DNA of 62,911 nucleotides, filler included, from Bipalium vagum (taxonomy: Eukaryota): the NCBI GenBank assembly GCA_037834085.1. It is 3 parts of 3 records of this genome, joined end to end, with 100 filler letters (N's around TTAATTAATTAA, not from the genome) between each part and the next. Parts side by side here need not be neighbours in the genome. Positions count along the whole stretch, not along the records: positions 46,166 to 62,911 come from JBBMKC010096098.1; 2 more parts are not named here. The stretch is one strand, 5' to 3'. The notes beneath the pieces were generated by a model. It saw only the letters and a program-made list of their open reading frames with translations, searched no databases and was not told where the DNA came from. The position numbers and the translations under genes were made by a program. Positions 1 to 62,911 of the stretch are shown one piece after another (position 1 is the first letter of the stretch; the number at the start of each line of letters is the position of its first letter).

Positions 1-289
1 GTAATTAATAATTTTAAAGTAAATAATTAATTATATTATTAAATTAAATTAAAAAGAGCAAAAGTCAAATATTTTTAAAGTTTAAAAACCTTATATTTTC
101 TGTCTAGATTAAAACAAAAAATTAATTAAAATAGTGAGAGTTAATTCTTTTCTACAAATTGAATTATTTAAAACAAAAATATTTTGTCTTGATATTTTAT
201 TTTTATTAGGATATTTTACAAGATTTTGAGAAAATTGAACCGCTCAAAATGTATCTATCTATAATTGGTCTTATTTGATCTGACTTATG

Positions 290-490
290 TAACAATATGA
301 TAATATGTCGATGAACCTATAAATCGATGAGCAAAAGGGAAAAGAATTTCCTCTAATTAAACCTCCCCTACAGTCGGGCAAAGATTTTGTAAGTAAATCT
401 CTGAACTGACACCAATGAGTTAAGGAGAGTCATCTTTCACGAATGCACTTCGATCTCAAGAATCTTCCCTAATGATCTCAATTTGGAAAT
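290..490 (-). mobile_element. possible LTR-retrotransposon reverse transcriptase remnant
   Basis: Minus strand FQIEIIREDS*DRSAFV..., LIGVSSEIYLQ and FIDIL loosely resemble the RT QI..EDR.KTAF, PFG and YxDD regions. Heavily decayed. Confidence 0.3.
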
Positions 491-744
491 ATTTTTTTTT
501 CCCTCTCTCTTTAAATGTTTGAAAAAGGCACTTAACTTTTAACTAAAGTAAAACAGAACATATTTTTTTAGTCGATATGGACTAACTATGGTCTGACGAA
601 AACTCTAAGACTGCACATTTAATGGATTGAATTACATAGTTTGGTCCCGTCCGTTATTGACCACATCTGCTTCTAATAGATTAGGTGATTAATTGCTCAA
701 AATGAATTAATATCTTATAAAGAATCTCCTATTGTTAATTAATT

Positions 745-930
745 GAGGAATCCGTTTTACGATATGCTGTCTGGCGTTGTCATGACAATCGATGGCTGAC
801 TAATTTTAAATATTTGATGCAGGCGTTCCAATTGGAAATAGTAAACTTCTGTTGTTATTGATTCACCGGATTTTATGAATTCAGAATACACTATTCGCGT
901 CGGACACAACCGGGATTTTATCAGAACGTA
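745..930 (-). mobile_element. mariner transposase remnant (catalytic region)
   Basis: Minus strand reads RIVYSEFIKSGESITTEVYYFQLERLHQIFK...HDNARQHI, matching the mariner HDNARPH region. Confidence 0.75.
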
Positions 931-2085
931 AGCTTATTATGTGACACTTCGTTCAAAATATTACTTACAAACCTATCTTTGAAAAATACCATATAAAATG
1001 TCTTATTTCTCAGAAATGTTATCCAGTACTTTTCCCTGCTGAATGACATAGCAGCCTGTCCTGATGAAAAATAATTATCTTCTCTACCCTAGAAGCACAG
1101 TCACAATATTCTCAACGTTTTGTTATTGTTAGGCTTTCAAGTATAAATCCAAGATGGATCAGATCTTTGTGATCAGTCAGACAGATAACATCAATCATAT
1201 GGTTGAGGACATTGCTTAGGTCGTGAAGTCTTAGTATAATTTTTATTTTTGTCAATTTCAGCTTTTTATTATTATTTTATTATTATTAATATCTTTGTCC
1301 CGTTTTTTGAATATTTTCGATTCATGGACAACCTCCTTTCATACGATCCTCGTCGGTTATTTTCTGTTGAGAGTGTCTAATATATTTCAAAACAGCGCGA
1401 TATTTTCTTGATTTAATTATTTGTTTAAACAAACGAATGATAACTGGCCGATAATCTTTTATCGATTTCATATCGAAATTATAATCAATTATAATTTAAT
1501 ATTTCAATAATTCAATTGAAATACATATAAACCTAATAATAATGATAATAATAATAAATATATTATAATGATAAGAACCAATGACAAAACATATAAAATA
1601 AAATAAATAAATAGCAAAATAATTTTTAAAATAATTTTTGAAATATATAATATATTATTCTCCACTCAATTTATTATTCAAACTTTATATATTTATGATT
1701 TTTTACGAAGTTTCCTTTTAATTTTTAATAGTTGAAATTGTCTTTTGTTTCTATTTGAATTTTTTTTTGTAAAAAAAACCAATGTTAAATATTAATAAAT
1801 ATTTTTCATCGAAAAAAAAATAGAAAAATAATTTTTTGTAAAAAAAATTAATTAAGTCGAGATTTTGTAAAAAAGGAAAGGACGAAAAAACGTTTCCATG
1901 GTTACAGTAGAAGAACAAAAGAAAAGAAAAGAGTAAATTTGCCAATTGATAATGGAATTAAAATTCCTTCGAAGTTGAAAAGGAATTAGTTTGATGAAGA
2001 TGTAATATATATATTTATTTATTTAATGTTTTCTCAAACTCTGATTTTCCCCTTTATATTTTATATATAAATATAATATTACTAT

Positions 2086-2403
2086 ATGTATAAGAGCTCT
2101 ACATCTTCAACGTTGACAGGGTATAAGAGACATATGACAGAGTTGCCATCGAAAATGAAGCATATATATAAGATCTGTGGATCGCTTTGTCAACCGCTCC
2201 TCACTGCCTCTCACCTCACCTTTGACCCAGCTCGACTTTGGAAGTCAAAGCCAGATGAAAGTAATTATTTATTAATATTGCCCTATTTCTTTAGCAGGAA
2301 ATTGCTTTCCTTCAGCGAAATACATCGGCATTTGAAAATGGCGGGAGATTCCCTATTTGCATTGATTAATATCCCAATGTCACAGTCTTGTCTTCGACAT
2401 TAG
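2086..2403 (+). mobile_element. possible Helitron Rep/helicase linker fragment
   Basis: ORF contains GSLCQPLLTASHLTFDPARLWKSK and FSEIHRHLKMAGDSLFALINIP, resembling the Helitron LRxLF..IL..C.PxxP..LW and IE..L...GKSL...P segments. An intron-like gtaatt...tttag lies between them. Confidence 0.4.
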
Positions 2404-2989
2404 TGATATGTATGCCTGCTTTAGTACGAAAGTTGAAAGGAAATTATTTGTTTTAATAATCCACAGAAAAATAAAAGTAATATATATTTTTTCTTTTTTG
2501 ACAAATCTCCAAATATTTTTTTATTGTTGGAAAATCTTTTCAAACAAAAATTATCTGTGAATTTTGTTTGATCAAAGTCAATTTTATTTTTTAATGTTGA
2601 CCATGAAAACAAATTTATCATAATTAATAATAATTATTATGACAGTATTATTTCATTTACTTGAAATAATTGGAAAAATTCATTTTATTTCAAAAGATTT
2701 ATTATTTTTCTTCTTATATTTTATTTTTGCTCCCGATATTTTTGTTAAATTTCTCTTTTTATTAATTGTTTAAAACAAATAGTAAAAATCTCTGCAAAAA
2801 TCAATTATCAATGTTTTTTGTTTAAATCGTCTAATTAATAAATTATATTTGAGTTGCACAATTCAAAAACACTTTCCATACAATGCACATGCTTCACGCT
2901 GTATATATCCCTTTGAGGCACAATTTAAGCCAATCAAAAATTATTTAACTTAATTAAAACAATTTTTGAATAAAATAAATAAAAAGCGA

Positions 2990-3230
2990 GTTGATATGAA
3001 AATTTTGAGAGCGGAATGGAAATACGTGGAGGTAGATTGGTCGATATTTAAAAGGCCTGGTTTATGTTCACATTTTACAAGACCATCGAACTATTAAATA
3101 TAATTAAGACAACAGCAAAAACACCTGAATCTCTGGTCGTATAGATGAATCTATTGATATAGGGTACCATTCTGTTTACGAGCTACTTAGAGCTCTAAGT
3201 CAGTATGTAAATCATTTGGTTGATTGAAAG
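2990..3230 (+). mobile_element. possible Mutator-like (MULE) transposase C-terminal remnant
   Basis: Frameshifted pieces VDWSIFKRP, FYKTIELL and SVYELLRALSQYV resemble MULE C-terminal motifs. Confidence 0.3.
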
Positions 3231-3499
3231 AGAGGTCGACTTAGGATTAAACAATCACGGAGATAAGAGAGTAAATGAACCGATAGTATACCATCGGGAT
3301 GGTTCAACGACGTAGTCTACCGAAGATTCATGCAGGAATGATATTCATATGAGGATGATGGTGATGACGTTACGGTATTACTAGTTGTAGAAGAGACTCA
3401 TATGGAAAAATAAATTAACATTAAGAAAAATATTGAAATACATTTTTAAAAAATTTCAATGTTACTGTGAAAGATTACTAAAAACAAAACAAGTGTGTC

Positions 3500-3790
3500 A
3501 TTGTCTGACAATTCTCAGACGACCAGGAGAGGTTAGCGGGTACAATCACTCGCTAATCTGGCACACCAATCGAAGAAGGATGATAAGACCTATCCATCAA
3601 GTGACTGATGACTCTGACTGGCTATGACGCTCTGGGAGTACAAAGTCTGCCCCCAATATCAACGGATTTACTATCACTCATTCTAGGAGTATTAACCTAC
3701 GATAAATTCGGTCACAGTGATCTGATTAGGCTGACCAATGTCTCAAACCCACAGAAGCGCTCAGGATATCCGTTGATATGATAGTGGTAA
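3500..3790. repeat. GC-richer structured sequence sharing a core with 58839-58909
   Basis: AGACCTATCCATCAAGTG...ACAAAGTCTG occurs at 3586-3649 and 58839-58909. Local hairpins are present, plus a perfect 12-bp inverted repeat (3656-3667 / 3768-3779). Confidence 0.6.
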
Positions 3791-3989
3791 ACAAAAAGAA
3801 TATCAAAACTGAATGAAATATTTCAATAAACCTAAAGAGCGTCTTCTATACAGAGATGATTGTTTTCTATCAGAAAAGGAATATCTATCAATAACTTAGT
3901 GTCCTATAAGTTCTTCCTTTATTTCATTTGGAAATATTTATGAGAATATTCTTCAAAGAAAGCGAAAAAATAATTTAAAAACTGGAGTC

Positions 3990-4200
3990 CACTTAAAAAA
4001 AAAGAAATAAGAGCCATATGGAAAGTATTCATTTGATATATGTTGACCAATCAGGGATATTAACGATATTAGATGATCATAGACAAAAATAACCAGAACT
4101 TTGTCCATTATTTTTGAAGCTCTGAATGTGCAATATATGAGTGACGAAACCATTAAGAGAAAAGTAAGGGTTCCTATGATTACTGTAAGAGAGGGATGTT
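3990..4200 (+). mobile_element. LTR-retrotransposon integrase core remnant
   Basis: Frameshifted MESIHL / DIC*PI / LTILDDH..K*PE matches the integrase PW..IHIDxxGP...L..IDxxSKxPE motif. Confidence 0.45.
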
Positions 4201-4719
4201 AAAAAATGCGCAATTTTTTGGTTCACTTTTGAAGTCAACGAAAAAAAGTTACAAAAGTCCATTGGCTGTGCTGAACTCGTTGAATGATTGATGGTTGAGT
4301 GCTACCTAAATTAACACCTGATTACATTATATCAGGTCATCTTTGGACGATTTTGTGGCACCTAAAGCAATATGAGAAAGTGACTAACCTCGACAGATCG
4401 ATGCCAAGTGAAATGAATCAAAAGGAAGTTAACTTTACTTCTCTTATGCTTGAAAAGTGTGATATATTTCTAAATTGAATTCAAAAAGAACCGACAAGTC
4501 TATCAGAAAAGACCGCCTTACAAGAAAGACAAGTCCACACAAAATACTGGTCGGAATATAATGGTACATCACTATATAGCGAAAACATCCATGGTACCCA
4601 TTTTTAACTGTGCAAAAATCTTTAATCAATGATTATGCTGCATTGTACCTGTCACATTTCAACTAATAAGCCAGGAACTTTTAAAAATCCTTCATCCCGA
4701 TGTTATTGGTCATCCGAAA

Positions 4720-5150
4720 AAAGATGTCGTTTTAATTCAATCAATCATAATAGAAAAATTTTAGAATTATCAATTATGCAATCACCGAAATATTCTCCAC
4801 CCGCGTCTATGACTTGCTGTCAAGGAAAAACTGTTAGTCTTTGAAGTCAAAAAACAAGACCAAACCGTTTTTCATAGTATCTTGAAATGTTTTACTGGAA
4901 AGCATATGATAAATTGACCGGAATAAGTGATAATCAGAGGGGGTTATATCTTAGGAATAAGAAGGATGAGAGAGAAGATCCGATCCAAATTCCATAATTT
5001 TCTGAACAACCTGTTATTATTTTGACGCAGGATAACCCCTTTTTATTGACCAGTGCAAGATGTTTATGTTGGGTACCATTCTTTAATGGAATTAAATGTT
5101 CACTATAAATGTCTGTTATAATTGTTTGATCCCGTTTTGTTGTTATCATA
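4720..5150 (-). mobile_element. mariner transposase C-terminal remnant
   Basis: Minus strand QTIITDIYSEHL...LVNKKGVIL...LLSHPSYS*DITPSDYHLFRSIYHMLSSKTF (YSPDL motif). Confidence 0.8.
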
Positions 5151-6399
5151 AAGTTTAATCATCATAATCATAATAATTACCAAATATATACCCCTTGATT
5201 TATGAAGACATTAATGACATCACTGTCCCAAGGTTATCAATTATATTACTCCTATCATTACTAAGTTTGTAATTCAGACATTATTCCTCAAACTCTTATT
5301 GTCTTATTAAAAACCTTTTGCCATTGCCCGCTTATTCTTTTCAAATCTTCAAAAAGAACACGAAATGAAACATTTCTCTCAATGTTAGAAACAATAAATC
5401 GTTAAAGATCAAATTTCCTTTACTATTGACACGTTTTTGCCGTTTACGCTGATTGCTTAACCCTTTTGTCATTAACAATTCTCGTTGTTCTAAGATTTTG
5501 CCCATAAGAGCGGTTGCCAATAAATCTCATCCTGCTCACCCTACAAGTAGAGTCTAAATATGTAACACGATCTTCTGGTGTATCCCTGACTTGGCAAATT
5601 AATTTTACTATTTTCTCTCCACGTTTCAACTTAACCTCCTTCAGTGATCACAGAAATTCGCCTAAGAATTTCTCCTTTACGATTTTTCAGGCTGACAATC
5701 TTTTACAATTTGCCCCATTAATAATAAATGGAAAAATATTTCCACAAAATCAAAGTCTCAATTTCAACGGACTTTGCCAGAACTGAGCCATTTTATATTA
5801 AATTAATCCCATTCATTAATATCGTACATTTAAACTATTCCCGGAGAGTAGTCAATGATAGGAGATATCGACATTTAGTTCCTAAATGTATTTGGCAAAG
5901 CCCATGGATCGGAATTAGAAATTGTAAACTGATATTTTATTTATTTTGTAAAATGAAGAGCTGTTTTATATTTATTATGTTAAAAATTTGGATAATAATG
6001 ATAATAATAATAATAATAATAATGATAATAATTGTTATTATAACAAAAATGATACCATAAGAAATATTTATTATGATAATTTTAAATTATAAAATTTGAT
6101 TATTAGGTCTACAAGTTGAAAAGGTGTCTATTTAGTAAATAAATTTATTTGATAAATGAAATGAATTAGTAATTAAAATGAATTAATTTTATAATTGATT
6201 AATTTTAATCAATTAATTATTTTTGTTTTAATTTTGTAAATAAGCAGTTTTGTGAAATTAGAATTGTGTTAAAACTTTTATGCTATAATTGAAGAGCTGA
6301 AGTGGCTACGGCTAACACTAATAATAAATAAGATTTTGTGAAAGCTTTAAATACAGTTACTCGTGTCTTTAAAATACTTAAAACAAGGTACTATATGAG

Positions 6400-6860
6400 C
6401 TGTTATTTAGAAAATGTTTCCCTCAAAACTTCATCCATTAGCTTAAGTACAATCTGGATAATTCATGGAGATTGTTCTGCCTAAGATCTCACTGCTTTTT
6501 AAATCAGTTTCTCATCAGGCCTTTATCAAATGTCTCCATGGTGACATGATTTACTTTAAAAATATGACTCAGCTTCAAATTCCTCTATATTGGTAGTCCG
6601 GAGCATCCGGGTCTTATTCTCCACCATGTTCATTGTGTAATCTGATTCTTAAAATGTAAATCGTTTTACCTGTTTAAAGATCCAATTTTCTTGTACCAAA
6701 AGCTTGAATGTTGATCGATCTTGTTATTTTTCAGTACAAAATTTAGAGTAGGTTTTCTTTTTATAAGTCCTTTTATCAGTAGTGATTACTTTTCTAAATT
6801 GATTTAATCACATTAAGACTGCTTCAAACTTTTTGCTAATGCATTTCACTCTATTTTAAT
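6400..6860 (-). mobile_element. possible non-LTR (LINE) RT N-terminal remnant
   Basis: Decayed RPGCSGLP (PGPDG-like) and RTISM...CT/LKLMDEVL (RPI.L....K-like) motifs. Confidence 0.3.
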
Positions 6861-8257
6861 TAGTGTTAATAAATGTTGTTTCTTCCAATCTCTAAAATTT
6901 GAAAATACAATCACCAAAAGTACAGAAAATTAATTTTTATCTCACAGTGACAAAAATGATTTTGTCATAGAGTAGGAAATGAATGGACTTAATACAAAAC
7001 TTTTATCACTGAATTCTTTACCAAGAGGAATCAAAGTAAGTGTCTTCAGCATGGGTACATTTCGGAGATTCATTTATACAAAAATCTGGATTAAGATAAT
7101 CAATAAATCTCATAAAGACACTATGGATATCCTCTTGGGGTTGGAAATTTTTGGGCTGTGATGGATCCTCAGAGGAACTCTTATTCTGTGGTATTGAAAA
7201 TTTTTAATTTCTTCATTATTTATAAAACATAATTTTCAAATTAATTTTTAAAAACTACTTTATATTTTTAATAAATATAATTAATTATAAATATAATGAA
7301 ATGTCTTACACTATCTGTAAACCATAATGTACAAATTATATTTTAAAAATATAAATTAAAGTTTAGAAAATATTAAAACAAGAAGTATTGATTTACAATA
7401 AAAATTCGGAGAGATAATCAAGTTACAAATGACCAGAGAGAATTATGCATTTCATATTTTATGACTTAATAATGGACAAAAATATATGATACAAAAATGA
7501 ATAATAATCTGAAATTATGACTTTTTAATTGGTAATTATTAATAATATTGAAATATATAAAAAAGAAAAAGAATAAAATAAATGATATTGAGGTTTTAGA
7601 GAAAGATGAGAAGTCAAATGAGACAGGTTTCTGTAAAATAAATATAATATGAAATAAATAAAGTTTCTACAGAGACATTGAGGGCTTCAGTCTAAATAAA
7701 ATAAAAAATTTAATTGACAATAAAGGCAGATATTAAAGATAAATTATTCCTTCATATTCGTAAAGATTTCTGCTTGACATTCCTCAATTAAAATTTTCTT
7801 CATATTTTATTTATACAAGGCCGGATATGTTTTGATAGTGAGCCTGTCTTAGTTTATGCGACCCAGATTCAGATTGACGCAGAAAGTATGATCCGGTGAT
7901 AACAGAGTACGTAATGTATATCAGTCAGGATGTTCATAGTTAGGATGTTTTAATTGATAACGAATACTTAAGACGGTGTTTTTAAGACTTTATGTTTAAT
8001 AAGAAAATCTTAGTATGTAACCTCTTCTCTTATTGAATGTTAGATCTATTTCTAAGATAAAATAAATCATAGAAAATATAATCATTGTAAATATCAGGTT
8101 AAGGAATAAGTAAACTTGTGTATTTTAATATCCTCTTTGTAAATTTGTTTAATTAATATAAAGTAATTTGGAATTATTTGAATTGATTTATGAATTTTTT
8201 AAAGTATTGATCTTCAGATAATTATCCAATTTTTTCTAATGACTTTAAAATTTCTAG

Positions 8258-8830
8258 TTGAAAATTATGGATTTCAAAGACCTGCATATTTTGAACTATG
8301 CTATTTTAAATCACTGGTTTATGAGTGGTTTCAAAGCAAAGTTTATGATAATGAACATTTGCGCAATATATCCAGATGTCATCAGGAAATGCCAGAATTT
8401 ATTTAGTAATTTTGCAAAAGATAATATTGATTTGGTGGACTAACCAAGGTCTGGAGGTCAAACAGTGGTGTATGATGACATGTTGCGTGCAAACATCAAA
8501 AACCACATATAATTTGACGGATATATGTCTGTGATTGGAAAAATAATTTTGGTAAGTATTGGGAAGATTTTCAAACTAGGGGTTTAGATCCTGTGCAAAT
8601 TGACAAAGGAGAATTAGCTTGACATATGATCATGTTACGTGACAATTCAAGACCACACACTGATCGATTGACTCTGGAAAAAAAAACAGATCCTTGGATG
8701 TAAAACCATATAAAATTCATCATATTTTTCTGACACTCTTAATCAATTCCTTCAAAATTATTTGAATGGACAGGCGTTTCAAAATGTAAAGTCATCAAAA
8801 GAAGCTAAAGATTTTAATACCTATATTTTC
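8258..8830 (+). mobile_element. internally deleted mariner remnant
   Basis: N-terminal HTH region ...RKCQNLFSNFAKDNIDLVD*PRSG, GKIFKLGV*IL (WVP-like) and DNSRPHT. Confidence 0.75.
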
Positions 8831-8849
8831 AAAGTACGAGATTACAATA

Positions 8850-9300
8850 TGTTGTGTTGGTGCACAATAATTGGCTGAAATAAGACAATGATAAAATTGT
8901 GACTTTTTTATTCAGCCAATAATTAGTTAGATATTGTCAGTTGTTTTCAATCGAATCCTTCATTTCTGAGATGGCTTCCTAATTTTCTCTAAAGAACTCT
9001 TTCTAATCTCTAAGACATTGTGGTTTTACAAGTTTCAAAGAGCACGAACCACTTCTCATTGAAAGTGCTTTGCATTGATATAAACAAATAATAATCGAAA
9101 GATACCATATCTGGAGAATATAGATAGCCTTTAAGATACCGTTCAAATTCATTCAATTTATGAAGAGTGCGAACATACTTGTATAGTCTTAAATTGTACT
9201 CGTGAGGCTGAATAAAATGCGTTTCTAGTTTTTCAATTCATTTCTTCGTATTGAAGCGACCCTTCAGAGGTTTCATGAGTCAATTTCACGGTATTTGGTA
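8850..9300 (-). mobile_element. mariner C-terminal remnant
   Basis: Minus strand YSPDMVSFDY..LFISMQSTFNEKWF. Confidence 0.7.
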
Positions 9301-9399
9301 TATTGATCTTTTTTAATCACTTCTCGAACATATCATTAATATTAGTGCATGAAACGGAGGTTAACGGACGACTCTCAAGAAATTTGTCCTCTTGTGTAA

Positions 9400-9774
9400 T
9401 CTTTCAACAAGATAAAGGCGAGTTTCTTTATATACTGGACAAAAGTTATTGTAGTTCGGCTGGGATGTTTTTTCAGACCCAGCTTACTCACCAGATCTGA
9501 CACCATCATATTTTTATTTATTTCGATCCTTACAGAATTCTTTTTATGGGAAAACTTTCAGTTCTTGAGAGGATTGTCAAAAGCACCTGGAGGTGTTTAA
9601 CGATATAAAACCAGAGAAAATTTAGAAGGATGGGATTTTCAAATCAACTGACAAATGGTGAAAACTCGCTGATTTAAATGGTGCAAATATTGTTGAATAA
9701 CAATTTTTATAATAATAAAACATTGACTTTGAATTTTCTTTTAAAATACGAAGACCTTTTAGTCAGCCCCATTA
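9400..9774 (+). mobile_element. mariner C-terminal remnant with right TIR
   Basis: PAYSPDLTPS..YLFRSLQNSFYGKTFSS*EDCQKHLE...KDGIFKSTDKW*KLADLNGANIVE*, followed by TIR-like ccttttagtcagccccatta. Confidence 0.8.
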
Positions 9775-12372
9775 TCCGGTGTTCATTGTGCACAAAATAT
9801 AAATTGTAGTTGACTAAAAAACCGATTGAATCTGTTAACAGTCTAATTTATCATGATCAATCAATTGGTGTCTCTCCCTAATCTTGCCTTCCCATACTCA
9901 CGATCCAACCAAATTAGGTAATTAAAGAGAGACTTTCATATGCTCAGAAACTCTCCCTTTTAGCATAATCCGTTGTGTTATTATCTTCAAAATTTTGACA
10001 CCCCTCTTAATTAAAAAGTAATTAAAGGGATATCTTGGTGATGAAGAATTAAAAAGATATGACTATCATTTATCCATTGTGAGGCCTGCAGCCCGGACCC
10101 CAATTACCATAATCACCATTAATTGCAAATTGTCAAATTTATTGACAAATTGACTTTAAAGTTCTCTGATTACTTTTTGCCGTGAGAACATCAGATAAGA
10201 TTTTCGTTCAGTACCATTTAAACAAGCTTTCAAATCTAGGAGTAAAATGGAGCCCTTTGGAAATGATTACGTAGGAGGCTCTATAACTAGAAGGATAAGG
10301 CGTTATTTTTATTAAAGGAGGTCAGGTGTTCCCTTGTCAAATAGTTCTTGATAAAGATATTGCACAATTTCTCAGGGTTATCTCGAAACAAGATCAAAAG
10401 GTAAATAAGAATTATAATTAATTAATAATAAATTTCCATAATTTTGGGTGAAAAAAGGTTTTAAAATTTCAGAAATCGAAAAAAAGGTAAAAAAAATAGT
10501 TATCATTTAAACCATATCGATCCACTTTTTACCCAGATAATCTCCTGTCAATTTTCAAATAAAATCGTTATGCCAACCCGGAAAACATTCTTGCAGCTTT
10601 TGGTGGAAAATTGTACCACACATTCTATATAGAACTGAGCTTTACTCCCAGTGACTTCGGCAGAGATCTCAACAATCTGATTGTGATAAGTCCATTTTAT
10701 AACGAAGATCAATAATCCCTTAACCTTCCAAACTCGTTTACTCTTCAAAGATGTGTGTGGTCTGACACAACCGGTCTTCCCACTTCTTAGATTTGACTTG
10801 GCAGTTTTAAACCTTGATCTAATCATTTTGATTGGTTACAATTCACATCAGAATCAATAGTTTTATTGTACGGCAGAATTTCATATTAAAAGCAAACTAA
10901 TAATAATTAAATAAAATATAATTTCGATGCCTTTATAAAGTACAAGAAATACTTAGTTTATATATGAAATTTTTTGTTTAAATTGATATTATTTTTAAAA
11001 CAACTCAGCAATTTTTCAAATTAATAAATTGATAAAAATTCACGGCTTAAATTCTTAAAAGATAATATTATTTTATTATTTGGGATTTTTAAATATTTTC
11101 ATTTGCTTTGAACGAGAATTATCACAGATATTTATCAAATACATAATATAAATTATTATCATTTGAGGTTTATTAAGAAATAACGGTTTATTTTCTGTTT
11201 AATGCGCTTATTGTACTTTTTATATTGATTAAAAAATGCAAATAATTTTTTTTAATAAAAATATATATTAAAAAAATTATTAAAACATTACTTAAAGGTT
11301 TTTTGATAATTATTAATTTTCTTATTATTTAATTAATTAATTTATTATATTTTAATTAAAATATAAATTTTAAATGAATCAAATAAAATAAATTTTTAAA
11401 TTTAACATTTTTAATTTTTAATTTTATGTTTTCTTTTGTTTAAATAAATTTTAAATTTTTAATAAATATTTTCAAAAAATTATTACTATTATATTTTATA
11501 AGAAGCGATTCATATAATTTTTTAAAATTTTTTTAATTTTAAAAATTTTAAAAAATTATTAAAAATAATGCATTTTTATTAAAATAAAATTCAAAATTCA
11601 AAATATAAAAAAATAAAAAATATTTTATAAATATATTTATTTTATATTTTTTAAATTTTGTTTAAATTGTGTATATTGATTAAAATAATTATCTAATTGA
11701 AATTAAATTATTTTTTTATTTATTTTACATATTTTTTTAACATTTAAAAAATGAAAATATTTTCATAAAAAATTAATTAAAATGTTACAAAAATAATTCA
11801 TTTTAATTGAATTTATTATTGTTAAATAAAAATCCAGTTAATTAATTAATTAAGTTTTTAAAATATTATTTAAAAATTCGCATCGGTAAAAAGATTATTT
11901 TGAATATAAAATAAAAAAATTATAAATTTAGTAAACAAATAACACAAAATTAAAGGCTTCTACTCGAGACGATGAAGGGAAAGTCTTTGGAGAAATTAAA
12001 ACAAAAAAAATTAATTAATAAAGATTTCCGGTGATGTTTTGGTCTAAACCCACCCTTCAATTTCAGAAGAGAGATCGACTTTTATTTAAAAATATAAAAA
12101 AATAAAAAATGGACGAATATATAATATAAATAATCACAATATATTGCCCGCGCAGTTCTAATGATACATAATATAAACTGTTTACACTGGCCCTTCTTCA
12201 AAGGTTCCGCCGAGGAATGCTGATAAGCTTCTATATTTAACAGAAAATTTGGCAGTTTCATTAATTTTATGAATAGTTTATAATAAATAATAATTTTTAT
12301 TTTTTGCTTTTTATTTTTTTTTATTGTATTAAGTCTTAAAATTATTGTTATTATCAATTATAATATTTAATA

Positions 12373-12745
12373 ATAATTATATTATTATTACAATTATTAT
12401 TACTATTATTATTACTATTATTATTACTATTATTATTACTATTATTATTACTATTATTATTACATTTATTATTACATTTATTATTACATTTATTATTACA
12501 TTTATTATTACATTTATTATTACATATATTATTAGATTTATTATTACATTTATTATTACATTTATTATTACATTTATTATTACATTTATTATTATATTTA
12601 TTATTACATTTATTATTACTATTATTAGTAATATTATTATTATTACTATTATTAGTAATATTATTATTACTATTAGTAGTAATATTATTATTACTATTAT
12701 TAGTAATATTATTATTACTATTATTAGTAATATTATTATTACTAT
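12373..12745. repeat. AT-rich minisatellite with 12-bp units grading into a 24-bp unit
   Basis: (ATTATTATTACT)n, then (TTTATTATTACA)n, then (ATTATTAGTAATATTATTATTACT)n. Produces low-complexity ORFs on both strands. Confidence 0.95.
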
Positions 12746-14169
12746 TTGTATAGTTATATTCATGAGTTCTCATTTTCAAAACTAACATTATAAGACCAAA
12801 GCAATATAATGTATTTTAGGAAATCCGATTATTTCAAAATACTTTTTGAAATTATAACTCACTCATTTTTTTAATTAACTTTTTTTGCTTAACAAAAATT
12901 TATCAATTTTATATTGCTTTTTTTTATTTAGAATTCTTAAATTAAGTTTAACTAAAAATATCTAATAACCAATCAAAAAACTGTAATTTATAAAAATTTT
13001 AATAATTTTCAAAACTTTAAATTATAAATATTCAAAAACCGTTAATTTTGGTGTGCAGTACTTAGTTAAAAAAATAATCTAAACAAATTGTTCGAACCAC
13101 TTCTTAGAACTATTATTATTACTATTACTATTACTATTATCAAGAAAATTAAAAGAATAAGTATAATAATTAGAAAATTATAATAATTAAAAATAAAATA
13201 ATAATTAGTTACATTGCTTTGTTTCGATTTTTCATATTTTATACAGATAAATTAAATTATGTATTATGTGATTTTCGCAGAGACCAAAACGGAAAGGATA
13301 ATTTCCACAGCTCAGTGATCATATATGTAAAAAAATATGTATTATAAATGTTTAGAAAAAAATATACAAAATCATTTTTGTTTTTTTGAATTAAATTTTT
13401 CCTTAATTTTTTCAAAGAATTTTCTGAAAATTTTAATTTTTTATGAGTTTGATAAGTATTGATATATTGATATATATTATATATTGATATACAAAAATTT
13501 TAAAAATTCGTCTGATTTAATATTAAAACAAAATAATATGCACAGATTACCAAAATAATTCATAATATTAAAATTTAATTGTTTAATATCCAATTTTTAA
13601 TTATAATAAATTATTAATAATTTTTTATTATGTTTTTACACATTATTATCCAAAAAAAATTTATTTTCCCCATTAAAATATCTTCAAAGGTAACAAAAAA
13701 TTGTATACCTAATATTTTTCTGTTTTTTATAAATTATTTTTTGTTTTAAATTAAAGAGGATTAAAATTTACGAATGACAAAAGTTTTCAATCGATAAATT
13801 ATAGTTCGACATTGTTATTGATTTTTCATATTTTCAGACAAAAATATACGATTTATCCATAGGTAAAAAAAATAAACTTGCAGATTAAAACAATAATTTT
13901 TTATAATTCTTCCTGTGTGATTACATAATTATTATAGTTACAGAAATTATCAATTATTATAATGTTTAATATCGATTAGTTAAAAAATTAAATAATAAAA
14001 AATATTTATGAAAATAATAATAATTGTTTTATTGGAAATTTATCTAAAATTATAAATTATTATTTAAATAAAAAAAGGATATATAATTTTTTTCTCGTTA
14101 AATAAATTATATTACATATATTATTATATATTATTATATATTTATATATAAAAAACATTTTGATATGAC

Positions 14170-14535
14170 TATCTGCCACCTTCTTTCCATATACTGTCTA
14201 AACTATATAGGCATCTCTTTAAAAGAACAAAATCATTAAATCTCAGGTGATCCTAGATTGATACCAACGTCATAAATGATATTCTCCTTGAGATCAGCAA
14301 TTGTTTGAGGATCGCTATTACATACCTTTTCCTTTATAAAACTCCAACAGAAAAAATCTACAGGCGTTAGATCACATAATGTGAGCGGCCAATTGATGTT
14401 TGCATGTCGAGAAATTAAACTTTTACCAAATCGTTTTCTTAAAAGGCCAATAGCTTCTTTTGAGATGTGGTTCTATCCTGGTAAAAGGCACGTGTTCTGG
14501 GTATCCATACCTTCCAAATCATGAAACAACAGTTT
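14170..14535 (-). mobile_element. DD41D (rosa-like) Tc1/mariner transposase C-terminal remnant
   Basis: Minus strand HISKEAIGLLRKRFGKSLISRHANINWPLTLCDLTPVDFFCWSFIKEKV..DPQTIADLKENI, matching the WPPRSCDLTPLDFFLWG motif. Confidence 0.85.
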
Positions 14536-15979
14536 TCCAATCATTATTATATTATTATTTTTATTATTATTACTTTTATTAATAGAATAACAGAAAAACA
14601 AAAACTGGTGACTTTACAAAATGAAATATTATAATATATATAACTTTTCATTAAATTTTTTGTAAGAAAAATTATAATTAACGATTTTTTTAAAAATATT
14701 TTAAAACAAAGTAAATCAAAAAATATATGTTTTCCATTTAATTAAAACAATTTTTCAATTTTCAAGAGAATATAATGAAATACGCAAGAAGAATAAGAAA
14801 ATGTTAAAATTCATAAAACTTAAATGAAAAAAGAAAAAACCTGAAATAAATGTGATTTTTTTTTGAAAAGAATTAATTTAATAATTGAAAAAATAAAAAA
14901 AGATTTAATTAAATCTTTACTTCTGAAAAATTTAAAATAAATAATGAAAAAAGTACATAATTAATATATTTAATATTATATTTCTCTAAGAATTCTCCAA
15001 TATTTTAATGAAATCATATAAATGAAATTTATTAAAATCCCTAAAATTTATCACATTAAATGGAAAGAAATAAAACAATTCAAGGCGATTTATTACAAAA
15101 TTATGCCAACCAAAATGATTCCTTAGAAAAAATTAAAAATCTAAATATTCTCCATTTTATTTTATTTTTAGATTGTTTTATCAATTTGTAAATATTTAAT
15201 GCCTTTTTGATCTTTTATTTTACCAATCATCCGATGAGGTCCAATTTATTTATTTATTTTATAGGTGCAAATAAAATTTTATATTCAAAAATTAATGAGT
15301 TTTGTTCTTTTCATTAAATAATATTTTATGAATTTCGTAAGCCAAAAAAATTAATGAAAAGTAATAAAATGTTTAATAAATATTTTGATCATAAGTCGTG
15401 GATTTTATATGAATAAACATTTTTGCTTATTTTAGATAACTAAAAAAATTAATTAAATAAAAATTATTTTTCTTTTATTAATAATATTAAATCAATACAT
15501 AAAATTATATTATCGAACTGCCATATGGAATATCCGATTTCAATCTTTACCAATCGATTACAATCTTTTATAATAAAGTTGCAGACATAAATTATATTGC
15601 ATTTTGAAATTCTCAGCTTAGAATATGATATTTTCATATTTGTTTAAATAATATAATAAATTCTGTTTGGATTGTCACAAACTCACAAATAATTTCACAA
15701 AATTTAATTATACTAAAGAAAATTAAGCAGCACAGCTTACGAAGAGTCGAAAGGTAGGCGTTATGTATAATTCTTGGAATGCGACCAAAGGTTATCAAAC
15801 GGAAACTATTCAAGACCCATGGGTTTCTCTGAAAATGAAGATTTACTGATTTTTTTAGACCCAATATAATTGGAATTCATTTCAAAATAGTTGGTAATGT
15901 TAAAAACACTGGAGATGAGTTGTATATTTATTAAATCAATGACAAGTAAAAATCTTAAAATTTTCTAATCTTTATTGTT

Positions 15980-16400
15980 ACTTAACGAAAAGGATCCGTT
16001 TTTAAATTGTATTATAAAAAGTGATGAAAAATTGGTTCTCTACAATAATAAAAGACATTCATTACAATGTGTGGATGTTGATCACTTACTGTTTCTTTAC
16101 TCGAAACTTGCTATGCATCGCAAAAAATAATGCTTACCATGTAGTCATATATTTTTCATTGCTGGATTCTGCCGAGACTATCACAGAAAACAGGTACCTA
16201 CTCTAGAAATAAGGAACCAAAAAATGTGAACAAGAAAGAAGCAATCTTGCTGAGTAATAATTCAAGACCACGTGTGCTAAAAAGTTTTAAAATTGCTAAA
16301 ATATGCTAAAAGACTCTTAAAAAATAACTGAACTAGGGATAGAAAGTTTGCAACAATAACCGTTGTTAACTGGTACTAATGGATTATCATTTCTTCAAGT
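15980..16400 (+). mobile_element. mariner transposase remnant
   Basis: DEKLVLYNNKRHSLQ (TGDEKW-like), NKKEAILLSNNSRPRV (HDNARPH-like) and TLKKITELGIE. Confidence 0.7.
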
Positions 16401-17190
16401 CTCCATTGTTATTCGCAATATCAAGATGAGAGATTTTGATATAATATTATTTTCTTAAAAAAAAACACAAAAATCTATCATTATATACTCTCAATAAATT
16501 ACTATAACGTGCTTTTTTATTTTCAAAAATCATTTTTTATTCAATCATTTTAGAATTTAATAAAATAAATCTTAAAATATAAAATAACCGAAGTTTAGGT
16601 AATATTAAAAAATGAGGCAAATTATAGAAATTCTATAATTTGTTTAAATATTCACATCCATAATTTTCTGGTCAAGGAAATTTTTGAAATAATAAGGGTA
16701 ATAAAATTGTTACCTCCGACTTCATTGATTCTAGAAACTCTACTCTAAAAATAAACCTTCAAAAATTTAACATACACATTAAGAAAATTTATTACAACAG
16801 TATTTAAATTATCTTCAAAGGTACTTTAAGGTTCAGAAATACATTTTCACCCAATTAACTCTTTCTTTATAAAATTGTATAATTTCCCTTTTTAATATAA
16901 ATGTGTGTATATTTAAACTCAAATTCATTATTTAACTGTACTTATAAAAATTAATCAATAAAATTTACTGACTGTAAAATTTATTGATTTTATTAAACGT
17001 TAATTTCAAATAAATTTATAATCCGATGGTTTTGAATTGGTAAATAAATGTTTAACTAAATTCAAATTTATGCTGATCGGTAAATAAAAGAAGATTGAGA
17101 TAAACAAATAATATATATAAAACATCCATTTGGAAACAAATGTAGTAGATGTAAAATGGAATATTTCATCGATTTCACATATCAGATTAG

Positions 17191-17716
17191 ATAAAAATAT
17201 GGATCAATTTAAATTGACACTGCCTTTTTTAAAATTTGATGTCAGATTTAATTTGTTACATTATGTAGTGTCAATTTTAACTGATATAAATACAAACTTT
17301 AAAATAATGAAGATAAACTAAAATGAATAAAGATTTTCTTGATATGATAGCTAAGTTGGTGTTTATGTCTAATTAAATAATTTATTATTAATTAAATATT
17401 TAGATACAGCTAAAATAAAGACATTGGTAAAAGCATTGGTAAGATGAAATTAAATGAGACGAAAAATCACCTCCGACTGTCGTGTATGGACATCTAACAA
17501 TACAAAATGCGCAAAAAAGAATAAGTATTCAGTCGGACTCATGGTTAGTTTCTTTCAAAATTGAAATCAAATAAATTGATTCTTAATCTCAGGTTTAAAT
17601 ATGTGGTTTCAAATTTAATTGATTTAGTGTCAGGTTTGATTGATTAAAATATGTAGTGTCATTTTTAATTTATGGTTGCTGTTGTGTCAAGTTAAATTGA
17701 TCCAACTATTTTATAA
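17191..17716. mobile_element. MITE-like non-autonomous element with terminal inverted repeats and internal GTGTCA motifs
   Basis: GGATCAATTTAAATTGACAC (17201-17220) is a 19/20 inverted match to GTGTCAAGTTAAATTGATCC (17684-17703). Repeated GTAGTGTCA(A/T)TTT-like motifs lie inside. Confidence 0.7.
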
Positions 17717-18549
17717 GTGAAATTACTATGAAAACTGTTTTCTATTATGTAAATCATGCAGATTTTTATTATCATTCATATTAAATAATAATAATAAAAT
17801 TTCATATTTTGTTGATTAAGAAAGATTTTGATATAATTTTCAATTAAAATGAAAGAACTTTAACAGGTATATTAAATATTTTTTCTTTATCCCCATGTTT
17901 TCATACATTTATAAAATTTGTTATGATCAATGAAGAATAATCAAAAAGGAACTGATTTTATTTAACGTCATTTACTTTGAAAAAATAATTTAATAATTTA
18001 TATTATTTTGAATAACACCACTTATATGATAAGAAATAAAGTGTCAATTATCAGAAGTAATCTAGATTTAAGGAAAATAATATAATTTTTTTAGTGAAAT
18101 ATTACATTTTTGATTTTTACTCCTTTAAATTAAATCAAAATATTATATAATATTTCGATTTTTTAAAAAATAATAATAATAATAAAAAATAATAAAATAA
18201 AATAAAAAAAAATAATAATAAAGACTAATATAATAAAATTGCCATAATAATATTATTTCTAACTTCTAGTAACCTTTCTAAACTTCATTGTTTCTATGAA
18301 AAAGTTCATTTTTACAACCCACTATCATTCTTGGAAAAGCAGGAGTTTTCCGTCAATTTATTTTCTGAACTGTTGCCATCTGATTCCCGACAATTCTAAA
18401 TTTATCATTTTATTACTATTTCATTGTAGTTCTGAAAACCCTTTAAGAAATAATAAGTTTTAGCTGGTTTTTATCGTAGTTTGAAGGAAATATCAAAACC
18501 AAATAAATAGGAAGAAGTAATTTTATTTCTGAAAGATTAAGATAAATAG

Positions 18550-18830
18550 TAAACATTTAGAGAAATGGGAAAGAGAAACAATTGTCTGTCGAACAAAACT
18601 CTCTTCCCAATTGTAAAATACATCAATCAAAGGATGATACATCTTCACTAAGGCTGTCCTCTGTGAAGTTGATAATCTCAGCTAACGGGACATAATAGAG
18701 TGGGTTACTAGAATTAATGAGACTGAAAATGACATTAAAGAATTGAATGGCTAAGGTAACTTAGATGAACTTCTAAATGAAAATGGTGACGAAGTTGCTT
18801 ATTCTGCTCTTGTGAAATGAACGGCAAACA
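18550..18830 (+). mobile_element. possible BEL/Pao gag remnant
   Basis: IIEWVTRINETENDIKELNG*GNLDELLNE...SALVK* resembles the Pao gag core. Weak. Confidence 0.3.
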
Positions 18831-19099
18831 ATATTCTTTCAATCAACGAAATTTTTATGCTTAGTGCCATAAGAGAGAAAGCATATTTTGATATTGCCCA
18901 ATTTTTTTATTTATTTCTCCATATAAAACTTTTCCTGGATCAGAAATTTTATTTTAAAAAAAGATTCTTTTGCAGAGCGCCTACTCGATATGAATAATAA
19001 GGAACAATGTTTATAGATTAAAACAATATTGTTTGTTAAAATAATCGTTTTAGTGTAATGATTAATAATAGGATACAAAATATAATTGGTAAAAAAACA

Positions 19100-19800
19100 T
19101 ATTACTGAGACACTGTTTTTGTCAAAGTTAGGTTACAAATCATAAACAATGTTGTACAGGTATTAAAGTCATACTCTTTGAGAATACCGACATTTGTTGA
19201 AATTAATAATAAATACATCGACAGTAAGTTTAAACGAATCAAAAGTTATGAATCATAGAAATAAATTTTTATCTGCAGAAATATTCTCAGAAAGAAAGCG
19301 AAACTACATGAAATCTGTTAATAATATGATAATAATCACTAATGTGCCACTAAATATTAGCTATTCGCTTGTACAAACTTTGTTTCATGTTCAGTGTTTC
19401 GAAGCGTCAATAAATATATTAATCGTTTAATTTAACTCCGTTTTTGTTTTTTCTGTAATGAGCTTTTAAGTAATCGGAATTTTCAAGAGTTAATTGAACA
19501 GCATTACCTGTTAATATGCTCTATAATTATTGATTTTAGCAGGATATATTATCGCATTTGTAGCTGTGAAATGTTTCGCACTGTATTAACAAAGGATCTC
19601 TACTCTTCACCGGATATCCAGAAGACGAAAATATCTTTTCGTGTTATATGCGTCAACGGATAACACCATCTTTCCTTCTTAAGATATTGCTTCACCAGTT
19701 TTTTTGCTTTTACTTTCTTTAAAATAATTATATTATTAAGAAATCTCATTAATTTTGGTCATGCAAGAACGATTTCTCTGGTCCTTGGTGTAAAACTGTG
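19100..19800 (-). mobile_element. possible retroelement RNase H remnant
   Basis: Minus strand INIFIDASKH, followed by IFSGTL-like and FDSFKL-like pieces (RNase H D..E..D pattern). Confidence 0.3.
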
Positions 19801-20171
19801 ATTTCAAGAATTCTTAAGTAATTATTATTTTACAACTAATAATGATAACCCGAATAACAAAACAAATTATTTACTCAGCAAAATTTAATGAAAAGAGGCG
19901 ATTTGAAAAATAAATATTATAGTTATTTATTTTATTACATTATATATTTTGAAAATATATAATTTTTATATTTTTCCTCATATCCTCCAGTGAAGTGTAA
20001 AAATATGTTTTTTTATTCGAAGATTCTAAAAAACATCTTGATTATAACTCAAAATAAGTATAAAATGTTTTACTTGTCCCAGTAAGATATTCCATCAAGG
20101 ATCAATAATTATATAGTTACATATAATAAATAATATATGGTTTTATGATTATTTCTTTTAACATTGTTGTA

Positions 20172-21217
20172 CTAGGTTGTCCGAAAAGTTCCTGACATAG
20201 TCAAGAAAGAGCATGAAATCAAAAAAGCATTTATTTTAATCAACATAAGCACCTTGTAGATCAATACACCGATAATAAAGATTTTCAATAGTTTCTTTGC
20301 CTTCTAAAAAATACGTTGAGGGAAATCCTTCAAAATACTGATCATTTCCCTGTTTCACTTCCTCATTTGAATTGAATTTCTTGTCGGAAAGAAATCTCTT
20401 GAAATTGGGAAATAAGAAGTCGCTGGCTGCCAAATCCGGAGAATATGGAGGTTGAGATATCAATCCAAAGTCTAATTAGTCTAATTTTGCTAGAGCAACA
20501 AGTGATGTGTGAGAAGCTATGTTGTCATGATGAAACAAGAAGTTTTCTTCGTCAAATGTGGTCGACGTCTCTTGAGTTCATCCTTCAAATGTGCAAGCAA
20601 AGCTGCATAATAAGGTAGTTTTCTCTTTCTCAAGATAGTCTATGTTTAATATACAATTGGTAATCCAGAAAATAGTAGCCATAATCTTGACAGCTGTGTT
20701 TTGCCTTTTTAATCTCTTCAACTCACTTTCTCCTGGTGAAATTCACTTATTCAATTGTTGAATTGACTCTGGAGTCTAATTTTCTCTTTTCGTTTTACCA
20801 TTACTTTTATAATATTATTTTTTGTATTAGTTGGTCAGTTGTTCACTCAATTGGACGACCACTGAGACATTCATCTTTAGTGCATGTTCGACCTCGTTCG
20901 AAATCTGAATAGCAATTTTTAATAGTGGAACACGATGAAATTGATTGACAATAAATGTTTATTCAAATTTTCTTTGGTTTCTGTGTTGTTTTACCCTTTC
21001 TTAAAATAATGTTTCATCAATATCGTATTTGTCTATTGTCAAAAATGTAGCTATTAAAACATTTAAATTGATTTTATAAAACAAAATAATAATCATTGAA
21101 ATCAATAAAATATTATATTCATTAATTTAGAAGATTATTATTTAAAGTAAGCATATATATATTTTTACCTAACCTTGTTATTAATGGTCAAGGCCACGAA
21201 CTTTTCGGAAAGCCTAG
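20172..21217 (-). mobile_element. irritans-like (Himar1-type) mariner with both TIRs, decayed
   Basis: TIRs ctaggttgtccgaaaagttcc / cgaacttttcggaaagcctag, both flanked by TA. ORF 20236-20463 reads QPPYSPDLAASDFLFPNFKRFLSDKKFNSNEEVK...YYRCIDLQGAYVD. Confidence 0.92.
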
Positions 21218-21891
21218 TAGAAAAATATAAAGTCGGTTTTGGCTTTCGTTACTGTGAAAATACCTATAATTATTTTTATATTTTCTAAATAAAGAAGATG
21301 CTTTAAATAATGATAAATTATTCCTTAATTATTTAAACAAAAAATTATTTCACTCCTTTACAAATTGACATAAATTTTTCTTTACTTTCTTCACTTTATT
21401 TTATTAAAACATTATGGGAAAAGAAAATTTAAAGTTTAAAAGATTTCTACTTTCACTTTAATCTTATTTCTGCTCTGTATTTTATATTAATAACCAAAAA
21501 TATTTTAAAATGAAATCAATATTACTAAAAACACAAAATATGGTATTGAAACTTTCAAAAAGACTATTTATATAATTATAAATATTGAAGAAAATAATAA
21601 TAATTATTATTATTATTTTTTTATTATTGTAACTTAAACAAATGTCATCGAAATATTTTACTGCCTTAAATTCAAGCTTGTTTCTTATTAATGTTGACAT
21701 ATGTTACATATTCTTTAATAACCAAAAAAGTTATTTATTTTTGCTTTTGTTTGTTTATTTGCTTCGATAAATATTTTATGTATTTACTTGAATAATCTTA
21801 CTGATCAACATTTAAATAATTGTCTTAGTTTAACTCTTTGGTTTGTAAAAATAATAGTTAATTTTTTTTATATATGCAATCTTGACATTTT

Positions 21892-21991
21892 NNNNNNNNN
21901 NNNNNNNNNNNNNNNNNNNNNNNNNNNNNNNNNNNTTAATTAATTAANNNNNNNNNNNNNNNNNNNNNNNNNNNNNNNNNNNNNNNNNNNN
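21892..21991. other. assembly gap with artificial six-frame-stop linker
   Basis: 44 N + TTAATTAATTAA + 44 N. Confidence 0.95.
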
Positions 21992-22343
21992 AACAAAAAC
22001 AATGAACTTATTCGGACAATGTTTCTCTGTGAAAAGAATAAATTTTCAAGACTAAGTATTTTGTTCAAAGAATGGAACAACTAGTAAATAGATGGTTTTT
22101 AATGTAATGGACTTTAGTTTGATAATTAATAAATTATTTTCTTGTTTTTATTTCATTTCTTATCTTTCTTATAAAAAAACATTACTTATGACTCACACTA
22201 ATAAAATGGTTAACAAAATTAAAGAAATCAAAGGATAAAGGTAATCAAAAGACAATTCAATAAAAATCAGTTAATTAAAACAAGCTAACTAAAAGTAATA
22301 ATAAAAATTAAAATAATAAAAGCAAACCAAAATTTAATCTTAC

Positions 22344-22470
22344 GTTTGGCTTCGATTTAATTCCCTGACGATAAGGTGATCTTATGGTTGATCACAGATA
22401 ACCCTCTGATGTGGAACTGAAAAATAATCCAAAGACTAATAAAATGATTGAAAATGCTTAAACAAATATT
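22344..22470 (-). pseudogene. possible OST3/OST6 (MAGT1/TUSC3-like) exon remnant
   Basis: AFSIILLVFGLFFSSTSEGYL*STIRSPYRQG ends at a gtaaga donor and resembles the TM-SGxMWNxIRxxPY motif. In-frame stops present. Confidence 0.3.
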
Positions 22471-23819
22471 TCCACAATAATTAAACAGAAAATACATTTT
22501 AAAATTTAAATAACAATATAAAATTTATGTTTAAAAATATGTTGATAGAAGAATTTTAACTAATCATTAATTTTGCATTATATAAATAAAATATAAATAA
22601 CATTAAAAATTAAAATTAAATATAATTTCAATTTAATGTAAATAAACTGGTTATCTGTTAACATAGTTGTCAAAAATATTAAGAATAATTAATTTAAAGA
22701 AAAAAGATTTTTTTACTAACCAAATATTTTATTTAACCAAACAAAATTAAAAAAAATAACTTAATTAATATAATAAATTTACAATAATTGTTATTTACTT
22801 AATATTTATTTTAATTATCAATTAAATAATTTATTCATTATAAATTTTATTTTTATAACCAATAATTGTTCCGTCAACCAATAATTTTATTTACATATTT
22901 TATAAATTAAATTATATAAAACCTGTAATATTGTAATAATACTTCTCTTTTTTCTAACTAACTCAATACAACTCAGTCAATGTTCTCTAAACTCTTCATT
23001 CGTGTAATTCTGTTCTCTTTGACAAAGGTTTTTGGAATGAAATGAATGTGTTCGGTTTAAGAAATTTTTGTTGTTTTTAAAGCATTTATTGTTTCAATCA
23101 CACTGAAATATGAAGTTTTGTCCTATCAAATGTTCTATTAATAAGACAAAGAAAAATAGCATATCAAGTTCAAATTTCTTAAAATCATTTTGACTCACCA
23201 CCCTTCTATCGAAAAGAATAGTTAGACATTTTTTAAAACTCTTTAGTTGTGGCCTAATTCTACACTGTTCATCCTAGCCTTCACCTACTTTTCGTTTAAT
23301 CTTAAAAACCCTCGTGTTTTATGCCTTCTTGAACTATATACTCCATTTTTGTTACCTGTATTCAAACTATAGATTTCAACAAAATGATTTCTTGCTAAAT
23401 AATATTTTCTAAAAAATCTTCAATTGATAAATAATAATACACTTTTGTAAAAATAAGCTTGAATAAATAACCCTCAATCTAATTATTACACTTAAGTTAG
23501 TACAAGAGATTACATGGTTTCAAAGTTGCCCAATTGACAAGATATAAAAAAGTTATAAAAACAGACTAGCATCTCTTATGTTTTAATTAATTAATAATAC
23601 ATCATCACTATTCTGATTACGAATAATCTATTTATAGTTTTCAGATATTATCGATAATTGTATGTTGTATAGCTGATTTTTTATGAATGTTTTAGATTAC
23701 CTGTTTTGTTTAACAGATTGAAAATATTTATATACTGTTTTATGTATTAGAAATTGAAAGGTAAAGATATATTAAATGTAGATCAAATACCCGGGTTGTT
23801 TCTTTTACTTCGATAATAT

Positions 23820-24155
23820 CAGGGTTACCCAGCAAACTATCATTTAGGATCCTATTATAACCATCCATTATTGGTCAATCAGCTCCGACGAATGGATAAA
23901 AACCCTTCTTCGAATTTTTAGGATTGATGGAACTTGGATATACTATTTTGAACCAAAAATAAACAACAAAATATGGTCTGAATCGCCAAAGCTGGTGGCA
24001 AAACTTGGTAAAACAGGGTAAAGTGATTTCTAACTTCTTCAGAGAAAACAGTCATTGACAATTATTATTGCAATACTATTTTCCATTTTGTGATATATCT
24101 ATGCCAACAAGTATCCATATGATCAGCTTCATCATGATAACGCGTCGGCTCATAT
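23820..24155 (+). mobile_element. mariner remnant
   Basis: DGTWIYYFEPK and LHHDNASAH motifs. Confidence 0.75.
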
Positions 24156-24649
24156 AATATATATTAATTTATTTTTTTATTATCTTTAGAAATTTTAAGC
24201 ATAAAAGGTTACATTAAAGAGAATACTATATAATACTATATATCTTTTTGGGTTTTATTTGTTTTTGAGAGCCTCCAAAAATGTCAATTAAACAAACTTG
24301 TATCAATCGATGTAATAAAAATTTTATAAATTGCTGGATTTTCCCAAAACACCCACTCACACAATAAGTAATATTGAGAAGGACCACAGAAAATGTCAAA
24401 CAATATTAATTTAAATTAATTAACTATTTAAAAAACCAATAAAAAATAAGGAAAAGTACACAGATATTCTGATGATAAAATTTCTTTAAATATGAAAATA
24501 TCTCTCAAAAAGTAAGTTTATTTATTTATTAGAATAATTTTGAAAAAATAATAAATAGTAATTATAAAATAAAGAGAAAGTGAAAATTTTAATGAATTTT
24601 AAGGCTTTTAAAGATTTTTTCAGAATTTTGAGATTAGTCAAGAAAAAGT

Positions 24650-24850
24650 TAAAAGTCAAAATAAGCACAGTTATTTCAGCAAAAATACCCGTGAAAAACG
24701 CTTAAGTTTTGTTAAAAAATTCTATTAACAAAGAAGAGTTCTATTAGAAGAATTCGATTACGAAGAGTATTATTATCAAAGATTATTGACGAGTACATTC
24801 ATTAATTTTGTTACCTTTCGGATTTAGCCGAAATTTAGCCCTGCCACATT
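24650..24850 (+). mobile_element. Tc1-type transposase remnant
   Basis: KHSYFSKNTREKRLSFVKK resembles the Tc1 KKP.IS..N..KRL.FA motif. Confidence 0.45.
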
Positions 24851-25188
24851 TATTCTTTAGTGATACAATAAAAAACATTTTTGGTATTTATTGTGAAAAT
24901 TTAAACTGTTAGAAAATAAATTTCAATAGCATCCTATCATTTTATTATATATAATTATTAATTATTTTTATTATTCATTATTATGAAAAAACAAACAAAA
25001 TATAAAAAATAGAGAATAAGAAAAAATATTATGAATTGCTATTTATAGAAAATAAGAAAATAAAATAATAATAATTTCTAAAAATAGAAATTTAATAAAA
25101 TAAATTTTATAAATAGGAAATATGTTTATTAAAATAATTGGTTTCAACACATTGAACTAATTCAATTTTCTCACCCTAATATTTATTA

Positions 25189-26200
25189 TTATGTTGTGCC
25201 ATAAAAATGGCACTTTCTTAAAAAGTTTCAGTTTTCATTTATTAACGAACAAAATTAAAACTCATCATTTTGATTGAGAAGAATTGAATGCTGAGCTATC
25301 TGTTGGATTCAACTTTCATACCAATCTACAGTTCTGAAGTAAAAAAAACTTTGGTAGTTCCTCGTGAAGTGCTTATCATTTTCTTTGGAAAAAAATTTAT
25401 ATTGAGCAAAACAAATGAAATTCATCTGCAACATTGAGCATGTCTGACGTTGCGATAGTTCAATTCCATCAGAGATGTTGATTAAAGATCTTTGTATTCT
25501 GTGAAATATGTGGTTTTGCGTTACCTACTTCTAATCAAACCTATTTCCGATTGATTAAAGAAGGATATTTTGTTGTCATAACTCCATGCATTCTGTGAAT
25601 TCGACCTTAAGCTATTATCACCAAGCAAAGGTTTAAGGATTATTATGTCACTTTTTACCCAAATCGTTGTACTTGTACAAGAAATAGAAGGCTCATTTGT
25701 AGATAACCATTGATATTTTCTATTTTGATTATTAAATAAGACCGATTTTTCTTCCTTGACCATAATAATTTTGAAAAAAAATTAAATGTCAATTGGTTTT
25801 AAAGTGACTTCAAATTTCAAACGGCTCATAAGGTTCGATTCGAAATCCTCCATATTTTTTCCAAGTTAAATGAAAATTATGTTGAATGATAGACTTTTCA
25901 AAAAAATCAGCCTATTATCTCATTGATTGAGTCCATTCAACCGATTTTTTCATCAAACACCAATACCTTCAGCAACCTGGCTGTTGTCAGATTCTGGTGT
26001 AACCAAATTTGAACTTTGTAAAATATCGTATGACTGTTCTCTTTTTTATCTCGTATTAGCTTCAACTTGTCCTATAAAATGGATGGTTTCCGATGCGCAC
26101 AGTTTTTCAATAGTTTTGCGAAATTCTAATATTTCTTTTTTCCGGAAATATTTCACGCTAACAATAAAATCAAATTGATTTTAAAAACATTATGCGAATT
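25189..26200 (-). mobile_element. near full-length decayed mariner
   Basis: TIR-like ttatgttgtgccataaaaatggcac. Protein pieces: N-terminal RYFTKFKFG, MVKEEKSVLFNNQNRKYQWLS (TGDEKW region) and DVADEFHLF. Confidence 0.8.
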
Positions 26201-26344
26201 TTATTAATTAATACAATATTATAAATTATAGAATGTTTTTATATCAAGCTGTAAGACAATGACCATTTCCAAAAAAAGACAGTTGATCTATTGTCATAAT
26301 CCGTTATTAAACATCGTCATCAAAAATATATAAATATAAAATAG

Positions 26345-26541
26345 GTACCACACCTGTCAAAGTTGAGCTAAACATGGACGTGTATTTTGTGCCGTATGGT
26401 GATAAAGGTAACAAAGGATTCACAAAAACTTTTTATGATTGCCGATTTCCATACGAAACAGAAAGAATTATCGACCATTGTGTTTGTTCGATGCCAACTT
26501 TTGACTGGATGCTTAAACTGTGTAGTAACATTAAAAGATAA
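26345..26541 (+). other. unidentified Cys-containing exon-like ORF
   Basis: After an aaatag acceptor: TTPVKVELNMDVYFVPYGDKGNKGFTKTFYDCRFPYETERIIDHCVCSMPTFDWMLKLCSNIKR*. A further exon-like segment ends at gtaagt near 26712. Confidence 0.35.
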
Positions 26542-26790
26542 AGTTAACTAGATTGACACGATTTCCCTTTGTATTTCTTTAATCATATATTTTAATATGT
26601 TTAAGAACGTGGAGACAAATTGTAACACATTCTAAAATTTAGGTCATAAAAGTTAAGACATGAATTCTTGAAGTATACTGATCAAAACCAATATTTTCAT
26701 GAAGACTATTCGTAAGTAAGTCGAGTTTACGGTTTCGTTTTCTAAAATATTCCACTTGTTACGTTGCACCAGAGTAAACTGAAAATTTAG

Positions 26791-26920
26791 NNNNNNNNNN
26801 NNNNNNNNNNNNNNNNNNNNNNNNNNNNNNNNNNNNNNNNNNNNNNNNNNNNNNNNNNNNNNNNNNNNNNNNNNNNNNNNNNNNNNNNNNNNNNNNNNNN
26901 NNNNNNNNNNNNNNNNNNNN
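26791..26920. other. assembly gap (130 N)
   Basis: Run of N. Confidence 0.99.
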
Positions 26921-27157
26921 AAAATTAATATAAAGTTTATATATTTAATAAATATTTACGATAAAAAAATTTTAGGATAAAATTAAATTCTTGGAAGCAA
27001 AGACACCTAAAAATTGGAAAATTTATTAATCAAAGAGAAAATAAGCAAAAGTAATAAAAAACTAGAAATTAATAGAAAGATGATATTCGGAGAATAGATT
27101 TAAATATTGCCTGTTCAGAGAAAAATGATTAAATTATATGAATAATTAATTTATATA

Positions 27158-28081
27158 TTTGATTGGCAAATAAGTCCGATTAATTTTTATGAAATAAAAC
27201 TTACTAATTTTTGAAAAAATCAGTCTTAATTGTAAATTTTAAAATGTCTATTAATTTGTCATAGAATGTGCTGTTGTTTACATAATCTATTTTTTATCGA
27301 ATATTTAAATTAATATGGAAGATATTTATGTTCATTTCAGTCATATTTAATTGTATTACTTTAAGATGTTTAAAAGAACACTTATCATGTACATTAAATG
27401 TTAACAAATCGTCTGTCTGAAATGGTTTTTAGAATTCCGTGCTTGAGATTTTAATGTAAACTTATCGCAAAGCTATTGTCGTCTTAGAGAGATTAAGTCA
27501 TACCTGTCAAATCAATAATTTTTGAAAAATCATTCAAACTGTGATTGAGAAAATCAACACATTTATGAAACAATTGGTTATTTCAAACAACGTTATGCGC
27601 AAGGGGTTATATGGTATATAACCATATATCACAAACAACATTAAAGGCACCTCACTCAATAAAATAATGCCTTCATAGGTATCACCTACAATGATTTTCT
27701 GCTGCCAGATACAACGATCACTTCAGATGTGTATTGCTTGCAATTAACAAAATTGAACAACACAATCTAAGAAAAGCGTCCAGTACGACAAGGGAGATCC
27801 CATAGACCTTTGATTATCAGGAATAAATAACTGAGATTTTGGTTGGTTTTTTTGCATCATCCACTATAATTATCAAACTTGGCTCCAACCAACTACCATT
27901 TATTTATGTCGCTTCGAAATTCTTTGAACAGGAAATCTTTCAGTGATAATGAGTCATTTATAAATTTATAAAGATTTCTTTAATAAAAATTAATAATACA
28001 ATTGATTTTAATTTTTTATCAATATTGTTTTTGGCGTTTTATGTTTTCATAAAATCCGAACGGACTTATTTGCCAACCCAA
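27158..28081 (+). mobile_element. mellifera-like mariner with both TIRs, internally deleted
   Basis: TIRs tttgattggcaaataagtccg / cggacttatttgccaacccaa with TA flanks. Interior KWFLEFRA*DFNV and NLAPTNYHLFMSLRNSLNRKSF. Confidence 0.9.
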
Positions 28082-28299
28082 TATTTGATTTACATTTTTA
28101 TCATCGTAATATATCTTGATATACTTTCTGCTCCGATATACTATCTGGTCTTTGGTTTTTCTTTGGTTCCGAAATTAAGAATTGATACTAAAATATTGAA
28201 AGAAATTATCAATCAGTATAAAGGAATCTAAAAATTAATTCCTTCAAAAAAGCTTTCTTAGAATATTTATTTTTCTATGAACTTTTTTGTTTCTATATG

Positions 28300-29250
28300 T
28301 TCTTGAAATTTTATTGTTATTGTTATTGTTTCCTAGATTTTCAAATGGGTTTTTGTTTACAGGTGAATCAGTTTTCAAAAAACTTGCTTACATATCAAAA
28401 TATGACCTTCGAACGAACAAATGATATAAAAAATGTTTTCTAATGTTTCACATATGGGAACAAAAAGAAATCGTATACGGTGAATACCAAGTGTTTAATT
28501 TTTGAAATCTTAAAAAACTAGCTAATTGGTGAAAAGTACTAGTTCTCTTGCATATCTGGGTTAATAATGATTCCACATCTTTAAATGATTTTCTTTATTT
28601 CTCCAAAGACAATAAGTTGTCTACTTATCATTCAATTTTTTCTATTGGCTCCAGAATTCATGATTCAAATTTGTCAAAAACAGGCTACTTTGAACTGCTT
28701 CGAAGACTAATGATTTCTGCAAACCTTACCTTATCTTTTGAAAACTAGTGCCTCACGTTGCCTCCAGAAATTGATATAGGCAATTTGGTGATTTGTTTTA
28801 ATTTTCGTACATTTGCGAAGGCATGAAATGTAAAGACATGGAATAGAATTTAGTTAACCAATCTTCAATGTAACATGTAGATATTGGTCGATTTTTTGAT
28901 GTTGAAAATGATTGGTAATTGTTTGACTTATGATTTGAAAGTACATTTCATGAATAGTTGCTAATAATATTCCCAGATTGATTAGGTAGTCAACTTTTTC
29001 TTCTGATATTTGAAAGCACCTTTTCACTTTGTTTATTGTTCTGTTGTCTTTATCAATTGCGAATTTCGATTTTTCATCTATGGCTAACTCATATGGCTTC
29101 ACGTGGATAGATTTGCGATTGAGTTCTATATGCATTATGTAAATAATAATATGATGTCTCCGTAACCAAGATATCGATAAACAGCTTCTTTATCACTTTT
29201 TGAATGGAATTATTTGGTTTCACCAGAACTAGTTTTTTAACTTATTAGGT
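28300..29250 (-). mobile_element. Gypsy-type RT remnant
   Basis: HIELNRKSIHVKPYEL..EK, QTITNHFQHQKIDQ (D.FPLPRIDD-like), KTAF-like and KDVESLL pieces. Confidence 0.55.
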
Positions 29251-29394
29251 TGTTTTTTGTCTTTCAAAATTGATATGAAAAAATATAACCATATATTAAA
29301 ATCAATGAAATCAATTAAAACTGTTCATACTCTTTATTTAATTATGCGAAAATTTAAAGACGATCAAACAATTGGTGGAAAGATTACGAAAGAT

Positions 29395-29850
29395 CAACCA
29401 TGTTCGAAATTACATTCTTTATGAATTCCGTAAAGAAATAAAGGCTACAAAAGAAACTTCCAATGTGTTATATCCAAAATCACTGAAAGTCAGAACATGT
29501 CAACATTTGTTTTCCTGATTTAAAGGAAGTATCGATTTGGATGACTGTCTGTGCTTGGCAAATCCTTTTAATATCAATGAGGATTTGACATGGCCATTAA
29601 TTGATGAACACATTGAGGAAAAACATTGACTGAAATGGAAACTATAATGGGAAATGACAATATCCCATCATCTAAGGGCAATTATAAGACTAATTATTAC
29701 ACTAGCAAAAATCTGAGCGACTAAAAATCTGTACATCACTGTTATCAAAATATCAGAACGTTTTATTTTTGAGTCGGATTGTCACTTGGGATGAGAAATG
29801 GGTTTCATATGACAATCTCAAGCACAAGTACAATGACTATTTTGTGGCGA
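29395..29850 (+). mobile_element. mariner N-terminal half remnant
   Basis: HVRNYILYEFRKEIKA...LKVRTCQHLFS*FKGSIDLDD and SRIVTWDEKWVSYDN. Confidence 0.85.
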
Positions 29851-30849
29851 ATTCTCATATTTTTAGGTTTACCAAAGACTTAAATAAATTAAATGAGAGA
29901 ATACTACTACTAATAATTAATTATTAATAATCATGAAAATATTAATTATGAAATATTTCTTTAATAATAAAATATTTTTGGGGTGTTTATGATTCCGTAT
30001 AGATAAATCGAGTATCAGAAATTTTGCAGAGAAATAATCGAAATACTTTTTTTCTGTTTGCAAATGACCGGAACGACAGTTTACCTAAAGGAAGTTGATG
30101 TAGAGAAGTATCAGAACATTTTTGGGAAGTCTTTATCTCACATTCTAGTGGTCGAACTGTTGTAAAAATACAATATTTAATTATATGGCTCCTGAGTCGA
30201 TTAACCGAACATTTCGGAAAAGAAAATTTCAATCAGAAGAATTACTAATATCCATTACCCGGAATTGTCAAAATTATATATTGGCAGATGATACATCTTG
30301 CTTACTTAACAAAATTATCTAGATCAACTTTTTAATATTTTTAAGGTACCTAAATTTTCTTATATACCTTTCAGTGATTGTTTATAAAACCAAATTGGTC
30401 TAACAAAGGAACCAAGGAACCATACCTGTTAATCGTTTTTTATTTTTTCAATTTTTCCTATTCGGAAGATTTTTTTATTAGTCGGTAATTTATTATTTCA
30501 GCGTAATTAAATTGATCCATTTTAACAGTTATTTAAAAACTTGAATAAATTGAACGTTCAGGTTCAAGCCGATCACAACGAAATAGAAAATGATTTCTGA
30601 TAATTACAAGAAAACTCATTCAGTTACTCTGCCTAACGCCGAGGTTCCATATGTCATCAAAATTGGTTTGAAATTCATTTGACATATAAATATTTTCTTT
30701 AATGATTCATCTTTGTGTAAAAAATATAATTTTATTCAAAATTTGCATTAAATTCAATTAACAAAAATAGATACTTAAATACAGAACATTAAATAGAATT
30801 CATAAATTTTCTGGATTATGGGTACAATGAGAAATGCGGATTTTTTTTA

Positions 30850-31150
30850 ATAACCGAAGCATGCTAATTTCGAAACAAAAATATTTTTTCAAAACATGAC
30901 CAATGTTATCCATCTTTTTCTTCTTTTCTTCCATCTGTCAGTTAATTTATGGATACCAACCCAAAAGAACTTTTCTGATTTCTAGGAGAACCATCCAGAG
31001 ATCCAATTTTGGACATCTTCGTACGATTTGAAGTGCTGCTCAAAGATCCATGTGTCATTGAACGAAACAGGTGAAAATCGGAAAAAGCATGATATGATGA
31101 ATATGGCGGGTGGGTGAGTGAGTACTTCCATTTCCTGTCTTTAAACATTG
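30850..31150 (-). mobile_element. mauritiana (Mos1)-like mariner C-terminal remnant
   Basis: LTHPPYSSYHAFSDFHLFRSMTHG..EQHFKSYEDVQNWI...FFWVGIHKLTDRW. Confidence 0.85.
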
Positions 31151-32465
31151 CTTTTAACCCATAACTGATAATAATATTAAAGACTGAATCAGCTGGGATA
31201 TTTTTTTGGTATAACGTATAACCCGACTGCAAAGAATCAGGCCATATATTCCTGTTCTGGTAGCCTTGGTCCATGTTAAAACAAAATCTGTCTGATTTGC
31301 ATCATTTCATTTGTCCTTTGAAATTTTGATGTCAAATTTTTAAAATAAACTTTGTTGAATCTTTTAATTATAAATGTTATGTAAAACTGATTTATTACAG
31401 ATTTTCACAATTTCTGGGTCCGAAACTTTTTAATTAATTATAAATAATTTTATATATATTATAATTACAAAATCTTTTTTAATAATAATGATTTAAATAT
31501 TGATAGCTGTCTAAGGATTGTTGTACAACTCCAACAATAATTTTTCTAATACGTCTTGAATTTAAGAAATTTTTAGTGAAACTGTAAAATTTTCATGAAT
31601 TGCTCCAATGATTATATAACTGCTTACTCCATATCTACCATTATTTTTCTTAAGAAATGCAATGCATGTAGATTAGACAAAAATAATTATATTTGAATTC
31701 TCTTACAATTAATCAAAATTAATCGATTAACACATTGAAATTGTATTTGACTAATCGAAAAGTATAATTAGTACCAGCCGTAGTTTAATTATTTTATTAT
31801 TAATGCTTTTTCATATTTATTTCTTCCTAGAATTAAATATTTATATATAATATATGTATCTTAACTCCATAAGATACGGATAATTCGCTATAAAGAACGA
31901 TATTTTTATGAACTTTTTTATGATTATTAAATGAAATATAAGAAATGAAATATAACACCATCTAAAACTTTAAGTACAATATTTATATCATATTTATTAT
32001 TATTTTAATCATATCCCACTTAGTAAAATTGTTAAAAAATAGAATGGTGTTGAATTAGCACAAGTCCTGGAAATTGATAAAAGACTTATTTTCAAAAGAT
32101 GTAATGATGTAATTGCTGAAACATTTTAGGTTCTAATGACGTACTAATCTTTCTATTTACTCTTTTTTCCTTCCATAAAAATCTTAAAATTTTTAAAATT
32201 TCATTAAGATTTTTTAAACCATTACGATCTAAAACTAATTATAAAGGAAAACTTTCAGTAACTTTCCAAATTATACAAGTCTTCTATTTTAGACCCTATT
32301 TTCTTATGATTTTCTTTTGTAGATCTTGTTACTACATAAATACTGCATAAAAGTCACTCTGGACACTAAGAACTAAGATCCATTCTGAAGGTGAGCTCTA
32401 AAACCTTAATTTTTCCGACGATCAAGTAGAGAAAGTATTCCGTATTTATTTTATTCATTGTTGTC

Positions 32466-32640
32466 AAAATCGAAGATGTAGACGAATGCCAGATTTGTTA
32501 TGAAAGCGAAGGCATGTACAATGTCGTTCTTTTTACTGAATATCTTCACGGATTCTATAGACCTTAAGAGATTTTATATTAAAATATTCAATGTCCATTG
32601 GATTCAGAGTGGTTACCTAGGTTTGGTAAAAGAATATTTA
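32466..32640 (+). pseudogene. RBX1/RBX2/APC11-like RING-H2 pseudogene fragment
   Basis: KIEDVDECQICYE..YNVVLFTEYLHGFYRP*EILY*NIQCPLDSEWLPRFGK compared with RBX1 VDNCAIC...VAWGVCNHAFH...VCPLDNREWEFQKYG. Stops and C/H-to-Y changes are present. Confidence 0.6.
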
Positions 32641-32935
32641 ATGCAAATTATTTTGAAGAATTAAAATATTAAAAGTATATAATAATATCAAATATTTATA
32701 ATATAGAATTTACGTATTAAGCAAATTCTTATTTTTATCAAACATTTTTGAATATTTTTATTATGTTAATTTTAAATTTAGAATAAAAAAATTTTGGAAG
32801 TACGAAAACTAACGAGGTTTAGGAGACATCAGAAGGTTAGGGAAAGGTTTTAAAACTCGGAAGCGAAACTGAAGAACCATTTGTTTTAATTAATCAAATA
32901 AAAACATAGTAGAAGTGCAGGTATCTAAACCTGTC

Positions 32936-33155
32936 TTAAAACCAAATCATCAAAAATATTATCTTTACACATTGAAAATTAGTTTTATTTTTAGTTTTCA
33001 TTATTATTCCGCAATAAATCCTTTGATTCAAAGAATTCTTGTAGAGAATTACGGGTTTCATCAGTGCTTTCAAGTACTGCAACGAACGGAACAGGTGATA
33101 ATCTCTTGGAGCTAAATCTAGAGAACATTGTAGATGATCGATATGATTCATCATT
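32936..33155 (-). mobile_element. mariner C-terminal remnant
   Basis: HLQCSLDLAPRDYHLFRSLQY. Confidence 0.8.
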
Positions 33156-33419
33156 TTTTTTTAATTCTCATTCTAGAATCTAGATAGATGCAGATTGGAA
33201 TGGTCATCTAAAAACATAATTTGACTTCCATGACAGAATTTCAAAGCGATAATTCCAAGTCATATACTATATGTCCGACAATTATCAACAAATTTTAAAT
33301 TGAATTATTTTATTTAGCAAATAAATCTGATCGATATTATTATTATAAGAATTTTTATTTTTATATTTTAGTCACTACAGATACTGAATCAGAAATTCAA
33401 ATTATCCAATGTTTTAAAT

Positions 33420-33760
33420 CAGGGAAATGATCAACATCAGAAATTCGTATTTTCAAGAATCGTCGTGGTGTGCGGAATGATCCATTTAATGCGTCAACAG
33501 TAATGAGAACTGTGAAGAAATTTGAAGAATCTAGTTGTTTTGCCCACCAGAAACCTAGAGCTAGTTGACCATCTCTAGTGAACGAAAGCTCGTTTTGACA
33601 GTGATGCCTTCAAAAGATCATCTCTTAATGAATTTGAATCATCATCATGTAGAAAAATATCCAGGATATCAGGAATTCCGAAGACGTCAGTTCATGAAAT
33701 TTTTCGTCAGAATCTAATGAAATATCCATATTGTCTTCAAATGCATCAAGAGCTCCATTA
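33420..33760 (+). mobile_element. DD41D/rosa-like transposase N-terminal remnant
   Basis: STVMRTVKKFEES...SCRKISRISGIPKTSVHEIFRQNLMKYPYCLQMHQEL. Confidence 0.75.
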
Positions 33761-34415
33761 TATATCTCGTTTAAAAAAGTTTTTGATTTTATGAAATTTA
33801 AATAATACTTATTATTTTGCGAATATCTAAATTTGATAGTTAATTAGAACAGGTAAAAAATTTAACTATTGATGAAATAAAATTTGAATAACTTAAATTT
33901 GTAGTTTATATTATGAGTTTTAATAAAGAGCATATTCGTCATTTTATAATGTACCAATTTAAGAGCGGTATGTACTGAACTGTGGAAATAATATATCTGG
34001 GCCATATATCCAAATGTCATTACTGTCATTCAAAGCCCGAATTGGTATAAAAAAATTTTTGATCTGAAGAGTAATCCAAATTGGTATTTTTAAGGCATTT
34101 TGAAAAACAATAATTTAAATACCGCCAATCGATATATGATTTAGACTACACTTTTTGGTTCGTATATAAATTAATTTAGAATCATGTAAGAGTCAGGAAA
34201 AATTTACAAGCTTATTGATTGGTATTTCCCGCAAACTGAGATCGAATAGAATTGTGATATTCTTATCAAGCATCACTACCCAATTTAAATTTCTACCGTA
34301 GCTTATAAAATGGTGAGACATCAATGTTTTTGTACATTGGGATCAAATTCACGAGAATCAAAAAATTAAAACCGAACTCAATGCTTGGCAAGTAACTTGG
34401 CAATTGCCCAAAATA

Positions 34416-35515
34416 TTAGTTTGATGCAATATAAATTCAGGTTTTTGATGTTTTGTATTCAGGTCAAGTTTATATCAATAAATTAATACGTTTAGATCAA
34501 TAAGTTATGTCATTTGTATGCTTATCTTATGCTCTATAAATATTTGTTTAAAAATTATTTTTTGTCAATAATTTGGATTTTATTTACAGATGTCGAAACG
34601 CTATTTCCGCAATATTTTCTTCTAAGAGTACAAGCTAGTACAACCTTAGTGCACCTCAAAGCACTCGAAATATCAACGATGTTTGGGGTCAGGCAAGTGT
34701 CAACAAATGTACGATGCAACGTTGGTATCACAAGTTTCGTTCTGTCTATATCAGCCTCGATGATGATCCTCATGCCAAACGTCCATCAGGCATTAATAAT
34801 GAGAAATTGAAACAGTTAATCGAAGATGATAATCACAAAACTACACGAGAAAATGCTGAAAACCCCACGTAAACCAATCAACCGTATTTCATCATTTGAA
34901 GAAAATTGGAAAAACCAAAACACTTGAGTCGGAATCGTACGAATTGACAGAACAACAAAACTTGGTTTGAAGATTGCATCCTTCCTTGTTTGATGAAACA
35001 AAAAATTATAACTTCCGATGAAAAGTGGATGACAAGCGGCGACGTTCGATCAACAACCACAACTCTTTCCGAATTCGACATTCCACCAAAAGAATGTTAT
35101 GGTGACTGCTTATTTAGCTGCAGCTTCTTGAATCAAGGCGAAACGATAACGATAGAAGTACTTCCAATAAATTGACGAAACGCACCAAAGGGTAAACGTA
35201 TGTTCAGCATTGGTGTTCAGAAAAGGACCAACTCTACCCCATGACAACGCTCAACGCACGTCACATGAAGTTGAATAAATTGAACTACGAATTTTTTCAA
35301 GTTGACGATACCAGAAACGCCTTCGCCAACTTCCTCGCCTCCTGAACTCCGGATTTCTATACCACAAGTATAAATAAACTTGTTTCACGTTGATAAAAAT
35401 TTGTTGATTCTAGTGATTGTTATTTAAATTAATAAACTTGTTTATAAGCTGAATTATTAATTTAAAGTTGAGATTTAAAACCTGCGTTTATATTATTATT
35501 AATACATCAACCTAT
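34416..35515 (+). mobile_element. cecropia (Hsmar1-like) mariner with both TIRs, decayed
   Basis: TIRs ttagtttgatgcaatataaattcagg / cctgcgtttatatt...acatcaacctat. Interior RNINDVWGQASVNKCTMQRWYHKFRS, IITSDEKW, RKGPTLPHDNAQR and TPDFYTTSINKLVSR. Confidence 0.88.
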
Positions 35516-35944
35516 TATTATTAGTCGTATTAAGTGTAAGAATTAGTTCAGTCCGTTTTTTAAAGATGGCTATCAGTAGAAGAATACTTTAATAATTACA
35601 CCTTAATTCAATTGATTTAGAGAGATTAAACATCTGAAAATTTTTAGTTAAATTATAGTGATTTTTGATACAAAAAATAGTGTTTTATTACATCAATTAT
35701 GAACACTTCAAATAACAAAGCAACATTTGCGGGAAGTTCTAAATTTGTTTCAATTGAGATAAAATTACTGTTGAAGCTCATAAAAGCTCCTTGGAGTGTA
35801 TTGAGACAAAACTTCGAATGATAAATCATGTGAATGGTTTCGACATTCATTCGGACCGTTTGTTTTAATACCGATTATTGTTTATTTTTTCAAACTATAT
35901 TAACTTTAATTTTATTTAGTTTTTGCTTAGAATGTATTTAAGTA

Positions 35945-37072
35945 TTATGGTGTCCCATAAAAATTGACCGTTTCTGATATATCAACATTAAAGCTAAATA
36001 ACGTTTTTTTAAAGAATTAATTAACTATTGATTTTTTGTATAAAATTTTGTATAAAAAAGATTGCTTAGAATTAATTTATATATATTTGTTTTATTATTC
36101 ATTTTAGCGCTCAATTAAAATGCCTACAAAATATGAAATTCTTGTAATTCTTCTACATTATTGGAAAAGACAATTGTCAGCTGTTGACTCCACCAGATTA
36201 ATAGTAGAAGTTGAAGGTCCAAATGCGCTCAATGAGAGGAAAACGAGGCGCTGGTTTTCAAAATTCAATTCCGGTCACACCAGCCTCCTACGTGCAATAG
36301 GTTCTGGAATACCTTTGATTTTCAAAGACGATGATCTAATGGATTCTATAGAATCAGGTCCTTCTCAATCGACTCGAGAATAATCATAGGTCATTCAAAA
36401 TTCACAATTCATCGTCACCTTCGTACTCTTGGCAAAAGAATACAGAGCCCCTTGAATGCACCCACATCAGCTGACAGATGCGCAAGTTGATAAACGATTT
36501 CAAATTTGTCAAAGGTTGTTGGATAACCCGTTAGACAAGGGTTTTTCCAAAGAATTGTCGCTATGGATGAAAAATGGATCTTCATTAATAATCCACACAA
36601 AAAATGGCAATGGTTATCAGCAAACGAGTTACCTGGTGGCAGAGTACAGTAGATAGATTTGGAAAGAACATGATTTCTGTTTTCTGGAACTACAACTGAA
36701 TTTTATCTTTTGAAATTCTTCCAGTTGGTCATAAATATTAATTCAGAGATCTATTCTGCACAATTGAATCGACTTCACCAGGTTCTCATCAAAAAACATC
36801 CTGCTTTAATCAACCAGAAAAGAATTCTATTGCAAGCTGACAACTCTAAAAAAACTTTGAGAACATGAATGACCTGGAAAAGTAAGTGCCTATCGATGTT
36901 TTTTGACTCTAAATCTCAAGGATAGTATGAAAATGAAATTCTCAAAATTGTAGAACATTGGCCTCTTGTTTGTGAGAACGATGGATTTTATTTTACTTCA
37001 TAATTTCATAATGTACAATAAAAATTTTGTGTTGTATTTATTGAATTAAAACGGACATTTTTTATGGGACAC
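35945..37072 (+). mobile_element. nested mariner with TIRs
   Basis: TIRs gtgtcccataaaaattgaccgttt / aaacggacattttttatgggacac. ORF 36120-36383 MPTKYEILVILLHYWK...RRWFSKFNSG, then PHQLTDAQ, IVAMDEKWIF and NQKRILLQADN. Confidence 0.9.
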
Positions 37073-37941
37073 GAATTGCACGTGCTAATTGATGAAGAGC
37101 AGTGTCAATCACAAAATGAGCTCGAGGAATTGTTAAGTGTTCATAGAAGAAAAATTTCCGTTCGTTTGGCAGCAATAGGAAAGATTTATAAAGAAAAATG
37201 GTTGCGAACTGAAAGAAAGAGATATTGAGAGGCGGAAACCCATATGTGAAATCTTGCTAGAAAAGCTAAAAAGGAAAGGGTTTATGCACCGTATCTTGAC
37301 TGCAGACGAAAATTGAATATACTAACAAAGGACAGAAATCCATTTGTGAACCCGAACAACCGACCACATCGATATCAAAAAGGAACATTCACAACAAAAA
37401 AAGTATTACTCTGTATTTTGTGGGACCAAAATGGTATAGTGTATCACCAGTTTTTAAAAAACGAAACTATCACAGGCAAACTTTATGAACAAATGATAGT
37501 ATTAAACCAGCAATTGAAAAGTAAGTGGCCGGAATATGCAAACAGACACAAAAAAGTTATCTTACAGCACGATAACGCTTGACCACATATTGCGAAAGTT
37601 GTTAATGCCACCTCGGAAATTTTTAAGTGTGACGTTTTACCTAACCCACCTTATTCACCGGATATTGCTCCGAGTGATTATAACTTGTTTCGATCGATGA
37701 CACACGGACTTTCCTGTCAGGACTTTTGGTGAAATAGAAAAATGGGTCAATGAATAGATCCCTTTAAAAGATGAATCAGTTTTTCGTAACTGACTTGCCG
37801 GTCAGATGGGAAAAAATAATAGCAAACGATGGCAAATACTTTAATTAGTTTACATGTGCCTTTTTTTCGAAAAGTCTTTTCATATTATTCTAAATTGTAT
37901 TTTAATATGTAAAAACTGACAGAATTACTTCACACACCTAA
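37073..37941 (+). mobile_element. 5'-truncated Mos1-like mariner with right TIR
   Basis: ELKERDIERRKPICEILL..KRKGFMHRILTADE, KVLLCILWDQNGIVY, KVILQHDNA*PH, PPYSPDIAPSDYNLFRSMTHGL and NDGKYFN*. TIR gaattacttcacacacctaa. Confidence 0.92.
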
Positions 37942-38489
37942 TATAAAAAGATTTCAATGTAACAGACAATCCTCTTTGTGTTCTGTCAAAAACTTTGAAG
38001 GAAAATCATTTTTCGATAAAGATTCCAGCCAAAAGCTAGAGGAGCTCGCAAAAACTTTGGAACTCAACAATTGGTTTCCAGAACATTGAAATAAATTAAA
38101 CAAGCAAGGAAACTTTATGACTCATGAACTAAAACTGAGAGATGTTTAAAGGCGATATTTCACTTGCAAACAGCTACTTCAAAGACAACAAAGAAAGGAT
38201 TTCCTACATCGTATAGTCACTGGTGATGTAAAATGGATATTCTTCCACAACCCAATAGGAAAAAATTATGTTACCCCCCGATCAATCAATCTGATCGGTT
38301 TCAATATCAAACCCAATGCGAAATATAAATGATTCGAAGGTTGGATAAAAATGGTGTGCATACAAACTGTTGATTCTATTACAGGTAATCGGTACAATTA
38401 ATACGTTTAAACCAGTTGCTAGAGAAAAAACCGGAAAACAACCAAAGACAGACAAAAAATTTTATTTAATGTTTATTTTAATTTTTAGC

Positions 38490-39070
38490 TTTTAAACATA
38501 AAGATAGAAGACGCAAATCAACAAATGATAAAGTTACGGTTGGTGATATCAAAAAAGTGCTGAGTTAGATCCGAATTCAAACCCATGGTTTACAATTTGC
38601 TCTGACAATATGGAGAATATATTGTGACGTCCTTTGAGCAAATTTATACAAAAGAAAAAGAAATCATGAATGATAAAATTGTTAAATTAACAGAAGTTTT
38701 AAAGAGTGAGAAAGAAAAGAATGCGAACCTTGAGCACCCACTTGAAAAGATGACCGGATATAAAAATAATCCTAAAAATATAAGAAAATGTTATAAAGGA
38801 TTTACAAGACTCGAATTCGGGCAATAAAGTGTTGTTAAAACAAGCTGAAGCAAAATCTAAAATGCTGCAAGACCTAGATGCAGTCATTAAAAGAAACGAC
38901 ACTAAGACAGCAGAAAACACCATATCTTTAGAGCTTGTAAATCTTCAACATAAAATTGACACTCTTGAATAGCAAAATAGAATTGATCATAATTGATCAT
39001 AAAAATCAAATTGATCATAATGCTAAAGAAGTGAGAAAGTTATAAGAAAGTTCGAAGAAATGGAAAAAGA
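38490..39070 (+). pseudogene. coiled-coil host-gene-like fragment inside the outer mariner
   Basis: After a ttttag acceptor: LLNIKIEDANQQMIKLR, then SFEQIYTKEKEIMNDKIVKLTEVLKSEKEKNANLE and KVLLKQAEAKSKMLQDLD..LELVNLQHKIDTLE. No transposase motifs. Confidence 0.45.
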
Positions 39071-39569
39071 ACCGGATTCTGGCGATCTTGTTCCTTATAT
39101 AGAGATCGCCAGGTTAGTTATGATCAATGAAAATAAATTGTATACTATTTGGAAATAGTGTTTCAGCGCCTCACCGTATTCGCCAGACATTCCAATTAAT
39201 GATTATTTAGACGGATGCAGCAAGATTTTATATAGATCACTTGGTTAACTTTTTTTTAAAGATATTGACTTGAAATTTTTTCAAAATGGAATTCGAAATT
39301 TACCCGATATGTGACTCGTCGATATCAGAGGAGGCCACTTAGAAAATATTATTTTCCATATGTATATTTTGTATCTAAATAAATTATTACAGAAAAGTCT
39401 TCGTTTTCTTTTTTTAAAAATTATTTTAAAAATTAAATCGTATAGTTACTTATATATGATTCTGTACATTTTTTAATTTAAAAAACGGACCGAACTAATT
39501 TTTATATTTGGAAAGGCTCCTGCAAAACATATAACGCTATATTTACTGAAAATCAGATGATTTTAATAT

Positions 39570-40000
39570 AAGGGTGTAGACATGCTATAAATCATTGTTT
39601 AAATAAACAATTGTCAACAAATAATCAAAACACCACGTTATTTTAAATTTCGGTAATTGATATTGTATATTTATTAGAAAAATAAATATTTCACTTTCAT
39701 TTTTATGTGAAAAAAATTTTGGATTTAGAAATGAGTGTCGAAAATATATACTATCGACATTTTATCAGATAAGAATTTTAGGAAGTAATCTCAATCCATA
39801 TGCTCTGTTACAGAATGAGGCCATTTTTTATATTGCATTTAAATATTGATATCGCCGATTTAAAGAAGGAAATTTTGATGTAAACAATCTACAACTAACC
39901 GCTGCTTGACGAACATTGTACCCTTAGAGATTGGAACTATTCTGTAAGAATACTGCTTAGACATTTAAAATAGACTAATACTCTTGCATACACCTAATGC
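39570..40000 (+). mobile_element. short internally deleted mariner remnant
   Basis: MSVENIYYRHFIR*EF and *YRRFKEGNFDV N-terminal motifs; TIR-like ends. Confidence 0.6.
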
Positions 40001-40052
40001 TTAAATAATACTGTATTTTAATGAAATTTAATATAGAATAAGGATTTGCTTA

Positions 40053-40788
40053 TACAGCGTGTATAAAGTCACTATTTATTACAAGTAATAATTGATTTTT
40101 TTTAATTTACTGAAAATAACGTCTGTAATTAATGTTTTCTTTTTTAGATATATTTAATCAAAATGACTACAGAAGAACGAGTATTCATGGTCACATAGAA
40201 AATAAAAGGAGTGGCATGCGAACAAATTACATTTAAATTTAAAAGAAAATTTCTAAAAAAAAAAGGACCAAGAACAAGGATGCTTTTTATAAATTTCAGA
40301 GGAAGAAAATATTTTTGAATATTGTGCATATATATGAATATTGTACAAGCCAAAATCCCGATTTTACAAGCACAGATAGCTCACCTGCAGGAGCAGATTG
40401 AAGAAGCTCTCTTAGAAAATAATTTGTGGAGCTGGTAAGTTTTTATTTTAAATATAATCAAATTTTACTTAATATTTAGGACCGTTACCAATATAAGTCA
40501 AATAGCAAATAATGCAATAAATAGAGCAGCAAGGGGAGATGGACGAGGCAGAGGAGCTGAATAAGGAAATGTGCTCAATAAATGTTTTCTATTTGTTTTT
40601 TTTCTTATTCTCCATCGATAAAAATAATACAGCATAAAAACGAATCGACCAAGACAAGTAATTTGTGGGTTTTTTTTTTACTGATTTTCATATAACAGAT
40701 ATTTTGAATAAAGTTCTTTTCAAATTAAAATTTTTTTAAAATTTCAATTATTTCTTGTAATACATAGTGAATTTTCATACACCCTATA
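40053..40788 (+). mobile_element. internally deleted DD41D/rosa-like element with ~45-bp TIRs and an internal spliceosomal-type intron
   Basis: TIRs tacagcgtgtataaagtcactatttattacaagtaataattga / tcaattatttcttgtaatacatagtgaattttcatacaccctata with TA flanks. N-terminus MTTEERVFMV. Candidate intron 40435-40479. Confidence 0.8.
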
Positions 40789-42126
40789 TATCCTAACTTC
40801 TATATTTATTATCTATAATATTTTTAATTTTTCAAATTAAAAATCTATATTTAGATGTCTGCAACAAAAACTGAAAACCGTGCTTGATTATACTAATATA
40901 ATCGTGGTTTTTAGCGAAACTATGATGATAAGTTTTAAGCCACAATACATCTTTCAATATTTGGTTAGATATTACTCGTAAATCACTTAAAACAAAAATA
41001 ATCAATGAATTTTTAGTGATTTCTTATTATATTGATTAAATATGTAAGTAGTACAAAAATACTAAGCAAAATTATCATTAGATAGAAATATTAAAAAATG
41101 TAGATTTAGAAAACATGATTAACATCATCCGTAATTTCTGGCATTTAACTGGAAAACACTTTTCTGAAACATTTCAGACATACTAAACACGTCCTAGAGT
41201 TATTATTTAATCTCTCAAATAATTGAGCAAAGTTAAGGTTTGTGTAAAAAATTTTTTCTTCATAAAACAACTTTTTAAGCGGAACTTGAAGTATCTCAAA
41301 TAAATCACCGAATTAGATGACGATTGTTTATAACTGGTTGGTTACACTGTCCCATAGATATTTGAGAATTCTCTAAGGTGGTGTTGTTCCTCTCTCCCCC
41401 CATTAGAGCTTACTTAAAAAGTTCAAAAACAAAAATAAATTATAAATTTTCCTTAACCCTTGACAATTGACACCTCTTTTTATATTTTCCAATTGTACAC
41501 ATTAATATTTTAATAGGTGGATATAATGGAAGAATTAATATTAAAGCAGATTAATTCAAATAATCAAGAACACCAATTTCCACATGTCACACTGTTTTTG
41601 AAGATTTTTCAAAGTGGTTCAAAAATATAAATTAAAAGAATTCAAATGATAATAAAGAAAATAAGAATAATTAGAAAATTTCTTGCAAAAAAATGGAAAA
41701 ATTGAAATGCGTTGAAATTAAAATCATTGATTAAATTTGAAAATTTTTATTTTTAGTTTTTTTTACATTTATTTGAGAACATGTAGATATTTTATGAAAA
41801 AGGGGTGCCCAAATGAATTGATTCATTGTTGTAAAGATTATATGTGAGAAAAACTTAACGACGAAAAATAAAATGATTGATTTCAATGTACCGATTTAAA
41901 TTAAAATAAATATTAAAATTTCTAAAAAGAAATACCATTCAAAACATTGTAGAATTAAATTTTTAATCAAAGGTATCCATAGATTTACAGTGTTAGGATT
42001 AAGATTTTAAGCCTAACAAGTGATAAATTATTTTAAAAACTTACTAAATCAAAATCCAATCAAGAATGTCTCAGCGTTAATTAAGCAAAAATTAAAAAGA
42101 ATAATAAAAGATAAAACGAAAACTAA

Positions 42127-42400
42127 ATGGGCGCCATGATTAAAGAAGGAAATGATATTGTAATAATCGATGAATTAAAATTTGAAAAGCGAAAGCACGA
42201 AAAAATTCACTCGACCGTCACAGTCTATGCTCGGCTAACTGAAAATGGTGGTAGTTTATTTAAAGACCCACTAACAAATATTCAGTATAGAGGATGTTCA
42301 TACCTAAGCAGCCCTTAAGCAACAAACTCCAGTCCAAAATAGAGTCCCAGATGGGATGGCGAACAGCTACTGGAATTTCTTTGACAAAACTAAATTTCTT
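42127..42400 (+). mobile_element. Merlin (IS1016/ISXO2-like) transposase remnant
   Basis: IKEGNDIVIIDELKFEKRKHEK (cf. IGG.G.IVEIDESKFGKRKY) and YARL...FKDPLT (cf. F.DP.TG). Confidence 0.65.
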
Positions 42401-43315
42401 AATATGCATAAAACATTTTTATTTAATTTTAAAATAAATTTTTTTTAATTTGTGAATTTTTTACAATAAATTAAATTTTAAAATATTTTTTTATGTTCAA
42501 TATTAAAGTCGTAATATATATTTATTTAAACAAATGGTAGTTTGTGCAGAATAAACTGCACTTTTGTTAAAAATTACAATATGATTTTTATCAGATCAGA
42601 TCTTATCAGTTGTAAGATACAATGATCCTCAAAGAATGTAATAGGTTAAGTCTAAATTTTCGATTAAATTAAAAAATTATTATTGTATAACGACAAAAAA
42701 CAGCTCATTTTAAATTTTATTTTGTATATTTGTCTCATTTATAATTTTTTATTAATATTTTTCATATTTAATTGGAAAATAAGCTTAGAAATATAGATGA
42801 CCAAAAATAATGGTTTTTTCAATAAATCAGTGCATCATTTTTAATAGTTTTATTTTTTTCTAGTGTCAATAATCAAAATATTCAATTGAATGATTTTTTA
42901 CAAAAACAAAAGGATAAGTACAGTTTGACCCCTTTTTTAAGCTTTTGGTGTTTTTACAGTGTTTCAGAAATGGTTAACAAACTTTAACGAACGAGCATGT
43001 GCGGAATATTTTATTCTTTTACTTCTAAAAAGAAAAAACCAATGAGGACAGAAAAAAATAGTGAAAGTTTTTGTTCGGCGCACATACTCACACATACTCA
43101 TTCGTTCGTCAAAAACGTCACAAACAAAGTACATTTTATGTCGTATAAAAAACTGAAAAAAAAATTTAAATAAAATGAAATACAGTTGTAGTGGGGACAA
43201 ACATAATAAAAAATTCTTGGAAGGTTTTATGAGAATGAATTGCAGAAAACAAGTTTTTGATCAATGTTCATTTTTTTAATTTATATTAATTTGTTCTAAT
43301 TCGAATTTTTGTAAA

Positions 43316-44435
43316 ATGAACCAAGATAAACCTCCATCTTATCATTCAATTTTCCAGAATAGTAAATTTTATTTTTAATTTTAAATGTTTTAAAATGTAT
43401 CCAAGATTCAGTAATTGAACAGAAAACGGAAGAACTCCAAAATATAAAAGATTTTTTTAGGCAGAAGAAAAATCATTTAAATATGATACAGAAAAGGATT
43501 GAAAAAAATCTAAGAAAAAGAAATTTTAAAAAATTTAAAATAATAAAAATGATAAAATAAAATATAAAAAATCCTTAAATTAAAAATTTCAAATTTTTAT
43601 TTAAAAGTGTACACAGTTTAATCTATTTATTGTGTACAAAGTATTATTCTAATTAGATGAGATAATTATAGAAGATAATAATTACTATAGTTATTATTAG
43701 TTGCCTTAGTTTTGTTTCATTATGATCATAACAATTAATGACTTGATTGATGTAATGCCAAAACCAACAATGCAATTAAGACATTAATTATTATCTTCAT
43801 AATTTTATCATCACAATTTAAAATTTTTACATTAAATTTAGGAAATGGAAAATCAAAACGAAACTCAAGAAAATCAAATGAATAAAGAATTAACCAATAT
43901 TTTTTTAAATATATTTATTTATATTTATATTTATTTAAATATAAATGATACTGAGTTGACAACTTTATGTGCAAGTTTTCAACAGAAATTTATGAATTCT
44001 ACAACAGAAGATATGGAAATTTCTCTTTCAAATGAATCAGAACTAATCATTCCCCAAGAAACAGAAAAAGATCCAATTCTTGAAGGAATCATTACCGAAG
44101 TCCATACGAAACAAAAAATGGTTAAAAAGGTGTTGGCGAAAATTAAGTTATAAAATCAACAAAGTATTTTTGAAGAATATCAATATCGAAGATTCTAAAA
44201 ATTGTCTACCTGTAATCAAGAAATGTGACATAAAATTGAAATGGGAAGCGAAAAATCAACTGATAGTTTATGGGATCCAAGGAGAAGCCTTAGAAAAATT
44301 TTTAAATTTTGTAAACGAAATTATATCTTTTTAAAGAAAAATTGTATAGACTATACCAAGAATTATATCAATACTTTGGTAATATTTTTTCGGCTTGGAA
44401 GAGCTCATCCTGAAATTTACAAGTATTGCCTTTGT
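43316..44435 (+). pseudogene. unidentified multi-exon host gene or pseudogene
   Basis: MNQDKPPSYHSIFQN followed by a gt donor. Acidic ORF 43845-44153 and overlapping frameshifted ORFs 44080-44334 and 44241-44453 end near a gtaagt donor. Confidence 0.4.
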
Positions 44436-44639
44436 AAGTATACTAACTTTTGATAATTTATAAATTTTTAAAAAAGATCTTGATAGATGATACTAGATAA
44501 TATTTTATTTTTTAAATTATTTAATTTATTGGTATACTCTAAGTATAACAACTTTTTATGATTTAAAAATTTTTAAAAAGTTTGCATACAGATACTAACA
44601 ATTATTTTGTTATTAAACTTATTACATTTCCATTTTAAA

Positions 44640-45064
44640 ATATTTGCCGGATTTATTCAATGGATTTCACCGCATTGTTCCAAGTTGTAGACCTGTAGAC
44701 GGCCATCCTGGTGCTGAGCAAATTGATCGTGTATACACTGTTTTGAGCAATCGCTTTCCGGTACACCACTTTCACGTTCCTCAACAAATATTGAAGGAAT
44801 TAGATAGAAGTTTTACCGCAGCCTGCATACAGTCCGAATATTGCACAACCAGATTACAGTTTATTCAGTTCCATGGCTGCTTTCTTACGTACTCAATAGT
44901 TAACTTGATATAACGAGGTAGAATCGGCATTCAAAACTTCTTGCAGAAAGTTGGACGGAAAGAAAATGATGGTTTGTATTTTGAAGAATTATGTCGTTTT
45001 TTGTAAAATTTTTTATTAAATAAATGTTGACTTTATGCACAAAGACTTTCCGGAAAACATAGTA
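44640..45064 (-). mobile_element. mariner 5' end remnant (irritans-like)
   Basis: Minus strand *KWCTGKRLLKTVY...PGWPST HTH-linker. TIR-like tactatgttttccggaaagtc. Confidence 0.6.
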
Positions 45065-45094
45065 TAGAATGCATATTTTGTTATAAATTAGACA

Positions 45095-45630
45095 AAACAC
45101 CTACGAAATGTTGAAAATCGTGTATGGGAACAATACAATGTCAAGATTTAGAGTCTTTGAATTGTATTCCGCTTTCATGGAAGCTGTGATGATACTTTAG
45201 ATAATGAAAGCCGTTCATCTACCTCCTGACAAAATTATAGACATCATTGAATCTCATAAACGTATTATATTAAGAATGCTTGAAGATGAAACTGGAATTA
45301 ATAGATAATCGATTCGGAAAATGTTGATTGAGGATTTAGGTAAGACAAATGTTTATGGTTTTGTTGTTTGAGCTTGACTCCGGAACAATTACGAGTAGAT
45401 TTGCTGCAGAAATTTCATTTTCGCTTGTGATGCTGATCCAAATTTATCAAATCCAAAAGAAGACTTTAAAAAAAGTTTTGGCGCTTTGTATAAAAGATTT
45501 ACTTAAGTGTATTCAAGTCAAGGGTAACTATTTTGATTAATGAAATATCATTTACTGTAGTCTTATATACCTTTGATTTTTTACAGTTTAATTTAAATTT
45601 AAAATATTTAAAGTCCTGGAACTTTATATA
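45095..45630 (+). mobile_element. internally deleted irritans-like mariner
   Basis: TYEMLKIVYGNNTMSRFRVFELYSAF, SIRKMLIEDLG and KCIQVKGNYFD*. Confidence 0.75.
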
Positions 45631-46065
45631 TAGTCAACGTCAAATTAATTAGACACTATATTTTATTTTTAAAAATATGATAAATAATTCCTTAATGCTA
45701 AGGCGCCAAGATTTATAAAACTAATGTGAACTTACTTATCATATATCGTATAAATATAATTTAATTATTTCGTTGTTTATGTGAATTAGTATACTTAATA
45801 AGTTTATACAACTTTTCAAATTAAAAATTTTGGTCAAATTTATTGGACACTAATATTAATGTAAATTTTATTTCATATATCAATAATTCTTTAACTTTTT
45901 AGATTTTATTTAAGATTTTTAGAATGAAGCAAACAATTTTTCATGAAATTAGAGATCTTATTAAAGTCAAATTAGATGAGGGGCAAAATTCCATTTGTCA
46001 CGAACAACAATCTATTCAATAAAAAATGGCAAAGAACTAAGGAAAAGAGGTCGGAAAAGTATTTC

Positions 46066-46165
46066 NNNNNNNNNNNNNNNNNNNNNNNNNNNNNNNNNNN
46101 NNNNNNNNNTTAATTAATTAANNNNNNNNNNNNNNNNNNNNNNNNNNNNNNNNNNNNNNNNNNNN
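46066..46165. other. assembly gap with artificial six-frame-stop linker
   Basis: 44 N + TTAATTAATTAA + 44 N. Confidence 0.95.
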
Positions 46166-46234
46166 TTCTAAATTAACATAGTTCAAATCATAAAACTTTT
46201 AATATAATTCGTAATCTACAATTATTTCGATATT

Positions 46235-46770
46235 TACAGGGTAGCCCAAAACATATGGACGGAATTGTATTTCATGTTTAAGTTAATTAAATATTCTTTA
46301 AGTAGGTAAATGAACTGATATAAAATTATACTTTATTTTAGTTCAAATAAATATGGAAAAATTTAAATTCGGATACTTCTTCGACAATATTTAAAACAAG
46401 ATTTCAGTGCAACTACAGAACTGAAAAACTTGTGTCAGCTCGTTTAGGTCAAATATGGTTCAAAAAATTTAATCACAACCTTCACGATCTACCAGGTTCC
46501 GCTAGATATGTCAAGATAAATTGTGAAAAGCTACGCAAATCAGTTGAAAATGATGGACTAGTCATGTTGAGTTAAATGTGTCTCAGAGAAAAGTGTACAA
46601 TATCTGAAAGCAATCGTTTCGGTCAACAGACGCTGCAAAAAATTTCTCATGATTAAACAAAAAAATCAAGCAATAAAAAGTATTGAAGTACGCACTAAAC
46701 TGTTTGAAAATTCCTATGATGACCGTTTTATTACCAAAATTAATCTGACCTCAGATGAATCATTATTTTT
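46235..46770 (+). mobile_element. mariner-like 5' half remnant
   Basis: TIR-like tacagggtagcccaaaa. QIWFKKF..LHDLPGSAR and NLTSDE. Confidence 0.6.
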
Positions 46771-47339
46771 TCGTCACTACTGTTGTCAATTTTAATTACT
46801 TTCAAGTCTCCTCTGATCTTCCAATATTTACCTCTGCTATCAATATGATTCTAATACTTGTTCTATTCTGTTCTGTACTACTTGTCTCATTTAACTCAAT
46901 TTTTCGAGATTTTTGCCGAATCCTAATTCTTATTACCCAATAACCATTATATAGTCCTTGACAACCACCTGACATTAGTTCAATAAAATTTACTCTATCC
47001 ATTTCCTCAATTGAAGGTGATAGACGTCTTACACTTCATATGCAACTGATATTTTTAAAATAATAATATGAGCTATAATATTTCATTAACAAAAACATTA
47101 AGAGTCATTGTTCATACTCTGTACATACCTCTGCGTACAGCCACAACGTCTAAACATTGGATTGTCCCGCTTGCTGAGGAGAAATAATCCAGTCGTATCA
47201 TTGTCGGTAGTGAAACCTTTGTATAGCTCGATCAGTTTTGAATTTTGCAACTTTCTTAGTTCTCAGTGTCATGCATCCAACGGTATGCTTATTTTTTCAC
47301 TTTATTTCGGTCTTCGTCTTCTAATTCAACAGGGATATC

Positions 47340-47785
47340 TGCAGAAAGTTATTTTGAAAAGTGACAGTTTTTTGCCAAAGATGACTATGATTCGACATTT
47401 ACTCATTCTCAAACACAAAATCCTTTTTACTGAGTCAACTCCGATCAAGCAAGAATATATAAACAACTATATGCGCTGGAGGTGGAGATCAATCAGATAA
47501 TCATGGATATGCTAAAAATCGGAAACATAGAAACAAATTCGTTATCTTGGGCATAAACCAATAGTAATGAAGAGAAAGAAAAATATTTCAATTCGGATGT
47601 GTGAGACTAGAGAAAGGCAAACGAAGTGAGCATAAAGGATACATATCTAATATCAACAGTTGAGATGATTTTTGAAAAGATTAACAGGTCGACGATATTT
47701 ACAATAAGGATACAACCAGGTAGCCATGGACGAGGATAGTGAGGATAGCATGGGTTTTATGACAAGTGAAGAATTTTATATACTG
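47340..47785 (+). mobile_element. Gypsy (Ty3) reverse transcriptase N-terminal remnant
   Basis: LKHKI..TPIKQ...LEVEINQIIMDMLKIGNIE..LSWA*PIVMKRKKNISIRMC..RKANEVSIKDTYLI...GYNQVAMDEDSEDSMGFMTSEEFY. Confidence 0.85.
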
Positions 47786-48004
47786 ATGAGCAAATTATTT
47801 GACAACAGCTGAAATTAGTTATTTAAAAATACATATACTTTTTAATTAAAAGAATGTATGTTTATTAAAATTGATAAGTATTAAAATAAATTTTAACTTA
47901 ATGAATTTATTAATTGTTTAAATATCCAATTATATATTTTTCAATAGTTCAAATTTATTGACAACCATTTTACAGGGTTTTTAATTCAAGTTGGAACATT
48001 TTAA

Positions 48005-48290
48005 TTAAAACTTGTATTTGATAAAATTGTCACCATTTCTGCATATTCGGAGAAATGATTTTATATTTCGAAACCATCCTTCACAGTCGTTCCTAGTAAT
48101 TGAATCCAGTTCTTCTTTCAGGACATCTAATAATTCATCCTCTGAAGTACAATTGGTTCTTTTTACAAAATTCTTCCATTTCGAAAACATTTTTTAGATT
48201 GGGTCGGAGATTATGGTAGAAGGTATTGCATAACGTGTCCCTTTCCTTGAGAAATCTCTTTGACATTGTTACACCTGTGAAAAGGAACTA
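48005..48290 (-). mobile_element. Tc1/IS630-like (DDxE) transposase C-terminal remnant
   Basis: VPFHRCNNVKE...GHVMQYLLP*SP...MFSKWKNFVKRTNCTSEDELL...ITRNDCEGWFR (LPPYSP.LNPIE region). Confidence 0.8.
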
Positions 48291-49279
48291 TTAAGTTCCA
48301 AATTTAAGTGGAGCTAAGAATAATTATTATTAGTACTTAATGGTGAAGGTTGCTTTTTATTATTAATGATTAAATAAAATCGAATTCAATTTTTTCAAAA
48401 TTATATATAAAAAAATGGATTTACACACAAGTTGGTGATGATCATCCTTGATGGATTATTTAATTTAGGGCCTTTTATTTTAAAGTTAGAAAAATCTTCA
48501 AGATCTTAACCTCTTAGGTCCTCAAATAAGAAAAATAATTGAACTCACCGCTCTACTTAGCGTGTGAGTTAAGAATAAAAAAGAAAACGGAAAAAGTAAC
48601 AGAAATTAAAAAATTATTTGATCCTCAGGTTTTGGTCTGAATATTTAATTATTATTATTTAAAGGTTATCTTTTTTGTTTACTAAACAAGATTACCGACT
48701 TAAATTTATTTATTTATAATTTTGTTTTATTAATAAAACAATTAATATTGGTTAAAGAGCAAAAATGATATAAAAATTATTATGATCGATAGAATTATTT
48801 TTTATTTAATTTTACTTAAAAGGAATTACATGTGAGCATAAAATTTGAGCTGAAAAGTTTGTATTATCGTTGAGCTACCGGGACTCTGATTTTTGTTCAC
48901 GTGCTCTTTTCTATTTTATTAGATTTTTTGACTTTCTTTCTTGTAGCTCCTTCTTTTATAGCCAAATGTTGCCTTTGTTATTTTTGAATGATGGCTGCTT
49001 TAATGTCCCTGATTCTAGTTAGTAGTTGAATATCTGTGGCAATTGATTGTACAATCGATTAATGTTTCTAATTGTGACAGTTGAATGATATTTCTCTGAT
49101 GAAAAATTATTTATTATAATATTTTTTTGTGTCCTTTATTCTATTTTCCAAGGACTTTTATATTATTTTTATTAATACAGTTATTATTTATTATTTATAT
49201 ATTATTTTAATTTTTTATATTCTTTTTATTTTTAGTAATTTATTTTAAAAATTTTTTATTTTTAGAAACTTTCCCATAT

Positions 49280-49570
49280 TTAATTTGTTTATTCACAAAA
49301 TGTATTAATCCATCAAAGACAATATTACATATAAAAGAAATAAAAAATGAAGGAGTTCGATATGACAAGAGGTTGGTTGAAGTAATACCTTGGGACAATA
49401 AAATGGTTCACAGAATTACTACAATCCCTAACAAGCTTAAAGGTGAAAAGCCAGATGACCGGTAGATGATCTGCCTAGGAAAATATGTCCCAGTAATAGA
49501 CTTAGTTGTTTGGGCGAACGGTCGAGCCTTAGTCGACTTAAAAATTGGAAACAGGTCAATTCACTAAATA
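49280..49570 (+). mobile_element. Gypsy pol RT/RNase H connection remnant
   Basis: ILHIKEIKNEGVRYDKRLVEVI (LGH.I...GV..D..KV.AI-like) and YLGTIKWF. Confidence 0.45.
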
Positions 49571-49665
49571 TTAACACAATTTGAAAATTTTCAGTAAGGA
49601 ATTTCATAAAGAAAGATATGAAAAATAATTTATTATAAAATAATCTTAAAATGAATCCATATCAA

Positions 49666-52600
49666 TTAATTGTGTGATTTGAAATTTTTTATTTCTCCAA
49701 GAATTTCTGAAACAAAAATAATCATAAAAATAATTAAAATAATAGAACCCGTCAAAAAGTTATTTTCATTTGAAGGACAAGTAATACATTTATACTCTGC
49801 GGGAACGTCTTCTTCAACGTACTGTTCTAGAATGGACTTATGTCTCAAAAACAATGGAGATTGTATAGCATTAACAGGAGTTATTCTTTTATCTGGATCT
49901 AATTCTACCATTTGCATTATTAGATTAATGACTATTGATTATCATGATAAAGCTCAAAAACATGAATTAATCAATACCATCATCTGCTTCACATTCCGAA
50001 CCACTTCCTACAGCGTCGACCACTAATAATTGATCAATATCAGTATATCAGAAGATAGTAAAGTTTAAGTTGATAAATATTAATAATTTCATAAACAGAA
50101 ATTAAGATAAATCTATCAAATATTAAAGGCTGCATAACGAAATTTGATATACAAAGTTCTAAACAAATCACGAAAAGAAAGATTTTGGTAATCATAATAC
50201 CAATTATTAAAAAAATGCTTGATTTACTGACGGGTTTGACCCAAAAAATACAATTTGGAAACATGGTTTTGAAAATAATTCGGAAAATCTTATTAATCAA
50301 ATTCTAAAACAGGTTCTATCGTATTTTTATAACAATAATAATATTAATAATAAAATATTCAACTTCGTGGTATCAATTTTCCATGTTTGTTTAGGACATT
50401 CAAAAAAAAACAACGTGGGCAATTCAAAGTCAGATTTTATTAATACAGTAAAGAAATTTTTTTTTCCAGAATGTAGGGCATCCAGAAGGTTAAATATTAA
50501 ATTTTAGATAAATGAGTTTGCTGTAATCAATATACGACTGTTTTATTCATTAACAATGTCTTGGAGAATTTTATTATAGGAAATAAGCTTCATAAATAGC
50601 TAATATAAATAAACGCTCGTTAAAGTAACTCGTCGTCTGTTAACGTATTGAGATTGGTTGTTTTTCGAAATGAATGATTATTATTTGACATGAATCAATT
50701 TTTCCAAGTTCCTGAAGTCTACAATAAACTTATAAAATCTAGTAGGAGACTGTTCATTCAAAAGCGAAAGTTTTGGTTACTCTTTCTTTATTTTTAAACA
50801 ATTGCTTAAACATAAATTTCAGATAATCGTAGTTAACTCTTTGCATGAAGTATAATCAGGTTTTAAGACGAAATCCATTGTTCCATGTATACGATTTCTT
50901 CTTTTTAAAAAACATTGTAAAGGTCAATTTTTAATGTGAGTGAAAAGATATAAATGAGTACAGAAGTTATTTTTTTTAATATTTTTGTTTAAAATAAGCT
51001 ATTTAAACATGAACATAGATTGTAGAAAATAATAAATATTTTATGATCATACTATTTGGTAATATCCGTTAGTATCTATCAATGTATTTCAGTAAATTTG
51101 TAAAGACAGACAGTAAATATTATGTATTATTTTTAGTAGTTATTATCAGAAATGAATCTTACTAAAATTGATTATTTCGGGTCTGATAACGCTTTCTAAT
51201 TTATTTGATGTAGCAGCAAAACTTTTGAATAATGTTAAACCCATAACAGCCTAATTTTACCAATTTATAATTGAAAAAAGCTATAAAATATAATACATCT
51301 TTATTATTCATTTTATTAAGCATGTCTTCTTCCGGCCAACCCATCGTTTTCAGGATACATTTTGATTGATCAGTTTGATTCTTTCCTTGAAACAAAACCT
51401 TTTTGGTAAAAAACTCAGTAAATATACAGCCTGCTGACCACATATCCACTTAAATTTTAAATAAAATTGAAAATTTATAAAATAAAGTAAAAAATACTGA
51501 AAATTTTCAATTTCAATTAATTCAAATAACAAATATATTCATTTTTAACAAAAAACATTGATTTTCATTTTATCAATAAAATAAATATTTCGGTATACTG
51601 TTTTTGATTTTACTGATTATAACTTTTAATTGGTTATGATTATTAAATCAAAATTTTTAAAAACAATAGTTTAATATTAATTTTTTTACTCGTCGATTCT
51701 TGCTATCAAAATAAATTATTAAGATCTCTAGTTTTTCTTTAAAACAAGGACTTCTGGTTACATTCTTCAGATTTCACTGCTTGCATTTCTCTCGCAATAA
51801 TATTTTATAGAATTTTATAAAACCTGTATTTATTTATTATTTTATTTACTATCTGATAGATAAATTCGTTATGTATAAAATTAAAAATATTCAAATTAAC
51901 AAGTTTTCCTATTTTAATAATCATAAAACTTACGGTTCTTTTATAATAGTTTAAAACTGATAGATCAATTTATAAGTAGCATTTTACTAAAAAATTTAAA
52001 TAATATACATAACATAGAAAAATGAATATCTAATCAAGTAGGATTAATAAATTCGAATGGAAATACAAGTAGAAGAATTATATGTGAAATCTGGCTCTTT
52101 AAACAATTTGACTTACTTTTCGTCTTTCGTGTAATTTAATTAAAGGTATTCTTGCTATAAGTTTTCAGAGAAACCTATTGATTATAAAAAAATTTCAGAA
52201 AATTCAGCTATACCACAAATGAGATAGTCAAATGTAGAACTATATTAATTAAAATATGTAAGATATTTTGATTGTGGCAAGAATTCAATCAGTATTTTAT
52301 CAAAATTTTCAGTATTTTAATTTTAATAATCAATTGAAACTTAAACTTTCGTGTCACAAACATAATACAATAATATCATAATCGTAATATTATTTCTACT
52401 TACATAACTACTTACAATATTTGAGTAATTCAAATAAATAATAAAAATTGTTTATTTTCGATTAGAAGTTTATAAATTCACATTATTGATTGACTTTTGT
52501 GACCACTATACGTGTATTGGATCAAATATGATATCTTTTGTTTTATACTAAGGTGTAAAACTATAATATTAACTAATATTATCTATTGAAGAAAAATTTA

Positions 52601-55600
52601 TTAAATAAAATGTTTAAATATATTTTTCACTGAGATTTCTAAAATGATTTCTTGAATAATTTTAAAAGACGAAAAAATTTAGAAAAATATGGATTTTCCA
52701 GTCTTACCTTTCAACAAATATTCACAAGATGAATTTAAGGTATTAGGACTGTTAATAACTGGAAAAAGAATACTGTAATAGATTTGAAAAACAAAATATC
52801 CAAATTAAAATATTTTAATTATTAAATATAAGACTAATATAGAATCAGTAAAGAAAAAAATCGTTGAAATATAAAAAGAATAATTAAAAAGACCTAGTCA
52901 GAAACTGATAAATATTTACCTTAACTTTAACCTTTTCTCTTATTGACAAATCAATTTTGAAAAAGTAAAAGATAATAAGCAGATATTTCTGATGGCTAGT
53001 TTTAAGTTTAACATTAAAAACTGTTGCTCTAGTAGTAATTCAAATCTATATAACAATAACTTTTTAGATAAATAAATAATAAAATACAAATGTACAAAGT
53101 AATCAAATGATAATTAAATTATATAAGTAGTGTGTTTTGATAAATAAACTGTATTATTATGATTTTTCATAGAATATGTTTGGACAACCCAAAGTCTCCA
53201 AATTTTAAATAAAATTTCTTTCTTTTTACTTAAAAAAAACAAAATCATTAAATAAAATTAGAAAATAAATTAAATTATTCACGGAAAAAGTCAATAATCA
53301 CAAGTATGATCAATAACAATATTCAAATTTTAAAAATCTGAAGAAATTTAAGATACATAAATTGTACATTTAAAATATAAAATATTTGAATTTCTAAAAA
53401 TAGTAACGGAAAGTCATTGACTTAATATTCCAAGCAAAAATAAATATTTGAAAGAAAAAAAACAAAAAAACTGAATTTGAAGTAAAAATTGGCTTATCTT
53501 TAGTCATAATACTCAACAAAATTGAGATATATTTCATACCAGTTTAAAATTACCCATGAAAAGAGAATCCATCCTATTTATCTTACAGACACAAAACAAA
53601 AAGGAAAAAAGCTTTAAAACCTAAAGTTTATCGTAAAAAGTAAACTAATGATTAAAACAAAAATTATTATATGAGTTAAATTTAGTTATTTTTGGGTCCA
53701 AAATAAAATTAGGATAATAATAACTTTTTATATAAACAAATGGTACTCTGCTACTCTGCTAACAAAATTAAATTAATATTTGATGAATCGATAACTATAT
53801 TTATTTATTTAAATACTGAAGCTTGATAAATATATAAGGAATTAAATAATGTAACTAAAATCTTAGTTTAGTTAAAATTTAAAATTATACACACTTATTT
53901 ACTATTGAGAAATAAAAATTTTAAATAATTTTTGATTTTTATCAGGTAATTTATTAATTTATACTTCTCAAGATAATTTTTATATAATTAAAAATTAAAA
54001 AACTAACAATTAAATATTAAAAATTACTAAATTTTAGAAATTTAAAATGTTTCAAATTTTAAATAGTAAACTTAGATTTTAATACAAGGTGTTTATTGTG
54101 TATGTTGACATTTTCTTTTGAAACTATAATTGATAAAATTTGTTTATATGAATTAGAACAAAGGTTGAAAAGCTACGGCGACCAGCATATAAAGTTGAGA
54201 CCATATACTGATGTTAATTTTGTGCGATTATAATTTTCGACAAATTCGATTATTGATCAATAATTTTAAGATTTAAATTTTTACATATAATTTTATAATG
54301 AATACTGATGTGCACTTTGACAGATACACTGTCATGTGAAAGTAACCTTGAATAAAACTTTAGGCTTTGTTTATTATTCTAGTAACAGGCGTGGTAGACG
54401 ACCCTGAATTTCGTACACTTAGTTAAGTTACTCGTACTCATGGTTGGTGTTTAAATCCTAAGTTATACTAAAATTTTAAATAAGAAATCTAAATATTAAT
54501 ATTTCCCATTTGTAAAGGGTCTTTAATTACAAACACTAGAAATATAATTACGTTTTTTATTTGACAACATTTGACTTATATTATTGAAATTTACATTTTT
54601 GACCAAAATTTTTAGACATTTATTTAACTATGATTGCTACCAAGAAAAGAAAGATTGAGGACGAGCAACGAATTGTTAATGACTAATAGACTATTTAGTA
54701 TTGCTTTGTGTGCCGTGAATAGATGAGCATCTGTAAAGAGTGCAACTTAAATGCAGCATTAAATGAAAATTTAGGTTTCGGCTTAATATAAAGAACAGTT
54801 TTAACTAGTCTTTAATACATGATTCTACAACTTCTAATCATTATAATAATTCATTTAAATAATTTTTAAATGTAATGTTTACTAGTTTTCCCATGGAATA
54901 AAAATTCAAGTTATTCTGTGAAATGCCAATTTTGAAAATCTTAAGGAGTTGATCTGCAAATAGAAGCAACATTTTTCACCCAACCATCAAGTAGACAAGC
55001 AATAAAAAATACCGGAAAAGTTTAAGAAAACTAGTAGAAAAATTACTTAGACATAATACATAATAATATTTTTCTTATTTAATAATGTATTACAATTTCT
55101 TAAATTATTTTGAACAAACAGATCATCAAAAATCCAATATTCTTGTTTCAGTTAATGTATTTTTCATCATTTATGTAAAATTAGAAGAATTAAGGACGTC
55201 GACATTTTGAGTGAACTTACAAAAACTTTTTGCATCTTTTAAAAGGTCATATTTTTAAACTATCTAGTAAAGATTTTTGAAAAAAATGGAAAAGTTCGCG
55301 CAAGGCACCACAGTTGTAAAGAAATAGGAAAGTTTTATGAAAAATTTGATGAATCTTTTTTGAAAAATTTTTGTTTTAAGAGTATCCTACAATCTACAAA
55401 CATACATGCACTTTTACCATTACAAATATTGATGCATAAATTCTGTTTGTTTAAAATGAAAATTCAACTGTTTTACGACTTTTTGAGTTTTCTCAATTTG
55501 AATACTTATTTTTCTGAGAAATTTTATCCATATTGAATATTTATCGCAACTTTTAAAGTTTTTTCGTGGATCTTTAATGAGTTGTTAATTATCTTAATTA

Positions 55601-58600
55601 TTATTATTATCTTTTTTTTGGTTGATCACCTTGATTATCTTTTGGACGCAAATCTAGAAAATTTGTTTATCTATAGTTTTTCTACTAAAAAACCGCAATC
55701 CTTTAATAAGCTAAATTTTTAAAAAATAACATTTCTAATAAGCCAAGGGTTATATGGGGAAATGATAAATTATATACAAATTATATATATTAAATATAAA
55801 GAACAGTAAATTATTTTGTTATTATTAATTAAATCAGCTAACCAGCCATAGTGTATTGAGATATACAGAAAACTTCAAGAGGCCGATACCATCTTGTGAC
55901 AACATAATCTGTTAGATCATCTTGTTTGTCTCTAGCAAGTCCAAAATCAAGAATTTTTAAATCCAAGTTATCATTTATCCCAATATTTGATGGTTTCAGA
56001 TCCCGGTGAATAATACAACAATCGTAGAGGTACTATAATTAAAAATATAAATCTTTTTAAATGTTAAAATTATTTTGGTTTAAAATAAAATATTTAAAAT
56101 TTAATTCAGCCTACTGATAGTTGACATACGAAATTGTTTTTGAATAATTTTGAAGAAAAAAATGAAGACTATAAGAGTTCATCTGTACTATTAATAGAAG
56201 TAAATATTTTCTTATTTATTAATAAAGTCTATGTTAAATAATAGTAGGCATTTAAGCAATTAGATAAATATTATTATAAAAAGAATTTGAATTGAAAAAT
56301 GTTCACTTTAAACAATTCATGAATATCGACATGTCATACAGTTGAATATATCGGTTATTTTTATTGGCGTGAAGTATAATTATATACATAGGAATATTAA
56401 CCAATTTAATAAATTATCATAAGAAAGCTGTGTTAGATGGTGTCAAGAAATTTTCAAAGATTACATTATAAATCGTTCAGAATAAGTCCACAATATTGTC
56501 ACTAATGACAAACCTATATTCATTTGTACAACCTGAATATTAAGAAACTATCCTGTGAATAAGTTACTAAAAATTATTCGGACTAATAGAAAACCGAGTA
56601 AATTTCATTTCGATTAAAAAGCACTGGTAACTGTGGACTTAAATTGAAGAGCTTTCATCAATGAATAATATATTATTTTCTATCAGAATTCATCTGTGAA
56701 ATTGGAATTGGTCTAAATTAGAAAATTATTCTTCATCAAGGCAATGTTAGTTATCAACAGACGAACCAAAAATTTATTTCTTGCTTAGTATAATGCGGAA
56801 TTTTATCCCAATCATTTTGTTCTCTTTCATTTAAGGTAACATTCGACTATAGTTCTGAATTTACTCTTAGTAATATGATTCGGAATATTGAAAATTCATA
56901 TCTTAAGTCAAAATCAGTACTTACAATTAAATTCTAAATGGTTATAATAATAAATCCAATACACTTTATAAAGTTTATACTGTAAAACATGTTTCTAGGA
57001 TATTCAAGTGTGTTGATATCAACGATAATTAATTTTAAAATATTTTTTCAAGGCTTAAATGTTTTGTCAAATACTAGATTCAGAACATCAAACAGCAGCC
57101 AACTTATGTATAAAAGGAAAATAAAAATAATTACCCTTTAAAAATTTAAAAATAATTAGAAAATATCTCGATAATAAATAAAATATAACATTTTAAGAGA
57201 AGATTTTGAGAAAATTAACATTAATATATAAAACTCACTTAGATTAGTGGATTATTTTACAATCCAGAAAGAAATATATTGAAAACATTTCTGTTTTTAA
57301 AGCGAATGATGTTTGACCAGCGACTAAGTTTTCATTAAGATATTAAGTGATAAGAAAATTTAAAATATTAATTAGAAGAATCTCTAATTTTACTAAATAA
57401 TAAAAATGAAATGAAAATTATCTCTGTATATTTAATAATTGTCCTGTAAGATATGATATAATAATTATTGCTTGCTGTACGACCTTATTGAATTTGTGGA
57501 TTTGGTTTACGAATTACATATTGGTATCAATCCCAAATCTAAAAACCATTATCCATATTATGATTCAATATATTTATAATATTGAATTCTTGAACCAAGC
57601 TCTCTTATTTTAGAATAAATTTTATTCACACTGATATATTTGTTTTTAATTTCCAAATAACAAAAATTAGAGTACTCTTTTTTTTTGGAAAAGTTACCAA
57701 TAAACCAGGAAAAAACTTAGGAGACAACTGGAAAAGCGTTAGCAGGATCAGATAATGAAAAAAGTTCAAAAATCGAATCGATAACATCAGCAAATTGGTT
57801 TATTTGTGTTAATTTTTAAAGATCAGAAGAATAGGATTAAATAATTGGTCCTATTTCACGGAATTGATCCCAAATCAACAATAAATCAAAACAATAATGC
57901 AAAAATGTCTAAGAAAAAGACAGAATTAAGTGAACTCAATCGAGGAAACCCGTGAAAAGCCCAAACTTTGGGAATTATCTGACTAACTGAAATAATAACG
58001 CGTGCAGTTATCTTGTTTCTTTCATAAAACTAGAATCCAGAGTGTAGATCTTTTAAAATTTTGATCGAGGTTCCTGAAAATTGATATTTTATAAACTAAA
58101 AAAATTTTCCCCCTAATTTCAAAATTCACTCCTTTAAATAAACCTCCGGTATTTCCCATTGATCCAACGAATTCTCCTTTTGTTTCTATTCTTTTCAATT
58201 TCATGACATCTTTCTATTTTTTTCTTCCTATAATGAAACTTTAATGAACTCCAAAGTTCTCAATAGCCTTTGAATTTGATGAACTTAGACCATAACTCAC
58301 AGCTTACAGTTTTGATTGCAATTTATAAGGCCTTCGCTTTTTATTTGACATAATAATCATCTCAAAATTTTCTTATAATTGATATTTTAAGATATTTGTA
58401 TATATTACCTTAGGTACTATAATGTACTTGTTATTCTTAAAGTTTAATAAGGATAAGATAAGAATATTAATAAAATAACTCAGTTAATAATCATAATTTA
58501 TTAAGAAAGTAGCTTAGTAAAATGTAACTAAAATTTGAGCAGATATAAAAATTTACTAACCTTTTAGCTTATAACCAAAAAAACATGGTAATTGTTCTTA

Positions 58601-60535
58601 AAATTATTTACCATATAATTGAATAGTTCAAATGACATTTTTCATTATTATGTCACAAATATTCAATTTATAAGATGTATTTTAATATATATTACTTTCA
58701 ATAGGTTTGAAGTTTTTTAACATAGATTTTAAAAATTATTTAGAATTATTTTGATTTAACTGTCTAATTTTCTGACTGTGGGATGTTACTGACTGCAAAA
58801 ACCTATCAATCCGGGTACGTATCTAAAGCAAGACATTGAGACCTATCCATCAAGTGCCTGGTAACTCCGATGCGCCGACCGACAACAACGTTATGAAACA
58901 CAAAGTCTGGCATGAATACAAGCAGGGGGAATATTTACATATTTTTTATAAATTTATTTAATAATGAAACAGATATTTTATTAAAAATCACTAATATCAA
59001 TTAATCTTCTCGTGACATCCGTTTATAAAATTCATAAGTTGAAAATATATAAGGTATATAGAGGGGGTCCATAAAAAATATCGTTATTACGCATTTTGTG
59101 TCGTTAATTACTTTAAAAAAATGACATTTTTAATCAACCTCTCTATAAGTAGTATACTTTTAATCGGTTCAGTCTGGTACATTTAGAAAATAATATTAAA
59201 ATTAATATGAATAAATCGAGTAAAATCGAATAAACTAATTTTTGATTCAGAATAAAAAAATATTATATTTGAACTTTTTGTACACAATTAGCTCTTCAGT
59301 TTACCAAAAATATTAATGAAACAATAAAGTTTTAAAATTCATGTATATGTTGAAATAAATATCGAATTTTTAATTTAATGTTTTAAAAAATTTTGTAAAA
59401 ATTAAATTAAAATGATAGATTTATTTATTCAATTTTCTAAAAAAACTTATCAACTTCAAACCTTAATTATAACATTCTTAACTTGTAATAAATGGAATAT
59501 GTTAATAATTTATGTGAATCAAAATACGACCATGCTGACAGGTAATAATCCAACAAGGACAAACAATTGTTAACCGTCAATTATATAAGTTTACTTAGTT
59601 CAATTACATTTAAAATATTGAATTATTAGAACTTCTATTAATATAAATATTTTATCGATTATTGATGGATTATTAAATGAGAGTAAATAGATAAACGTTA
59701 TTTATAATCATTAGTCAAATATCAATATAATTATCTTTTTTAAAATTTAATTTCTTTTATTTAAGTTTTCAAAGCATACTTTTCTTAGAGTTCCAATGAA
59801 ATAATTGAAGTTTTCAAATGCAATCGAAATAAGCAGTTAGTTCATATATTATATTGTAATGTAATTTATTAAGGTTTCTTAAAACCACATTGTATAAATT
59901 AGATTTAAGACATTTAGAAATAAATTTAGTTTTCATCAATATGAAATAAGTCATTTATATTAAATGAAAAATAAGAATAATGAGGTAGAAAATAACTTTT
60001 AGCGAATATTATATATTTATCTAATAAAATTATTATACGTCACTTACATTTAATCCCATCAATAACTGATAAAATATTCGAATAATCTGTTGATAAATTA
60101 GATTATAATTTCCGATGACAAATTTCAAATCATATTGCATTAAAGGAAGAACTAATACACTGAAAAAATAAAGTTTTACAAAAATAAATATTAAAAACTA
60201 ACACTTCTGTTAATTTTTCATTATCATATTTTGAATATAAATCCAATAATGTAAGGTTCTGTGAAATATAAATTATTTTTCATAAAAAAACTACCATACA
60301 AATCGACTGTTTAAATGCTTAAGAATACTTATTTCACGATAAAGTCTTTTGAATTGATCTTTCCTCGGATAAGATAATTTTATACATTTAAGAGCCACTT
60401 CAGTACCATTTAATTTATATATACCACGACTTTGAAAAATATGATACCATAGCTGAAAATTAAATAAACTACTTACCTCACATTACCACCGGTTCCTCCT
60501 CCGATAAAATCTGAAATTTCATATTTATATGACAT
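49666..60535 (-). CDS. p38: p38-family MAP kinase with atypical TDY activation motif; 10 exons, ~351 aa
   Basis: Manually spliced exons, all GT..AG and phase-compatible with no internal stop: 60477-60535, 60300-60429, 60203-60258, 60048-60159, 55843-56032, 51297-51448, 51163-51250, 49978-50022, 49749-49931, 49666-49706 (1056 nt). Protein: [59 protein letters not shown]...[11 protein letters not shown]...[100 protein letters not shown]...[21 protein letters not shown]...KSHN*. The 6-residue spacing between DFGLAR and TxY is p38-like. An additional upstream exon cannot be excluded. Confidence 0.92.
50330..50950 (-). mobile_element. Tc1-like remnant in kinase intron 7
   Basis: Decayed RK..P.L....RL.F and SPDLN-like pieces. 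Confidence 0.4.
54880..55040 (+). mobile_element. DD41D-like N-terminal remnant in kinase intron 5
   Basis: FPME*KIQVIL*NANFEN...QPSSRQAI...KFKKT. Confidence 0.45.
59057..59147. mobile_element. ~90-bp mariner-derived MITE in kinase intron 4
   Basis: tatagagggggtccataaaaaatatcgtt / aatgacatttttaatcaacctctctata are inverted ends with TA termini. Confidence 0.6.
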
Positions 60536-60829
60536 AGCAATCACTGATTATTCAATTATTCTTATGAATTACTAATTATAAATTAGTAATGCTAAATTTA
60601 AACAAATTTAATGATTCGGCTTAAATGTTAAGTAATAAGAGTAACAGACTCAAATATTATATTTTGTATTTCAAACTATCATATATGATTATATTATAAT
60701 TTTTATATATAATAATCCTTATATTTTTAATTATTAAAATTTACAATTAAATAATCTAATTGCTTTCTAGTGTAGATGTAAGAAATATAAAAATAATAAT
60801 TATTAGTACTTAACGATTGAAAAGTTTTT

Positions 60830-61553
60830 TAAATCTAGTACTTTAAAATAAACCAGTTTTTAAATTAAGCGTCTTTAAAGTCAACACGCTTTTAGATGTG
60901 ATCAAACCATTTTTTAGAACATATTTCTGAAGTTTTTCAAATTTTCCAATGGCTTTTTCAGATACATAATGTAATTTCTTTTTGATTGTTTAGAACAAAA
61001 AGAAATTGCAATTGAATTTGTTGGCTGGTCGTGATCTTTTAGCCCAGGATTACTAAAATAATTTTACTCTATCTTTCGTTATTATACTTTCCACAGATCC
61101 TCTCGATAACTTTAGATTCTCAGCAAAACCTGCAATAGTCATTCGTCGATTCTCCTGAATCAATTTCTCAAGTTATTAATTTTCTCATTATTTGATGTTG
61201 ATGGACAAACATCTCTTTCTTCATCATGCACAGATTGGTGTCCCCTTTTAAATTCTGATACCCAGAATAGTATGAATGGCACTTATCTTATAAGCTGTTG
61301 AAAGATTGAACAGAATCTCCTGTTAGGATTGGCCTAGCAAGTTAGAATCTAATGGCACTGCAATATTCAACTTTTGAAAGGTTCTCATCAGACAAGCACA
61401 TATTTAAATGTGGAGATCAATAAAATAAACACACACGAATGTATTCCTTCTTAGTAAGTACCACACACTGATAATTTTTAATGATATACCAATTTTTTAA
61501 AAATTAATATGCTTATTAGGCTTGTCCAGAAACTTTTTAAACATACCAATTAT
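60830..61553 (-). mobile_element. internally deleted irritans-like mariner upstream of the kinase
   Basis: FWVSEFKRGHQSVHDEERDVCPSTS, SYRGSVESII and C-terminal KRVDFKDA*F. Confidence 0.8.
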
Positions 61554-61569
61554 ATGTGCTTTTCTTCAA

Positions 61570-62120
61570 ATGAAACTAGCATTCACTAGGTGAGCCTCAA
61601 CATATTTCTGAGTTTCTTCAATATCCTGCTTAGTTTAAAGTTCACCTCATGTCAACCCCTCTATTAATAAATGCTAAATTTTAAATCGCTTTCAATCTTT
61701 AATCGCTGCAGCCTTTTAGGTTGTTTTCTTCATATCTGGTAACGTAATATCTACATATTTTTCTAATTTTATATATCGGTGACATGACTGATCCACTTTT
61801 TAAAATCTGGGGTTTCGATTCCTTCTCTAACAAAATCCTAGTCATTGATGCCACATAACGCTTTTCGTTATCCCACATGACTGGTAATTCATTTGTGCAT
61901 TCACCTGTTTTTCTGAACTGGACAATCACTATTGTATATTTATAAATGTGTATAACTTCTCCCATCATCCTGGCAAACACAACTTGATCTGGTAACAACA
62001 TGAACGCTAATAGTTCCGAGCTGCTGATTATCATACCAAACATAATTTATTAAAAATGATACATCTGTTAAGATCCTAAAAAGTGATGTAAGTAAGTGAA
62101 GCTTACTGTGATTTTAGGAC
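61570..62120 (-). mobile_element. endogenous viral element: chuvirus/gB-like fusion glycoprotein (env) fragment, decayed
   Basis: ORF 61699-62043: SELLAFMLLPDQVVFARMMGEVIHIYKYTIVIVQFRKTGECTNELPVMWDNEKRYVASMTRILL...VMSPIYKI, continuing after a frameshift as EGLT*GEL*TKQDIEETQKYV. This matches the remembered chuviral G pattern GEV.HI.KC.PV.V..R.T..CY.ELPV..N....L.P.TRIL...C....P.Y.I ... LA..GIYT..DL. Confidence 0.75.
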
Positions 62121-62911
62121 TTAACGGCGAAGGTTGCTCAATGGTTGTTCGAATTTATTATTTTAAATTACTGAGAAAACGAATTATTTTAAAAACTTTT
62201 ATTTTTATTAAAATAAAATATTAATTTACAATATCGTGATATCGTGATTTTGAATTTGTTGTGGGTTGATGAACAATAATCGCTATTTTTTAAATTCTTT
62301 AATTTCAGCTTTAATTTCTGATAATATAAAGATTTATATTTTTTCTGATTTCCTACGTCCTTATTCTCCTTTTATACTATTATTTCTGCCTGATTTTCAT
62401 AAAACAGCAACTTTCTTGTTTCATCCAATAATTTCCTTATCTGTTTTGTTACTAATTAAAGTTTTATCTGTTATTCTTTCTTTTTTGAATTAAAAAATTT
62501 CCTCTATTATTCATTTATATTAATATTTTGTTGCCTTCTCTTAAAAACTTCCAGTATCCAACTCTTAGAATAATAATTTTTACACTTTTAATTAATTAAT
62601 TATATAATTTATTAATTTATTCATATTTACATATTGTTTTACTATTTTTCAATCAAGGAAGACTTTTGCAATTATTTGACTATCAAAATTATATTTAAAT
62701 TCGTCTAGCTTTTGAAAAATACCAGAATTCAAAACTAAAAAAATTTCTTAAATTTTCTTCTTTTCTTTTAAAAACAATAATAATAACATGTAGAAAATAT
62801 GTAAAAAACAGTAAAATATAACATGTAAAAAAAGAATATTTATGGTAGTAGCTAGTCAATGGAAGGTCAGGTTTGAACCCAAAAATATACTTTTTTTTCT
62901 GTCCACTATAT

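Follow-up and report, generated by a model that had tools for sequence, protein, structure and literature searches.

A divergent p38-derived MAP kinase gene with a TDY phosphorylation lip in the Bipalium vagum assembly

The kinase gene and its surroundings

The window, i.e., the whole stretch of 62,911 nucleotides of Bipalium vagum DNA that was analysed (GCA_037834085.1), holds a nine-exon kinase gene on the minus strand, from 60535 to 49666 (Table 1). The spliced product is 336 amino acids long, without an internal stop. All eight introns are of the GT-AG type, with lengths of 47, 41, 43, 4015, 4394, 46, 1231 and 42 nt. The start is predicted; an in-frame stop lies five codons upstream of the ATG. 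The N-terminal extension of about 20 residues found in p38s is absent, and an upstream search with an N-terminal profile gave no exon. The minus-strand frame of exon 5 (55841-56032) reads the 25-residue stretch described earlier, and its lip codons ACA GAT TAT encode Thr-Asp-Tyr (TDY). The glycine loop GGGTGG, the VALK lysine, the helix-C glutamate, the gatekeeper region LVLPLM, HRD, DFG, PLE in place of APE, and YVEEDVP all lie within this single frame. The sequence-only reading, which had described a TDY lip, intact catalytic residues and divergent motifs, is thus confirmed on these points.

Table 1. Coordinates of the kinase gene and of its main motifs in the window
Feature	Position	Strand	Remarks
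Exon 1	60477..60535	-	Probable start ATG at 60535; Gly loop GGGTGG at 60502-60485
Exon 2	60300..60429	-	VALK lysine K34 (60389-60387); helix C with R48, Y50, R51 and E52
Exon 3	60203..60258	-	Spliced model
Exon 4	60048..60159	-	Gatekeeper L86 (60149-60147), hinge, remodelled docking-groove helices
Exon 5 (190 nt)	55843..56032	-	HRD at 56008-56000, DFG at 55948-55940, activation segment
T160-D161-Y162 lip	55904..55912	-	In exon 5; preceded by a 6-residue spacer
P170-L171-E172 replacing APE	55874..55882	-	L171 at the invariant-proline position
Exon 6	51297..51448	-	Helix F (D184, W186, G189) and helix G region
Exon 7	51163..51250	-	MAPK insert region, strongly diverged
Exon 8	49749..49931	-	Conserved R278; acidic docking position S295-Q299 (49836-49822) eroded; YVEEDVP at 49821-49801
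Exon 9	49666..49706	-	Stop codon; C-terminal helix L16

The host DNA is AT-rich and eukaryotic, with 17-34% GC from segment to segment. Together with decayed Mos1/mariner pieces and the intron pattern, this composition suggests an animal host. A Logan contig of run X1 (12,092 bases, depth 23.3) aligns to 49148-61239, and neither a difference nor a gap appears among the matches listed. It shows GAT, and not the GGT of a TGY lip, which makes an assembly slip at the lip codon unlikely; X1 possibly holds the source reads of the same assembly, and its agreement is not independent. With exon 5 alone, p38-alpha and p38-gamma structures are matched at an E value near 1e-17, and the Pfam family Pkinase at 2.4e-15; the reading as a kinase is hence not due to chance. 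The AlphaFold model of a single exon reached a pLDDT of 42.7, too low to be of use.

Other features were observed in the window. At 61702-62046 on the minus strand, an open frame matches the Pfam family Monjiviricetes_fusion (chuvirus-type glycoprotein) with E 5.4e-12 over about 67 of the 653 profile positions. The summed contig depth at 61579-62000 is about 1,600 vs about 23 for unique contig. This element, which precedes the kinase start by about 1.2 kb, is therefore probably repeated, and it is probably degenerate as well. Many decayed fragments of Mos1/mariner transposases (HTH_48, Transposase_1) lie at 29342-37579. A possible small two-exon gene is seen at 40324-40560 on the plus strand, with a 45-nt GT-AG intron (40435-40479) and a product that is helical, then Arg/Gly-rich.

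Residues kept and lost

Residue equivalents were numbered by alignment to hamster MAPK14 (P0010). The kinase keeps 51 of the 60 pan-MAPK sites. The equivalents of K53, E71, H148-R149-D150, K152, N155, D168-F169-G170, T180, Y182, E192, D205, W207 and R296 are retained, as are all six phosphate-binding arginines (R67, R70, R149, R173, R186 and R189). In the kinase itself, R48, R51, R129 and R153 lie near the phospho-Thr position, and R166 and R169 near that of the phospho-Tyr. Pseudokinases are recognized by the loss of the VAIK lysine, the HRD aspartate or the DFG aspartate; all three are there.

Among the conserved sites restricted to p38s, 13 of 35 are kept and 22 (63%) are changed, the lip glycine included. 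The aromatic residue of the Gly loop has become a glycine, and the equivalents of W197 and W337 are lost. The gatekeeper threonine is replaced by leucine; in 128 matched TGY p38s, this position holds Thr in 114, Met in 10 and Leu in none. Resistance to SB203580 is established for p38-gamma and p38-delta, which carry a Met gatekeeper. Owing to the bulky Leu, the insensitivity to SB203580-class inhibitors proposed from the sequence appears probable.

The docking surface is altered as well, with changes in the groove (Q120>Y, H126>Q, C162>L) and in the ED site (E160>D, D161>N). In the acidic docking site, D313>S, D316>E and E317>Q are read from an alignment that is uncertain here, exon 8 carrying extra residues. 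This site had previously been placed at YVEEDVP. The stretch is present, but the placement was wrong: the acidic docking residues of p38 (313-317) align to S295-Q299 in both the MAFFT and the pairwise alignments, about six residues earlier. The acidic run YVEEDVP might take over from the eroded docking site.

The rarest change is P191>L at the APE proline. Activation segments were matched in 401 cases among 411 fetched proteins, and Pro stands at this position in 401/401. It belongs to the MAPK signature [TS]XX[LIVM]XT[RK][WY]YRXPEX[LIVM], according to the available part of one study (PMC3100106). The kinase follows this signature as far as YR; the Pro is then replaced by Leu, and the final position holds Phe. 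One residue is missing after the APE helix. The Ala-to-Pro half of PLE has a precedent in five p38s of cartilaginous fish (P0027, P0032, P0035, P0057 and P0095), which have PPE for APE.

These changes bear on the possibility that the protein is a pseudokinase or a near-inactive scaffold, in which the fold and the phospho-lip are kept for binding, and the distorted P+1/APE region and the all-glycine P-loop allow little catalysis. The leucine at T+11, where every fetched segment has Pro, and the residue missing after the APE helix point in this direction. CDKL5 (TEY at 169-171) has an identical substitution, P180L, at an equal distance from its lip Thr; it is a pathogenic patient mutation in the accessible portions of three reports (PMC5846859, PMC3385648, PMC12429097). 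Modelled in C. elegans CDKL-1, it caused a loss of function in the same sources (PMC5846859, PMC12429097), but this loss was only partial, and the phenotype was the weakest of three as far as the text available goes. Moreover, K53, E71, HRD, K152, N155, DFG, D205, W207 and R296 were kept while most p38-restricted sites changed. A pseudokinase or scaffold is considered unlikely.

The TDY lip among p38-type loops

Long-loop MAPKs with TDY are found in plant group D, in protists and among ERK7/8-type kinases, and those among the fetched rows have spacers of 11-13 residues. TDY, described earlier as typical of such kinases, is not confined to them: short-loop TDY occurs in p38c of Drosophila serrata and in a fungal Hog1-like gene. 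Among the segments with a six-residue spacer (n=312), 287 have TGY and 25 another lip. Drosophila p38c accounts for 23 of these 25, a set that was deliberately searched for. The lip centre of Drosophila p38c (n=24) is Asp in 17 and Gly in none, and the variants include TDY in D. serrata, SDY in D. takahashii, TEY in D. jambulina and TDH in D. melanogaster. A JNK of Orchesella cincta (P0171) is another short-loop non-canonical animal MAPK, with a six-residue spacer and a TEY lip.

A scan of JGI metagenomes for the short-loop TDY DNA pattern, run without a TGY control scan, gave five loci representing two genes (L002/L004 and L001/L003/L005). The first, at about 911-2247 of L002, is a fungal Hog1/MpkC-like gene with His for Trp in the P+1 loop. 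The second, a MAPK gene of high GC content, has very short introns and Asp for Trp in the P+1 loop; we would guess that its three metagenome contigs probably come from one protist. The available part of a fungal survey describes lip variation as widespread in fungal MAPKs and, within that part, TDY in no fungal MAPK among 173 species (PMC4769017). No description of an animal p38 with TDY was found in the literature searched; subscription papers and supplements may hold further cases.

The lip also has to be seen against the divergence of the whole protein. The mean identity to 173 canonical p38s is 32% for the kinase and 46% for p38c, and the canonical p38s share 66% among themselves. With this identity and 22 of 35 p38-restricted sites altered, a changed lip is to be expected. 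TDY had been taken as a sign of rewiring, a view that does not hold: it is one change among these 22, and it is shared with an animal p38 paralogue and a fungus. There is little reason to deduce a different MAP2K from TDY, given that p38c acts with Mkk3 (see below) and that lip mutagenesis of p38 by Jiang and colleagues in 1997 reportedly altered substrate choice and autophosphorylation, not upstream kinase selection. The motif by itself thus matters little. Flies, a fungus and the present lineage each acquired the Gly-to-Asp change in the short p38 lip independently, and p38 copies released from canonical constraint may therefore commonly evolve it.

The kinase might also be the sole p38 in an animal lineage that is unsampled and evolves extremely fast, with an MKK3/6 of its own evolving alongside it. 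The ancestral intron positions described below are retained, and no second MAPK copy was found within the window. The lack of close relatives fits an unsampled lineage, too. No relative with the same derived residues was found among 1,757 word-index candidates or among the best 150 of 1.84 billion representatives. Searches with exon 5 gave only canonical p38s, the best at 69% identity over the matched stretch; those with exon 8 gave no close relative, and the ESM Atlas search returned generic kinase clusters only. Nevertheless, the TGY lip is retained in other divergent TGY-type p38s (rows from flatworms, Logan and ENA), whose mean identity is at least 43% vs 32% here. Furthermore, the named non-TGY short-loop cases of p38 type are extra copies (p38c) or stand next to TGY relatives in the tree (L002 with P0146). 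A sole p38 is accordingly regarded as an outside chance.

Descent of the kinase

The protein is co-linear with p38, and the six-residue spacer between DFGLAR and the lip Thr is that of canonical p38s. It ends at helix L16 and has neither the long C-terminal tail nor the long loop of ERK7/8-type kinases. Since it lacks both TGY and the xPE signature, it is not a canonical p38 and is filed as p38-derived.

The tree comprised 54 rows, namely the query, the L002 product and 52 sequences or domains chosen among the fetched proteins. Alignment columns covering the spacer and the lip were removed before inference. The sampling included one divergent JNK and was without ERK1/2, ERK5, ERK7/8, NLK and plant group D. 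The starred p38/Hog1/JNK clade (97/95) takes in the kinase, whose branch is the longest of the 54 rows (3.24). This clade also includes the single JNK row, and the place of the query within it is unsettled on so long a branch. A union with the long-loop dinoflagellate-type TDY kinases, represented by two rows, was rejected (p-AU 0.0006). A forced union with Drosophila p38c was not rejected (p-AU 0.19); the free tree keeps the two apart. A basic residue at spacer position 2, as seen in 18/289 TGY loops, many of them from flatworms, is a hint only, and the tree does not group the kinase with flatworm p38s.

Database matches differ from exon to exon. The best 60 PDB sequences for exon 5 are p38-alpha and p38-gamma only. 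For exon 6, p38-delta comes first at 37.0 bits, with CDK11 a close second at 36.9. The best kinase for exon 2 is p38-delta, not significantly so; exon 4 has no PDB match, and the first match of exon 8 is CLK1. The kinase shares 30-35% of its residues with full-length p38s, and non-SAPK MAPKs reach 34% identity with it. The non-SAPK profile (272.6 bits) scores above the p38 profile (257.1 bits), unlike in the other divergent SAPK-type controls, of which 7/7 preferred the p38 profile. At 17 diagnostic sites, the kinase has the p38 state at 3, the other state at 1 and neither at 13. Sequence alone is thus nearly uninformative on the MAPK subfamily.

Gene structure is the stronger evidence of descent. 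Five of the eight introns, introns 6 and 7 among them, match those of the fungal Hog1-type gene spliced from locus L002 in column and phase. Further support was sought in 245 TGY p38 proteins, from whose partial or exon-skipped entries annotation breakpoints were drawn. Of 114 breakpoints, 46 fall within 1 residue of an intron of the kinase (expected 8.2). This count was reached in 1/100,000 random draws, with breakpoints that are not independent of each other. Seven of the eight introns coincide with such breakpoints, intron 4 included. The comparison covered the L002 gene and the p38 annotations.

The kinase could belong to another MAPK subfamily (JNK or ERK7/8-type), with a shortened loop and its long branch drawing it towards p38. 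The non-SAPK profile is ahead by about 15 bits, the diagnostic sites are mostly erased, and the JNK P0171 combines the same spacer length with TEY. Some N-lobe intron positions are common to JNK and p38 genes. However, introns 6 and 7 match a Hog1-type gene and intron 4 matches p38 breakpoints. The protein is without the inserts of the one JNK aligned and without a long C-terminal tail, exons 5 and 6 have p38s as best matches, and the AU test rejects the TDY clade examined. Another subfamily is improbable, even more so than a scaffold or a sole p38. Loop length, tree and intron positions together point to p38 descent, and the p38-type origin proposed from the sequence is supported by the clade, by the rejection of the TDY clade and by the shared introns.

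Constraint on the gene

The GC content of the coding sequence is 0.40/0.28/0.23 by codon position, the third-position value being equal to that of the introns (0.23). Neither an internal stop nor a frameshift interrupts the 1,011 coding bases, and all 16 splice sites are intact. In a simulation of neutral decay without indels, 282, 131, 39, 1 and 0 of 500 copies stayed intact at 0.005, 0.01, 0.02, 0.05 and 0.1 substitutions per site. As neutral copies rarely remain intact, the gene was, barring a very recent death, maintained through essentially all its divergence, in agreement with the earlier claim of an intact gene under constraint. A recently dead or silent gene with TDY and PLE as early neutral damage would fit the 131 copies intact at 0.01 and the repeated element with its viral-type glycoprotein fragment upstream, but it is very improbable, the reading frame being undamaged amid decayed transposons and its changes sparing the catalytic core.

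Interpretation

On balance, we slightly favor the view that the gene is an extra p38 copy encoding a working kinase that is still phosphorylated on T and Y, whose output is reduced or altered and whose partners have changed. Such a lineage-specific duplicate would have evolved very fast under continued selection on the kinase core. It would be expressed, and phosphorylation at T160 and Y162 would still activate it. With leucine in place of the APE proline and no aromatic residue in the Gly loop, it probably has a lower or altered output. The canonical p38 partners would be docked poorly since the acidic site and the groove have changed. The Gly-to-Asp change would then be a tolerated by-product of the release from p38 constraints, convergent with Drosophila p38c, and not a specificity switch.

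A bolder reading is a self-activating p38 offshoot outside the three-tier cascade, with a P+1 preference changed by PLE; in its boldest form, this kinase would be the animal's only p38. The loss of the MAP2K docking site and of the N-terminal extension, with phospho-acceptors and arginine pockets kept, is in line with self-activation. In Hog1 and p38-alpha, a helix C/L16 core (Y69, Y323, F327, W337 and the E328-R70 bridge) suppresses autophosphorylation, and most single core mutations failed to activate mammalian p38s, according to the accessible part of one study (PMC4847175). Four of these five core positions differ in the kinase, with Y323>V, F327>Y, E328>K and W337>F or L read from an uncertain L16 alignment. 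D176>Q is also seen, at a site conserved in only 45% of the canonical set. A literature search gave no direct support for constitutive activity of tapeworm p38. From such residues, self-activation may be proposed as a long shot only.

The gene deserves attention for several reasons. None of the p38-lineage proteins examined is more divergent than its product. It represents a natural experiment in which the MAPK catalytic core was kept and the p38 interaction surface erased, and a Pro-to-Leu change that is a CDKL5 disease allele has become fixed in a kinase. If the protein proved active or independent of a MAP2K, it would show a route from conventional to atypical MAPKs.

Comparison with known systems

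With the long-loop TDY MAPKs of the dinoflagellate type, the kinase has only the letters TDY in common, its spacer being 6 vs 11-13 residues long. ERK7/8 kinases carry TEY and long C-terminal tails in the part of the source available (PMC3100106). Canonical animal p38s (MAPK11-14, PMK-1) and fungal Hog1 share with it the loop length, co-linearity, catalytic and phosphate-binding residues, and intron positions. It differs from them by TDY, PLE, the missing Gly-loop aromatic, the Leu gatekeeper, the changed acidic docking site and groove, the lost W197 and W337, and the N-terminal extension, which was not found. The fungal Hog1/MpkC-like gene L002/L004 also combines a six-residue spacer with TDY and has five intron positions in common. 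It is nonetheless a separate lineage, with 61% identity to a TGY kinase of Aspergillus campestris, its sister in the tree (100/100), and it keeps APE and 57/60 core sites, whereas the kinase has PLE and 51/60.

The closest parallel is Drosophila p38c (MAPK14C; KAH8392646.1 of D. serrata, P0284), which also has the six-residue spacer and Asp for the lip Gly. p38c is an extra p38 copy, as the kinase would be in the favored reading, and it likewise evolved faster and partly lost the p38-restricted residues. As far as the accessible text goes, it originated within Drosophila, with a dN/dS of 0.33 vs 0.07 for p38a and 0.05 for p38b, under relaxed purifying selection (10.1101/735126). In a partly available study, p38c of D. 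melanogaster (TDH) phosphorylated ATF2 in vitro, was inhibited by SB203580, and acted genetically with Mekk1 and Mkk3 (PMC4177744). However, p38c retains the Thr gatekeeper and the APE proline, where the kinase has Leu in both places. Most p38c proteins are without the lip Tyr and its arginine pocket, whereas the kinase retains T, Y and the six arginines. The identity between the two is 30-34%, no higher than to other p38s, and their likeness is read as convergence.

Follow-up and report, generated by a model that had tools for sequence, protein, structure and literature searches.

A decayed chuvirus/gB-like env fragment, very probably left by a gag-env-pol Ty3/gypsy retroelement

Results

Features of the locus

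The window, by which we mean the whole stretch of 62,911 nt analysed here (GC 26%), contains a remnant of an env gene and, on the same strand about 1.1 kb beyond it, the first exon of a divergent MAP kinase gene with an inferred start at 60535 (Table 1). An initial annotation of this DNA had placed the kinase about 1 kb away, which agrees with this distance. The introns of the kinase measure several kb each; its best exon is 56-69% identical to MAPKs, and the best 120 of 932 matches span animals and protists, which is not diagnostic of a phylum. The same annotation let the env fragment end next to a mariner at about 61553. A mariner relic is probable here from a weak SETMAR match, while Pfam returned no match in this region; the summed contig depth in sequencing run X1 is raised at 61082-61543 within the relic, indicating multi-copy sequence in that run. 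The reverse transcriptase (RT) remnant listed in Table 1 gave no Pfam RT match and is probably a separate insertion. Neither tRNAs nor Rfam families were found in the window.

Table 1. Positions of the features in the window
Feature	Position	Strand	Remarks
Long AT-rich triplet-like simple repeat	12333-12815		spurious ORFs in several frames
Mariner transposase relics	36108-36380 and 37250-37579	+	HTH_48, Transposase_1
Decayed gypsy-type RT remnant	47338-47721	+	tblastn E 8e-6 against the env-pol relative P0011; opposite strand to env, 14 kb from it
Divergent p38-like MAP kinase	49669-60535 (approximate)	-	TDY lip; neighbouring host gene, outside the element
Probable mariner relic	60900-61553 (approximate)	-	between env remnant and kinase; SETMAR match weak, E 0.067
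GL..G.L.T.QDI piece	61620-61658	-	another frame; two stops; plausible by eye
Env continuation	61673-61764	-	frameshifted into two other frames (61748-61719, 15.0 bits; 61726-61673, 14.5 bits)
ORF	61699-62046	-	115 aa between stops; 114 aa counted from the ATG at 62043; last ~21 codons beyond in-frame homology
Core env remnant	61765-62040	-	92 stop-free codons; by prediction covers the end of gB domain III plus some of domain IV
Repeat 5' of the env remnant	62245-62590		summed depth 780-1077 against ~23 (run X1); no Pfam match

A decaying fragment of a fusion glycoprotein gene

A profile search, proposed in the initial annotation as a check, gave a significant match of the ORF to Pfam family PF24664 (Monjiviricetes_fusion; E 5.4e-12; score 44.9 bits, the threshold being 27 bits) over profile positions 356-422 of 653, and no family match in the other minus-strand frames over 61300-62500. 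The motifs GEVIHIYKY, RKTGECTNELPV, NE..Y...TRILL and P.YKI all lie inside the 114-aa ORF in the order described earlier. Homology between the ORF and its relatives is firm solely over about 62040-61765. The relatives' alignment has three Cys columns in this core, of which the env remnant has lost two, as had been noticed from the sequence: Tyr at 61938 replaces a Cys retained in 35/38 relatives and Ser at 61797 one retained in 35/36, whereas the third column holds Cys in 38/38 relatives and in the env remnant.

A frameshifted continuation downstream of the core had also been described, and it stands in part. A stricter frameshift-aware test, which was run first, gave the downstream extension 4.0 bits (1/60) and the upstream extension 0 bits. 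Against the env profile, the score of the colinear piece 61748-61719 was equalled at 1/400 random places and, with the piece 61726-61673 in another frame, the best colinear pair at 7/400. The motif GL..G.L.T.QDI is present, but the best segment of its region scored 5.9 bits against the env profile with a null mean of 8.1, which is chance level. An extension upstream of 62040 is likewise at chance level (79/400 random places as high), and no second env piece was found elsewhere in the window with the env profile, the runner-up reaching 3.3 bits.

The locus thus holds a real fragment of a chuvirus/gB-like (class III) fusion-protein gene, and frameshifts, stops and the loss of two of three Cys mark it as a decaying copy, as first proposed. 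For the same reasons it fails to provide the uninterrupted ORF by which an intact errantivirus is recognised (PMC13524379), and the env remnant is probably a relic of an errantivirus family rather than an intact member.

Searches beside the env remnant detected neither gag nor pol nor an LTR, and LTR-like repeats were absent both at 58000-62911 and by self-comparison. Since the copy lacks these neighbours, the window stretches 870 bp beyond it on the upstream side and the probable mariner occupies the downstream side, we infer the parent element from its relatives only. In X1, the single sequencing run that contains the stretch, summed contig depth at 80% likeness was 3829 at 61775-62005 and 2254 at 62006-62236, compared with about 23 for single contigs, and ten contigs with another letter span 61982. 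This suggests that the env remnant has paralogues, the summed depth being neither a copy number nor a demonstration of an intact element.

Gene order in the relatives

Relatives were gathered by their likeness to the query in a full phmmer scan of 1.84 billion protein representatives. The ORF had 29 matches, 27 of them with PF24664; P0003 and P0029 were discarded as repeat-protein noise. PF24664 lies N-terminal to a retroviral-type protease in the same ORF in 7 of the 27 relatives, and three of these seven also have RT and RNase H (P0011, P0013 and P0020), with an integrase following in P0011 and P0013. In P0010 a zinc knuckle precedes the env domain. Full-length stand-alone G proteins (P0016, P0021 and P0027; 563-698 Pfam bits) rank below the env-pol relatives, the best match of this kind having E 5e-5 to the ORF. 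As the stand-alone entries are unnamed, we infer their designation as chuvirus-like.

A metagenome scan yielded nine loci (L001-L009) from 112 pattern matches; four of the loci (L001, L002, L003 and L009) are too short for a reading of gene order. L006, L007 and L008 are single ORFs of 3426, 3703 and 3184 aa, respectively, with env ahead of protease, RT, RNase H and integrase, and in L007 and L008 zinc knuckles stand before env. In L005 env is followed by the protease. In L004 gag comes first, with Retrotrans_gag and zf-CCHC upstream of env; its env ORF is at zero distance, in a quick tree, from P0030, a cluster mate of the best match. An LTR-like repeat was sought in L004, L006, L007 and L008 and not found, save for one 74-nt repeat in L008.

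The pol located 3' of env in the relatives is of the Ty3/gypsy type by Pfam and by the RT motif. YIDD is the gypsy-type form of this motif and contrasts with Pao; it occurs in all eight RTs examined. Peptidase_A17 and DUF1759, which we take to be BEL/Pao-specific families, were absent from the 29 matches and from the 14 further ORFs that were scanned with Pfam in L003-L008, and viral N or L families were absent from the same set. P0011 and P0013 have hydrophobic peaks on both sides of the env domain.

Several polyproteins of the relatives (P0002, P0010, P0013 and P0031) contain more than one aspartic-protease-like domain, P0031 (4844 aa) has an additional ankyrin match, hydrophobic segments occur 3' of the integrase, and L006-L008 carry an extra ORF of 460-610 aa without a Pfam family. 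P0011, an env-pol polyprotein of 2627 aa, is assigned in its source to a Flavobacteriaceae MAG, which likely reflects animal DNA that was binned with a bacterial genome.

Other searches added little. A word-index search of the ORF against longer proteins matched none of 107 candidates. The env domain of P0011, compared with shorter proteins with the aim of finding a named chuvirus G, gave one match, unnamed, among 7732 candidates. A PDB sequence search with the ORF returned chance matches only, and an IMG/VR scan with the 92-aa core matched none of 27 stretches. The top ESM Atlas scores, 0.87, were reached by DDE_3 clusters that had roughly half of the features in common with the query, and were dismissed as noise.

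Placement among env and G proteins

Over 92 columns, the env remnant is 29-62% identical to the env-group relatives and 18-33% identical to six stand-alone-type rows. P0007 is the most similar (62%, over 53 columns), and the group of L001-L004, P0001 and P0030 reaches 42-49%. A quick tree was built from 37 env/G domains, without P0001, P0007, P0003, P0029, P0031, P0032, P0153, P0155 and L009; it placed the env remnant in a clade (support 99) with 13/13 envs in a retroelement context and 0/5 stand-alone G. A more careful tree took 20 of 39 rows, restricted to the env remnant's own 92 columns, and included four rows without known context (P0004, P0006, P0007 and L003). Here the six stand-alone-type rows split from the other 14, env remnant included, at 100/99, and P0007 was sister of the env remnant at 89/85. 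The stand-alone rows of both trees are unnamed G; named chuvirus, Anakin and Tas sequences are absent from them.

AU tests rejected a nesting of the env remnant in stand-alone subgroups in four of four cases (p 0.020, 0.030, 0.030 and 0.0035), the subgroups having been named post hoc after inspection of the tree and two tests having returned the identical value. A sister position of the env remnant to all six stand-alone rows was not rejected (p 0.15). The phylogeny called for in the initial annotation joins the env remnant to envs in a retroelement context, without rejecting this sister position. Profile scores agree in direction: the env remnant scored 82.2 bits with a profile of 13 env rows and 54.6 bits with one of five stand-alone rows, and 20 draws of five env rows gave 69.1-80.5 bits. 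In a profile-profile comparison E was 1e-48 to P0013 and 6e-32 to P0021, the query profile consisting mostly of env-type rows. By trees and profile scores, the env remnant probably belongs with the envs that gag-env-pol elements carry, apart from stand-alone G.

Predicted fold

The model of a full-length relative, P0009 (pLDDT 72, pTM 0.46, 22-row alignment), matched herpesvirus gB with a best E of 7e-14, and its best match among viral models was a chuvirus-type G, that of Tacheng tick virus 4 (E 5e-40, 22% identity). For the env remnant's own model (pLDDT 76.5), gB chains stood in the ten best Foldseek rows, none of them significant (best E 0.15), and in the five best VIA rows. The best VIA match was domain IV of PRV gB (residues 504-616; Z 4.5, rmsd 4.4, 88 aligned). 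These matches are weak yet concordant. Because they agree, the env remnant is predicted to be a domain III/IV part devoid of fusion loops or anchor. In gB the fusion loops and the anchor lie outside domain III/IV. This layout is also described in section 6 of PMC13524379.

Discussion

Very probably the env remnant derives from the env of a gag-env-pol Ty3/gypsy retroelement ('errantivirus') and has since decayed; it is likely inert. The parent element would have made a single polyprotein in which two hydrophobic segments flank the fusogen, and its own RT and integrase would have inserted the copy here. Deletion and later insertions, among them the probable mariner at the 3' edge, may then have trimmed the copy to a few hundred bases, after which it would have decayed neutrally. 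The surviving piece would not fuse membranes, because by prediction it comprises domain III/IV only, without fusion loops, signal segment or anchor; with fusion loops, membrane anchor and adjacent gag, pol and LTR all missing, the copy is likely inert.

Elements of this kind have been published. [quoted passage not shown] The same paper describes six errantivirus families of Schmidtea mediterranea (Smed_errantivirus_1-6) with 1-215 intact copies, single published families reaching 45 and 215. Their env is of the gB type, as in the fragment. They also share with the fragment's relatives the motif YQES, a short motif in a domain missing from the fragment itself. YQES is present in the env domains of 8/15 env-group relatives (a ninth has YQER) and in 0/5 stand-alone G, and in four rows of the ENV supplement of PMC13524379, all Schmidtea (Smed_1, 2, 3 and 5), where shortened cells and alignment gaps may hide more. 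As this supplement has domains I-II only, it permits no direct alignment of the fragment with the Smed sequences. In contrast to the Smed errantiviruses, the copy described here is a fragment measuring about 0.4 kb, and a search of its flanks revealed neither gag nor pol nor an LTR. The non-canonical endogenous retroviruses of nematodes (Sacco et al. 2022, doi 10.1099/jgv.0.001739) can be likened to it by the title of that paper and the account in PMC13524379: env stands before pol and the glycoprotein is related to RNA-virus G. With herpesvirus gB, a class III fusogen, the full-length relative is alike in fold and the fragment model aligns to domain IV of PRV gB, whereas identity is about 10-22% and the fragment has neither domains I and II nor the membrane anchor.

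The initial annotation had left open a chu-like infection of the host lineage and an env-bearing retroelement, with chuviruses and BEL/Pao elements as sources of the glycoprotein. The family assignment holds, from the PF24664 match and the gB-like fold of a relative, and a retroelement is the likely carrier, of the gypsy gag-env-pol kind. A direct endogenisation, in which the G mRNA of a chuvirus-like virus (Jingchuvirales or other Monjiviricetes) was turned into DNA in trans by a retrotransposon of the host, is very improbable. Stand-alone G match the ORF too, the family is the same, no pol was found beside the copy, the sister position to all stand-alone G survives the AU test, and a chuvirus G ranks first when the relative's model is compared with viral folds; yet stand-alone G are less identical to the env remnant and give the lower profile score, trees and AU tests speak against nesting in their subgroups, and N and L families are missing from the relatives' scanned ORFs. 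G-derived elements of Chuviridae/Jingchuvirales and the Anakin BEL/Pao elements (Dezordi et al., PMC10084718, PMC7642597) share the family PF24664 and the fold class and also occur as solo fragments like the env remnant, but the fragment groups apart from the unnamed chuvirus-like stand-alone G, and its relatives have gypsy pol, not Pao. A BEL/Pao env of the Anakin or Tas type is highly improbable: although such elements carry this glycoprotein family and leave solo relics (PMC7642597), the BEL/Pao-specific Pfam families are absent from the scanned matches and ORFs, YIDD is found in every RT examined, and the relatives place env ahead of pol.

Retention of a gypsy-derived env piece by the host, as a short domain-IV peptide, as a source of piRNAs directed at the family or as a sequence that regulates the kinase, is very improbable. 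The 92 homologous codons are open with an ATG in frame, env remnant and kinase share a strand, and co-option has been proposed for solo glycoproteins of mosquitoes (PMC7642597). Two of three conserved Cys are lost, however, the ORF leaves the frame of homology, and the probable mariner separates the env remnant from the kinase. Assembly artefact or contamination is hardly credible: five N gaps in the window, all outside the env stretch, and the occurrence in one run only, possibly the window's own source, would fit it, but a single 713-nt contig covers 61503-62215 without difference or gap at a depth of 23.6, alike to the 23.3 of a 12-kb contig over the kinase.

We therefore regard the env remnant as one more decayed copy of a kind of gypsy element already published. 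The novelty suggested for it at the outset is low, because such elements are described for Platyhelminthes, Nematoda and Bryozoa in PMC13524379, and its importance would rise only with a host from a group that lacks known env-bearing elements. That the host belongs to a group without recorded env-bearing gypsy, outside flatworms, nematodes and bryozoans, and carries a high-copy gag-env-pol family of the gB type, with the env remnant as one relic, is unlikely; if true, retroelements with a gB-type fusogen, potentially infectious, would have a wider range of hosts. Likeness to PF24664 or to a chuvirus G in the genome of an invertebrate does not by itself record an infection by a chuvirus, since this domain is also spread by gag-env-pol gypsy elements as they retrotranspose.
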